Assembly: GCA_963666565.1 (NCBI GenBank)
Contig: OY762911.1
Coordinates: forward strand, 416,001-480,000
Reading direction: 5' to 3'
DNA from: Thermoanaerobaculia bacterium
GTDB taxonomy: Bacteria > Acidobacteriota > Thermoanaerobaculia > Multivoradales > Multivoraceae
DNA: 64,000 nucleotides
Position numbers and translations under genes: made by a program
Notes under the pieces: model-generated
Told to the model about the DNA's origin: nothing
The model's input: the letters and a program-made list of their open reading frames with translations, nothing else
Databases searched by the model: none
Part shown: positions 1 through 64,000 of the stretch, in pieces
How positions within the stretch are numbered: the first letter of the stretch is position 1
Layout of the letters: each line of letters opens with the position of its first letter

Positions 1-412
1 CGCCCGACGGTAGACGGAAGTCGGGAATGCTCGGCAAAGAGAGCGGCGGCGGCGAAGGCGCCACGACCGTGGCAGTGAACGTGACGGAAGCGCGGGCGCC
101 GTCACGGTCCGCGACGAAGTAGGAGACCGTGTAGGTCGTGTCGACCCAGACCGTCGGCAGCGTTCCTCTCGCACGCCGCGTCGACGGGAAGAACGTGATC
201 CCCGGCGGCAGACCGGACACGCTGTAGCTGTAGGGCGACCTGCCGCCCGACGCGGCCGGGAACACCGTGTCGATGACCCCGCCGGGCGGTAGCCGAAAGT
301 TGGGAATGCTCGGCAGGAACAGCGCCGGCCGTTCCGAGGCCCGTGCGGCCAGGGGCGCCACGGCGGCCAGAACGAGGAAGAAGGACAGTACTGGTGTGCC
401 AAGGCGCTTCAC
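1..412 (-). CDS. Secreted protein with repeated putative Ig-like (He_PIG-type) domains; N-terminal part, runs off the window edge
   Basis: Not in the ORF track. Manual translation from GTG at 412, with GGAGG upstream, gives MKRLGTPVLSFFLVLAAVAPLAARA (signal peptide), then ...FPAASGGRSPYSYSVSGLPPGITF...YTVSYFVADRDGARASVTFTATV. A second unit begins LPSIPDFRLP, matching LPSIPNFRLP in the first unit. Confidence 0.75.
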   Translation of the reverse strand, partial: MKRLGTPVLSFFLVLAAVAPLAARASERPALFLPSIPNFRLPPGGVIDTVFPAASGGRSPYSYSVSGLPPGITFFPSTRRARGTLPTVWVDTTYTVSYFVADRDGARASVTFTATVVAPSPPPLSLPSIPDFRLPSG

Positions 413-444
413 GATCCTCGCCTCCCGAGGTCATGTGGACGTCG

Positions 445-684
445 AGATAAGGGCGATTGTCTAAACAGAGAAAACGCTTGATTCGTGACTTGGTCGTCAC
501 CTAGACTCCGGAGACCTCCTGTGAAGCCGAAAAAAGTGTCGGCGAGCCGCCCCTTGGTGCGGAAGGCACCGTCAATCGCGTCCTGGACACTGAGATCCAC
601 CCGCTTCGGGACCCAGGAAGGCAGCCTCAGGAGAAGAGCGGGACTTGACAAGCGCGATTTCCTGGCAGACAATCGCCCTTATCT
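445..684. repeat. Perfect 18-bp inverted repeats (445-462 and 667-684) bounding a 240-bp segment; putative tyrosine-recombinase core sites
   Basis: AGATAAGGGCGATTGTCT at 445-462 and its exact reverse complement AGACAATCGCCCTTATCT at 667-684. Each site is itself a dyad (AGATAA-N6-TTGTCT). Confidence 0.85.
645..673 (+). promoter_or_regulatory. Sigma70-type promoter for the recombinase, overlapping the right inverted repeat
   Basis: TTGACA (645-650), a 17-nt spacer, then GACAAT (668-673). Confidence 0.6.
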
Positions 685-776
685 GCCCTGACTGCCGACG
701 GCCCAAAACCCCGTCGTCCTGACCTAGGATCGGCCCTCGTTGCAAGCGGAGTCCCCGGCCGAACCCCTCCCGGACG

Positions 777-1649
777 ATGGACAAGAGCGCCTACGCAGCC
801 AACACCCGCAAGGCATACAGCCACGTCATCCAGCGCTTCAACGCGTTCCTGGGAGGCCGCGCTGCCGAGGACGCCACCATCGCGGCCTTTCTTGAGTCCG
901 AGGCCGAACGCGGCCTCGCGCCCGCGTCCCTGTCGCTCGTCTCCGCGGCGATCGGGGCCCAGGCGCAGTCCGCCGGCGCGGACGATCCTCGGGGCCGGCT
1001 GACCTACCAGACCCTCGGACGCCTGAAGAGAACGCACAGCGCCCGCGGCGGGGGACAGGTTGCCGGGCTCAAGCGGGAGGACGTCGACGCAGTCGCGACG
1101 CTCGCGGCCACTGAAGGCACGACGGCCGGACTACGCGATGCCGCTCTTCTCCGCCTCGGTAGCGATTGCTTGCTGAGGATCAGCGAACTGGCAGCCGTTC
1201 ATGTGAAGCACCTCAAGCGCGCGGAGGACGGGAGCGGCTGCCTGAAAGTGCCCCGGAGCAAGACGGACCAGGAAGGCGAAGGCCAAACGCTCTACGTCTG
1301 CAAGGCGACGATGGCGGCGATCGCCGCCTGGCGGGAGGCCTCCGGGATCGGGTCCGGGCCTCTGTTCCGCGGCGTCTCCAAAGGAGGAACCGTCGGCGAG
1401 GCGGCGCTGACCGAGAGCGGGATGCGGAAGATCATCCGCCGACGGGCCTGGGCGGCGGGTTTCCGGAGGCGCGTGAGCGGACATTCCCTCCGCGTGGGCA
1501 GCGCTCAGTCGCTCGTCGCCAGAGGCGCCTCGACCGCCGAACTCATGCAGGCCGGGAGATGGAAAGACCCCAAGACAGCCGCCCGCTATGCCGCCAATGA
1601 ACTGGCGGCCAACGGCGCTGTCGCGAGGTTCTTCGAGGACGACCGCTGA
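777..1649 (+). CDS. Cre-like tyrosine recombinase/integrase
   Basis: RDAALL...LRISEL (catalytic R), RSKTDQ (K), GHSLRVG (HxxR), GRW (W, as in Cre), ARY (Y). N-terminal NTRKAY helical domain. Confidence 0.92.
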   Translation: MDKSAYAANTRKAYSHVIQRFNAFLGGRAAEDATIAAFLESEAERGLAPASLSLVSAAIGAQAQSAGADDPRGRLTYQTLGRLKRTHSARGGGQVAGLKREDVDAVATLAATEGTTAGLRDAALLRLGSDCLLRISELAAVHVKHLKRAEDGSGCLKVPRSKTDQEGEGQTLYVCKATMAAIAAWREASGIGSGPLFRGVSKGGTVGEAALTESGMRKIIRRRAWAAGFRRRVSGHSLRVGSAQSLVARGASTAELMQAGRWKDPKTAARYAANELAANGAVARFFEDDR

Positions 1650-1774
1650 CAGCCCGACACGCGCCACACGTTCCCAGGGCAGGACGTGAGCCTTGCGGTT
1701 GAGCCAAGTCTCGGGGCGAAGCAGCAGGCGCAATCGCCGCCGCTTCGCGGCGCACTTTTCTGGCCGCCTCCGGC

Positions 1775-1802
1775 GGCAGCGGGTCAGAGGACCCGCGCAC
1801 CC
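1775..1802 (+). repeat. REP-like palindromic repeat, single copy
   Basis: GGCAGCGGGTCAGAGGACCCGCGCACCC, a variant of the 28-bp unit seen throughout the window. Confidence 0.75.
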
Positions 1803-1810
1803 AGTGGCCG

Positions 1811-2401
1811 CTAGTTCGAGTCGCCGTTGCCGGCGGTCCAGCTCGGCAGGGAGGCCGGGTCGATCCCCAAGGAGGCGAGCGCGCCGGACCAGGCGTCGAC
1901 CGGGTCGCCGGAGAAGACGATGGACTCCTCGACCGGCACCGTCAGCCAGTCGCTGCGGCCGACCTCCTGCATCAACTGGCCCGGCGCCCAGCCGGCGTGG
2001 CCCAGGAGCAGCCTCATCCGGTCCGGCGCGCTGCGGGCGAGCGTGCGCAGCGCGAGGATGTTCTGTGTGGCGCCGACGCCTGGAGCGATCTCGGCGATGC
2101 CGTCCCGCTCCAGGCCGGTCATGCCGTCGAGCGACAGCAAGACCGTGCCGACCTCGGGCTGCACCGGACCGCCGACGTAGGCCGTCGCTTCCGAGCGGCC
2201 GGACCACTCGATGTCCAGCTCCCGCAGGACCTCGTCGACCTTGAGCTGGCTCGGCCGGTTGACGACGAAACCCAGGCTGCCCCCCTCGCCGCCGTCCTCG
2301 TGCGCGGCAAGCAGTACGACCGCCCGGAAGAAGAACGGATCGAGCACCTGGGGCATGGCGACCAGCAGAGTCGGCGTCTCGAAATCGTCCAGCCCGGACA
2401 T
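1811..2401 (-). CDS. YqgE/AlgH family (DUF179) protein
   Basis: LLVAMPQVLDPFF..RAVVLL...GSLGFVVNRP, YVGGPV, LGHAGWAPGQL..E...DW. ATG at 2401. Confidence 0.88.
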   Translation of the reverse strand: MSGLDDFETPTLLVAMPQVLDPFFFRAVVLLAAHEDGGEGGSLGFVVNRPSQLKVDEVLRELDIEWSGRSEATAYVGGPVQPEVGTVLLSLDGMTGLERDGIAEIAPGVGATQNILALRTLARSAPDRMRLLLGHAGWAPGQLMQEVGRSDWLTVPVEESIVFSGDPVDAWSGALASLGIDPASLPSWTAGNGDSN

Positions 2402-2546
2402 GGGCGCGACTCTACACGCGGCCGGATGGCCGGCGCACCGACAGCGCCGACCGCCGCGGCGCTTTGGGTAGTCTCCGGGTTGCATGGAACGGGCCGCCGG
2501 AAGCGGGCCGGCCTGCGGCCGGCGAATCTCCCGGGCCGCCTGCGGC

Positions 2547-2574
2547 GGCAGCGGGTCGGAAGACCCGCGCACCC
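2547..2574 (+). repeat. REP-like palindromic repeat, single copy
   Basis: GGCAGCGGGTCGGAAGACCCGCGCACCC. Confidence 0.8.
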
Positions 2575-2627
2575 AGCGGACGGCCAGCTCCACAAGCGAC
2601 ACTTGAATCACGAAGAACGAGCCAGAC

Positions 2628-5369
2628 ATGATGAACAGCTTCGGCGCGATCAAGACGATGTCCGCCTCCGGCCGATCCTTCCGGATCGCCCACCTGCCGA
2701 CCCTTGGCGACGCCGGCCTGCCGGTGGAGCGCCTGCCGTACGCCCTGAAGATCCTGCTGGAGAACCTGCTCCGGCGGGAGGACGGCCGCGTCGTTCCGGC
2801 CGCGGACATCGAGGCCGTGGCGCGCTGGGAACCTCGGGCGGAACCGAACGTCGAGATCGCCTTCATGCCCGGCCGGGTGCTGCTCCAGGACTTCACCGGC
2901 GTCCCCGCGGTGGCCGACCTGGCCGCCATGCGGGACGCCATGGCGGCGATGGGCAGCGACGCCGCGAAGATCAATCCGCTGCAGCCGGCGGAGCTCGTGA
3001 TCGACCACTCGGTCCAGGTGGACGAGTACGGTTCGGCGGCCGCGCTCCTGATCAACGCGGAACGCGAGTTCGAGCGCAACGAGGAGCGCTACCTGTTCCT
3101 GCGCTGGGGCCAGACCGCGTTCGAGAACTTCCGCGTCGTGCCTCCGGCGACCGGCATCGTCCACCAGGTCAACCTGGAGTACCTGGCGCGCGGCGTCATG
3201 CACTCGCCGAACGGCCACGCCGAGCCGCCCTTCGCCTATCCCGACACCCTGGTGGGCACCGACTCCCACACGACGATGATCAACGGCCTGGGCGTCCTGG
3301 GCTGGGGCGTGGGCGGCATCGAGGCGGAGGCGGCCATGCTCGGCCAGCCGATCGCCATGCTGGTGCCCCAGGTCGTCGGCTTCCGCCTGGTGGGCGCCCT
3401 GCCGGAGGGCACGACCGCCACCGACCTCGTGCTGCGGGTCACCGAGATGCTCCGCAACCACGGCGTCGTCGGCAAGTTCGTCGAGTTCTTCGGCCCCGGG
3501 CTCGCCGAGCTCCGGCTCGCCGACCGGGCGACGATCGCGAACATGGCGCCGGAGTACGGCGCCACCTGCGGCATCTTCCCGATCGACCGCGCCGCCATCG
3601 ACTACCTCCGGTTCACCGGGCGCAGCGAGGCGCAGGTGGAACTGGTCGAGGCCTACTGCCGCGAGCAGGGGCTCTTCCACGGTCCGGACGCGCCCGAGGC
3701 CGAGTACAGCGACACGCTGGAGCTCGACCTGGCGACCGTCGAGCCGTCGCTGGCCGGACCGCGGCGGCCCCAGGACCGGGTGCCGCTGTCCGGCGTGAAG
3801 GAGTCCTTCCTCGGCCAGTTGCCGCAACTCTCGCCCCGCGGCGGCCTGCCGGTGCTCGACGGCGACGACGGCGCCGGCGCGGACGACGAGGCCCCGGCGG
3901 CGGACGAGACCGGCGACGCCGGCGAGCGGCCCGAAGTCGTGGACGGTTCCGTCGTCATCGCCGCGATCACGAGCTGCACGAACACCTCGAACCCGTCCGT
4001 CATGCTGGCCGCCGGGCTGCTGGCGAAGAAGGCCGTCGAGGCCGGACTGCGGACCCGGCCGTGGGTGAAGACGAGCCTGGCGCCCGGCTCCAAGGTCGTC
4101 ACCGACTACCTGGCCGAGGCCGGCCTGACCGCCTACCTGGAGCAGCTCGGCTTCCACACGGTGGGCTACGGCTGCACGACCTGCATCGGCAACAGCGGCC
4201 CGCTGCCTCCCGCGACCTCGGCCGCGATCGCCGAGGGCGAGCTGGTCGCCGTCTCCGTCCTCTCCGGCAACCGCAACTTCGAGGGCCGGATCTCGAGCGA
4301 AGTGCGCGCCAACTACCTCGCCTCGCCGCCCCTGGTGGTGGCATACGCGCTGGCCGGGCGCATCGACATCGACCTCCACGGGGAGCCCCTGGCCGACGGT
4401 CCGGACGGTCCCGTCTACCTGCGCGACATCTGGCCCGCCCAGAGCGACATCCAGGCCGCGCTCGAGACCTCGCTGCGGCCGGAGATGTTCAAGCGCCAGT
4501 ACTCCGACGTCTTCGCGGGCAGCGAGGCGTGGCAGGCGCTCGACGTGCCCGCCGGACAGACCTTCGCCTGGCGGGAGGATTCGACGTACGTCAAGCAACC
4601 GCCCTTCTTCGTCGACATGCCGCGCCGACCTGCGCCGGTCCAGGACATCGCCGGCGCCCGGGTGCTGGCCCTGCTCGGCGACACGGTGACGACGGACCAC
4701 ATCTCGCCGGCCGGCCCGATCAGCCCGGACAGCCCGGCCGCCGACTACCTGCGCGGCCTCGGCGTCGAGCAGGCGCAGTTCAACTCCTACGGCGCCCGCC
4801 GCGGCAACCACGAGGTGATGATGCGGGGCACGTTCGCCAACGTCCGCCTCCGCAACCGACTGGTGCCGGGAGTCGAGGGCGGCTACACCGTGCTCCTGCC
4901 GGAGGGCGAACAGATGTCGATCTTCGACGCGGCGATGGCCTACCGCGACCGCGGCGTCCCCCAGATCGTCCTGGCCGGCGTCGAGTACGGCACGGGTTCC
5001 TCGCGCGACTGGGCGGCCAAGGGGTCCCGGCTGCTCGGCGTGAGCGCCGTCATCGCCAAGGGCTACGAACGGATCCACCGCAGCAACCTGGTGGGGATGG
5101 GGGTCGCGCCGCTCGAGTTCCTGGAGGGCGAAGGCGCCGCCGAACTGGGGCTGACGGGCTTCGAGGAGTACGCCATCGAGGGGCTTGCCGCCGGGCTCGC
5201 GGGGGACTTCGAACCCGGCCTGGAGGTCACCGTCCGGGCCGCGGGCGACGACGGCGAGATCGCCTTCCGCGCCCGCGTCCGCCTCGACACGCCCCAGGAG
5301 GCGGAGTATTACCGGCATGCGGGCATCCTCCAGTACGTGCTGCGGCAGCTTCTTGACGACGACGCCTGA
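2628..5369 (+). CDS. acnA: Aconitate hydratase A
   Basis: RVLLQDFTGVPAVADLAAMR, DHSVQVD, AAITSCTNTSNP, GYGCTTCIGNSG, SGNRNFEGR, TTDHISPAG, GSSRDWAAKG. Confidence 0.97.
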   Translation: MMNSFGAIKTMSASGRSFRIAHLPTLGDAGLPVERLPYALKILLENLLRREDGRVVPAADIEAVARWEPRAEPNVEIAFMPGRVLLQDFTGVPAVADLAAMRDAMAAMGSDAAKINPLQPAELVIDHSVQVDEYGSAAALLINAEREFERNEERYLFLRWGQTAFENFRVVPPATGIVHQVNLEYLARGVMHSPNGHAEPPFAYPDTLVGTDSHTTMINGLGVLGWGVGGIEAEAAMLGQPIAMLVPQVVGFRLVGALPEGTTATDLVLRVTEMLRNHGVVGKFVEFFGPGLAELRLADRATIANMAPEYGATCGIFPIDRAAIDYLRFTGRSEAQVELVEAYCREQGLFHGPDAPEAEYSDTLELDLATVEPSLAGPRRPQDRVPLSGVKESFLGQLPQLSPRGGLPVLDGDDGAGADDEAPAADETGDAGERPEVVDGSVVIAAITSCTNTSNPSVMLAAGLLAKKAVEAGLRTRPWVKTSLAPGSKVVTDYLAEAGLTAYLEQLGFHTVGYGCTTCIGNSGPLPPATSAAIAEGELVAVSVLSGNRNFEGRISSEVRANYLASPPLVVAYALAGRIDIDLHGEPLADGPDGPVYLRDIWPAQSDIQAALETSLRPEMFKRQYSDVFAGSEAWQALDVPAGQTFAWREDSTYVKQPPFFVDMPRRPAPVQDIAGARVLALLGDTVTTDHISPAGPISPDSPAADYLRGLGVEQAQFNSYGARRGNHEVMMRGTFANVRLRNRLVPGVEGGYTVLLPEGEQMSIFDAAMAYRDRGVPQIVLAGVEYGTGSSRDWAAKGSRLLGVSAVIAKGYERIHRSNLVGMGVAPLEFLEGEGAAELGLTGFEEYAIEGLAAGLAGDFEPGLEVTVRAAGDDGEIAFRARVRLDTPQEAEYYRHAGILQYVLRQLLDDDA

Positions 5370-6054
5370 TCGACGCCTCCAGATCGACCCGGTCGCCGCC
5401 CTGCCGGCGCGCGAGCGGCTCAAGATCAACGAGATCTTCTACTCGATCCAGGGGGAATCGACCTTCGCGGGCCGCCCCTGCGTGCTGGTCCGGTTGACCG
5501 GCTGCCAGATGCGCTGTACCTGGTGCGACTCGGAGTACGCCTTCCACGAAGGCGACTGGATGCGGGTCGACGAGATCGTCGACCGGGTGCTCTCGTACGG
5601 TTGTCCGCTGGCGGAGGTCACCGGCGGCGAACCGCTGCTGCAGCCCGGCGTCCACACGCTGATGAGCGGGCTGTGCGACCGTGGCCTCGAGGTGCTGCTG
5701 GAGACCGGCGGCGGACTCGACATCTCGGGCGTCGACCCGCGCGTGAGACGCATCGTCGACCTGAAGTGCCCGGCCAGCGGCGAGGCCGCGAACAACCGGT
5801 GGGCCAACCTCCACTGCCTGCGAGCGACGGACGAGGTGAAGCTCGTCGTTCAGGACCGCGGCGACTACGAGTGGGCGCGGGACGCGATCCGGGAGCACCG
5901 GATCGACGAGAGCTGCACCGTTCATCTGTCGCCCGTCTGGGGCGCCCTGGCGCCCGCCGAACTCGCCTCGTGGGTGCTCGAGGACCGGCTGCCGGCGCGG
6001 GTGTCGCTGCAGCTTCACAAGACTCTATGGGGCTCCCAGGAGAGGGGTGTCTGA
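5353..6054 (+). CDS. queE: 7-carboxy-7-deazaguanine synthase QueE (radical SAM)
   Basis: INEIFYSIQGES...VRLTGCQMRCTWCD (CxxxCxxC), VTGGEPLLQ, LETGG, DLKCPASG, SLQLHK. Start uncertain; TTG at 5353 chosen. Confidence 0.85.
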   Translation: MTTTPDRRLQIDPVAALPARERLKINEIFYSIQGESTFAGRPCVLVRLTGCQMRCTWCDSEYAFHEGDWMRVDEIVDRVLSYGCPLAEVTGGEPLLQPGVHTLMSGLCDRGLEVLLETGGGLDISGVDPRVRRIVDLKCPASGEAANNRWANLHCLRATDEVKLVVQDRGDYEWARDAIREHRIDESCTVHLSPVWGALAPAELASWVLEDRLPARVSLQLHKTLWGSQERGV

Positions 6055-6178
6055 ACGGGACGGCGGGCGCCCCACGGGCCTTCGCCGGACTGCTACACTC
6101 CGCGCCGAATACGGCCCAGGAAGACACGGATGCCGGAAAGGCAGAACGCCGGGAGAAAGAAGGGGTGAGACAGTCAAG

Positions 6179-7444
<1,266 letters not shown>

Positions 7445-7522
7445 AGGCGGCAGAGCGGTCGCCGCTTCGTCACCGGCGGAGCCGGCCTTCGGCCGGCGCG
7501 TGTTCTTCGGCCGGCTACGCCG

Positions 7523-7605
7523 GCAAGCGGGTCGGAAGACCCGCGCACCCAGCAGCGGGTTAGAGGACCCTCGCACCCGGCAGCGGGTCGGAAGACCCGC
7601 GCACC
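7523..7605 (+). repeat. Three tandem REP-like 28-bp units
   Basis: GCGGGTCGGAAGACCCGCGCACC three times (middle copy variant), between convergent genes. Confidence 0.8.
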
Positions 7606-7612
7606 GACAAGG

Positions 7613-8134
7613 CTACGAGCGGAGTTCCGGGCGGGTCGGCTTGGCCGGCACGTGGCCCCGGCGGTAGACCAGGATCGTGCGGTCGAAGGTGATCACGGGC
7701 TTGCCGTCCTGGTTGTAGCCGACGGTCCGGAAGCCGACGATCCCCTGGTGCGGCCGCGAGTTCGACTCGCGCACGGAGAGCACCTCGCTCCGGGCGTAGA
7801 GGGTGTCGCCCTCGAACACCGGGTTGGGCAGGCGCACCCGGTCCCAGCCCAGGTTGACCGCGTTCTGCGACAGGTCGGCGACGGTCAGGGCCGTCACCAG
7901 GGAGAGGGTGAAGCAGGAGTTGACCAGGGGCCGGCCCCACTCCGTCTGTCCCGCGTACTCCCGGTCGAAGTGGATCGGGTTCGGGTTCAGGGTGATCATC
8001 GTCAGCCAGACGTTGTCGCCCTCGGTGACCGTCCGGCCCAGCGCGTGCTCGAACACCTGGCCGACGGCGAAGTCCTCGAAGACCCTGCCCGCGCCATCGG
8101 CCGGCGGACCCGTGTGCGTGTTCGCGTCACTCAT
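7613..8134 (-). CDS. MaoC family dehydratase (hotdog fold)
   Basis: FEDFAVGQVFEH..GRTVTEGDN, NPNPIHFD..YA, NLGWDRVRLPNPVFEGDTLYARSEVL. Confidence 0.88.
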   Translation of the reverse strand: MSDANTHTGPPADGAGRVFEDFAVGQVFEHALGRTVTEGDNVWLTMITLNPNPIHFDREYAGQTEWGRPLVNSCFTLSLVTALTVADLSQNAVNLGWDRVRLPNPVFEGDTLYARSEVLSVRESNSRPHQGIVGFRTVGYNQDGKPVITFDRTILVYRRGHVPAKPTRPELRS

Positions 8135-8215
8135 CTCGACGCCCTGCCTTCGAGTTCGAGGAGTCCTCGGCTGCTTCAACCGGCCTGCCGGCGCCGTCAC
8201 CTACGTTGTCGTCGC

Positions 8216-9337
8216 TCATGCCCTGAGTATCGCTCCCTTCCGTTCCAGTTCGAGGATGCCCGAGACGTCCAGGCCGAGTTCGGCGAGGACCTCCTCGGTG
8301 TGCTCGCCCATCCGCGGTTCGCGCCGGCGCAGCGTTCCCGGCGTGCGCTCCAGCCGCGGCGCCGGCGCGACGTGGATCTCGCCGTCCGGCCCCACGGGAA
8401 AGGCGCCGCGCTCCGCGTTGTGGGCGTGCCGGGGCGCCTCGTCGAGGTCGAGCACCGGCGACACGCAGGCGTCGAGTTCGGTGAACACGTCGGCCCACTC
8501 GTCCCGCGTGCGGGTCAGGAAGGCGCGGCGAAAGGCCTCGATGTGCTCCGGCCAGCGCTCCTCGTTCATCTGCTCGTCCGCCACGTCGACTCCGGTCCCC
8601 TCGCACAGCGCCGCGAAGAACCGCGGCTCGATGGCGCCGACCGAGACGTAGCCGCCGCACTTGCACTCGTAGCACCGGTAGAACGCGGCGCCGCCTCCCA
8701 GCAGGCCGACCCCCGGCGTCGAGCGGGCGCCCTTCTGGGCGAAGTGGACCGCCATCAGGGAGGCCGCCCCGTCGATCATCGCGGCGTCGATGTACTGGCC
8801 GCGGCCGGACCGCTCCCGCTCGAACAGGGCGCAGAGGATGCCGAAGGCCGCCATCAGCCCGCCGCCGCCGAAGTCGGCGACCAGGTTGAGCGGCGGCAGG
8901 GGAGGATCGCTGCCGTTGCCGATCTGCGACAGTACGCCGGCGAGGGCGATGTAGTTCACGTCGTGGCCGGCGGCCCGCGACATCGGCCCGGTCTGCCCGT
9001 AGCCGGTCAGGGAGCAGTAGACCAGGCGCTCGTTCAGCGAGGACAGCGCGGGGTAGTCGCAGCCGAGCCGCGCGCAGACGCCGGGCCGGTTGCCCTCGAG
9101 GAAGACGTCCGCGCTCCGGGCCAACTCGTGGAGGACCCGCTGGCCGCCGGCGGTCTTCAGGTTGAGCGCGATGCTGCGCTTGTTGCGCGAGAGCATGTCG
9201 CCCGAGCGGACCGGGCCGCCCACCGCGTTGTCGACCCGCAGGACGTCGGCGCCCATGTCGGCGAGCAGCATGGAGCAGTAGGGGCCCGGCGCCAGCCGCG
9301 ACAGGTCGAGAACCCGCAATCCGTCGAGCGCGCCCAC
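8216..9337 (-). CDS. CaiB/BaiF family III CoA-transferase, alpha-methylacyl-CoA racemase-like
   Basis: LDGLRVLDLSRLAPGPYCSMLLADMGADV, RNKRSIALNLK, GHDVNYIALAG, NLVADFGGGG, VGAIEPRF. Start approximate. Confidence 0.9.
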   Translation of the reverse strand: MGALDGLRVLDLSRLAPGPYCSMLLADMGADVLRVDNAVGGPVRSGDMLSRNKRSIALNLKTAGGQRVLHELARSADVFLEGNRPGVCARLGCDYPALSSLNERLVYCSLTGYGQTGPMSRAAGHDVNYIALAGVLSQIGNGSDPPLPPLNLVADFGGGGLMAAFGILCALFERERSGRGQYIDAAMIDGAASLMAVHFAQKGARSTPGVGLLGGGAAFYRCYECKCGGYVSVGAIEPRFFAALCEGTGVDVADEQMNEERWPEHIEAFRRAFLTRTRDEWADVFTELDACVSPVLDLDEAPRHAHNAERGAFPVGPDGEIHVAPAPRLERTPGTLRRREPRMGEHTEEVLAELGLDVSGILELERKGAILRA

Positions 9338-9498
9338 GGGGGCGGAGCCTACAGCAGCCGGCGGCGGCCCCGGCCGTCGCGGAAACGCGGCGCCGGCGGC
9401 GGCCGTCGCGCGAGGCATCCCAGCGGGAGGACGGCGGCCGCCCGCGGGATGACGGCGGCGCCGGCGGCCGCCGCGGGCCGCGTTGATACCCTGCCCAA

Positions 9499-10782
9499 AT
9501 GGAAGCGCCGGCCCCGGCCACCGTTCTGCCGCGCTCCAAGCATCCGATCGTCTCTCGCCGGCTCTCGGGCGGCGCCCGGAAGGTGCTGCGCCGGCTCGGC
9601 CAGAACGGCAGGAACGCCTGCCTCGTCGGCGGCAGCGTGCGCGACCTGATGCTGGGCAGGCGGCCGAAGGACTACGACATCGTCACCGACGCGCGGCCCG
9701 AGGAAGTGCGACGGCTGTTCAGGAACTCGCGGATCATCGGCCGCCGCTTCCGCCTCGTCCACGTCCTGTTCGCCGGCGAGGTGGTCGAGGTCTCGACCTT
9801 CCGGGGCGCGCCCGACCCGGACCGCCAGCGGCGATCCCCGGGCGAACTGCTCGTGACCAGCGACAACACCTACGGCACTCCCCGGCAGGACGCGTTCCGA
9901 CGCGACTTCACCGTCAACGCGCTGCTCTACCGCGCCTCGGACGGGGCGATCGTCGACTACGTCGGCGGCATCCGCGACCTGGAGCGCGGCTGCCTGCGGG
10001 TGATCGGCGATCCGAACGTGCGCTACCGCGAGGATCCGGTCCGCATGCTGCGGGCCTGCGAGTTCGCCGCCCGGCTGGACTTCGAGATCGAGGAGAAGAC
10101 GCTCGGCGCGGCCCTGGCGCACCGGCGCGACATGGAGAAGGCCTCCCCGCACCGGCTGATCGAGGAGCTGCTCCAACTGCTCGCGAGCGGCCGCGCCGCC
10201 GCGGCCTTCGACTGGATGGGACGCTGCGGACTGCTGCCGGTCATCCTTCCCGAGGTCGACGAAGTGCGGAGATCGCCGGGCGAAGCGAGCGGCTTCTCGG
10301 AACTGGCCCGTCTGCTCGACGAACGGGTGCGGAAAGGCCCGGGGGTCTCGCCCGCGGTGCTGCTCTCGTCCCTGCTGCTGCCGCGGATCGTGGTCGGCAG
10401 GGACCGCCTGGAGGCCGGCGGGGCCAGAGTGCATCGGCACCGCCTGCAGCGACTCGTCGACGACGTGGTGGCCGACTTCGGCGAGCGTTTCGCCCTCTCG
10501 GCGGCGCGCCGCATGAAGATGAAGCGGGCCATCGAGACGTTTCAGCGGCTGTGCGAAGCGCCGCGGAGTTCGAGGACGGTGCAGAGTCTCGTCCGGCGCG
10601 AGGCCTTCGGGCCGGCGCTGGAGCTCTTCGGCCTGCTGTCGGCCGCCACGGGGAGCGGGGTCGAGGCGCTGGAGGATTGGCGGCGGCACGCGGGGGCTGC
10701 GCCGCCGGGGGCGGCGGAAGGCGCCGCCGAGCCGCGGCGACGCCGGCGGCGACGGGGCCGGCGGCGACGGCGTCACCTGTAG
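9499..10782 (+). CDS. pcnB: Poly(A) polymerase I
   Basis: LVGGSVRDL..GRRPKDYDIVTDARPE, the IIGRRFRLVHV PAP signature, RRDFTVNAL, EDPVRMLRA, and an Arg-rich C-terminal tail. Confidence 0.9.
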   Translation: MEAPAPATVLPRSKHPIVSRRLSGGARKVLRRLGQNGRNACLVGGSVRDLMLGRRPKDYDIVTDARPEEVRRLFRNSRIIGRRFRLVHVLFAGEVVEVSTFRGAPDPDRQRRSPGELLVTSDNTYGTPRQDAFRRDFTVNALLYRASDGAIVDYVGGIRDLERGCLRVIGDPNVRYREDPVRMLRACEFAARLDFEIEEKTLGAALAHRRDMEKASPHRLIEELLQLLASGRAAAAFDWMGRCGLLPVILPEVDEVRRSPGEASGFSELARLLDERVRKGPGVSPAVLLSSLLLPRIVVGRDRLEAGGARVHRHRLQRLVDDVVADFGERFALSAARRMKMKRAIETFQRLCEAPRSSRTVQSLVRREAFGPALELFGLLSAATGSGVEALEDWRRHAGAAPPGAAEGAAEPRRRRRRRGRRRRRHL

Positions 10783-10813
10783 GAGTCGGCGGGTGTACCT
10801 GGCCGCCTGCGGC

Positions 10814-10925
10814 GGCAGCGGGTCGGAAGACCCGCGCACCCGGCAGCGGGTCGGAAGACCCGCGCACCCGGCAGCGGGTCGGAAGACCCGCGCACCCGGC
10901 AGTGGGTCGGAAGACCCGCGTACCC
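10814..10925 (+). repeat. Four contiguous tandem REP-like 28-bp units (no spacers)
   Basis: GGCAGCGGGTCGGAAGACCCGCGCACCC three times plus one variant, between convergent genes. Confidence 0.9.
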
Positions 10926-10950
10926 GGCGGGCGGCGGTTCGGCGCGGGCG

Positions 10951-12480
10951 TCAGCCGGTCAGGCGGAACCAGCGGGCGAAGATTCGCCGGGCCAGGGGCG
11001 TGAACCGGGTCGCGCGCCACCGGTTCGCGGCCTTCTTCAGCACCTCGGCTCGGGTGGGGTACGGCAGGATGGTGGAGGCGAACCGGGAGAGGCCGATCCG
11101 GTGGGTAACGGCCAGCGAGAGCGGCGCGACCAGATCGCCGGCGCCCTCGGCGACCGCGGTGGCGCCGAGAATCCGGTCGCTTCCCTTCCGCAACAGCACC
11201 CGGAGGAGACCCTCGTCCTCGCCGTCGAGCATGGCGCGGTGGTTCTCGCCGAGCGGCACGTCGATCGTGTCGACGGCGACGCCCCGCTCTTCCGCCTCGG
11301 CGCGGTCCAGGCCGACGTGCGCCACCTCCGGCGACGTGTAGGTACACCGCGGCACGACCAGACGGTCGGCCCGCGCCGTCGGCAGGAACAGGGCGTTCTG
11401 GATCACGACGCCGGCATGGGCGTCGGCCCGGTGGGTGAACCGGGGTCCGGGCGTCACGTCGCCGGCCGCGAAGATGCGGGGGTTCGTCGTCCGCAGCTTC
11501 GCGTCGACCTGGACGCCGGCGGCGCCGGACCGGACGCCGATCCCGGAGAGGCCCAGGCCCTCGACGTTCGGCGTCCTGCCGGCGGCGACCAGGAGTTCGT
11601 CGCAAAGCGTCTCGCGGCGCTCGCCGTCGGCGCCGACGTGGACCAGCCGGATGGCGCCGGCGTCCGGCGCCGCTTCCTCGATCCGGGCGCCGAGCGCCAG
11701 CTCGACGCCGTCGCGCCGGAGCGCCCGTTCGACCAGGGCGGCGGCGTCCGGATCCTCCCGCGGCAGGATCCGGGGCAGCGCCTCGACCGCCGTGACGCGG
11801 CTGCCGAGCCGGGCGAACGCCTGGGACAGCTCGCAACCGATCGGGCCGGCGCCGACGACGGCCAGCCGTTCGGGCCGGTCGGTCAGGGTGAACACGGTCT
11901 CGTTCGTCAGGTAGCCGCAACGCTCGAGACCCGGAATCGGGGGCGCCGCGGGACGAGCGCCGGTGGCGATCACGGCCCGGCGGAAGCGCAGCTCCCGGTC
12001 GCCGGCGGGGCCGGTCACGGAGACCGCGCGATCGGAGAGGAAACGCCCCTCCCCCAGGTAGACGTCGACGCCGGCGTCCCGGAACCGCTCGGCGCTGTCG
12101 TCCCCGCTTATCGCCGCGCGCACGCGGCGCATCCGCTCCATCGCGGCGCCGAAGTCGCCCGCGCGCTCGAAGGCGGGCGCGCCGAACGCGGCGCCGGCCC
12201 GCCCGGCGCTCCACCGCCGCGCGGCGGCGATGACCCCCTTGGACGGCACGCAGCCGAAGTTCAGGCAGTCGCCGCCCATCAGCCGGCGTTCGACCAGCGC
12301 CACCCGCGCGCCCAGGCCGGCCGCCACGATGGACGTGACGAGGCCGGCGCTGCCGGCGCCGATCACGACCAGGTGGTAGCGGGCGGACGGCTCGGGATTC
12401 GTCCAGTCCGCCGGCGCCACCCGGGCGGTCAGCGCCCGGTCGTGGCGATCTTCCGCCAGCATCTCCGGTCTAGCCGGCAT
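10951..12480 (-). CDS. FAD-dependent pyridine nucleotide-disulfide oxidoreductase (mercuric reductase/lipoamide dehydrogenase-like family)
   Basis: VIGAGSAG, GGDCLNFGCVPSK redox disulfide, ATGARP, VGAGPIGCE, AAGDV. C-terminal PYPTRAE and no C-terminal Cys pair. Confidence 0.85.
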   Translation of the reverse strand: MPARPEMLAEDRHDRALTARVAPADWTNPEPSARYHLVVIGAGSAGLVTSIVAAGLGARVALVERRLMGGDCLNFGCVPSKGVIAAARRWSAGRAGAAFGAPAFERAGDFGAAMERMRRVRAAISGDDSAERFRDAGVDVYLGEGRFLSDRAVSVTGPAGDRELRFRRAVIATGARPAAPPIPGLERCGYLTNETVFTLTDRPERLAVVGAGPIGCELSQAFARLGSRVTAVEALPRILPREDPDAAALVERALRRDGVELALGARIEEAAPDAGAIRLVHVGADGERRETLCDELLVAAGRTPNVEGLGLSGIGVRSGAAGVQVDAKLRTTNPRIFAAGDVTPGPRFTHRADAHAGVVIQNALFLPTARADRLVVPRCTYTSPEVAHVGLDRAEAEERGVAVDTIDVPLGENHRAMLDGEDEGLLRVLLRKGSDRILGATAVAEGAGDLVAPLSLAVTHRIGLSRFASTILPYPTRAEVLKKAANRWRATRFTPLARRIFARWFRLTG

Positions 12481-12522
12481 GGTTCACCGGGTTCCCCGCC
12501 GAGAGCCTCGAAGCGCCGCCGT

Positions 12523-13281
12523 TCATTCGCCGACCTCCTCCCTGAGCGCCCGCCGGGCGATCCTGACGATGATGGCGGTCGCCGCAACGGTGGCGATCAG
12601 CCCGAGGCCCAAGAGCGCATGGTCGCCCCAGCCCCGCTCCTCGCCGACGCCGGCCGCGATCTCGGCCACGTCGCCGATCACTCTGCCGGTGTAGACGTAG
12701 AGCAGCGTCGCGGGAAGCATGCCGACGAAGGCGCGGACGTAGTCGCGGAGCTTCACCTGCGTCAGTCCCAGAGCGTAGTTCAGCAGCACGAACGGAACGA
12801 CGGGCGTGAGACGCAGCAGCAGGACGATCCTGAACCCCTCGCGGCCCACCGCCCGGTCGATGGCGGCGAACCGCGGTTCCGCGGCGACGCGCTTCTCGAT
12901 CGCCCCGCGGACCAGGTACCTGGACGCCAGGAAGGCCGCCGTCGCCCCCAAGGAGGCGCCGGCGAACACGAACGCCGTGCCCTCGGCGAGACCGAAGATC
13001 GCGCCGCCGGCGAACGTGAGCAGCGAACCGGGAATGAAGGCGACGGTCGCCACGACGTAGCCGAGCACGAACACGACCGGTCCCCACACGCCGAGTCCGT
13101 CCACCCAGGCGGAGAACTCCGGCAGGTAGCCGGCGACGCGCCGGCCGAACAGCAGCAGCGCGGCGACCCCCAGGACGACGACCGCCGCCTGAACCGCAAG
13201 CCGCGCCTTCGAGGCCCTTGCCGGCCCGCCGCCGGCGACGCTGCCGTCGGGCGGGGCGACCCGACCCTCGGTTCCGCTCAT
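12523..13281 (-). CDS. TVP38/TMEM64 (DedA superfamily, SNARE-associated domain) membrane protein
   Basis: GPVVFVLGYVVATVAFIPGSLLTFAGGAIFG, LLLRLTPVVPFVLLNYALGLT, GMLPAT..YVYTG. ATG at 13281 overlaps the upstream stop. Confidence 0.88.
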   Translation of the reverse strand: MSGTEGRVAPPDGSVAGGGPARASKARLAVQAAVVVLGVAALLLFGRRVAGYLPEFSAWVDGLGVWGPVVFVLGYVVATVAFIPGSLLTFAGGAIFGLAEGTAFVFAGASLGATAAFLASRYLVRGAIEKRVAAEPRFAAIDRAVGREGFRIVLLLRLTPVVPFVLLNYALGLTQVKLRDYVRAFVGMLPATLLYVYTGRVIGDVAEIAAGVGEERGWGDHALLGLGLIATVAATAIIVRIARRALREEVGE

Positions 13282-14618
13282 CGGGAGCTCCCTTCCCCGC
13301 ACTGGTGCTCGGCGCCCGCGAGATCGAACACGGTCTTGACCGGCGTGTACGTCTCGCCCGGGAGTTCGACGAACCGCGTCTCCCACCCCGCCATCGAGCC
13401 GTTCCACAGACCGGGACGCTCCAGCGCGAGGAGGGGCCTGCCGCCGTGGCTCTTGCGGACGAGGAAGCTGGCGGCGTGGTCGACGTAGTCCTCCAGCCGG
13501 TACGGTTCGCCCCCCGGCCGGAGCACCGCGCACACCATGAACACCGGGTTGAAGTGGGTGGACCGGGCCAGGATCGCCGCCTGCTCCGGATCGTCCAGGT
13601 CCATCTGGACCGTCTCCACGATCTGCAGGCTGGCCTCGCCCGCCTCGTCCCGCACCCGGAAGGGACCGCCGCCGGCCGTGCCCAGGGTCGGCACGACGCC
13701 GCAGACCCGGGACGGCCGGTCCGCCTCCCGGGCGAGTTCCCGGGCCATCCCGGCGAGGATCCGGAATGCCCTGACCGCCGGTCCCTGGAACGGTTCCGGC
13801 TGCACGTTGTCGATGTTCTTCATCGCGACGAGCCCGAAGCCGCGGTCGGCCAAGGCCTGGACGTTGCGAAGCAGCGCGCCGTGTCCGCCGGGACGGAACA
13901 GCAGGGGCGCCGCCGGGTCGTCCGCGAGCCGGAACGGCCGGCCCCGCTCGTCGAGGGCGATGCTGTCGGTGGCCGGCGACTGGTGGGAGAGCGCGACCTC
14001 GAAGCGGCATCCGCGGCGCCGCTCCAACGCCGGCTGCAGCTCCTCCAGCCGCGCCTCGAACGCCGGGCGGCGGCTCGAAGCGACCGAGAAGTGAACGGCC
14101 GTCGATCCGCCCTCGCCGAGGACGCCGGCCGCCTCGACCAGGTGCTCTTCGAGCGCCGTGCGCACCTCGCCGCCGGGATAGCGGTGGAACGGGATGAGGG
14201 CTTTCGGCGTGTCGCCGTAGCGTTCCAGGATCTCCGTCACGCCGGCGTCGAAGGGCAGATGCGGCCGCGCGCGCTCGAAGCGGCCGAGAACCGCCGCGGC
14301 CGCTTCGCCTCCGGCGGCGGCCGCCTCGAGCTCGGCGAAGAGCCGGGAGGCCGCCCCGGAAGCCGGCACGAACCGGACGAGGTCTCCGGACCGCGCCGCG
14401 GAGCGCCCGGCCTCGGCGAGCCGGTCCGCCTCCGGCCCGGCCGGCAGGGGATCGATGCCGTCCCCGAGCAGCGCCGGCCGTGCCAGCCTGGCCTTCGGCG
14501 GCGGGTCGCGCAGGATGGCGAGCTGCCGCCGGGCCTCCTCCACGCCGATGCCGTGCGCTTCGAGCCGGTCGCGGTCGGCCGCGCTCAGGCCGCCCTCGCC
14601 TGCGGTCGGCGGCCTCAT
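13278..14618 (-). CDS. DUF4301 family protein
   Basis: FVPASGAASRLF, PKALIPFHRY, RTALEEHLVE, LFRPGGHGALL, KNIDNV, THFNPV, LERPGLWNGSMA.W...FVE.P..TYTPVKTV.DL. Confidence 0.8.
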   Translation of the reverse strand: MRPPTAGEGGLSAADRDRLEAHGIGVEEARRQLAILRDPPPKARLARPALLGDGIDPLPAGPEADRLAEAGRSAARSGDLVRFVPASGAASRLFAELEAAAAGGEAAAAVLGRFERARPHLPFDAGVTEILERYGDTPKALIPFHRYPGGEVRTALEEHLVEAAGVLGEGGSTAVHFSVASSRRPAFEARLEELQPALERRRGCRFEVALSHQSPATDSIALDERGRPFRLADDPAAPLLFRPGGHGALLRNVQALADRGFGLVAMKNIDNVQPEPFQGPAVRAFRILAGMARELAREADRPSRVCGVVPTLGTAGGGPFRVRDEAGEASLQIVETVQMDLDDPEQAAILARSTHFNPVFMVCAVLRPGGEPYRLEDYVDHAASFLVRKSHGGRPLLALERPGLWNGSMAGWETRFVELPGETYTPVKTVFDLAGAEHQCGEGSSR

Positions 14619-15187
14619 CCCTCGCGGCGGAACGCCGGCAACCGGTCGAGGCAGTCCGCGACCGTCGGCGCCACGCGATCCCGGTCGGAGAGCACGGGTT
14701 CGTCGACCGGCCAGTCGATGCCGATCCGCGGGTCGTTCCAGGCGATCGCGAGTTCGTCGTCGCCGTCGTAGTACGCGTCGCACTTGTACTGCACCTCGGC
14801 GGCGTCGCTGAGCACGCAGAAGCCGTGGGCGAATCCGCGCGGGACATAGAGCTGGCGGAAGTTCTCCTCCGAGAGCCGGCAGCCGGTCCACTCCAGGAAG
14901 GACGGCGAGCCCCGCCGCACGTCGACCGCCACGTCGAAGACCTCGCCGCGGGTCACGCGGACGAGCTTGGTCTGCTCCCGGCGGCACTGGATATGGAGCC
15001 CCCGGACCGTGTCGCGGCCCGATCGGGAGTGGTTGTCCTGGACCCAGGGCCGGCCCATGCCGCCTTCCGCGAACGTCGCCGCGTTGTAGCTCTCCAGAAA
15101 GAAGCCGCGGCCGTCGCGATGAACCACCGGCTCGACGACCAGGACCCCGGACAGCCCGGTGACCCGGACCCTGGGCGGCGCGCTCAC
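14615..15187 (-). CDS. rfbC: dTDP-4-dehydrorhamnose 3,5-epimerase
   Basis: [54 protein letters not shown]. Confidence 0.93.
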
Positions 15188-16071
15188 CGGCCCTCCTCCA
15201 GCACCAGGTTCAGGTAGCGGCCGTACGCGTCGTTCGTCCCCGCCGCCAGCCGCCGAAGCTGCTCGGCGTCGATGTAGCCCATGCGGTAGGCGACCTCTTC
15301 CAGGCAGGCCACCTTCAGGCCCTGCCGCTCCTCGAGCGCCTGGATGAAGTTGCCGGCCTGCAGCAGCGCCTCGTGGGTTCCCGTGTCGAGCCAGGCGACG
15401 CCACGGCCAAGGAGCTCGACCCGCAACGTCCCCTCCTCCAGGTAGATCCGGTTGAGATCGGTGATCTCCAGTTCGCCGCGGGCCGACGGACGGAGCGTCC
15501 GCGCCAGCTCGACGACGCGGTCGTCGTAGAAGTAGAGGCCCGGCACCGCGTACGGCGACTTCGGCGCCGGCGGCTTCTCCTCCAGGCCGACCACCCTCCG
15601 CTCCTCGTCGAAGGCGACGACGCCGTAGCGCTCCGGATCCCGGACCCGGTAGCCGAAGATCGTCGCGCCGGGCGACGACAGGTGGCGCGCCGCGGCCCGT
15701 TGCAGGACATCCGCCAGCCCGTGGCCATGGAAGATGTTGTCGCCCAGGGCCAGCGCCGCCCGGCCGCCGCGCAGGTGTTCCGCCCCGATCAGGAACGCCT
15801 GGGCGATGCCCTCCGGCGCCTCCTGGACGGCGTAGGAGAGGGAGATGCCGAGGTCACCGCCGTCGCCGAGCAGGCGCCGGAACGCGGCCTGGTCGTGCGG
15901 CGTCGTGACGATGAGGATCTCCCGCACCCCCGCGATCATCAGGCTGGACAGCGGGTAGTGGATCATCGGCTGGTCGTAGACGGGCAGCAACTGCTTGCTG
16001 ACCGCCCGCGTCACCGGGTGCAGCCGGGTGCCGGCCCCGCCCGCGAGCAGGATGCCGCGAAGCGGAGTCAT
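15184..16071 (-). CDS. rfbA: Glucose-1-phosphate thymidylyltransferase
   Basis: [55 protein letters not shown]. Confidence 0.95.
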
Positions 16072-17183
16072 GTCGCCGCCGTCAGCCGCGGCCGGACGCC
16101 TCGCCGCCGCCGCTCGGCGCCGCCCGCGACCGCCTCGCACCATTCGCTGTGGCCGAGATACCAGCGCACCGTCTCGCGCAGGCCCGACTCGAACTCGCGC
16201 CGCGGCGCCCAGTCGAGCTCCGCCCGCGCCCTGGCGGCGTCGATCGCGTAGCGCAGGTCGTGGCCCGGCCGGTCTTCGACGAAGGTCACGAGTTCCCGGT
16301 AGCTTCCCAGCCCCTTCGCCGCCAGCGCGGGGTTCTCCGCGGCCGGGAACTCCTCCTCGAGCGCGGAACAGACCGCCTCGACGACCTCCAGATTCGTTCG
16401 TTCGGCGTCGCCGCCGAGGTTGTAGCTCTCGCCCGGCCGTCCCGAGCGGAGCACCCGGAGCAGTCCTTCGCAGTGGTCGTCCACGTGCAGCCAGTCGCGG
16501 ACGTTGGCGCCCTCGCCGTACACCGGCAGCGGCCGCCCGGCGGCGGCGTTCAGGATCATCACCGGGATCAGCTTCTCGGGGAACTGGTAGGGACCGTAGT
16601 TGTTCGAGCAGTTCGTCACGATCGCCGGCAGGCCGTAGGTGCGGCCCCAGGCCCGCACCAGGTGATCCGCGGCGGCCTTGGAGGCCGAGTAGGGCGAACT
16701 CGGGTCGTACGGCGTGTCCTCCCGGAACCGTCCGTCGTCGCCGAGGCTTCCGAACACCTCGTCGGTCGAGACGTGGATGAACCGGAAGCCGGCGCGCTCC
16801 CGCTCCGGCCGCCGGCCGAGGTCGACGCGGGCCGCCTCGAGCAGCTCGAAGGCGCCGAGGACGTTCGTCCGGACGAAGGCGCCGGGACCGTCGATCGAGC
16901 GGTCCACGTGGCTCTCGGCCGCGAAGTTGAGGACCGCCGTCGGCCGGTGCTCGGCGAACGCCCGCCGCACCGCCTCGCGGTCGGCGATGTCCCCGAGCGC
17001 GAAGGCGTAGCGGGGATCGTCCGCCACCCGCTCCAGGTTGCGCGGGCTGCCGGCGTAGGTCAGCTTGTCGAACACGACGACCCGGCGGTCCGGACCGCGA
17101 GCGTCGGCCAACGCCGCGGCGGCGAAGTTGCTGCCGATGAAACCGGCGCCGCCGGTAACGAGGAGGGTCTCGGTCGCAGCCAA
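16068..17183 (-). CDS. rfbB: dTDP-glucose 4,6-dehydratase
   Basis: [71 protein letters not shown]. Confidence 0.95.
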
Positions 17184-17202
17184 TGGAAACGTCCGGCCCC
17201 GG

Positions 17203-18204
17203 TCACCAGGCGGCCGGAGCTTCCGGCAGGACGGCCGCCGCGGCCTCCAGCACCTTGCCGTGCAGGAGGCCGTTGGTGGCCACGACCCCGCGATTCCGGT
17301 CCAGGGTCCGGCCCAGGCGGAAGTCGAGCTCCCGGCCGTGGGCGTCGGTCACGGCGCCGCCGGCTTCCGTCACGACGATGGACCCCGCGGCGTGATCCCA
17401 GATCTTCTCGCGGTAGGCCGCGGCCGAGGGCAGGCGGAGGTAGATCGAGGCGTCGCCCCGGGCGATCGCCGCGTACTTGCACTGGCTGTCCATCCGCACC
17501 GGCGCGGCCGTCACCCCGAGCCGCTCGGCCATCCCGGCGTGTCCGCCCCGGTCCGAGTGCATCGACTCCGCCGACTCGCAGAAGACGGCCTCCGACGGGT
17601 CCGCCACCGGCGAAACGCCGATGCGGCGGGGCGCCGGCCCCTCCTCGTCGAGCGGCGCCTCCCAGGCGCCCCGCCCGCGGACGGCGACGAACAGGCAGCC
17701 GCGGCCGTCCGCCGTGGGCAGGTTCGGGCAGCCGAGCACGCCGCCGACGATCTCGCCGTCCTCCATCAGACCCAGCGCGGTCGCGTACTGAGCGCCGCGC
17801 AGGAACCCCTTCGTGCCGTCGATGGGATCGAGCACCCAGAACCTGCCCTTCGCGCCGCCGCCGCTCGAACAGCGATCGATCGCGTCGCGGACCTCGCCCA
17901 GGGCGGCGCCGGGTCGTTCGGACCGGACCGCGTCCGCGGCCCTGGCCAGGACCTCCAGGCCCTCCGGAGTCGTCAGGTTCGCCGCCGTCTCCTCGCCGAC
18001 GATGGCGTCCTCCGGCGGCAGCGTCAGGCTGACCAGGGCCTGCGCCGCGTAGTCCGCCACCGTCACCGGCGAGCGGTCGTCCTTGGTCAGGAAGGCGCCG
18101 CCGATGTCCGCCTGCAGACGCCGGGTCACCCGGCTGGCGACGCGCACGGCGCAAACCGCCGCCGCCAGTTCTCCGTAGTTCCCCATATCGAGCGAGTCGC
18201 CCAT
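17203..18204 (-). CDS. 3'(2'),5'-bisphosphate nucleotidase, HAL2/SAL1-like (inositol monophosphatase superfamily)
   Basis: [80 protein letters not shown]. Confidence 0.88.
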
Positions 18205-18252
18205 GCCGCGGCAATGATACGGGTTGCCTCGCCTCGTGCCACACTGAAACCG

Positions 18253-18834
18253 GTGCCCCACGGACCACAGGACGAGGCCGCCCTCGTGGCGGAAGCGATC
18301 GCGGGTTCGGAACTCGCCTTCCGGACGCTGGTCGAGCGCTACCAGCGGCCCGTCTTCAGCCTGATCCTGCGCATGGTCAGAGACCACGGCATCGCCGAGG
18401 ACGTCACCCAGGAGGTCTTCGTCAAGGCCTGGCTGGCGCTTGCGCGCTACGACCCGAGACGGCGTTTCGCCAGTTGGCTGTTCAAGATCGCCAGCAACGC
18501 GGCGATCGACCACCTGCGGCGCAAGAAGCTCCCCACGACGCCGATCGAGAGCGGCGACCCGGACCGGTCGTCCATCCTGGAACGGATCGAGGACGAACGC
18601 TCGGAGTCTCCGGACACCCTGGTCAAGCGACGCGAGCTGTCGGCCGCCCTCGAGGCGGCGGTGGCCGCGCTCCGGCCGGAGTACCGGCTGGTCGTTCTGC
18701 TCCGGTTCCGGGAAGAACTCCCCTACCGGGACATCGCGGAAGTCGCCGGCATGCCGCTCGGAACCGTCAAGACGAACCTGCGCCGGGCGCGCCGCGAGAT
18801 CGAAGAGCGCCTGCGCAACGAGGGCGTGGTGTGA
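18253..18834 (+). CDS. ECF RNA polymerase sigma factor (SigW-like)
   Basis: AFRTLVERYQRPVF, AEDVTQEVFVKAW, FASWLFKIASN.AIDHLR, L..EYRLVVLLR...ELPYRDIAE...MPLGTVKTNLRRAR. Start could be 18214. Confidence 0.92.
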   Translation: MPHGPQDEAALVAEAIAGSELAFRTLVERYQRPVFSLILRMVRDHGIAEDVTQEVFVKAWLALARYDPRRRFASWLFKIASNAAIDHLRRKKLPTTPIESGDPDRSSILERIEDERSESPDTLVKRRELSAALEAAVAALRPEYRLVVLLRFREELPYRDIAEVAGMPLGTVKTNLRRARREIEERLRNEGVV

Positions 18835-18898
18835 AACCGGGAACGTTCTCCGACCGTAGGGCGAAGGGCATGGGCAACGTCGCGTCAGGCTCGTCGTA
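18832..18898 (+). promoter_or_regulatory. Two tandem ECF-type promoter motifs upstream of the anti-sigma-like gene
   Basis: TGAAAC-N17-CGTA (18832-18858) and GGCAAC-N16-CGTA (18873-18898). Confidence 0.55.
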
Positions 18899-18925
18899 CA
18901 ATCGCACACGCCGCGAGGAGTGAAC

Positions 18926-20887
<1,962 letters not shown>

Positions 20888-20935
20888 GACGGCTGCCGCG
20901 GGAAGCAAGGCCCGCGCGCGTAGTAGTCTCCCTCC

Positions 20936-23182
20936 ATGCCGGCCCGCGGGCTCGCCAGTCTGGTCCTGCTCGCAGTTCCTCCAGTCGCCGCTGCGCCCGC
21001 CGGCGACTTTGCGGAGTCCTGCCGGCGGCTGCAGGACGGCTCGAACGCCTACTTCGGAACCAGGTTCGCGGACGAGCTTCGAGCCGAACTGACCTCCAAC
21101 CCGGACAGCCCCGAAACGGCGGCGCAGCTCGGCGGCGAGCTGCTGCGGCTCGGCGACACGGCAGGGGCGATCGAGCACCTGTCGGCGGCGACCGGGGCCC
21201 TCGATGCCGCGCCCGGCGTGCGGCCGACCATCCCCGAGTGGAACCTGGCCCTGGCCCATCTCCAGCGGGCCGAGGACCTGAACTGCGTTCATCGCCCCGA
21301 CGGCGCGGCGCCGGCGGAAGACGGGAGCGCGCGCGAGGGGCAGTCCCGGCGCGTCCGCCGTTCCGCCGACAGTTGCATCCTCCCGCTCGCTCCGTCCGCG
21401 GTCCACGACCGCCCCGAGCACGCCCGCGCCGCGGGCGACCTGTTCCTCGACATGCTGGAGGAAGGCCGCCCGACCGGCGCCTGGAGACAGCGGGCGACCT
21501 GGCTGCTCAACGTCGCGCGGCGGCTGACGGGCGACTTTCCGGACGGCGTGCCCGCCCGGTTCCGGATCGCCGAGGACGTCTTCGCGTCGCAGTCGTTTCC
21601 GGGTCAGCGCTGGCGCAATCTCGGTCCGGAACTCGGCGTCGACGCTCTCGATCTGGCGGGCGGAGCGATCGTGGACGACTTCGACGGCGACGGCATGCTC
21701 GACCTGGTCACTTCGACCTGGGATCCGTGCGGCCCGCTCCGGGCCTTCCGCGGCGACGGCGGCGGCTTCGAGGACGTGACGGAAGCCTGGGGGCTCGGCG
21801 ATCAACTTGGCGGCCTGAACCTGGTTCATGCCGACTACGACGACGACGGACGCCTCGACCTGTTCGTCCTGCGCGGCGCCTGGCTGCTGGAGGAGGGACG
21901 CATCCGCAACTCGCTGCTGCGCAACGAACTGGATGGCGGCGCCGGCCGTTTCGCCGACGTCACGGAGGCGGCCGGGTTGGCCGAGCCCGCCTGGCCGACC
22001 CAGGCGGCGGCCTGGGGCGACTACGACGGCGACGGCGACCTCGACCTCTACGTCGGCAACGAGGCGAGCGAGGCGCACGAATACCCGTCCCAGTTGTTCC
22101 GCAACCGGGGCGACGGCACCTTCCAGGACGTCGCGGAGCAAGCCGGCGTCGCCAACCTGCGCTACGCCAAGGGCGTCGCCTGGGGCGACGTGGACAACGA
22201 CGGCGACCTCGACCTCTACGTCTCCAACTTCGGCGCCAACCGGCTCTACGTGAACGTGGGCGGCGTCTTCGAGGACACCGCCGTCCGGGCGGGAGTCACC
22301 GAGCCGGAACGGGAGAGCTTCGCGACCTGGTTCTTCGACTACGACAACGACGGCGACCTGGACATCTACGTCGGCGACTACCGCGACCAGGCGACCGAGA
22401 TCGTCGCGTCCTACATGGGCTCGGATCCCGGAGTCGGCCAGCCCCTGCTCTACCGCAACGACTGCGGCCCGGCGCCCGGCTGCGGCGGCAGACCGCGGCT
22501 GACCGAAGTGTCGCGGCAGCTCGGCATCCGCCGCCCGGCCCTGCCGATGGGCGCCAACTACGGCGACCTGGACAACGACGGCTGGCTCGACTTCTATCTG
22601 GGAACCGGCGAGCCCGATCTCGCCAGCCTGATGCCGAACGTGATGTACCGCTTCGACGGCCGCGCCTTCGAGGAAGTCACCTTCGCCGGCGGCTTCGGCC
22701 ACCTGCAGAAGGGACACGGCGTGGCGTTCGGCGACCTGGACCGCGACGGCGACATGGACCTGCTGCACCAGCTCGGCGGCTTCTACCCGACGGACACCTT
22801 CGGCAACGCGCTGTTCGAGAACCCCGGCAGCGACAACGCCTGGGTCACGCTGCGCTTCGCCGGCGCGGGCCGCCGCGGCGAGGGCGCCAACCGCTTCGGC
22901 GTCGGCTCGCGGGTCGCCCTCTCCGTCGACGGTTCGGGCGGCGAGCGGACGATCCACCGCGTCGTCGGCTCGGGGGGTTCCTTCGGCGGCAACAGTATGC
23001 AGCTCGAAGTGGGGCTTGGCGACGCCGTCGAGATCACCGAGATCCGCGTGCGCTGGGCCGGCAGCGGCAGCGAGCAGCGGTTCCGCTCGGTCGCGCCTCG
23101 GGCCGTTTACCGGATCGTCGAAGGCGCCGCCGCGCTCGAGCGGGTCGCGGCGCCCGCCTTCAGGCTGGGCGGCGAGCGTTGA
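20936..23182 (+). CDS. Secreted CRTAC1-like protein with FG-GAP/VCBS repeats and an ASPIC/UnbV domain
   Basis: Signal peptide, multiple DxDxDGxxD repeats, GHLQKGHGVAFGDLD, C-terminal GGSFGGNSMQLEVGLG. Confidence 0.88.
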   Translation: MPARGLASLVLLAVPPVAAAPAGDFAESCRRLQDGSNAYFGTRFADELRAELTSNPDSPETAAQLGGELLRLGDTAGAIEHLSAATGALDAAPGVRPTIPEWNLALAHLQRAEDLNCVHRPDGAAPAEDGSAREGQSRRVRRSADSCILPLAPSAVHDRPEHARAAGDLFLDMLEEGRPTGAWRQRATWLLNVARRLTGDFPDGVPARFRIAEDVFASQSFPGQRWRNLGPELGVDALDLAGGAIVDDFDGDGMLDLVTSTWDPCGPLRAFRGDGGGFEDVTEAWGLGDQLGGLNLVHADYDDDGRLDLFVLRGAWLLEEGRIRNSLLRNELDGGAGRFADVTEAAGLAEPAWPTQAAAWGDYDGDGDLDLYVGNEASEAHEYPSQLFRNRGDGTFQDVAEQAGVANLRYAKGVAWGDVDNDGDLDLYVSNFGANRLYVNVGGVFEDTAVRAGVTEPERESFATWFFDYDNDGDLDIYVGDYRDQATEIVASYMGSDPGVGQPLLYRNDCGPAPGCGGRPRLTEVSRQLGIRRPALPMGANYGDLDNDGWLDFYLGTGEPDLASLMPNVMYRFDGRAFEEVTFAGGFGHLQKGHGVAFGDLDRDGDMDLLHQLGGFYPTDTFGNALFENPGSDNAWVTLRFAGAGRRGEGANRFGVGSRVALSVDGSGGERTIHRVVGSGGSFGGNSMQLEVGLGDAVEITEIRVRWAGSGSEQRFRSVAPRAVYRIVEGAAALERVAAPAFRLGGER

Positions 23183-24954
23183 GGTCCGTTGCCGGCATCG
23201 TCGGGCTTGCCCTGGCCTCGGCGGCCGCGCCCGTGGAGACCCGGGCCGGCGCCGGCGAGGTCCTCTTCACCGACGCCACCGGGAGCGCCGGCCTCGACTT
23301 CCGGCACTGGAACGGCATGAGCGGTCAGCTCTACTACCCGGAGGTCGTCGGCGCCGGCGCGGCCCTCTTCGACTACGACAACGACGGCGATCTCGACCTC
23401 TACCTGGTCCAGGGCGCCCTGCTCGGCGCCGACGGAGATCCCGCCGCGGCGACGACGCCCTGGACCGGCGAATGGCCGCCCCGGGACCGGTTGTACCGAA
23501 ACGACCTCGCGGTGCGCGACGGCCGCGCGACGGTCCGCTTCGTCGACGTGACGGAGGAGAGCGGCATCGCGGCCTTCGGCTACGGAATGGGCGCGGTGGC
23601 CGCCGATCTCGACAACGACGGTTGGGTGGACCTCTACGTCCTCAACCTGGGCAGGAACGAACTCTGGCGCAACGAGGGCGACGGCACGTTCACCGACCGG
23701 ACGGAAGCGAGCGGCACGGGCGACCCGCGCTGGAGCGTCGCGGCGGCCGCCGCCGACTACGACGGCGACCTGGACCTCGACCTGTTCGTCGTGAACTACC
23801 TCGACTTCTCCCTGGCCACCCACAAGACATGCCTCACCGAACGGGGAGAGGTGGACTACTGCCTGCCGGGCGCCTACCAGCCGGCGCCGGACGGCCTGCT
23901 GGCGAACGACGGCGCGGGACGGTTCGAGGACGCGACGGCGCGGGCTGGGCTGACCGCGGCGCGCCCCGGCAACGGACTCGGCGTGCTCGCGGCCGACCTC
24001 GACGGCGACCGCAGGCTCGACTTCTACGTCGCGAACGACCTGATGCCGAATCACCTCTGGATCAACGACGGCGGCGGCAAACTGGTCGAGGACGGCCTGG
24101 TCGGCGGCGCCGCTCTCAACGCGGAGGGCGAGGCCGAGGCGAGCATGGGCGTCGCCGGCGGCGACTACGACGGGGACGGCGACCTCGACCTCTTCCTGAC
24201 GCACTTCCACCGCGAGACGAACACCCTCTACCGGAACGACTCGAAACCCGGCGCAGCGGAGTTCCGGGACCGGACGAACGCCGCTGGACTGGGGCGGCCG
24301 AGCTGGGACGCGACCTCGTTCGGCACCGCCTTCGTCGATCTCGACAACGACGGCTGGCTGGACCTCGCCGCGGTCAACGGCGCCGTCACCTTCGCCGCCG
24401 GGAGGCCCCGGACGGACGAGGATCCGTTCCCCCTGGACCAGCCGAACCAGGCCTTCCTGAACGTGGCCGATGGCGGGGGCGGACGCCGCTTCGAACCGGC
24501 GCCGGGCGGTCTGCTCGACGGCGCGGCGCCGCTGGTCAGCCGCGGCCTGGCCGCCGGCGACGTGGACAACGACGGCGACGCGGACCTGGTCGTCACGAAC
24601 AACAACGGTCCCGCCCGGCTGCTGCTCAACCAGGCCCCGGCGACCGGCGCCTGGTTCGGCGTGGCGCCCCGGCTCGACGCGGAGCGGGGCCGCCGGCCGG
24701 CGTCGGGCGTCACCGTGCGGTTCCACCGGACCGGCGCCGCGCCGCTGGTTCGCCTTGCGGGCGGCGGGGGCAGCTACGCTTCCTGGGGAGATCCCCGGGT
24801 CGCGGTCCCGGCGGACGGCGCCGGGATCGACCGCGTCGAGGTCCAGTGGACGGACGGAACGGTCGAGGAGTGGCCGGCGCCGCCGCTCACGGCCTACACT
24901 TCCCTGGTTCGCGGCGCCGGCGAGAAGCGCCGCGGGCGGGAAGAGAGACCATGA
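23179..24954 (+). CDS. Secreted CRTAC1-like protein with FG-GAP/VCBS repeats and an ASPIC/UnbV domain
   Basis: TTG start overlaps the previous stop. FTDAT..AGLDFRH.NG, GAGAALFDYDNDGDLD, EASMG, SRGLAAGDVDNDGD, GGSYAS. Confidence 0.88.
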   Translation: MRSVAGIVGLALASAAAPVETRAGAGEVLFTDATGSAGLDFRHWNGMSGQLYYPEVVGAGAALFDYDNDGDLDLYLVQGALLGADGDPAAATTPWTGEWPPRDRLYRNDLAVRDGRATVRFVDVTEESGIAAFGYGMGAVAADLDNDGWVDLYVLNLGRNELWRNEGDGTFTDRTEASGTGDPRWSVAAAAADYDGDLDLDLFVVNYLDFSLATHKTCLTERGEVDYCLPGAYQPAPDGLLANDGAGRFEDATARAGLTAARPGNGLGVLAADLDGDRRLDFYVANDLMPNHLWINDGGGKLVEDGLVGGAALNAEGEAEASMGVAGGDYDGDGDLDLFLTHFHRETNTLYRNDSKPGAAEFRDRTNAAGLGRPSWDATSFGTAFVDLDNDGWLDLAAVNGAVTFAAGRPRTDEDPFPLDQPNQAFLNVADGGGGRRFEPAPGGLLDGAAPLVSRGLAAGDVDNDGDADLVVTNNNGPARLLLNQAPATGAWFGVAPRLDAERGRRPASGVTVRFHRTGAAPLVRLAGGGGSYASWGDPRVAVPADGAGIDRVEVQWTDGTVEEWPAPPLTAYTSLVRGAGEKRRGREERP

Positions 24955-27083
24955 CGAATCCGACGCGCCTCCAGCGGTACGCCCTCGCGCAACGCGGCGA
25001 AGTGCGGCCGGCGCCGCTTCGGCGTCCCCGGCGGGCTCGCGGTCGCGGCGAGGCGTTCCGTGGACTGCACGGACCGGGCGCCGCGGTCGCCGGGTGCGCC
25101 TTGGCTCTGCTTTGCCTCTGCGCGGCCGCCGGTCTCCACGCGCAGGACGTGGCGCCGGCCCGGCTGGTCCCGATTCCCGAGGTCGATCTGCGGGGCGTCG
25201 ACGAAGCGGTGCGCGACCAGATCGACCGGCAGCGCGGGCTGCTGGAGGACGCGCTCGCCCGGGGAGCGTCCACCGAAGCCGACGCCGAGCAGTTGGGCCT
25301 CCTGTTCGGCGACGCGGGCCAGCTCTACCTGGTCTACGACCTGCTGCCGGCCGCGAGAGCCTGTCTCGCGAACGCCGCCGAGCTGCAGCCCGCGAACTTC
25401 CGCTGGCGCTATCTCCTCGGCAGCGCCGCCGAGCACCTGGGGGAGCTCGAGGAAGCCGTCGACGCCTACGGCCAGGCCAGGGCGTTCCGTCCCGACGACC
25501 CCGCCATCGCGATCCGGCTCGGCCGCGTGCATCTCGAACTCGGGCGGTACGAGGAAGCCCGCGGCAACTACCAGCGGGCCCTCGGCCTGCCGGGCTCGGT
25601 CGCCGCGGCCCACTTCGGCCTCGGCCGCGTCGCCTTCGAGACGGACGACCCGACGACCGCGCTCCGGCACTTCCAGGCGGCGCTGCGCGAGCAGCCGCGG
25701 GCCGATTCGCTCCACTACCACATCGCCCTCGCCCATCGCGCGCGCGGCGACGACGCGGCGACGCGCGCCGCGATGGAGTTGCGCGGCGAGGCGCCGGTGG
25801 CCTTCGCCGATCCGATCGCGGCCGAGATCAAGGAGTCGGCGACGGGCATCGGCGCCCGGTTGCTCCTGGGCCGCGTAGCCCTGTCGGCGAACGCGTTCGA
25901 GACCGCCGAAGAGCAGTTCCGCGAAGCCGTCCGCGACTATCCCGAGAGCGCGGCGGCTAAGCGCTCGCTGGCGGCGGCACTGGAGGGCATGGGCCGGCGG
26001 GCGGAAGCGGCGATGTGGTACCAGGAGGCCCTGGAACTCAGCCCGAACGACGTCGGGCTCCTGTTCCGGACCGGCCTTCTCTACAACAGCGAGGGCCGCT
26101 GGGAGGCCGCGGCCGAACGGCTCGGGCGGGCGGTCGAGATCGAGCCGTCGTTCGGGCCGGCGTGGGTCGAGCTGGCCCGGAGCCTCGGCGAGACCGGCGA
26201 CCGCCTGGAGGCCGCGGAGGCTCTGACGCGGGCGCTCGAACTCGCCCCGGGCGACCGCAATCTCCGGTTCCACCGGGCCGGCAACTACCGGCTCGGCGGC
26301 CGGCGGGAACTCGCGCTGCGCGAGTTCGAGTCCCTGCTGGCGGACTTCGGATTCGACCGCGAGATCGTGCTGACGCTGGGGCGGATCGAGCAGGAACTCG
26401 GGCGGCCGGCCTCGGCGGTCCGCCGCTTCGAGCAACTGGTCGAGGCGGGGGCCGAGCCGGCCCAGTTGAGTCAGGCGCACTTCGAACTCGGCAACATCCG
26501 CACGGAGCAGGAGCGCTACGAGGAGGCGATTCCTCACTACCAGCGCGCGATCGCCTTCAACCCGACGCTGAAGGAGGCGTACTTCAACCTGGGCACGGCG
26601 CTCGGCCGGCTGGGCCAGTTCACCGAAGCCGCGCTCGCCGCCCGCCGCGCGCTCGAACTCGATCCCGACGACAGCAGGGCCCGCGCGGCCGAGGTGACCG
26701 CCCTGCTGCTGGCGGGCGAGGACGCCCGGGTCCGCCTGATGCTGGAACAGACGCTGGAGCTTCCCGACCGAGGCGGCAGCGGCTTCTTCGCCCTGCTCCT
26801 CGCCGAAGTCCTGGCCGCATCCGAAGACGATTCGGTGCGGGACGGCGACGCGGCTCTGCGTCTGGCCATGGACCTCTTCCAGCGTGCCCAAACGCCGGCC
26901 CACGGCGCCGTCGTCGCCCTCGCCTACGCCGCGACCGGCGACTTCGAGCAGGCCGTCGCGTGGCAGCAACGCCTGATCGAGAACCTCGAACGCGCCGGCG
27001 CCGCCGAAGCGCTGCCCGCCGCCCGCGAGCGGCTGGCCGCGTACCAGGCCGGCCAGCCGGTCCGGGCCCCCTGGCGCCGCTGA
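24951..27083 (+). CDS. Exported tetratricopeptide repeat protein
   Basis: Hydrophobic signal-like segment followed by many TPR units (WRYLLG...A..AY..A...P; AHFELG...YEEAIPHYQRAIAFNP). C-terminal AYAATGDFEQAVAWQ. Confidence 0.85.
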   Translation: MTNPTRLQRYALAQRGEVRPAPLRRPRRARGRGEAFRGLHGPGAAVAGCALALLCLCAAAGLHAQDVAPARLVPIPEVDLRGVDEAVRDQIDRQRGLLEDALARGASTEADAEQLGLLFGDAGQLYLVYDLLPAARACLANAAELQPANFRWRYLLGSAAEHLGELEEAVDAYGQARAFRPDDPAIAIRLGRVHLELGRYEEARGNYQRALGLPGSVAAAHFGLGRVAFETDDPTTALRHFQAALREQPRADSLHYHIALAHRARGDDAATRAAMELRGEAPVAFADPIAAEIKESATGIGARLLLGRVALSANAFETAEEQFREAVRDYPESAAAKRSLAAALEGMGRRAEAAMWYQEALELSPNDVGLLFRTGLLYNSEGRWEAAAERLGRAVEIEPSFGPAWVELARSLGETGDRLEAAEALTRALELAPGDRNLRFHRAGNYRLGGRRELALREFESLLADFGFDREIVLTLGRIEQELGRPASAVRRFEQLVEAGAEPAQLSQAHFELGNIRTEQERYEEAIPHYQRAIAFNPTLKEAYFNLGTALGRLGQFTEAALAARRALELDPDDSRARAAEVTALLLAGEDARVRLMLEQTLELPDRGGSGFFALLLAEVLAASEDDSVRDGDAALRLAMDLFQRAQTPAHGAVVALAYAATGDFEQAVAWQQRLIENLERAGAAEALPAARERLAAYQAGQPVRAPWRR

Positions 27084-27089
27084 CGGGCC

Positions 27090-27138
27090 GGGTGCGCGGG
27101 TCTTCCGACCGCTGGGTGCGCGGGTCTTCTGACCCGCT
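27090..27138 (-). repeat. Two tandem REP-like units, reverse orientation
   Basis: GGGTGCGCGGGTCTTC(C/T)GACC(C)GC twice. Another copy lies at 27626-27649. Confidence 0.75.
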
Positions 27139-27311
27139 TGTGGGCGACGACGCGAAGCGGAGGAGCCCGAGGAGAACAGCCGCCGGCCACAGGCCGGCGA
27201 CCATTTGAGTCCGCGGCGCGATGGCTGTCGCGTGGCGACGGAAGCGTGGCCACCGCAGCGTAACGACGCTCTGCAACGCGGAGACGGTGCCTGCTGCCGC
27301 CTCGGCCGGCC

Positions 27312-27469
27312 GGACCGAAGGGAAGGGGTCCCAGCGGCCGCTCGCGCTCTCTGAGTAGAGGGAAGGTCGGCGCTCGCTTCGGTCGGCTGCGTTCCGCTCC
27401 GGCGTCGGTTTCGGGACGACCTGGGAAGTCACTTGCCTCCAGCCCGCTGGGACCCCTTCCCTTCGGTCC
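27312..27469 (-). repeat. ~160-bp structured element, copy 1 (26-bp perfect terminal inverted repeat)
   Basis: GGACCGAAGGGAAGGGGTCCCAGCGG (27312-27337) and its exact reverse complement (27444-27469). Interior is homologous to 47150-47321. Confidence 0.8.
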
Positions 27470-27756
27470 TTGCCGAGGCTGAACGCTCTCAGCCGGGCAC
27501 CACGTGGCACCCAGAGTGTCGGTGCGCCGGCGTTCCGGCCGACACCGCTACAGGCTCACGGCACGGGCCCCCGTTGCTTCGGGTGATTGCAGCAGAACGA
27601 CAGCCCATGCCGAACGCGGCGCTCCGGGTGCGCGGGTCTTCCGACCCGCCTCCGGGCGACGCCGCGGAGCGGCGAAGCCAAAAGAACAGCCACCGGCCGA
27701 GGCCGGCGACCTCTCTTCGGTCATCAAGATGCTGCGGAGCGCACTACGACGAGCGT

Positions 27757-29013
27757 TCAGCCATCGGAGAGCATCTGCCGGAGGCGCGGATGGAGAACGC
27801 TGACGGGGCGATTCGCACGATCGCGCATCCAGGCGACGGCCTCACGATACTCCGCGCTCTCTTCGCTGCTTCCGAACAGTGGCGGCACGCATTCTCGACG
27901 GAAGCCGACGCACTTGCCTCCATGCGAAGTGGGCCATTCCTCCAGATCGTCCCAAGGACGATCCCCGTCGGATTGAGGCGACTGCATCTCCCGCTTCAGA
28001 TCGTCGACCGCAGCCAGCGCTTCATCGAAGACCCGTTCTTCTCGCGCCCAGCCCTTCCGGGCGCTCAAGTAACAAGCGATGGCCTTTCCGTAACGGGAGA
28101 GAGAAAAGACGAACCGCAAGGCTTCGCCGTTCAAGCCGGAGCCACGGACCTTGACGTGCATTGGGTGGCCCTTCTCGAGTTCCGAGTCCGGATCGGCGAA
28201 GGCGAAGTCCTCGCTGAAGACCGCTCGCCAGAACCTCTCGGTCTCCCTATCCCAGTCGTCCTCGGGAACATCGGGCTCCTCCTCCAAGGACTGGACCGGC
28301 GTTGCACCCTCCACGACAAACCGCTGCACGATCTCGGTCCGGGCCAGGACACGGGGCTGAACGAGGAGCCGGTCAGGCCCATCCCGGTACAGCGCCGCCT
28401 CGACGAGGGCGAGATTGAAGCGGAGACCGCTGTGGCTTTGCACGAAGTCGACGATCTTCTCGGCCCGCTCCCGAATGCCGTCGCCGATGATCAGAAGCAG
28501 GAACTCGCCACGGTCCAGATGACGCGTGACGTTGTCGACGAACTCGGCCTCGACGACGTCCGGATTCCGCCTGGAGACCAACTCGTAGAGGACGTTGGAG
28601 CCCTCCCTGCCAAGTGCCAGGGAGACTTGGCGTTGCAGGTCCTCGTAGCTCCATGAAGCGAGATCCTTCGCGTAGTCGAGGATCTGGCCGATCACCTCGC
28701 GGCGCGCCTGGGGATTGCGCCACAGCTTGAACTCGCACAGCGTCAAGCGGCCCTGGGCATTGACGTACAGCGCGTCGATGCTGCCGGCGGGCACCGAGAG
28801 TTCCCGGCAGACCGGAACCGCGTCGCCGTACGCCGAGTCGATAGCGGCGATCGGGAGACACTCCGGATGGTCGAATAGGAGCTTCTGAAGGGTCGCCTCG
28901 TCAACGCCTCCATCCGCCGGGCGCAACCCCAAACGGACCCGGTGCAAGATCTCCGAGCTTCCGGCCTCGACGTCAACGCGGATGAGTGCACCGTAGCGGG
29001 ATTCCCTGCTCAT
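27757..29013 (-). CDS. Putative PD-(D/E)XK nuclease (NucS/Mrr-like motif)
   Basis: DEATLQKLL, IDALYV...LTLCEFKL (D..ExK), REVIGQILDYA (QxxxY). Composition is less GC-rich than the flanks. Confidence 0.6.
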   Translation of the reverse strand: MSRESRYGALIRVDVEAGSSEILHRVRLGLRPADGGVDEATLQKLLFDHPECLPIAAIDSAYGDAVPVCRELSVPAGSIDALYVNAQGRLTLCEFKLWRNPQARREVIGQILDYAKDLASWSYEDLQRQVSLALGREGSNVLYELVSRRNPDVVEAEFVDNVTRHLDRGEFLLLIIGDGIRERAEKIVDFVQSHSGLRFNLALVEAALYRDGPDRLLVQPRVLARTEIVQRFVVEGATPVQSLEEEPDVPEDDWDRETERFWRAVFSEDFAFADPDSELEKGHPMHVKVRGSGLNGEALRFVFSLSRYGKAIACYLSARKGWAREERVFDEALAAVDDLKREMQSPQSDGDRPWDDLEEWPTSHGGKCVGFRRECVPPLFGSSEESAEYREAVAWMRDRANRPVSVLHPRLRQMLSDG

Positions 29014-29054
29014 GGCTTCTCCGGAGGCTATCCGAACGCCGACCTTCCGGCTCT

Positions 29055-29522
29055 TCAGGACAGAAAGACCGAAACAAAGTGCCGCGGAGACACGACCGAG
29101 ACGCCGCTCGGCGGAGTCCGCAGAAGCAGTCGGTCACCGGTAACCAGGTGGGCGCTCGGTTCGTTGGCGAGCAGTGCCCAAAGGTGGTTGTCGCCTTTGT
29201 CCGGGGCGTCGCCGGCGGCGAGCGGCTCCCGCCACACGGCGTTCGCTACCAAGTCGGTCAGGAACCGGTCGAGCCATGCGGACGTCAGGCCGTGCCGTTC
29301 GGCGAGCGCTGGACGCTGCAACACGGCCGAGTACTCACTCAACAAGGCGGGCGACATCAGGAACAGGAGCCTGCCGCCGATCATGGCGTCCATGATCCGG
29401 GCGGGGGGCGCGTTCGAGCCGCCATCGATCAGCCCCGAAACGACCACATTCGTGTCGACAATGCAAAGTGGCCGGTAACGCGGACCGCGGCCGCTCTTCC
29501 GCGGCCGTGATCCGCGCGCCAA
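29055..29522 (-). CDS. PIN-domain toxin of a type II TA system
   Basis: IVDTNVVVSGL, SPALLSEY..VL.RP, PDKGDNHL, LVTGD. Confidence 0.85.
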   Translation of the reverse strand: MARGSRPRKSGRGPRYRPLCIVDTNVVVSGLIDGGSNAPPARIMDAMIGGRLLFLMSPALLSEYSAVLQRPALAERHGLTSAWLDRFLTDLVANAVWREPLAAGDAPDKGDNHLWALLANEPSAHLVTGDRLLLRTPPSGVSVVSPRHFVSVFLS

Positions 29523-29525
29523 GGT

Positions 29526-29765
29526 CTACTTCCCTTCTCGGTAGCGCCGTGTCTCCCGGACCGCAAGAGCCATGGCCTGATCGGAGTCGAGCCCTGAGTT
29601 CGCGCGCGCCTGGAGTACGAGTTCTCGTGCCGTCTCGTAAGGGCGGATGCCCCTCAGTTCCAGGCTCTCTTCGATGATCGCGGCCATGGAACGGCCCTGG
29701 CGGGCCGCTGCTTCCTTCAATGCGCGGTGCGTTTGGTCTGCCAGCGTAACGGTCAGGCGGGTCAT
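29526..29765 (-). CDS. Ribbon-helix-helix (CopG-like) antitoxin
   Basis: 79 aa, RLTVTL..QTHRALKEAAARQGRSMAAIIEESL. Lies immediately upstream of the PIN toxin. Confidence 0.82.
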   Translation of the reverse strand: MTRLTVTLADQTHRALKEAAARQGRSMAAIIEESLELRGIRPYETARELVLQARANSGLDSDQAMALAVRETRRYREGK

Positions 29766-29801
29766 CGGGTGGGCACTCCGTGTTTGTCACCGACGTCGAC
29801 G

Positions 29802-29828
29802 TCAACGCACCATAGCATCAACGCACCA
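29802..29828 (-). promoter_or_regulatory. Putative TA operator/promoter
   Basis: The 11-bp direct repeat TCAACGCACCA at 29802-29812 and 29818-29828 overlaps an extended -10-like TGCTATGGT on the minus strand. Confidence 0.5.
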
Positions 29829-29853
29829 CTAGGGCCAAGGCCCCTTCCGAGCG

Positions 29854-30693
29854 TCAATCGGCTGCCAACTCGTAGCGGCCCGGTTCGGTCTCGGCCGCCT
29901 TGCCCTCTTCGACCAGGGCGTCGAGATGGGCCCGGAGCGAGAACGCAGCGGCGCCGTGGAGCTTCGGGTCGACGTCGGCGTAGATGCGTTCGACCATTTC
30001 GGGGATGGTGGCGACGCCGGCGGCGATGGCTTCCAGGGCCTGGTCGGTTCGTTGCTGGCGGTGGCGGTGGATCTCGCGGATCCGGTCGAGCGGGGGCTCG
30101 ATCGACTCGCCGTGGCCCGGGTGCAGGATGTCGATGCCGCCGCCTTGGCCGAGGTCGAGGAGCCGCTCGAGAGAGGCCATGTACTGGTTCAGGTTGCCGT
30201 CGGGCGGGGCGATGATCGACGTGGACCAGCCCATCACCAGGTCGGCGGTGAAGACGGCCCGTTCCTCCTCCAGCAGGAAACAGAGGTGGTCGCTGGCGTG
30301 GCCCGGGGTGTGGAGAGCCACCAGGGTCGTGCCGCCGGCCGAAAGGCGGGTACCGTCCTCCAGGCGGGGACCGGCGGTGAACGGCGGCTCCTCGCTGAAG
30401 GCGCGGATTTCGGCGTCGAAGTGCGACGCGACGCGGGGCGCCAGAGGCCAGTGGTCCCGGTGCGTATGGCTGATCAGCACGGCCGCCACGTCCCGGCCGC
30501 CGACGGCGTGAAGCATGGCCTCGAAGTGGGCGTCGTCTTCCTCCCCCGGATCGAGCACGAACGCCGGGCCGCCGGCGTCGCCGATGACCCAGGTGTTGGT
30601 GCCCGGACCGGTGAACATGCCCGGGTTGTCCTGGGTGACGCGGAGTACGCGGTCGGACAGCCGCACCGGCGTGCCCTTCAGAAGCGGGTGCAA
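29854..30693 (-). CDS. Metallo-beta-lactamase fold hydrolase (LACTB2-like)
   Basis: NPGMFTGPGTNTW, SHTHRDH (HxHxDH), HTPGHASDH, FTAD, PPDG..YMASL, HPGHG, C-terminal winged helix. Confidence 0.88.
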   Translation of the reverse strand: MHPLLKGTPVRLSDRVLRVTQDNPGMFTGPGTNTWVIGDAGGPAFVLDPGEEDDAHFEAMLHAVGGRDVAAVLISHTHRDHWPLAPRVASHFDAEIRAFSEEPPFTAGPRLEDGTRLSAGGTTLVALHTPGHASDHLCFLLEEERAVFTADLVMGWSTSIIAPPDGNLNQYMASLERLLDLGQGGGIDILHPGHGESIEPPLDRIREIHRHRQQRTDQALEAIAAGVATIPEMVERIYADVDPKLHGAAAFSLRAHLDALVEEGKAAETEPGRYELAAD

Positions 30694-30793
30694 GGTCAGG
30701 ACCGCCAGGAGTCGGCGCAGCGGTTTCCGCGACGTGGAGTCCCGGCGAGGTGAGGGCTGAGGCCGGACATGGCGCCTGCGACGGGCTTGGGCC

Positions 30794-31660
30794 CTAGCGG
30801 CTGAAGGCCCGCTGCCAGTCCTTCGCGTTCGCCGCGGAGGGGCGCATTGCCGCTTCCTCGTAGCCCTCGTCGCCGGGCAGCACGGCGCGCGCGGGCTCGT
30901 CCGGGGTGCGGCCCATCAGCACGCGGGGCTGCATGACGGGAAACTCGGCCTGGGCGTCGACGGCGGCGATGGCGGCGGCCGCGGTTTCGAACCGGTCCAG
31001 TTTCCGCAGGTTGCGGATGGTGGGGAAGATGATCATCCACTCCTTGCGGCACGCTCGCTCCAGCGCTTCCCGGGCGGTGACCCAGGCGGAACTCGTCAGT
31101 TCGTGGTCGTCGTGGGCGGCGGTCTGGTTCCGGGGCGCCCGCGTGACGAAGAAGCGGGTGTCGTAGCGCCTCGGCTGCCCTTCGGGAGTGATCCAGTGCG
31201 CCCAGTAGCTGATGCGGTCCGTGGCGAGGGTCAACCCCTCCGCGGCGGCGATGTCGAGCAGGGACCGTTCGCCGGCGTTCAGTTCGGCTCGCAGGCGTTC
31301 GAAGCGCTCTTCGACGGCCCGGTCCGAGAAGTCGAGGATCCGTCCATCGCGGTCGTAGGCCAGGAGGACGCCGGCCTCCTCGAAGCACTCGCGGATGGCG
31401 GCGACATAGAAGGTCAGGCCACCCTCGTCGAGCGCGAGCCGGGCGCTGGCCTCGCGGTCGGTGAGACCGCGGCACAGCGCTTCGTCCACCCGGTCTTCGG
31501 GGTCGACCCGGCCGCCCGGGAAGACGTAGGCGCCGCCGACGAAATCGGACCGGATGTGGCGGCGTTCCATGAACACCTCGACCCCGCGGTCGCTGTCCCG
31601 CAGCAGGAGGACGGTCGAGGCGTGCCGGGCCGCCACGGGGGACGCCGCCCGGTCAGCCAT
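30794..31660 (-). CDS. NUDIX hydrolase (NUDT19-like)
   Basis: ASTVLLLRD, FVGGAYVFPGGRVD, AAIRECFEEAGVLL, HWITP...RRYDTRFF, IFPT. Confidence 0.88.
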   Translation of the reverse strand: MADRAASPVAARHASTVLLLRDSDRGVEVFMERRHIRSDFVGGAYVFPGGRVDPEDRVDEALCRGLTDREASARLALDEGGLTFYVAAIRECFEEAGVLLAYDRDGRILDFSDRAVEERFERLRAELNAGERSLLDIAAAEGLTLATDRISYWAHWITPEGQPRRYDTRFFVTRAPRNQTAAHDDHELTSSAWVTAREALERACRKEWMIIFPTIRNLRKLDRFETAAAAIAAVDAQAEFPVMQPRVLMGRTPDEPARAVLPGDEGYEEAAMRPSAANAKDWQRAFSR

Positions 31661-32939
31661 TCTCGCCCCCCGGCTCTTCGACCGGGCCGTCGTCCGGAGG
31701 CGTCGTGGCCCGCAGCCGCCGGGCCGTCTCCTCCGCCGCGCGCATGGCGCGGAGGAAGCTGCGGCCCGCGATGTCCTTCAGTTCCTCGTCGCTGTACCCG
31801 CGCCGCACGAGTTCCACGAACAGGTCGGGGAACGTGGAGGCGTCCTCCAGGCCGACCGGCACCGTCGGGATGCCGTCGTAGTCGGAGCCGATCCCCAGAT
31901 GCGCCGTGCCGATCAGGCCGCGGATGTGGTCGATGTGGTCGGCCACGTCGGCGAGGGACGCCCGGGCGACCGGGTTCTCGCTGCGCCAAGCCATCAACCG
32001 CGCGCGGATGTCCTCCGGCGCGATCCCCGCGGCCATCAGACGCCGGCGTTCGGCGTCCATGAGCTGGAATGACGCCCGGACCGCCTCGTTGACGAAGGAC
32101 GGCACGAAGGTGACCATGATCACGCCGCCGTTCTCCGGCAGCCGGCGCAGCACGTCGTCCGGCACGTTGCGCGGGCTGGCGGTGACCGCGAATGCGGAGG
32201 AGTGGGAGAAGATGACCGGCGCTTCCGACTCGTCCAGCGCGTGGTGCATCGCCTGCGGCGAAACGTGGGAGAGGTCGACCATCATGCCGAGCCGGTTCAT
32301 CTCGCGGATCACCCGCCGGCCGAAGTCCGTCAGGCCGCCGTGGGCCGGCTGGTCGGTCGCCGAGTCGGCCCAGGCCGTGTTGCTCCCGTGGGTCAGGGTC
32401 ATGTAGCGAACGCCGGCGGCGTAAAGCTGCCGCAGGACCCCGAGGGACGACTCGATCGAGTGCCCACCCTCGGCGCCGAGCAGGGACGCGACCCTGCCTG
32501 CGGCGTGGACGCGCTCGATGTCGTCCGCGCCGAGGGCCAGCTCCAGGTCGTCCGGGTACCGCTCGATCAGCCGCATGGCCATGTCGACCTGCTCGAACAC
32601 GACCCGGGCGGCCCCGGCCCCGGTGTAGGAAGTCGGTATGTAGACCGACCAGAACTGCGCCCCGACGCCGCCCTGCCGCAGGCGCCGCAGGTCCGTGTGC
32701 ATCGGCGGTACGAGCGCGGCGGTGTCGCGGAAGTCGATCTCGCCGAGGCGGTTCGACACCCGCGTCCGGTACTGCCAGGGCACGTCGTTGTGTCCGTCGA
32801 TGAGCGGCGTCTCGCGAAGCAGGCGGAGCACGTGCTCCCGGCTGGCGCGGTCCTCCTGGGCTTCGGTCACGGGCGGTGAACCATAGCTCACCGCCGCGGC
32901 CACGACGGCGGCCAGCACGGCGCCGGTTCTTCTCTTCAT
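31653..32939 (-). CDS. Secreted membrane dipeptidase (peptidase M19)
   Basis: Signal peptide, IDGHND, GAQFWSVY, EGGHSI, RYMTLTH, VDLSHVS, FSHS, RNVPDD, HIDH, GSDYDG. Confidence 0.92.
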   Translation of the reverse strand: MKRRTGAVLAAVVAAAVSYGSPPVTEAQEDRASREHVLRLLRETPLIDGHNDVPWQYRTRVSNRLGEIDFRDTAALVPPMHTDLRRLRQGGVGAQFWSVYIPTSYTGAGAARVVFEQVDMAMRLIERYPDDLELALGADDIERVHAAGRVASLLGAEGGHSIESSLGVLRQLYAAGVRYMTLTHGSNTAWADSATDQPAHGGLTDFGRRVIREMNRLGMMVDLSHVSPQAMHHALDESEAPVIFSHSSAFAVTASPRNVPDDVLRRLPENGGVIMVTFVPSFVNEAVRASFQLMDAERRRLMAAGIAPEDIRARLMAWRSENPVARASLADVADHIDHIRGLIGTAHLGIGSDYDGIPTVPVGLEDASTFPDLFVELVRRGYSDEELKDIAGRSFLRAMRAAEETARRLRATTPPDDGPVEEPGGENG

Positions 32940-33021
32940 CCTGGCTCCCTCCTCGTCAGGCGGCGATTGTAGGGGAACCGGCAACGAATAGGATCGCCCG
33001 GTGCAGGGCTGCTGGGCAAGG

Positions 33022-33762
33022 ATGATCGGCATCGTCGGTCTGGGCAGCTTCGGCCGTTTCCTGGTTCGCCGCCTGGGCGCCCGTTTCGATCTGCAGGTCT
33101 GGGATCGCCGGGACCTGAGCGCGGAAGCCGCCTCGCTCGGGGCGCGCTGGACGGGCCTCGAAGGCTGCGCCGGCTGCGACATCGTGATCCCGGCGGTGCC
33201 GGTCCAGGACCTCGACGGGCTGATCGCCGACCTGGCCCCGCACCTCGCGCCGGGCGCGCTGGTCGTCGATGTCGCCTCGGTCAAGGTGAAGCCGCTCCGG
33301 ATCCTCGAGCGGCGGCTGCCCCGGCAGGTCCAGTTCATCGGCACTCACCCGATGTTCGGTCCCCAGAGCGCCCGCGGCGGGATCCGCGGCCTGAAGGTCG
33401 TGCTGTGCCTCCCGGAACGCCCGGTGGACGCCGAACGGGTCGAAGCGGTGAAGACTTTCCTGGAGTCGGACCTGGAGCTCCAGGTGCTCGAGATGTCGGC
33501 CGAGGAGCACGACTCCGAGATGGCCTACGTCCAGGGCCTGACCCACTGGATGGCCAAGGCGCTCAGGGAGATTCATGTCCCGGACCCGGCCCTCGGCACG
33601 GTCGCCTACCGGCACATGATGAAGATCGAGGAGAACCTCCGCGACGACTCGGACGATCTGTTCCTGACGATCGCCCGCGAGAACCCCTACGCCGCCGCGG
33701 CCCGCCGGGAACTCCGCGAAAGGCTGCGGGAGATCGAGGAGGCGATCGAGCGGGACGACTGA
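33022..33762 (+). CDS. tyrA: Prephenate/arogenate dehydrogenase
   Basis: GIVGLGSFG, DVASVK, THPMFGP, EEHD..MA..QGLTH. Confidence 0.85.
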   Translation: MIGIVGLGSFGRFLVRRLGARFDLQVWDRRDLSAEAASLGARWTGLEGCAGCDIVIPAVPVQDLDGLIADLAPHLAPGALVVDVASVKVKPLRILERRLPRQVQFIGTHPMFGPQSARGGIRGLKVVLCLPERPVDAERVEAVKTFLESDLELQVLEMSAEEHDSEMAYVQGLTHWMAKALREIHVPDPALGTVAYRHMMKIEENLRDDSDDLFLTIARENPYAAAARRELRERLREIEEAIERDD

Positions 33763-33878
33763 TCTCGCCGCCGCTTCGCGGCGCGTTTCCTGGCCGCCTT
33801 CGGCGGCGGCTCAGAAGACCCGCGCACCGGCACGCGGCCGTTCCGGGCGTCAACGCTACGAGCGCGCGGCGCAGGCTC

Positions 33879-34673
<795 letters not shown>

Positions 34674-34751
34674 GGCTCGACTCCCGAGGGGCCCGAAGCC
34701 GCGCACCGCCGCGGCGGCGGCCGCACGCCCCGGCTGGCGGCGGACCGGGCG

Positions 34752-34879
34752 CTCAACCCTGCTCCGCCGACTCCGCGCCGGAAGCCGCCGGCATCTCCGT
34801 CACGGGCCGCCGCCCGACGCGTGCTCAACCCTGCTCCGCCGACTCCCCGCCGGAAGCCATCAGCATCTCGGTGACGGGC
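34752..34879 (-). repeat. Diverged tandem duplication (72-bp period) of the 3' end of the substrate-binding protein gene
   Basis: CTCAACCCTGCTCCGCCGACTCC(G/C)CGCCGGAAGCC... at 34752 and 34824. Confidence 0.75.
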
Positions 34880-36015
34880 TGCCACTTGCCGTCGCGGACC
34901 TCGAAGATCCGCATGCCCTTGACCCCGCGATGGTCGGCCGGCGTGAAGGTGACCGGCACGGTCACGCCTCCGGTCTCGACGCCGTCGAACGACTCGAAGG
35001 CCGCGTGGATGGCCTCGCCGCTCGGCGGGCCCGCGGCGGCGGCACGCCGGATCGCCTCCGTCACCAGCTCGGCCACCGTCCAGCCCTGACCGTAGAGCAG
35101 TTCCTTCCCCTCCATCGACTCGCCCTTCGACGCGAGGTACTCCCTGGCGACGTCCAGGCCTTCGCCGGTCGGCGAGAAGAGGATGGAACCGAGGACGCCT
35201 TCCGCGGTCTCGCCGGCGAGCTCCACCAGGACCTCGTTGCTGCAGTAGTTCAGGCAGGCGAAGCGCAGATCCAGACCCAGGTCGCTCGCGTTCTTCAGCA
35301 CGATCGAGGCCGGCCCCGACGTGTTCTGGAAGACGACCCAGTTGGCGCCCGATTCGGCGATCCGGGTCAGCGTCGCGCTGAAGTCCGTGTTGCCCCGCGC
35401 CATCTCGTGCGGCGCCATCTCGATGCCGATCTGCTGCGCGTACTCCTCGCCTCCCTGGCGCCAGGGCGAGAGACCGAAGGGACTCGGGTGGTGCATCAGC
35501 GCCACGTTCGGCGCCGGACCTCCCGAAGCCTCCGCCACCAGGTAGTCGAGCACGATGTACAACTGGTCCGTGTAGGTCGTGCCGACCAGGAAGTTGTACG
35601 GCGCCTCGTCCGGGTCGCCCAGCACGTGGGAGAACGACGCCGAGACGAAGGGAATGCGGTCGTCCGCGATCCGGCCCCTAAGGGCCTCGGTGTCGCCCGT
35701 GCCCCAGCCCATGAACATGACCGCTCCGGCCTGGACGTACTCGGAGTAGAGCTGTTCGGCCTTGGCGACGTCGTAGCCGTAGTCGTTCCACAGCAGGTCG
35801 ACCTGGCGGCCCGCGATGCCGCCGCGGTCGTTGAGCCAGGCGTAGTAGTCGCGAATGGCCTCGGCGTACATCGTGCCGACATCCGAGGTGGCGCCCGTCA
35901 GGTCGAAGATCGCGCCGATGGTGATCGGAGCGTCCGCTTCGGAAACCGGCTCGCCGCCTCCGCAGGCGGTGAGAAGGAGCAGCGCAAGGGCGGCAAGGCA
36001 TACGAGACGGTTCAT
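34825..36015 (-). CDS. ABC transporter substrate-binding lipoprotein (LivK-like)
   Basis: Lipobox LTAC, ITIGAIFDLTGATSDVG, GWGTGDTEAL, TFTPADHRG. Confidence 0.9.
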   Translation of the reverse strand: MNRLVCLAALALLLLTACGGGEPVSEADAPITIGAIFDLTGATSDVGTMYAEAIRDYYAWLNDRGGIAGRQVDLLWNDYGYDVAKAEQLYSEYVQAGAVMFMGWGTGDTEALRGRIADDRIPFVSASFSHVLGDPDEAPYNFLVGTTYTDQLYIVLDYLVAEASGGPAPNVALMHHPSPFGLSPWRQGGEEYAQQIGIEMAPHEMARGNTDFSATLTRIAESGANWVVFQNTSGPASIVLKNASDLGLDLRFACLNYCSNEVLVELAGETAEGVLGSILFSPTGEGLDVAREYLASKGESMEGKELLYGQGWTVAELVTEAIRRAAAAGPPSGEAIHAAFESFDGVETGGVTVPVTFTPADHRGVKGMRIFEVRDGKWQPVTEMLMASGGESAEQG

Positions 36016-36219
36016 CGTGAAGGTCCCCTCCAGGGGCGCGCCGCGCCCCGAATCGTGACGTGTCGGCAAGCCGGGGGATCATACCGCCCGCGGCGGCCCC
36101 AACGGGCGCTCCGGCTAGCGCCCCGAAACGCCTCGCAGACTCGGTGTTTCGGCCCATCCCGTCCGCGCGGCGGAGCCTGCGCCCCGAACTTGCTTCGCTG
36201 CGTTCCGCGGCGCAGGCTC

Positions 36220-37263
36220 CTAGTACGAGAACGGCCAGACGCGGAAGTAGTCCTTCACGTTGCGCCAGAGCCTGGCGAGCCCTTCCGGTTCGAGCACCAG
36301 GAAGAGGATGATGACGAGCCCGAAGACGCCCTGCTGGACATACGGCAGAACCGTGGCCGCCCAGGGCGCCGTGTCCTGCAGCGAGCGGCCCAGGGTGTTG
36401 ATCATGGCCGGCAGGAGGACGATGAGGGACGCGCCGAAGAACGAACCGGAGATCGTCCCCAGGCCGCCGATGATGATCATCGCCAGGTACTGGATGGACA
36501 CCTCGATCGTGAACCGCTCCCAGGTGACGATCGACCGGTAGTGGGCGAGCAGGGCGCCGGAGAGCCCGACCAGGAAGGACGAGGTGGCGAAGGCGAGCAG
36601 TTTGTAACCGAACACGTTGACGCCGATGGCCGACGCCGCGATGTCCTGGTCCCGGATCGCGACCCAGGCCCGCCCCACGCGCGAGCGGAACAGGTTCGCG
36701 GCGAACAGCGCGACCGCGAGCGCAACGACGATCAGGATCCAGTAGTAGCGGCCGTCGGTGTTCATCCGGGCGCCGAACAGTTCGGGCGCCGGCACGACGA
36801 GCGCTTCCGTGCCGCCGGTGAGCCCGTCCCAGTGCGTGACGACGAACTCCACGATCTGCTGCGCCGCCAGGGTGGCCACGGCCAGATACAGCCCCTTGAG
36901 CCGCAGCGACGGCAGACCGACCACCAGGCCGGCAAAGGCGGTAATCACGGCGGCAACCGGAATGCTGATGTAGAAGGGCACGCCGAATCGCACGGTGAGA
37001 AGACCCGCGCCGTAGGCGCCGATCGCCATGAACGCCCCCTGGCCGAGGGAGATCTGGCCCGTGTAGCCCACCAGGATGTTCAGGCCGATCGCGCCGATCG
37101 TGGCGATCGCGATCTGGTTGGCCAAGTTGAGCCAGTAGGGCGTCGCCAGGAACGGGAACACCACGAGGCCGACCAGGAGCAGGCCCGTGCGCACCTTCTG
37201 CAACGGCATGCGCCGCAGCGCCATGTCGGAGCGGTAGTCGCTGAAGAAGATTCCGGATTCCAT
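36220..37263 (-). CDS. ABC transporter permease (LivM-like)
   Basis: GLNILVGYTGQISLGQGAFM, PSLRLKGLYLAVATLA, GRAWVAIRDQDIAA, IIGGLG. Confidence 0.92.
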   Translation of the reverse strand: MESGIFFSDYRSDMALRRMPLQKVRTGLLLVGLVVFPFLATPYWLNLANQIAIATIGAIGLNILVGYTGQISLGQGAFMAIGAYGAGLLTVRFGVPFYISIPVAAVITAFAGLVVGLPSLRLKGLYLAVATLAAQQIVEFVVTHWDGLTGGTEALVVPAPELFGARMNTDGRYYWILIVVALAVALFAANLFRSRVGRAWVAIRDQDIAASAIGVNVFGYKLLAFATSSFLVGLSGALLAHYRSIVTWERFTIEVSIQYLAMIIIGGLGTISGSFFGASLIVLLPAMINTLGRSLQDTAPWAATVLPYVQQGVFGLVIILFLVLEPEGLARLWRNVKDYFRVWPFSY

Positions 37264-37311
37264 GGTGGGCAAGGGGACTGCGGGACGCGTCGTCGTGCGG
37301 CGCCGCCGGCG

Positions 37312-38190
37312 CTAGACCCTCTCGATGATCTCCTTGCCGAACAGGCCGTAGGGGCGCACCATCAGGACCAGGATCAGCACGATGTAGGGCACGATGAGTT
37401 CCAGGCCCGACGTCGTGTAGCCGGCGGTGTACGACTCGAGCAGCCCGATGACGCCGCCGCCGACGATCGCGCCCGGCACCGAGTCGAGGCCGCCGAGGAT
37501 GACGACCGGGAACACCCGCAGGCCGATGAAGATGATGTCGTGGCTGACGCCGACGGTGTTGGCCAGCATGATGCCGGCGACCGCGGCGGTGATCGCCGCC
37601 ATCGCCCAGGCCACCGCGAGGACCCGCTTGATGCTGATGCCCATCGACAGCGCCGCCTGCTGGTCGTCGGCGATGGCGCGCATCGCGATGCCGTCCCGCG
37701 TGTGACGGAAGAACAGCGTCAGGACCGTCAGCAGGATCGCCGCGATGGCGATCACGAGCAGGCGGTCGATGCCGACGATCGCGCCCAGGAACTCGACCTC
37801 TCCCGACGGAATGAAGTTGGGGAAGGCCTTGGGCCGCGCTCCCCAGATGCCGTTGACCACGGCTCGCAGCAGGCTCGACAGGCCGATCGTCACCATGATC
37901 ATCGAGATCACCGGCTCGCCGATCAGCGGCCGAAGAACGAGGCGCTCCACGATCAGGCCGATCATTGCCGCGCCCAGCAGCGTCGCCAGCACGCCCAGAC
38001 TCCAGGGCAACCCGAGCTGAGCGATGAAGGCGAACGCGAGGTAGGCGCCGAAGAGCAGGAACTCGCCCTGCGCGAAGTTGATCACGTCGCTCGCCTTGAA
38101 AATGACGACGAAGCCCACCGCCACGAGCGAATAGACCATGCCGTTCGAGAGGCCGGAGACGGTGAGTTGAAGGAAGACGTCGGAGTCCAT
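37312..38190 (-). CDS. ABC transporter permease (LivH-like)
   Basis: INFAQGEF, VERLVLRPL, GIAMRAIADDQQAA, VILGGLDS, RPYGLFG. Confidence 0.92.
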   Translation of the reverse strand: MDSDVFLQLTVSGLSNGMVYSLVAVGFVVIFKASDVINFAQGEFLLFGAYLAFAFIAQLGLPWSLGVLATLLGAAMIGLIVERLVLRPLIGEPVISMIMVTIGLSSLLRAVVNGIWGARPKAFPNFIPSGEVEFLGAIVGIDRLLVIAIAAILLTVLTLFFRHTRDGIAMRAIADDQQAALSMGISIKRVLAVAWAMAAITAAVAGIMLANTVGVSHDIIFIGLRVFPVVILGGLDSVPGAIVGGGVIGLLESYTAGYTTSGLELIVPYIVLILVLMVRPYGLFGKEIIERV

Positions 38191-38199
38191 CGTCCGCTC

Positions 38200-38365
38200 C
38201 TAGCAGCCCGTGGTGGAAGTGCGCGTCGCACCGAGAGCGGTCAGGCGCCCGTCCGGCAAGGCGCGACGAGGGAGCATACCGGGCCGTATTCGACCGAGGA
38301 GCAACGATGCCGGGCGGGATGCACGGCCGCTCGAATGCAGCGCGACTTTCACTACGGGCTGCTAG
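38200..38365. mobile_element. MITE-like 166-bp element inserted at a CTAG/TA site that forms a stop codon
   Basis: Ends CTAGCAGCCCGTGGTGGAAGT and ACTTTCACTACGGGCTGCTAG (21-bp inverted repeat, 2 mismatches). CTAG at both ends; no ORF. Confidence 0.7.
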
Positions 38366-40314
38366 CCGGCGGTGGCGGGCTGAGCGATGCGCAGCCGGGT
38401 CTCAAGGACGGCCGTCGTGCCGTCCTGGTAGGCGATCTCGTTCTCGATCTCGACCGCGTCGCCGCCGCCGTAGAGCGCGTCGACGAGCAGGCGGTAACGA
38501 TCGGCGATGAAGCGGCGCCGCACCTTCCGGGTGCGGGTCAGCTCCTCGTCGTCGGCGTCGAGTTCCTTGTGCAGGAGCAGCAGGCGCTGGATGCGGGCCG
38601 ACTCCGGCAGGTCGCCGTTGATGCCGGCCGTGTGCTCCAGCACGAGCTCGTAGATCTCCGGCTTCTGGGCGAGATCGGTGAACGTCGTGTAGGGAATCTG
38701 GCGCCGCTCCGCCCACTTGCCCGCGTTGGCGAAGTCGATCGTGACGAGCGACGTGACGAACGGGTAGTCGCCGCCGCCGAACACGACCGCCTCCTTGACG
38801 TAGGGGCTGAACTTCAGCTTGTTCTCGATGAACTGCGGCGAGAACTGGGTGCCGTCGTGGAGCTCCATCACGTCCTTCTTGCGATCGATGACGATCAGGT
38901 GCCCGTCGTCGTCCATGTAGCCGGCGTCGCCGGAGTAGAGCCAGCCGTCGCGGAGCGCTTCTTCGGTCGCCTCCTCGTTCTTGTAGTAGCCGAGGAAAAC
39001 GGAGGCGCTCCTGGTCAGGATCTCGCCGCCTTCGCCGAGCCGGACCTCCGCCCCGGGTACCGCGGTGCCGACCGTCTGGAACTTGATGTCGTCGTCGCGG
39101 TGCGCGACCGAAATCCCGGACACCTCGGTCTGGCCGTAGATCTGCTTCAGGTTCACGCCGATGGCGTGGAAGAAGCGGAAGATGTCCGGCCCGAGCGCCG
39201 CGCCGCCCGTGTAGGCCCGGCGGATCCGCCGCACGCCGAGCTTGTCGCGCAGCCAGAAGAAGCAGACGGCGTTGGCGACCCCGTTCAGCATCGCCACGAA
39301 CCTTGGCGGGGCGCCGTGTTCGAGCCGCGCGTCGGCCGCCCGATAGCCGACTCCAAGCGCCCACTCGTAGACCTTGCGCTTGAGCCAGGAGGAATCCTCG
39401 ATCCGGACCTGGACGTCGGACACCATGTTCTCCCAGATGCGCGGCGGCGAGAACATCGTGTGCGGTCCGATCTCGCGGATGTCGTGCTGCACCGTCTCGG
39501 GCTCTTCCGGGAAGTTCAGCGTGAAGCCGACCAGCAGGCCGCAGGCGGCGCCGATCATCTGCTCGCCGATCCACGCCAGGGGCAGGAAGGAGACGAACTC
39601 GTCGTCGCTCTGCATCGGATCGACGCTCTGGAAGCTGTGCGCCATCGTCACCAGGTTGCGGTGAGAGAGCATCGCGAGCTTCGGCTTGCCGGTAGTGCCG
39701 GATGTGGTCGAGAGCAGGGCCACGTCGTCGGCGGCCGTGGCCTCGACCCAGCGTTCGAAGTCGTCCTCCGCGCTGCTCGTGGCGGACCGGCCGATCTTCT
39801 CCACCTCCGAGAAGTCGAGCAGGAAGTCGTGCGGATAGGAACCGAGCCCGCGGGGGTCGTAGTAGATGACCTTCTCGATCCCCCGCCCGTCGCCGTCCGC
39901 GGCGCCGGCCAACTCGTCCCAGACTTCGAGCAGCTTGTCGACCTGCTCCTGGTCCTCGGCGACGACGAAGCGGGCGCCCGCGAACTCGATCAGGTACCGC
40001 ACCTCGCTCGCCACCGAGTCCTGGTAGACGCCCAGGGAGCGCGCGCCGACGGCCTGAGCCGCGAGTTGGGCGATCAGCCACTCGGGCCGGTTGTCGCCCA
40101 CGACGGCTACGATGTCGCCCCGCTCGAGGCCGAGTTCGACCAGGCCGCGGGCGAAGTTCCTGACGCGCTCGGCGTACTGCGCCCAGGTGAAGCTCTGCCA
40201 GATGCCGAACTCCTTCTCGCGGAGCGCGGCCTCGTCGCCGCGCTCGCGGGCGTTGCGGAGCAGCAGCTTGGGCAGGGTGTCCGCGTCCGGCCGCAGTTCC
40301 AGGAGCTCGGTCAT
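38362..40314 (-). CDS. Long-chain acyl-CoA synthetase (AMP-binding enzyme)
   Basis: TTSGTTGKPK, FLPLAW, YGQTE, GWLYSGDAG, IIDRKKD-like, ELTRTRKVRR. Confidence 0.92.
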   Translation of the reverse strand: MTELLELRPDADTLPKLLLRNARERGDEAALREKEFGIWQSFTWAQYAERVRNFARGLVELGLERGDIVAVVGDNRPEWLIAQLAAQAVGARSLGVYQDSVASEVRYLIEFAGARFVVAEDQEQVDKLLEVWDELAGAADGDGRGIEKVIYYDPRGLGSYPHDFLLDFSEVEKIGRSATSSAEDDFERWVEATAADDVALLSTTSGTTGKPKLAMLSHRNLVTMAHSFQSVDPMQSDDEFVSFLPLAWIGEQMIGAACGLLVGFTLNFPEEPETVQHDIREIGPHTMFSPPRIWENMVSDVQVRIEDSSWLKRKVYEWALGVGYRAADARLEHGAPPRFVAMLNGVANAVCFFWLRDKLGVRRIRRAYTGGAALGPDIFRFFHAIGVNLKQIYGQTEVSGISVAHRDDDIKFQTVGTAVPGAEVRLGEGGEILTRSASVFLGYYKNEEATEEALRDGWLYSGDAGYMDDDGHLIVIDRKKDVMELHDGTQFSPQFIENKLKFSPYVKEAVVFGGGDYPFVTSLVTIDFANAGKWAERRQIPYTTFTDLAQKPEIYELVLEHTAGINGDLPESARIQRLLLLHKELDADDEELTRTRKVRRRFIADRYRLLVDALYGGGDAVEIENEIAYQDGTTAVLETRLRIAQPATAG

Positions 40315-41126
40315 TCGGCGTCTCCGAGGTACGCGTGGATCACCGCCGGGTCGGCCCGCACCTCGTCCGGCGTGCCGCAGGCGATCGAGCGGCCGAAGTC
40401 GAGCACGGCCACGCGGTCCGAGAGGTCCATGACGACTCCCATGTCGTGCTCGATCAGGACGGTCGTTACCCCCCGTTCCTCGTTCACGTCGAGGATGAAC
40501 CGCGCCATGTCCTCTTTCTCCTCCACGTTCATCCCCGCCATCGGCTCGTCGAGCAGGAGAAGCCTGGGGTCGAGCGCCAGCGCCCGCGCGAGTTCCACCC
40601 GCTTCTGCAGGCCGTAGGCGAGGGTGCCGACCGCCTGGTGGCGCAGGTTCTCGATCTCCAGGAAGTCGATCACGTCCTCCACGGCGGCCCGGTGCCGGAT
40701 CTCCTCCCGTCGCTGGGGACCCCAGTAGAGGCCGCAGGTCAGCACGTTGCCCCGCATGTGGATGTGGCGTCCCAGCATCAGGTTCTCGAGCACGGTCATG
40801 CCGCGGAAGAGCTCGATGTTCTGGAAGGACCGGGCGATGCCGACCTGGGCGACCTTGTGCGGCGCCCGCCCGATGAGCGGGAGCGGCGCCGCTTCCGGGG
40901 CCGGCGTGTAGGCGATCGAGCCCTGCTGGGGCCGGTAGAGACCGCTGATCGAGTTGAGCAGCGACGTCTTGCCGGCGCCGTTCGGCCCGATGATGGCGAA
41001 CACCTCGCCGTGGCGAACGTCCAGGGCGACGTCGTCCAGGGCATGCACTCCGCCGAACGAGAGGGTGACGCCCTCGACCTCGAGGCAGGTCGAGGCCGGG
41101 GGCGCCTGGACTTGGGTCTGGGCCAC
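40311..41126 (-). CDS. ABC transporter ATP-binding protein (LivG-like)
   Basis: [51 protein letters not shown]. Start approximate. Confidence 0.92.
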
Positions 41127-41286
41127 GGCTGCGCGATTGTATGCGCCCCTGCCCGCGGACGGACGAATCGCGCCTCGACGGCCGGCTCGGCCGGCCACGA
41201 AACGCGCGCCCGCCTCGCGGACGGACAATCTGCAAAGATCGCCGCGCCGCAGACTCTGGACCGACCAGCAGAACGGAGGATCCTCC

Positions 41287-42546
41287 ATGCCGGCCCGACC
41301 CGTACTGGTTTCAGCACCGCCCGAACTCGACCTGGCGCGACCCGAAGAGGTCGGCCTGAACGCGGCGCAACTGGACCGCATCGACGAGCACCTGCGCCGC
41401 CGCTACCTCGAGCCCGGGAAGATCGCGGGTTGCCTCACCCTGGTCGCCCGGGGCGGCCGGCCGGCCTGGCTCTCCGCGCAGGGCCTGATGGACCGCGAGC
41501 GCGGCCGCGCCATGCGGCCCGACACGATCTTCCGCATCTACTCGATGACCAAGCCGATCACCTCCGTCGCCCTGATGCAGCTCTACGAGCAGGGCCACTT
41601 CCAGCTCGACGACCCGGTCCAGAAGTTCATCCCCGAGTGGCGCGGCCTGCGCGTCTTCGAGAGCGGCAACCACCCGAACTTCCTGACCCGGCCGGTCGAC
41701 CGCCCGATGACGATCCGCGACCTGTTCACGCACCAGTCGGGCTTGACCTACGGCTTCATGGAGCGCACGAACGTCGACGCCGCGTACCGCAAGCTCGGCG
41801 TCGGCGGACCGCATGCCGGCGGCAGTCTCCGGCAGATGATCGAGCAGCTCGCGGAACTGCCGCTCGAGTTCTCGCCCGGCACCGCCTGGAACTACTCGGT
41901 CGCCACCGACGTGCTCGCCTACCTGGTCGAGGTCTTCTCCGGCCAACCGTTCGACGAGTACCTGCGGGAGCACGTCACCGGGCCCCTCGGCATGGTCGAC
42001 ACCGGCTTCACCGTGCCGGCGGCGAACGTCGACCGCTTCGCCGCCAACTACCGGCGCAACCGGAACAAGGAGCTCGTCCTGCTCGACGACCCCCTGACCA
42101 GCCACTACACGCGCGACATCAGCTTCTTCTCGGGCGGCGGCGGACTCGTGTCGACGATGCACGACTACTACCGCTTCTGCCAGATGATGCTGAACGGCGG
42201 CACGCTGGACGACGCGCGCATCCTCGGCCGCAAGTCGGTGGAACTGATGACGATGAACCACCTCCCCGGCGGCAGCGACCTGACCGACCTGGCGGTCGGC
42301 GCCTTCAGCGAGACCACCTACGAGGGGGTCGGCTTCGGCCTCGGCGTCTCGGTCACCCTCGACCTCGCCGTCGCGCAGTCGATCGGCTCGGTCGGCGAGT
42401 ACGGCTGGGGCGGCGCCGCCAGCACCGCCTTCTGGATCGACCCGAAGGAGGACCTGATCGTCATCTTCATGGTCCAGTTCTGGATGTCGGGCACCTTCAA
42501 CTTCCGGGGTCAGCTCAAGTCGATCGTCTATCCGGCGCTGACCTGA
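41287..42546 (+). CDS. Serine hydrolase, beta-lactamase/esterase family
   Basis: FRIYSMTKP (SxxK), [38 protein letters not shown]. Confidence 0.9.
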
Positions 42547-42552
42547 GCCGCC

Positions 42553-44457
42553 GTGGACGACCCCCGCGCGATCTGCGAGCGCCGCGCCGGGCAGCGCGAC
42601 GCGGAATTGCGGCGGGCGCGGCGAATCGAGAAGGCGATCTCCTGGTCGCGGCTGGCCGCCGTGCTGCTGGCGGCGGTCCTGGCCTGGCTCTCGATCCAGG
42701 AGAGGCTGCTCCCCCTGCCGGTGGCCGGTGCACCGGCGCTGGTGTTCGTGGCGCTGGTCGTCCTCCACGAGCGGGTCGTTCGCCGGGTGGCGCTCCTCAA
42801 GCGGCGCCGGACCTTCTACCGGCAGTCGCTCGCCCGGCTGGACGGCGACTGGCGGCGGGGCGGGCACGAGGGTTCGCGCATCGCCGCCGAACACGCCGAG
42901 CACCTCTACGCCGGGGACCTCGACCTGTTCGGCCCCGATTCCCTGTTCCAGATGCTGAGCCGCTCGCGCACCCGCGGCGGCGACGAGCTCCTGTCTGCCT
43001 GGCTGCTCGAGCCGGCGCCGCCCGACGTGGTGCGGAGACGGCAGGACGCCGTGAAGGAGTTGGCGCCGGGGGTCGACTTCCGCGAGCGTCTCGCCGTTCG
43101 GGGAGTTGCCGCGCGCAGCGAACTCGATCCGGCCGCGCTGGCCGGCTGGGCGGAGCGCGACGCCTCCGGCGCCCTGCCCGGCGGCGACCGGGGCAGGGCG
43201 CTGGCGAGGACCCTGCTGGCGCTGGCCGCCGCCGTCAACGTGATCACGCTGGCCGGCTGGCTGTCCTGGGGCTGGGGACCGTCGCCCTTCCTGGGCGCGG
43301 CGGTGCTGGAGATCCTCTGGAGTCTCTCTGTCCGCCGGCGACTGGCGGCCGCCGTCGCCGGCGTGACCCGCGCGAGCAGGGACCTGAACCTCGTCGCCGT
43401 CCTGCTGGACATCGTCGAGCGGGAGCGCTTCGAGAGCCCTCTTCTGGCCGAACTGTCGGCGGAACTGAGGAACGGGGACGGAACCACGGCCTCCGCCAGT
43501 GCCAGGCGGCTGCGCCGGCTCGTCGACCTGCTCGACTCGATGCGCAACGCCTTCTTCGTCCCGTTCGGACTGCTGCTGCTCTGGACGCCGCAGGTCGCCT
43601 GGGCGATCGACTCCTGGCGGCGGCGCCACGGCGACCGGATCGGGTCGTGGCTGCGCGTCGTCGCCGAGGTCGAAGCCCTGGCCAGCCTCGCGTCCTACGC
43701 CTTCGAACACCCGAAGCACGTCTTCCCGGCGGTCGTGGCGCCGGAGGACGAGCGGCCTTCGCTGCTCGTCGGGCGAGGTCTCGGACATCCCCTGCTGCCG
43801 GAAGCCGAATGCGTAGCGAACGACGTCGTCCTCTCGGCCCGTCCGGCGAACGCGGAACGAGGCGGCACGGCGCCCGGCGCCGAGCCGCTCGACGGCGGCG
43901 GCGCCCCGGGAACGCCGCCCCAGGCGCTCATCGTCAGCGGCTCGAACATGTCCGGCAAGAGCACCCTGCTGAGAACCGTCGGCGCGAACGTCGTCCTGGC
44001 CCTCGCCGGCGCCCCGGTGCGCGCGCAGTCGCTGCGGCTCGTGCCGCTCGCCATCGGTTCCTCGATCCAGCTTCGCGACTCTCTCGCCGCGGGCCAGTCC
44101 CGCTTCTACGCCGAGATCGTGAAGCTCAAGTCCGTACTCGATCTGACCGGCCGCGGGACGTCCGTGCTGTTCCTCCTCGACGAGATCCTTCACGGCACGA
44201 ACTCCCACGACCGGAGAGTCGGCGCCGAGGCCCTGATCCGCGGCCTGCTGGATCGCGGCGCGATCGGCCTCGTGACCACCCACGACCTGGCCCTGGCGAA
44301 GATCGCCGGCGCCTCTACACCGTCCCGGCTCCGCAACGTCCACTTCCAGGACCGGCTGGAGGACGGCCGGATCCGCTTCGACTACCGGCTGCGCGACGGC
44401 ACCGTCACCCGCAGCAACGCCCTCGACCTGATGCGCCAAGTCGGCCTGGACGTGTAG
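42553..44457 (+). CDS. MutS domain V ATPase with N-terminal transmembrane helices
   Basis: Hydrophobic helices in the N-terminal half, GHPLL, SGSNMSGKSTLLR, SRFYAE, LLDEILHGTNS.DR, TTHDL. Confidence 0.85.
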   Translation: MDDPRAICERRAGQRDAELRRARRIEKAISWSRLAAVLLAAVLAWLSIQERLLPLPVAGAPALVFVALVVLHERVVRRVALLKRRRTFYRQSLARLDGDWRRGGHEGSRIAAEHAEHLYAGDLDLFGPDSLFQMLSRSRTRGGDELLSAWLLEPAPPDVVRRRQDAVKELAPGVDFRERLAVRGVAARSELDPAALAGWAERDASGALPGGDRGRALARTLLALAAAVNVITLAGWLSWGWGPSPFLGAAVLEILWSLSVRRRLAAAVAGVTRASRDLNLVAVLLDIVERERFESPLLAELSAELRNGDGTTASASARRLRRLVDLLDSMRNAFFVPFGLLLLWTPQVAWAIDSWRRRHGDRIGSWLRVVAEVEALASLASYAFEHPKHVFPAVVAPEDERPSLLVGRGLGHPLLPEAECVANDVVLSARPANAERGGTAPGAEPLDGGGAPGTPPQALIVSGSNMSGKSTLLRTVGANVVLALAGAPVRAQSLRLVPLAIGSSIQLRDSLAAGQSRFYAEIVKLKSVLDLTGRGTSVLFLLDEILHGTNSHDRRVGAEALIRGLLDRGAIGLVTTHDLALAKIAGASTPSRLRNVHFQDRLEDGRIRFDYRLRDGTVTRSNALDLMRQVGLDV

Positions 44458-44597
44458 GATCGGGGCCGGCGCGGGCTTTGTCCCGCTGGTCCCGGCGTCA
44501 GTACCGCACTGCAGTGCAGGGCGGAAGGCCGGAGGATGGCAGTCTTGAGTCCACGGAATCCTCAACTCCTCGGTCTTCGTGTAGAATCGACGGTCCA

Positions 44598-45608
44598 ATG
44601 ACCGCGACGGTTCTTCCCTTCCACTCGTCGCCCAAGCCGGCGTTCATCCCGGAGAGCGTTCCCGCTCCCGAGCCGGAGACGTACGTGGTGGATTCCGCCG
44701 AGGACTTCGAGACGCTGAGGGATCGCGCTCGGGAGTTCGTCGCCAGAGGTTCATACCGGGAAGCGGCCACGGTCTACCAGCGAGCCGTCGAGGTAGCGAC
44801 CGCGGCCGGAGAGACCGACCTCGCCGACGAAGCCCTCTGCGGTTGGGGCGCGGCGGAAACGGAACTCGGCAACGGCGCCGAGGTGATGCCGGAGCTCCGG
44901 CGGATCCTGCTTGGCAGTCCGGTCGACCACAACTGCTGCCTGGCCGCTTACACGCTGGCACGCGCCCACGAGCTGGAAGGTCAGGTCAAGAAGGCGCTGT
45001 TCTATGCCCGGCTGTTCCGCGACCGCGCGGAGTACGTCGAGCGTGGAGGGCTCCCCGGTTTGGCGCAGAACCTCCTGGGCAACCTCCTGGTGGCCGAGGG
45101 CAGGGAAGACGAGGCTGCGGTTTGCTATCGAGCGGCGCTTCGCCGCGCTGAGGACGCACCTTCCACGTGGAGGGCCGGCGCCGAGACGAATCTGGGCTAC
45201 TGCCTGCTCGTCAGCGCAACAACGAGCCGAGGACTTCGCCGCGCCAGAATGCGAGAAGGGCTGCGATTGATCTACCGGAGCATTCGGACGTTCCGGCGCG
45301 AAGGTGCGCTCCAGTACAGCATGCTTCCGCACCTCGACCTGTGCTTCGCCCATCTGGAGTTGAAACGTCCCACCTCCGCACGGCGGCACGGACGACGCGC
45401 ACTCGCACTCGCAAAGCGCTACGAGGATCTCGCGACACTCAAGAACGCGCTCTACCTGCTCGGCCATGCGGCACTGCTGGAAGGAGATACGGAAGCAGCG
45501 CGTCAGTGCTTCGACGAACTCGGAGAGCGTTTCTACCCCCATCAAGCCGGTTTGGCCGACCTGCTGATGTCGGTCGACTTCCGTCAAGTGGTGAACCTGA
45601 GAGCATGA
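44598..45608 (+). CDS. Cytoplasmic TPR-like alpha-helical protein (336 aa), function unknown
   Basis: TPR-like units (YREAATVYQRAVE, AAYTLARAHELEG..KKAL.Y, AQNLLGNLLV..G..DEA...YRAAL, NLGYC, NALYLLG). No signal peptide. TAGAAT lies 10 nt upstream of the ATG. Confidence 0.75.
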   Translation: MTATVLPFHSSPKPAFIPESVPAPEPETYVVDSAEDFETLRDRAREFVARGSYREAATVYQRAVEVATAAGETDLADEALCGWGAAETELGNGAEVMPELRRILLGSPVDHNCCLAAYTLARAHELEGQVKKALFYARLFRDRAEYVERGGLPGLAQNLLGNLLVAEGREDEAAVCYRAALRRAEDAPSTWRAGAETNLGYCLLVSATTSRGLRRARMREGLRLIYRSIRTFRREGALQYSMLPHLDLCFAHLELKRPTSARRHGRRALALAKRYEDLATLKNALYLLGHAALLEGDTEAARQCFDELGERFYPHQAGLADLLMSVDFRQVVNLRA

Positions 45609-47059
45609 TGAACGGTACGCTCACCAAGTTCCTGAATGGCGTGAAGCCGGCGGGCATCTTCGTCTGGACGACGCTGGCCCTGATGCTCAGCGGCGGTGCA
45701 GTGCACGCCACGGGCAGTGCGCCCGTACTGGGCAAGAGCGGCGACGTCTACCAGATCGCCGTGGGAATCTACAGCGACCTCTTCCCGGGCGGCAGTGAGG
45801 CTTCTGGCGACGCAGAGGTCCTGCGATTGGAGGCTCGGCGCGGTGCCGGCAGGGTCGAGCATTACCTGGTTCCCGGCAGTGAATCGAACGACAGCGACCG
45901 GACGCCGTCCCTCTTCTTCGACGCTTCCACCGGGAAGCTGTACGTGGTGTGGTCGAGCAGCAACACCTCGACTCTGACCCGGATCAACCTCGCCTCCTTC
46001 GACGGTAGCGAGTGGTCCGCGACGATCGAGGTTTCCGGGAACATCTACAGCGAGAAGTCGGCGCCGCGCCTCGCCGTCACCCACGATCGCTTTGAACTGG
46101 CCGGAGAGACTACCGGCGAGTCGAGTACCCGGACAGTCCTCCATGTGGTCTGGTCGGAAGGCACAGGCGGCGAGAAGGTCATGTACGCACCAGTCGTGTT
46201 GATCGACGGCGAGCTCGCCTCCACCTGGCGCCGCGTTCACACGCTGAACCACTACGTATCGCAGCAACTGGTCGACGATCCGCACCACGGCCAGGTAGCG
46301 ACGAAGTTGCTCTCCGCTCCCACAGTTGACGCGGGCAGTGAACCGAACGCCGTGGTCATCGGTTTCGCAGACGGCGACACCGGAGCCCTCGTCCAACTGG
46401 AGCTTTCGACGCCGGCCACCGAGCTTTCCGAACTCGCTGACAGCGTGGCAGACCATCTCGAATCGTCCGATCTCTGTAAACGGATCGCGGACGACGAGTC
46501 GGCTGCGCTGACGAGCGTTGCCGAAGCCGCACGAGTTCACATCGTGCTCGTGGGGCGTCGAATCCGCAGTCGGGTGCTCAGCCCGCTTGCCGAAGACGTC
46601 AAGAACGTACTAGTCCGCCGAGGCGCTGCTCTCTGCGCTGACGGCGGACTGATGAGCGTTTCGAGTGCCGCCAGAGTCCACATCGTGCTCGTAGGCGCCC
46701 GAGCCCAGGAGGGCGAGCTCCTTGAAGGCGCCGCGAACAACGATGCCCACGTCCTCCTCGCCGCCGCCCAGGAAGTCGGAGACGACGTCTACGTCCAGCA
46801 CCTCGCCCGGCTGCAGGTGAAGTCGGAGCGGGTCGCGCCCACTATCGGCCAAGGCGAACCGACGATCTTCGTCTCGCCCAAGGGCGCCGGCGCGGTCGTC
46901 GTCTGGGAGAACGGCAACATCCTGCGCTACGTCGAGACGCTGCCCGGCGACTTCGCCAGCGACGCCTGGAGCAACTCCTACACACTCCAGATCGGCAGCA
47001 CGCTCTCGCGCTCCGAGGCCTATTCGATGCTTCGGGATCGCGCCCGCTCCCTCGAGTAG
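45605..47059 (+). CDS. Secreted hypothetical protein (484 aa) with a duplicated AARVHIVLVG motif
   Basis: ATGA overlap with the TPR gene and a signal-like segment ending AVHA. Beta-rich blades (LYVVWS, LHVVWSE, VVVWE) flank a helical insert carrying the repeat. Confidence 0.75.
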   Translation: MMNGTLTKFLNGVKPAGIFVWTTLALMLSGGAVHATGSAPVLGKSGDVYQIAVGIYSDLFPGGSEASGDAEVLRLEARRGAGRVEHYLVPGSESNDSDRTPSLFFDASTGKLYVVWSSSNTSTLTRINLASFDGSEWSATIEVSGNIYSEKSAPRLAVTHDRFELAGETTGESSTRTVLHVVWSEGTGGEKVMYAPVVLIDGELASTWRRVHTLNHYVSQQLVDDPHHGQVATKLLSAPTVDAGSEPNAVVIGFADGDTGALVQLELSTPATELSELADSVADHLESSDLCKRIADDESAALTSVAEAARVHIVLVGRRIRSRVLSPLAEDVKNVLVRRGAALCADGGLMSVSSAARVHIVLVGARAQEGELLEGAANNDAHVLLAAAQEVGDDVYVQHLARLQVKSERVAPTIGQGEPTIFVSPKGAGAVVVWENGNILRYVETLPGDFASDAWSNSYTLQIGSTLSRSEAYSMLRDRARSLE

Positions 47060-47149
47060 GGTCGAGCACGTCACGTACTCTCCGTCGAATCGGTGCCGGC
47101 CTGGCGGCCGGCGCGTTTCCCGGCAGCAACTGGCCGATGACGACGTCCA

Positions 47150-47321
47150 GCCTGCCGGGGCCAGCGAAGGGGCGCCCGGCGGGCTGGAGGCAAGCGCCGC
47201 CTGACGCCGCCACGCCAACCGACGCCGACGTGGAGCGCAGCCGACCGAAGCGAGCGCGGCTTACCCTTCACCAAGAGAGCGCGAGCGGCCGCTGGGCGCC
47301 CCTTCCCTGGCCCCGGCAGGC
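47150..47321 (+). repeat. ~170-bp structured element, copy 2
   Basis: Arms GCCTGCCGGGGCCAGCGAAGGGGCGCCCGGCGG and CCGCTGGGCGCCCCTTCCCTGGCCCCGGCAGGC. Interior motifs are shared with the reverse complement of 27312-27469. Confidence 0.78.
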
Positions 47322-47362
47322 GGGTGAGTCCGGGATGCCGCCGAAGACGGACGCGGCTCGGG

Positions 47363-48658
47363 CTACGGACCCAGCCGGACGGCGCGGTCCGATCCGCCGA
47401 GGAGTTCGTGCCGCAAGGCGTCCCGGCGTTCGAAGAACGCCGGCAGCAAGTCCTCCGCCAGCGGCGGCACGGGCTCGCTCACCAGGGCCGCCGGGTTGAT
47501 CCAGCGGCCGTTCCGCTGTACCCGATAGTCGAGGTGAGGTCCCGTCGAAAGACCGCTGGAGCCCACGTAACCGACGACCTGCCCCTGAGCGACCCGCGCT
47601 CCCGCGTGGATGCCCTGCGCGTAGCCTGAGAGGTGCAGGTACGCCGTCAGATAGCCGTTGGCGTGGCGCAACCGGACCGTCCGTCCGCCGCCGCCTCGCA
47701 CGCCCGCCGAAACGACCGTGCCGTCCGCGGTCGCCCGCACCGGGGTTCCGACCGGCGCGCCGTAGTCGACGCCGTAGTGCGGCATCCGCCGCTTCAGGAT
47801 CGGGTGGAAGCGACTCAGCGAGAAGCGGGACGTGACTCTCGAGTACGGCAGCGGCGAACGCAGGAACTGCCGCTGCAGAGGTTGACCGTCGCCGTCGTAG
47901 TACCGGTTCGAGCCCGTCTGGCCGCCGTCCTCGCCCTGGAATCCGTAGGCCTCGAGCCAGCGCTCCCGGTTCCGGTAGCGGAGCGCGTGGACCCGAGCCG
48001 CGCCCTGCGTCCGGCCGTCCAGCAGGAGTTCGTCGAACAGGATCTCGAAGCGGTCGCCGACCCGCAGGTCCCGATTGAAGTCGAGGTCCCACTGCAGCAC
48101 CCTCGCCATGCTGCCGGCCAGGTTCGCAGGCCCGCCGGCTCGGCGAAGCGAGGTCTCCAGGGCGCCCCGCAGCTCGCCGCGGACGAGGCGGCGAACGTGA
48201 GTGCGCCGGTAGGGACGGTAGCGGCTCGTCCAGACCCCGCGATTCCGGTCCGCCAGGACGACGCCCTGGCCGCGGCGCGGCAGCACGATGCCGACGAGTC
48301 CCTCGTCCCGGCGAACCATCGAGTAGACGAACTCCCGAGCGCGCAGCTTCCGGGGGTCCAGGACCTCGCTGACCGCCGTGCTGGCCCGGTGGAGTTCGGC
48401 CGCCGGAACGCCGGCCCGGAGCAGGACCTCGTCGAGGGTGTCGCCCCTCCGAATCTCGCGCTCCAGCGGGAACGGCGCGCGGTCCAACGCCGCCGGGTCC
48501 AACGCCGAGGCCGAATCGTCCTCGACCGCGCCGCCCGGGGCCGCGGCGTCCAACCTGATGGGGGACGGCGCGGGACGCACCGCGAGCCAGCCCAGGACGA
48601 GCGCCAGAGCGACGCTCGAGAGAACCGCGGCCCAGCGCCCACGTTGTTCAGTACGCAC
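47363..48658 (-). CDS. M23 family peptidoglycan endopeptidase (MepM-like)
   Basis: N-terminal TM, DFNRDLRVGD, RFHPILK..MPHYGVDYGAP.GTPV (HxxxD), YLHLS, STGPHLDY. Confidence 0.9.
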   Translation of the reverse strand: MRTEQRGRWAAVLSSVALALVLGWLAVRPAPSPIRLDAAAPGGAVEDDSASALDPAALDRAPFPLEREIRRGDTLDEVLLRAGVPAAELHRASTAVSEVLDPRKLRAREFVYSMVRRDEGLVGIVLPRRGQGVVLADRNRGVWTSRYRPYRRTHVRRLVRGELRGALETSLRRAGGPANLAGSMARVLQWDLDFNRDLRVGDRFEILFDELLLDGRTQGAARVHALRYRNRERWLEAYGFQGEDGGQTGSNRYYDGDGQPLQRQFLRSPLPYSRVTSRFSLSRFHPILKRRMPHYGVDYGAPVGTPVRATADGTVVSAGVRGGGGRTVRLRHANGYLTAYLHLSGYAQGIHAGARVAQGQVVGYVGSSGLSTGPHLDYRVQRNGRWINPAALVSEPVPPLAEDLLPAFFERRDALRHELLGGSDRAVRLGP

Positions 48659-48778
48659 GATTCAGGAACCTGCCGGGCCGGAGCCCGGAAGCCCTATTCT
48701 GCCATGCTGGGCCCGGTCTGGCACGAGCTTGCAGTTGTCGTCGGCGCTTCGCGGCGCGGTCTCCTGGCCGCCTCCCGC

Positions 48779-48806
48779 GGCAGCGGGTCGTAAGACCCGC
48801 GCACCC
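48779..48806 (+). repeat. REP-like palindromic repeat, single copy
   Basis: GGCAGCGGGTCGTAAGACCCGCGCACCC. Confidence 0.75.
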
Positions 48807-48878
48807 GGAGCCGCGGAGTCTGAAGCGCGCGTCTCTCGAACCGCCCCGAGCCCAGGCACCGGGCGGCGCGCTGCGCCC

Positions 48879-49499
48879 TCAGGCCGCGTCCTGCTGCCTC
48901 GACCGCATCTTCCTGGGCATGCCGGAGCGGATGTAGCCATGCTCGCGGGCGTACCTCAGGAGGACGGCCTCCAGCTTGCGCCTGCCCCGGTAGAGCCGGC
49001 TCATGACGGTCCCCAGGGGAATGCCGAGCCGATCCGCGATCTCGCGGTAGGACAGTCCCTGCAGGTCGGCCAGCTCGACCGCCGTCCGGTAGTCCTCGGG
49101 AAGCGCCTCGAGAGCCTGCTGAACGTCCTGGTCGAGAGCGCCGATCATCAGTTCTTCCTCCGGGGTGGCGCCGCGCGCGGTCAACGGGGACTCGAGGAGC
49201 TTCGACTCGAAGGCTCCCTCGATCTCGTCGAACGAGTTCTTGAGCGGCTGGCGCTGGCGCTTCCGGTAGCGATTGATGAACGTGTTCTTGAGGATCTTGA
49301 AGAGCCAGGCCTTGAAGTTCGTCCCTTCCTGGAACTTGTCGTAGTACTTGTACGCCCGCAGGTAGGTCTCCTGCAGGAGATCCTCGGCGTCCTGCCGGTT
49401 GCGGGACATCCGGTAGGCCGTGCTGTAGAGACTGTCCATGAAGGGCAGCACCTCGGCCTCGAAGTTCCAGCGGCCGTTGTGATCGGCTATGGCGCTCAT
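48879..49499 (-). CDS. ECF RNA polymerase sigma factor (SigH/SigR-like)
   Basis: [53 protein letters not shown]...[13 protein letters not shown]. Confidence 0.92.
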
Positions 49500-49555
49500 G
49501 CGGTTTGCCTCCCCCGTCGCTGTAGTGGATCGCGACGCCTTGCGCGGGAGAAGTC

Positions 49556-49572
49556 AGCACATTCGGTGCCAA
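49556..49572 (-). promoter_or_regulatory. Putative sigma54 (-24/-12) promoter for the ECF sigma gene
   Basis: Minus strand reads TTGGCACCGAATGTGCT with correct GG-N10-GC spacing, 57 nt upstream of the ATG. Confidence 0.55.
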
Positions 49573-49908
49573 GTACCGCAGTCGGGACGGCAGAACCGTC
49601 ATCTCGTTGTCAGAGCACGGTTCTCGGCCCGACGCAGCCAGCATTGAGGCGAGCGCCGACGCTTACGCGGCGCTCCGTCAAGCGCCAAAATGGCCGGCGC
49701 GCGCCACGCGGGACGCGCAAGCCAGCCGAGTCAGCGCCGCGCAGACGCGGCGTTGGCTTTGCATGGAAACTGGCCGCCAGAACGGAGCCAGCCTGCCGGC
49801 CGGCGCGAGTCCTTGGCCGCCTGCGGCGGCAGCCGGCGGGGACGCCGGCGCATCCAGTATGCGGCCAGTTCCCTGCGCGACAGCGCAGCCTGACGGCTGC
49901 GAATACTC

Positions 49909-50229
49909 CTAGACGAAGCCGGCGCCGCGAAGCGCGATGACCAGGGCGTAGATGACGACCGACTCCATGAACGCCAGACCGATCAGCAGCATGATCTGGA
50001 TGCGGCCGCCGGCGCCGGGATTCCGCGCCAGACCCGCGCAGGCCTCGCCGGTCGCGCGGCCCTGGCCGATTGCGCCGCCCGCCGCGGCGATACCGATGCC
50101 CACGGCGGCGCCCAGCAGGCCGAGATTGGCGCCGCCGCCGTCGCCTTCTGCGCCGTCCTGAGCCAGGGCCGGAGCGGCAAACAGGGTGAGCAGCACGGCC
50201 ACGAGAAGGACGAGCTTTGACTTCTTCAT
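49909..50229 (-). CDS. atpE: F0 ATP synthase subunit c, with a signal-peptide-like N-terminal extension
   Basis: GIGIAAAGGAIGQG, ARNP loop, GLAFMESVVIYALVIA. Confidence 0.93.
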   Translation of the reverse strand: MKKSKLVLLVAVLLTLFAAPALAQDGAEGDGGGANLGLLGAAVGIGIAAAGGAIGQGRATGEACAGLARNPGAGGRIQIMLLIGLAFMESVVIYALVIALRGAGFV

Positions 50230-50245
50230 TTCCTGAGAGTCCCTT

Positions 50246-50968
50246 TCAGTGTGCCGACGCCTCAGCCTCGGCGATGTAAACGGTGGTCAACATGATGAAG
50301 ATGAAGGTCTGCAGCGTCGCGGCCAGGAGGCCGAGCGCCATGATCGGCAACGGCAGTGCAAGGGGAACCAGACTGAAGATGGCGGCCGCGGCGAGGTGTT
50401 CGCCGAAGACGTTCCCGAACAGCCGCATGCCGAGCGAGAGCACGCGAGCTGCGTGACTGATGATCTCGAGCGGGATGAACAGCGGAGCAAGCCACAGGAC
50501 CGGACCAACGAAGTGCGCGAAGTAACGCAGGCCGTGCCGGCGCAGGCCGAACAGGTGGTACAGCACCCATGCCGTAATGGAGAGGGCGAACGTGACGTTG
50601 ACGTTCTGGGTCGGGGGCAGCAGGAAGAAGATGGACCCCGACAGGTTGCTGACGAAGATGAAGAAGGCGAACGAGGCGATCAGGGGCAGATGTCGCGAGC
50701 CGCCCTCGCCGATCGTCTCCTCGAGGAGGTTTCGCATCCAGTCGAGGACAATCTCGACGACCTGTTGCACCTTGCCTGGGTCGTCCCGATTCAGTCCGTT
50801 CGACACGACCGCCCCCAGCGTCGTCACGACGCCGAAGACGAACAGCGCCATGACGACGTGGTCCGGCACTTCGGGGGGAAGGCTATCTTCGGCGCCCGTC
50901 AGGCCGACGCCGGCCTTCCAGACCGCGTTCACGGGCTCGTAGAAGATGGAGTGTTCGCCGGCAGCCAT
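50246..50968 (-). CDS. atpB: F0 ATP synthase subunit a
   Basis: FFIFVSNL, PPTQNVNVT, PLEIISH.ARVLSLGMRLFGNVFGEH, LQTFIFIMLT.VY. Confidence 0.93.
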   Translation of the reverse strand: MAAGEHSIFYEPVNAVWKAGVGLTGAEDSLPPEVPDHVVMALFVFGVVTTLGAVVSNGLNRDDPGKVQQVVEIVLDWMRNLLEETIGEGGSRHLPLIASFAFFIFVSNLSGSIFFLLPPTQNVNVTFALSITAWVLYHLFGLRRHGLRYFAHFVGPVLWLAPLFIPLEIISHAARVLSLGMRLFGNVFGEHLAAAAIFSLVPLALPLPIMALGLLAATLQTFIFIMLTTVYIAEAEASAH

Positions 50969-51090
50969 GACAGTCGGAGACGTTCGGACGTGAAGGGACG
51001 GTGACCGTTGCTGAGACGGGAGAGTCGGGCGTGGTGGGGATTACGCGGTATCGAATCGAAGTGCCGGTCGAACTGGAGTCGATACGGGAG

Positions 51091-51522
51091 CTAGCGAACG
51101 GAACCGAGGCGACCCACAAGCTCTGAGACGACCAGCGCGAGGGGCACGACCGAGAATCCCAGGATCAGCGCGATGAACTCCCTTGACCCCACCAGCAGGG
51201 CCGCAACGATGAAAGCGCTCAACAGCGAATAGCGGAGAACCGTGAAGAGAGTGTTCCTGGCGCCGGCACGCCCGTTGGCGTCCGGCTCCAACGCGCGAAC
51301 CTGCATCTCCAGGCCGCGGAAGCTGAAACTACTGACGAGCCCCGCGGCTGTCAAGGCAATTGCGGCGCCCGGACTCCATGCCAGGGCTGCCACGCCTCCC
51401 AGGGTCGTCAGCAGCAGCGACCAGCGAAGAACGCGCTTCGACATCGCGGCCAGTCGGTCGTGCCTTCCGGACGCGCCGCGGAAGCCGAGCAGACGGGCCG
51501 CTTCACGAGCGGCCGAGCTCAT
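51091..51522 (-). CDS. atpI: ATP synthase subunit I-like membrane protein
   Basis: Four hydrophobic helices, directly upstream of atpB. Start uncertain. Confidence 0.65.
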   Translation of the reverse strand: MSSAAREAARLLGFRGASGRHDRLAAMSKRVLRWSLLLTTLGGVAALAWSPGAAIALTAAGLVSSFSFRGLEMQVRALEPDANGRAGARNTLFTVLRYSLLSAFIVAALLVGSREFIALILGFSVVPLALVVSELVGRLGSVR

Positions 51523-51733
51523 CGTTCTCCTCGTCCGCGCTGACGCGCCGGATCGTCTGGTAGGCGTTGTAGAAGCCAGCCGCGACACCGAACAGGAAGC
51601 CGATCATCGCCCCGGTCTTCTCGGCGCCGAACCAGTCTCCGACCGTCTGGCCGGCAAGGAAGCCGAGGACGGAGGCCACCGGGAAGACGAGGCCGATGAC
51701 GGCCACGTCGAGAACACGGACTGGCAGGCGCAT
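51503..51733 (-). CDS. atpZ: AtpZ/AtpI family protein
   Basis: 76 aa, two TM helices, LGFLAG..VGDWFG...IGFLFGVAAGFY. First gene of the atp cluster. Confidence 0.7.
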   Translation of the reverse strand: MRLPVRVLDVAVIGLVFPVASVLGFLAGQTVGDWFGAEKTGAMIGFLFGVAAGFYNAYQTIRRVSADEENDELGRS

Positions 51734-51845
51734 TCGGAGTCCATCCTACGCCAACGAACGCCCGCCGCGGAGCGCCACGGCTTCCGGGGCCGCCTTCCGG
51801 AAGCGGACGTGGGCGCCGGCGCTTCCGGTTCCGCGGCACAGGTTC

Positions 51846-64000: not shown

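What the first reader, a model, noticed from the sequence alone, without database searches (positions are those of the whole stretch)
445..1649. Candidate invertible-promoter switch: Cre-like recombinase, inverted core sites and a divergent surface protein
Seen: a 240-bp non-coding segment is bounded by perfect 18-bp inverted repeats (445-462, 667-684). Each repeat is a dyad with arms AGATAA/TTGTCT around an asymmetric 6-bp spacer GGGCGA, and both are followed 12 nt inward by CGCTTG. A TTGACA-N17-GACAAT promoter lies inside the right end and currently faces the recombinase. The left end has the same -10 but no good -35 (GAATCA) and faces the Ig-repeat gene, whose start is 33 nt away. Known: tyrosine recombinase core sites have two inverted arms around a 6-8-bp spacer, and two such sites in inverted orientation with identical spacers give inversion. 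Inference: flipping the segment would move the strong promoter from the recombinase to the secreted Ig-like protein, giving a self-limiting phase-variation switch. Alternative: a Tn4651-type (TnpS) resolution site or an autoregulatory operator pair.
Basis: partly seen in the sequence, partly recalled or inferred. Interest (0 to 1): 0.8.

Follow-up and report, generated by a model that had tools for sequence, protein, structure and literature searches.

The report
Cre-like recombinase with candidate invertible promoter
A sponge-symbiont bacterium carries a Cre-like DNA recombinase next to a short promoter-bearing DNA segment framed by two mirrored crossover sites, a layout built to flip the promoter between the recombinase gene and a secreted protein gene, although no flipped copy has yet been seen.

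Summary
A perfect 18-nt inverted repeat (445-462 / 667-684) frames 204 bp. That stretch holds the only sigma-70-like promoter in 300-1000 (TTGACA-N17-GACAAT, 645-673), and it faces a 290-aa Cre-like tyrosine recombinase (777-1649). A 746-aa secreted He_PIG-repeat protein starts 32 nt left of the left repeat.

New evidence comes from 26 close homologous loci in the same Acidobacteriota genus (record titles: 'Candidatus Multivorans') and in metagenomes.
- 19 of the 26 keep both sites, each in a 6-6-6 form (nGRYAA-N6-TTRYCn).
- The 6-nt spacer is identical between the two sites of a locus (2 mismatches in 114 positions). It differs between loci (9 spacer types), while the arms differ often (70 of 228). 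This is the signature of strand-exchange sites in inverted orientation.
- The centre-to-centre distance between sites varies only in steps of about 10.5 bp.
- The catalytic residues are invariant.

Against frequent switching, the promoter faces the recombinase in every locus that keeps it (0 inverted among 19 close and 2 distant paired loci). Contigs from four public runs show only the reference orientation.

Verdict: most likely a real but strongly biased or rarely fired invertible-promoter module. It is a new variant of a known kind, and inversion itself is unproven.

The parts
2..412 (-). 5' part of the gene for a 746-aa secreted protein. It has an Sec-type signal peptide (judged by eye), three He_PIG Ig-like repeats, poly-Pro linkers, a weak PPC-like domain and an unassigned C-terminal domain. 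The gene runs on beyond the window start to G000:C1:414175.
   Evidence: Translation. PF05345 He_PIG E 2.7e-21 with 3 stretches. PPC E 0.049, below cut-off. GTG start with GGGAGG 8 nt upstream.
413..444 (-). Short leader of the He_PIG gene with its Shine-Dalgarno sequence. The distance from the left site to the start codon stays at about 26-32 nt in homologous loci.
   Evidence: alignment of left flanks.
445..462 (.). Left core site AGATAA-GGGCGA-TTGTCT (outer arm, 6-nt spacer, inner arm).
   Evidence: (I5). The homologous left sites are listed.
463..666 (.). Interior of the candidate invertible segment (204 bp). It is poorly conserved apart from its right end, and its length varies among loci in steps of about 10.5 bp.
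   Evidence: Alignment. Distances and periodicity.
645..673 (+). Sigma-70-type promoter TTGACA-N17-GACAAT facing the recombinase. The -10 is formed by the inner arm of the right site plus the first spacer base.
   Evidence: The -35 is conserved in every homologous locus that keeps the right site.
667..684 (.). Right core site AGACAA-TCGCCC-TTATCT, the exact reverse complement of the left site.
685..776 (+). Leader of the recombinase gene.
   Evidence: inferred from the position of the promoter.
777..1649 (+). Cre-like tyrosine recombinase of 290 aa, with catalytic residues R134, K162, H236, R239, W262 and Y271.
   Evidence: PF00589 E 5.4e-12. All 17 PDB hits are Cre or its engineered Tre variant, best E 5.7e-17. 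The residues are invariant in 22 homologues.

Best explanation
The region is a self-contained invertible-promoter module.

Proposed mechanism:
- The Cre-like tyrosine recombinase (777-1649) binds two 18-bp core sites (445-462 and 667-684). These lie in inverted orientation and share an identical asymmetric 6-bp spacer.
- The sites sit a whole number of helical turns apart, which lets them be brought together across the 204-bp loop.
- Strand exchange in the spacers would invert the segment.
- The segment carries the locus's single strong promoter at its right end. In the sequenced state this promoter drives the recombinase.
- After inversion, -35, spacer and the inner arm (which forms the -10) would land next to the left outer arm. 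Transcription would then start about 35-40 nt upstream of the He_PIG start codon and switch on the secreted He_PIG/PPC protein, while the recombinase loses that promoter.
- The switch must be strongly biased toward the recombinase-facing state, because that is the only state seen.

Shown here: the site anatomy, spacer co-variation, helical phasing, conserved promoter position, conserved catalytic residues and conserved gene partnership.

Inferred: that strand exchange and inversion occur, and that the promoter then drives the He_PIG gene.
For: 1. The perfect inverted 18-mers are unique in the genome.
2. Of 26 close homologous loci (at least 64% protein identity) whose upstream region I read, 19 keep both sites at the same place. 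Four keep only the right site, two have none, and one is cut by a contig end.
3. An unbiased exact-seed scan found inverted repeats of 10-16 nt at the homologous position in 8 of 19 loci. These were centred on the spacer plus 2 nt of each arm.
4. Within loci, spacers mismatch at 2 of 114 positions and arms at 70 of 228. Nine different spacers occur across loci: GGGCGA, TTGCCA, ATGCAA, ATGCGA, ATGCCA, GGGGGA, TGACGA, CGGCAA and TGGCAA.
5. Two homologues at 43-44% identity from other bacteria (L060, L066) have the same site type with further spacers.
6. Site-to-site distances cluster at 168-169, 181-182, 191, 200-202, 211-212, 220-222 and 232 nt. The Rayleigh R is 0.82-0.84 at a period of 10.25-10.5 nt, and 0 of 5000 random sets reach it.
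7. R-K-H-R-W-Y is invariant in 22 of 22 homologues (the W column has 21 W and one gap). Nearest-neighbour dN/dS is 0.05-0.41.
8. The closest solved structures are all Cre.
9. The divergent partner is a He_PIG protein in 6 of the 6 loci whose directly adjacent divergent ORF I scanned (window, L027, L028, L032, L033, L039).
10. In the present state no -35 stands 17 nt from the left -10-like hexamer.
11. Precedent for the layout and for a strongly condition-biased orientation: the MrpI / mrp invertible element of Proteus mirabilis (PMC7444556, passages read).
Against: - No inverted copy was seen. The promoter faces the recombinase in 19 of 19 close loci with both sites, in 2 of 2 distant ones, and in the 5 loci that keep only the right end.
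- Interior segments align only in the forward sense.
- In four public runs, each contig that spans the segment has the reference orientation, and no strand-changing joint is listed. Three runs come from one organism and one study. The fourth is a sponge metagenome with a relative that differs at 57 of 1084 aligned positions (about 95% identical). Contigs drop rare variants.
- A promoter that leaves the recombinase gene on inversion should lock cells in the ON state and enrich it. That is the opposite of what assemblies show.
- Recombinase genes stay intact and constrained in loci that have lost the left site or the whole segment: L034c, L037, L200, L207, L031 and L032.
- The conserved arms are only about 6 bp, shorter than the 11-13 bp usual for Cre or Xer sites (the latter figures are recalled).
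- The site table was built with a filter that required at least 5 of 6 spacer identity, so that count is biased. Searches do not have this bias.
Confidence: 0.55

Rival explanations
1. Static regulatory loop. The recombinase acts here only as a DNA-binding autoregulator. It occupies the right site, which overlaps the -10 of its own promoter, and the left site, which sits just upstream of the He_PIG leader. It loops the 204 bp and represses one or both genes, and inversion does not occur in nature.
For: The right site overlaps the -10. Helical phasing of the two sites is what a repression loop needs. Only one orientation was seen in all loci and contigs. Resolvase and recombinase sites that hold promoters and regulate them are known from Tn3-family res sites (PMC7157771, passages).
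Against: A pure operator pair does not need identical central 6-mers while tolerating arm differences of 31%. It also does not need an intact catalytic set R-K-H-R-W-Y kept under purifying selection, nor a consistently inverted relative orientation.
Confidence: 0.2
2. The sites serve another recombination reaction. Candidates are resolution, integration or exchange of the accessory island or of He_PIG cassettes, along the lines of Tn4651 TnpS/rst or an integron-like platform. In this reading the inverted pair is incidental.
For: The module lies in a 7.6-kb island between dut and algH that most congeners lack. Copy number varies from 0 to several per genome, with many gene fragments and a tandem triple in G035. 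C-terminal domains of the He_PIG proteins are polymorphic. Several loci have 5'-truncated He_PIG genes fused into the segment. Relatives at 31-36% identity occur in Pseudomonas and Sphingomonadaceae genomes and on plasmids.
Against: No third copy of the site exists anywhere in the genome. The island ends carry no such site. The genome has no Tn3-family transposase, and the partner is a He_PIG protein rather than a TnpT-like helper. The truncation junctions are not at the core sites. A single core site would be enough for resolution, yet two in inverted orientation are conserved and phased.
Confidence: 0.12
3. The 240-bp unit is a small non-autonomous mobile element (MITE-like) with 18-bp terminal inverted repeats that happened to land between the two genes.
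For: Its size and its perfect terminal inverted repeats.
Against: It is single-copy in the genome and has no flanking target duplication. It occupies the same position relative to the recombinase in 19 loci, with different repeat sequences that keep the 6-6-6 form.
Confidence: 0.02

Closest known systems
MrpI and the mrp invertible element of Proteus mirabilis; FimB/FimE and fimS of E. coli
   Same: A tyrosine recombinase gene sits next to a short inverted-repeat-bounded segment. The segment carries a sigma-70 promoter for a divergent operon encoding exported proteins. Orientation can be heavily skewed by conditions (PMC7444556, passages; the fimS details are recalled).
   Different: This enzyme is a two-domain Cre-like protein of 290 aa, not a FimB/MrpI-type invertase. 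NCBIfam 'tyrosine-type DNA invertase' scores 16 bits against a cut-off of 222. Here the segment's promoter is also the recombinase's own promoter. The target is a He_PIG/PPC secreted protein rather than fimbriae. The host is an uncultured sponge-associated acidobacterium.
Cre/loxP of phage P1
   Same: It is the closest solved relative (E 5.7e-17). It has the same catalytic set, including Trp in place of the second His. Its site is also a dyad around an asymmetric spacer that sets direction.
   Different: Identity is only about 25-30% over the catalytic domain, and the N-terminal domain here is shorter. The sites here are 6-6-6 rather than 13-8-13 (the loxP layout is recalled). Two chromosomal sites are fixed in inverted orientation beside the gene. 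No phage or plasmid context is present.
TnpS/TnpT-rst cointegrate resolution system of Tn4651-type transposons
   Same: A Cre-like tyrosine recombinase is transcribed divergently from a partner gene. The intergenic region holds inverted repeats and the promoters (PMC7157771, passages).
   Different: The partner is not a TnpT-like helper. There is no Tn3-family transposase and there are no transposon ends. Here two equivalent core sites with the same spacer lie about 200 bp apart, not one core plus accessory repeats.
Invertons of gut Bacteroidales (PhaseFinder/DeepInverton type surveys)
   Same: Promoter-bearing segments between inverted repeats lie next to genes for exported or surface products.
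   Different: Those are mostly served by other recombinase families, often acting in trans. The DeepInverton paper contains no occurrence of the word stem 'Acidobacteri' (PMC11602134, term search of the main text only).

Membership tests
Tyrosine recombinase superfamily (PF00589) | Catalytic domain with R, K, H, R, H/W and the nucleophile Y | tested here: met
   PF00589 scores 46.3 bits against a cut-off of 27.1. R134, K162, H236, R239, W262 and Y271 align to the Cre catalytic residues and are invariant in 22 homologues.
Cre-like subgroup | Closest to Cre among solved structures; Trp at the second-His position | tested here: met
   17 of 17 PDB sequence hits are Cre or Tre, E 5.7e-17 to 8e-15. 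GRWKD aligns with Cre GGWTN.
Cre-like subgroup | lox-type site: 13-bp arms around an 8-bp spacer (recalled) | tested here: not met
   Only about 6 nt per arm are conserved, around a 6-nt spacer.
Invertible-promoter switch (inverton) | Two recombination sites in inverted orientation with matching crossover regions | tested here: met
   The 18-mers are a perfect inverted pair. Spacers are identical in 17 of 19 close loci and differ by 1 nt in the other 2.
Invertible-promoter switch (inverton) | Promoter inside the segment that would serve a different gene in each orientation | tested here: met
   plus conservation in all loci. This is geometry only; no transcript data exist.
Invertible-promoter switch (inverton) | Both orientations occur in a population or among strains | tested here: not met
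   0 inverted among 21 paired loci. Contigs of 4 runs show one orientation. Raw reads were not available, so rare inversion remains untested.
FimB/FimE/MrpI-type DNA invertases | Match to the NCBIfam tyrosine-type DNA invertase model | tested here: not met
   NF007371 scores 16.1 bits against a cut-off of 222.
TnpS/TnpT-rst (Tn4651 type) | Divergent TnpT helper gene and a Tn3-family transposase in the same element | tested here: not met
   The divergent gene is a He_PIG protein. PF01526 has 0 matches in the whole genome, and the control genomes did give matches. No TnpT model was available, so TnpT similarity itself was not scored.
XerC/XerD and integron integrases | Scores above the curated cut-offs of the equivalog or subfamily models | tested here: not met
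   XerC scores 36.6 against 335, XerD 34.8 against 330, and integron integrase 15.1 against 265.

The most novel reading that the evidence does not exclude
The module may be a one-way, self-extinguishing developmental switch rather than a reversible phase-variation switch. In a minority of cells the recombinase flips its own promoter away from itself and onto a secreted, polymorphic He_PIG/PPC effector (peptidoglycan-hydrolase or metalloprotease heads in relatives). This would commit those cells irreversibly. The lineage that is propagated, and therefore assembled, always keeps the recombinase-facing 'germ-line' orientation. This reading accounts for the crossover-site signature, the promoter sitting on the recombinase side in every one of 21 loci, and recurrent deletions that remove the left site together with the effector's start.
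Probability: 0.15. Interest if true: 0.8.

Novelty: new variant of a known kind. Interest (0 to 1): 0.6.

Why it matters
If inversion is confirmed, this would be a recombinase-linked inverton family in Acidobacteriota, in uncultured sponge symbionts, run by a Cre-like enzyme with very short 6-6-6 sites. My three literature searches for such a switch in this phylum found none.

Several features make it useful:
- The natural series of loci offers nine or more orthogonal spacer specificities.
- The loop length is helically phased, which bears on how tyrosine recombinases synapse sites only about 200 bp apart.
- The compact enzyme-site pairs could serve as orthogonal recombination tools.

Biologically, it would show that symbionts in sponge tissue keep a polymorphic secreted effector silent in the bulk population and can release it by DNA rearrangement.

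If inversion is not confirmed, the locus is still a clean case of a catalytically intact recombinase kept beside phased, spacer-matched sites, and that would need another explanation.

Tried and rejected
- Reads: only Logan contigs were on offer and no RNA holder was listed. Laying X1, X2, X4 and X5 gave one spanning contig each in the reference orientation and no strand-changing joint. Contigs cannot exclude rare inversion.
- Inverted junction: I did not search public collections for the predicted junction, because that needs a joined sequence.
- Earlier findings of this scan were not open.
- Rfam: nothing above chance in 1-3000. No terminator-like site in 300-1000.
- C-terminal domain of the He_PIG protein (residues 525-746): no Pfam hit even at E 10 and no Atlas hit. 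The single-sequence AlphaFold model had pLDDT 32 and was not searched further. The domain stays unassigned.
- Plasmid collection: only generic 'tyrosine-type recombinase/integrase' or 'site-specific integrase' annotations, at no more than 32.5% identity over the full length.
- Metagenome scan: only 2 close loci (L120, L121) among the 80 kept.
- A sigma-54 reading of the right site: the GG-GC spacing is off by one in the window and not conserved, so I dropped it (by eye).
- A GANTC motif in the left interior: its position is not conserved, so I dropped it.
- MITE reading: rejected (single copy, no target duplication).
- dN/dS in loci lacking the left site: these are still constrained, but the pairwise values cannot date the loss, so the result is not decisive.
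- Truncation junctions in L034c, L037, L207 and L032: they do not coincide with core sites, so they are not evidence of recombinase action.

Full report
**What is there**

Window 445-462 and 667-684 are a perfect 18-nt inverted repeat with 204 nt between the arms (pair I5). Each arm reads AGATAA-GGGCGA-TTGTCT, an imperfect dyad around an asymmetric 6-mer.

The only sigma-70-like promoter in 300-1000 on either strand is TTGACA-17-GACAAT at 645-673 (+). It scores 10 of 12, against 0.1 expected in shuffles. Its -10 is the inner arm of the right site plus the first spacer base.

To the right lies a 290-aa ORF (777-1649). It matches PF00589, misses every curated Xer, integron or invertase model by a wide margin, and finds only Cre and its engineered Tre variant among solved structures (17 of 17 hits, best E 5.7e-17). 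All Cre catalytic residues align.

To the left, on the other strand, a GTG at 412 starts a 746-aa protein. It has a signal-peptide-like N-terminus, three He_PIG repeats, poly-proline linkers and an unassigned C-terminal domain.

The 18-mer has no third copy in the 4.79-Mb genome. The genome does hold 320 exact inverted pairs of at least 16 nt at 50-400 nt distance, but those printed are almost all GC-rich repeat families. This pair is the most AT-rich printed (that output was cut in the middle).

**Organism and distribution**

Record titles of the close relatives name 'Candidatus Multivorans', Thermoanaerobaculia and Holophagales MAGs. One holder run is labelled sponge metagenome.

Of 42 species genomes held for the genus, 23 have a close homologue (E at most 1e-60). 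Several have multiple copies plus many fragments, and G035 has three copies 6.65 kb apart.

In the window's genome the module sits in a 7.6-kb island between dut and algH.
- algH is present in 42 of 42 genomes.
- Recombinase-like DNA lies next to algH in only 2 of 29 loci compared. L212/G027 has a decayed copy that lacks the equivalent of window 307-1248. L225/G029 is at a contig end.
- In 9 of 13 loci examined, the DNA beyond algH is the end of dut.

The module is therefore accessory and turns over quickly.

**Homologous loci**

I read the upstream 600 nt of 26 close loci (at least 64% protein identity).
- 19 keep both sites at the same position.
- 4 keep only the right site with the promoter (L034c, L037, L200, L207). 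In three of these (L034c, L037, L207) a 5'-truncated He_PIG reading frame is fused into the segment. In L200 the left part is replaced by other sequence.
- 2 have neither site (L031, L032).
- 1 is cut by a contig end (L202).

The sites follow nGRYAA-N6-TTRYCn. Within a locus the two spacers are identical in 17 of 19 loci and differ by one base in 2 (L030, L034a), giving 2 mismatches in 114 positions. The arms differ at 70 of 228 positions. Across loci there are nine spacers.

The table was built with a filter demanding at least 5 of 6 spacer identity, so it is biased. Two earlier scans had no such filter: the exact-seed scan and the 14-mer scan. In one search, inverted repeats of 10-16 nt appeared at the homologous place in 8 of 19 loci, and they centre on the spacer.

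Two homologues at 43-44% identity from unclassified bacteria (L060, L066) show the same site type and an internal TTGACA promoter. A 47% homologue (L122) has a similar pair about 950 nt downstream of its gene. Other relatives at 44-47% identity show no such pair within 3 kb.

Identity confined to the central 6-mer, with freer arms, is what strand exchange by a tyrosine recombinase demands. It is not what an operator pair needs.

**Phasing**

The centre-to-centre distances of the two sites fall at 168-169, 181-182, 191, 200-202, 211-212, 220-222 and 232 nt. The Rayleigh R is 0.82-0.84 at a period of 10.25-10.5 nt.
- 0 of 5000 random sets reach this for the 14 distinct values.
- p = 0.0006 for a conservative set of 12 values.

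The interior itself is poorly conserved, so what is being kept is the rotational setting of the two sites. This indicates they are brought together by protein.

**The enzyme is kept active**

R134, K162, H236, R239 and Y271 are invariant in 22 of 22 homologues, and W262 in 21 with one gap. Nearest-neighbour dN/dS is 0.05-0.41.

**The partner gene**

The directly adjacent divergent ORF is a He_PIG protein in the window and in L027, L028, L032, L033 and L039. The proteins share the He_PIG and PPC part and differ at the C-terminus. L027 and L033 carry Peptidase_M23, L032 carries Aspzincin_M35 below its cut-off, and the window's protein has nothing assignable.

Three more distant ORFs in L031, L035 and L038, and one in L030, gave no He_PIG hit. 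Those are not the directly adjacent genes.

**How it would work**

Inversion between the spacers would move -35, the 17-nt spacer and the inner arm (the -10) to the left end and keep the promoter intact. Transcription would start inside the left site, about 35-40 nt before the He_PIG start, whose Shine-Dalgarno and distance to the site are conserved.

In the sequenced state no usable -35 stands 17 nt from the left hexamer. The window has GAATCA there, and relatives have nothing better.

**What speaks against it**

- Every locus has the promoter on the recombinase side: 19 of 19 close loci, 2 of 2 distant ones, and the 5 that keep only the right end.
- Interior segments align only in the forward sense.
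- In the runs X1, X2 and X4 (one organism label, one study), a 1540-nt contig covers 246-1700 without a difference.
- In X5 (sponge metagenome), a 1084-nt contig covers 246-1329 with 57 differences, in the same orientation.
- No strand-changing joint is listed in any of the four runs. Contigs drop rare variants, and raw reads were not on offer.
- The simple self-limiting model predicts enrichment of the ON state, which is not seen.
- Recombinase genes remain intact where the left site is lost.

**Comparison with known systems**

Functionally the closest are recombinase-adjacent invertible promoters such as MrpI and the mrp invertible element, where orientation is also strongly condition-dependent (PMC7444556, passages).

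By sequence the enzyme is Cre-like, not FimB/MrpI-like.

The Tn4651 TnpS/TnpT-rst system shares the divergent layout with repeats and promoters in the intergenic region (PMC7157771, passages). Its defining partners are missing here, since PF01526 has no match in the genome.

Full-text searches for an invertible promoter with a tyrosine recombinase in Acidobacteria, and for Cre-like invertases in phase variation, gave no such case. The DeepInverton paper does not contain 'Acidobacteri' in its main text. Supplements of these papers were not read and might list such loci.

**Verdict**

The two sites are best read as functional crossover sites of the adjacent Cre-like recombinase. The most likely function is promoter inversion between the recombinase and a secreted He_PIG protein, but the inverted state has not been seen, so the claim rests on anatomy and co-variation. 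My confidence is 0.55 for the switch, 0.2 for a static regulatory loop, and 0.12 for another recombination role.

Noticed in passing
window 1748-1810 and 2520-2582: These are two copies of a 63-nt GC-rich repeat, 83% alike (D1). Its core (GGGTGCGCGGGTCTTCCGACCCGC and variants) accounts for most of the 320 inverted pairs found genome-wide. It also forms tandem arrays with a period of about 25-28 nt, for example around G000:C1:753903, 3003122 and 3244354.
   Followed up: partly
window 27312-27337 / 27444-27469 (G000:C1:443312-443469): This is a member of a second repeat family. Its inverted arms of 20-35 nt end in ...GGGAGGGTCCCAGCGG-like sequence, and the gap is almost constant at about 106-108 nt. 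There are dozens of copies across the genome. It looks like a small structured or mobile element.
   Followed up: no
G000:C1:410210-417810 (L006:12210 to window 1810): A 7.6-kb accessory island lies between dut and algH. It holds a 729-aa multi-pass membrane protein, a 534-aa protein without family, the He_PIG gene, the switch and the recombinase. Most congeners have dut directly next to algH.
   Followed up: partly
L034 (G035:C1:3578000-3597999): Three recombinase/He_PIG modules lie in tandem, 6.65 kb apart. Two have both sites (spacer GGGGGA; one right site reads GGGGGC). The third has only the right site, fused to a 5'-truncated He_PIG frame.
   Followed up: partly
L037, L207, L034c, L032: Independent deletions have removed the He_PIG start, and the left site or the whole segment, leaving the recombinase intact. 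The junctions lie at different places and not at the core sites. They could be locked-off variants.
   Followed up: partly
L212 (G027:C1:2457549-2461133): This is a syntenic but decayed copy of the window's module next to algH. The 3' part of the recombinase (79% DNA identity) is joined to He_PIG sequence, and the equivalent of window 307-1248 is missing.
   Followed up: no
interior of the segment in L026, L027, L028, L029, L039 and others: A palindromic block GGCCA-(A/G)AA-(T/C)GGCC recurs in the middle of the segment in several loci but is not evident in the window. It may be a binding site for an accessory factor.
   Followed up: no
L122:2109-2293: Near a 47%-identical recombinase from a metagenome, a pair of inverted sites (TTTCCG spacer, 16-nt perfect core) frames about 150 nt. 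It lies about 950 nt downstream of the recombinase gene and about 350 nt upstream of a small secreted-protein gene. The layout differs, but the site type is the same.
   Followed up: no
G000:C1:2301427-2308875, 3167790-3174230, 4331541-4335305, 3074789-3078547: There are giant open frames (8357, 3145, 2884 and 2865 aa) full of He_PIG repeats about 40% identical to those of the switched protein. The genome holds no close paralogue of that protein.
   Followed up: no
L027, L033, L032: He_PIG/PPC proteins next to recombinase homologues carry different C-terminal heads. These are Peptidase_M23 in L027 and L033 and Aspzincin_M35 (below cut-off) in L032. The pattern resembles polymorphic secreted effectors.
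   Followed up: partly
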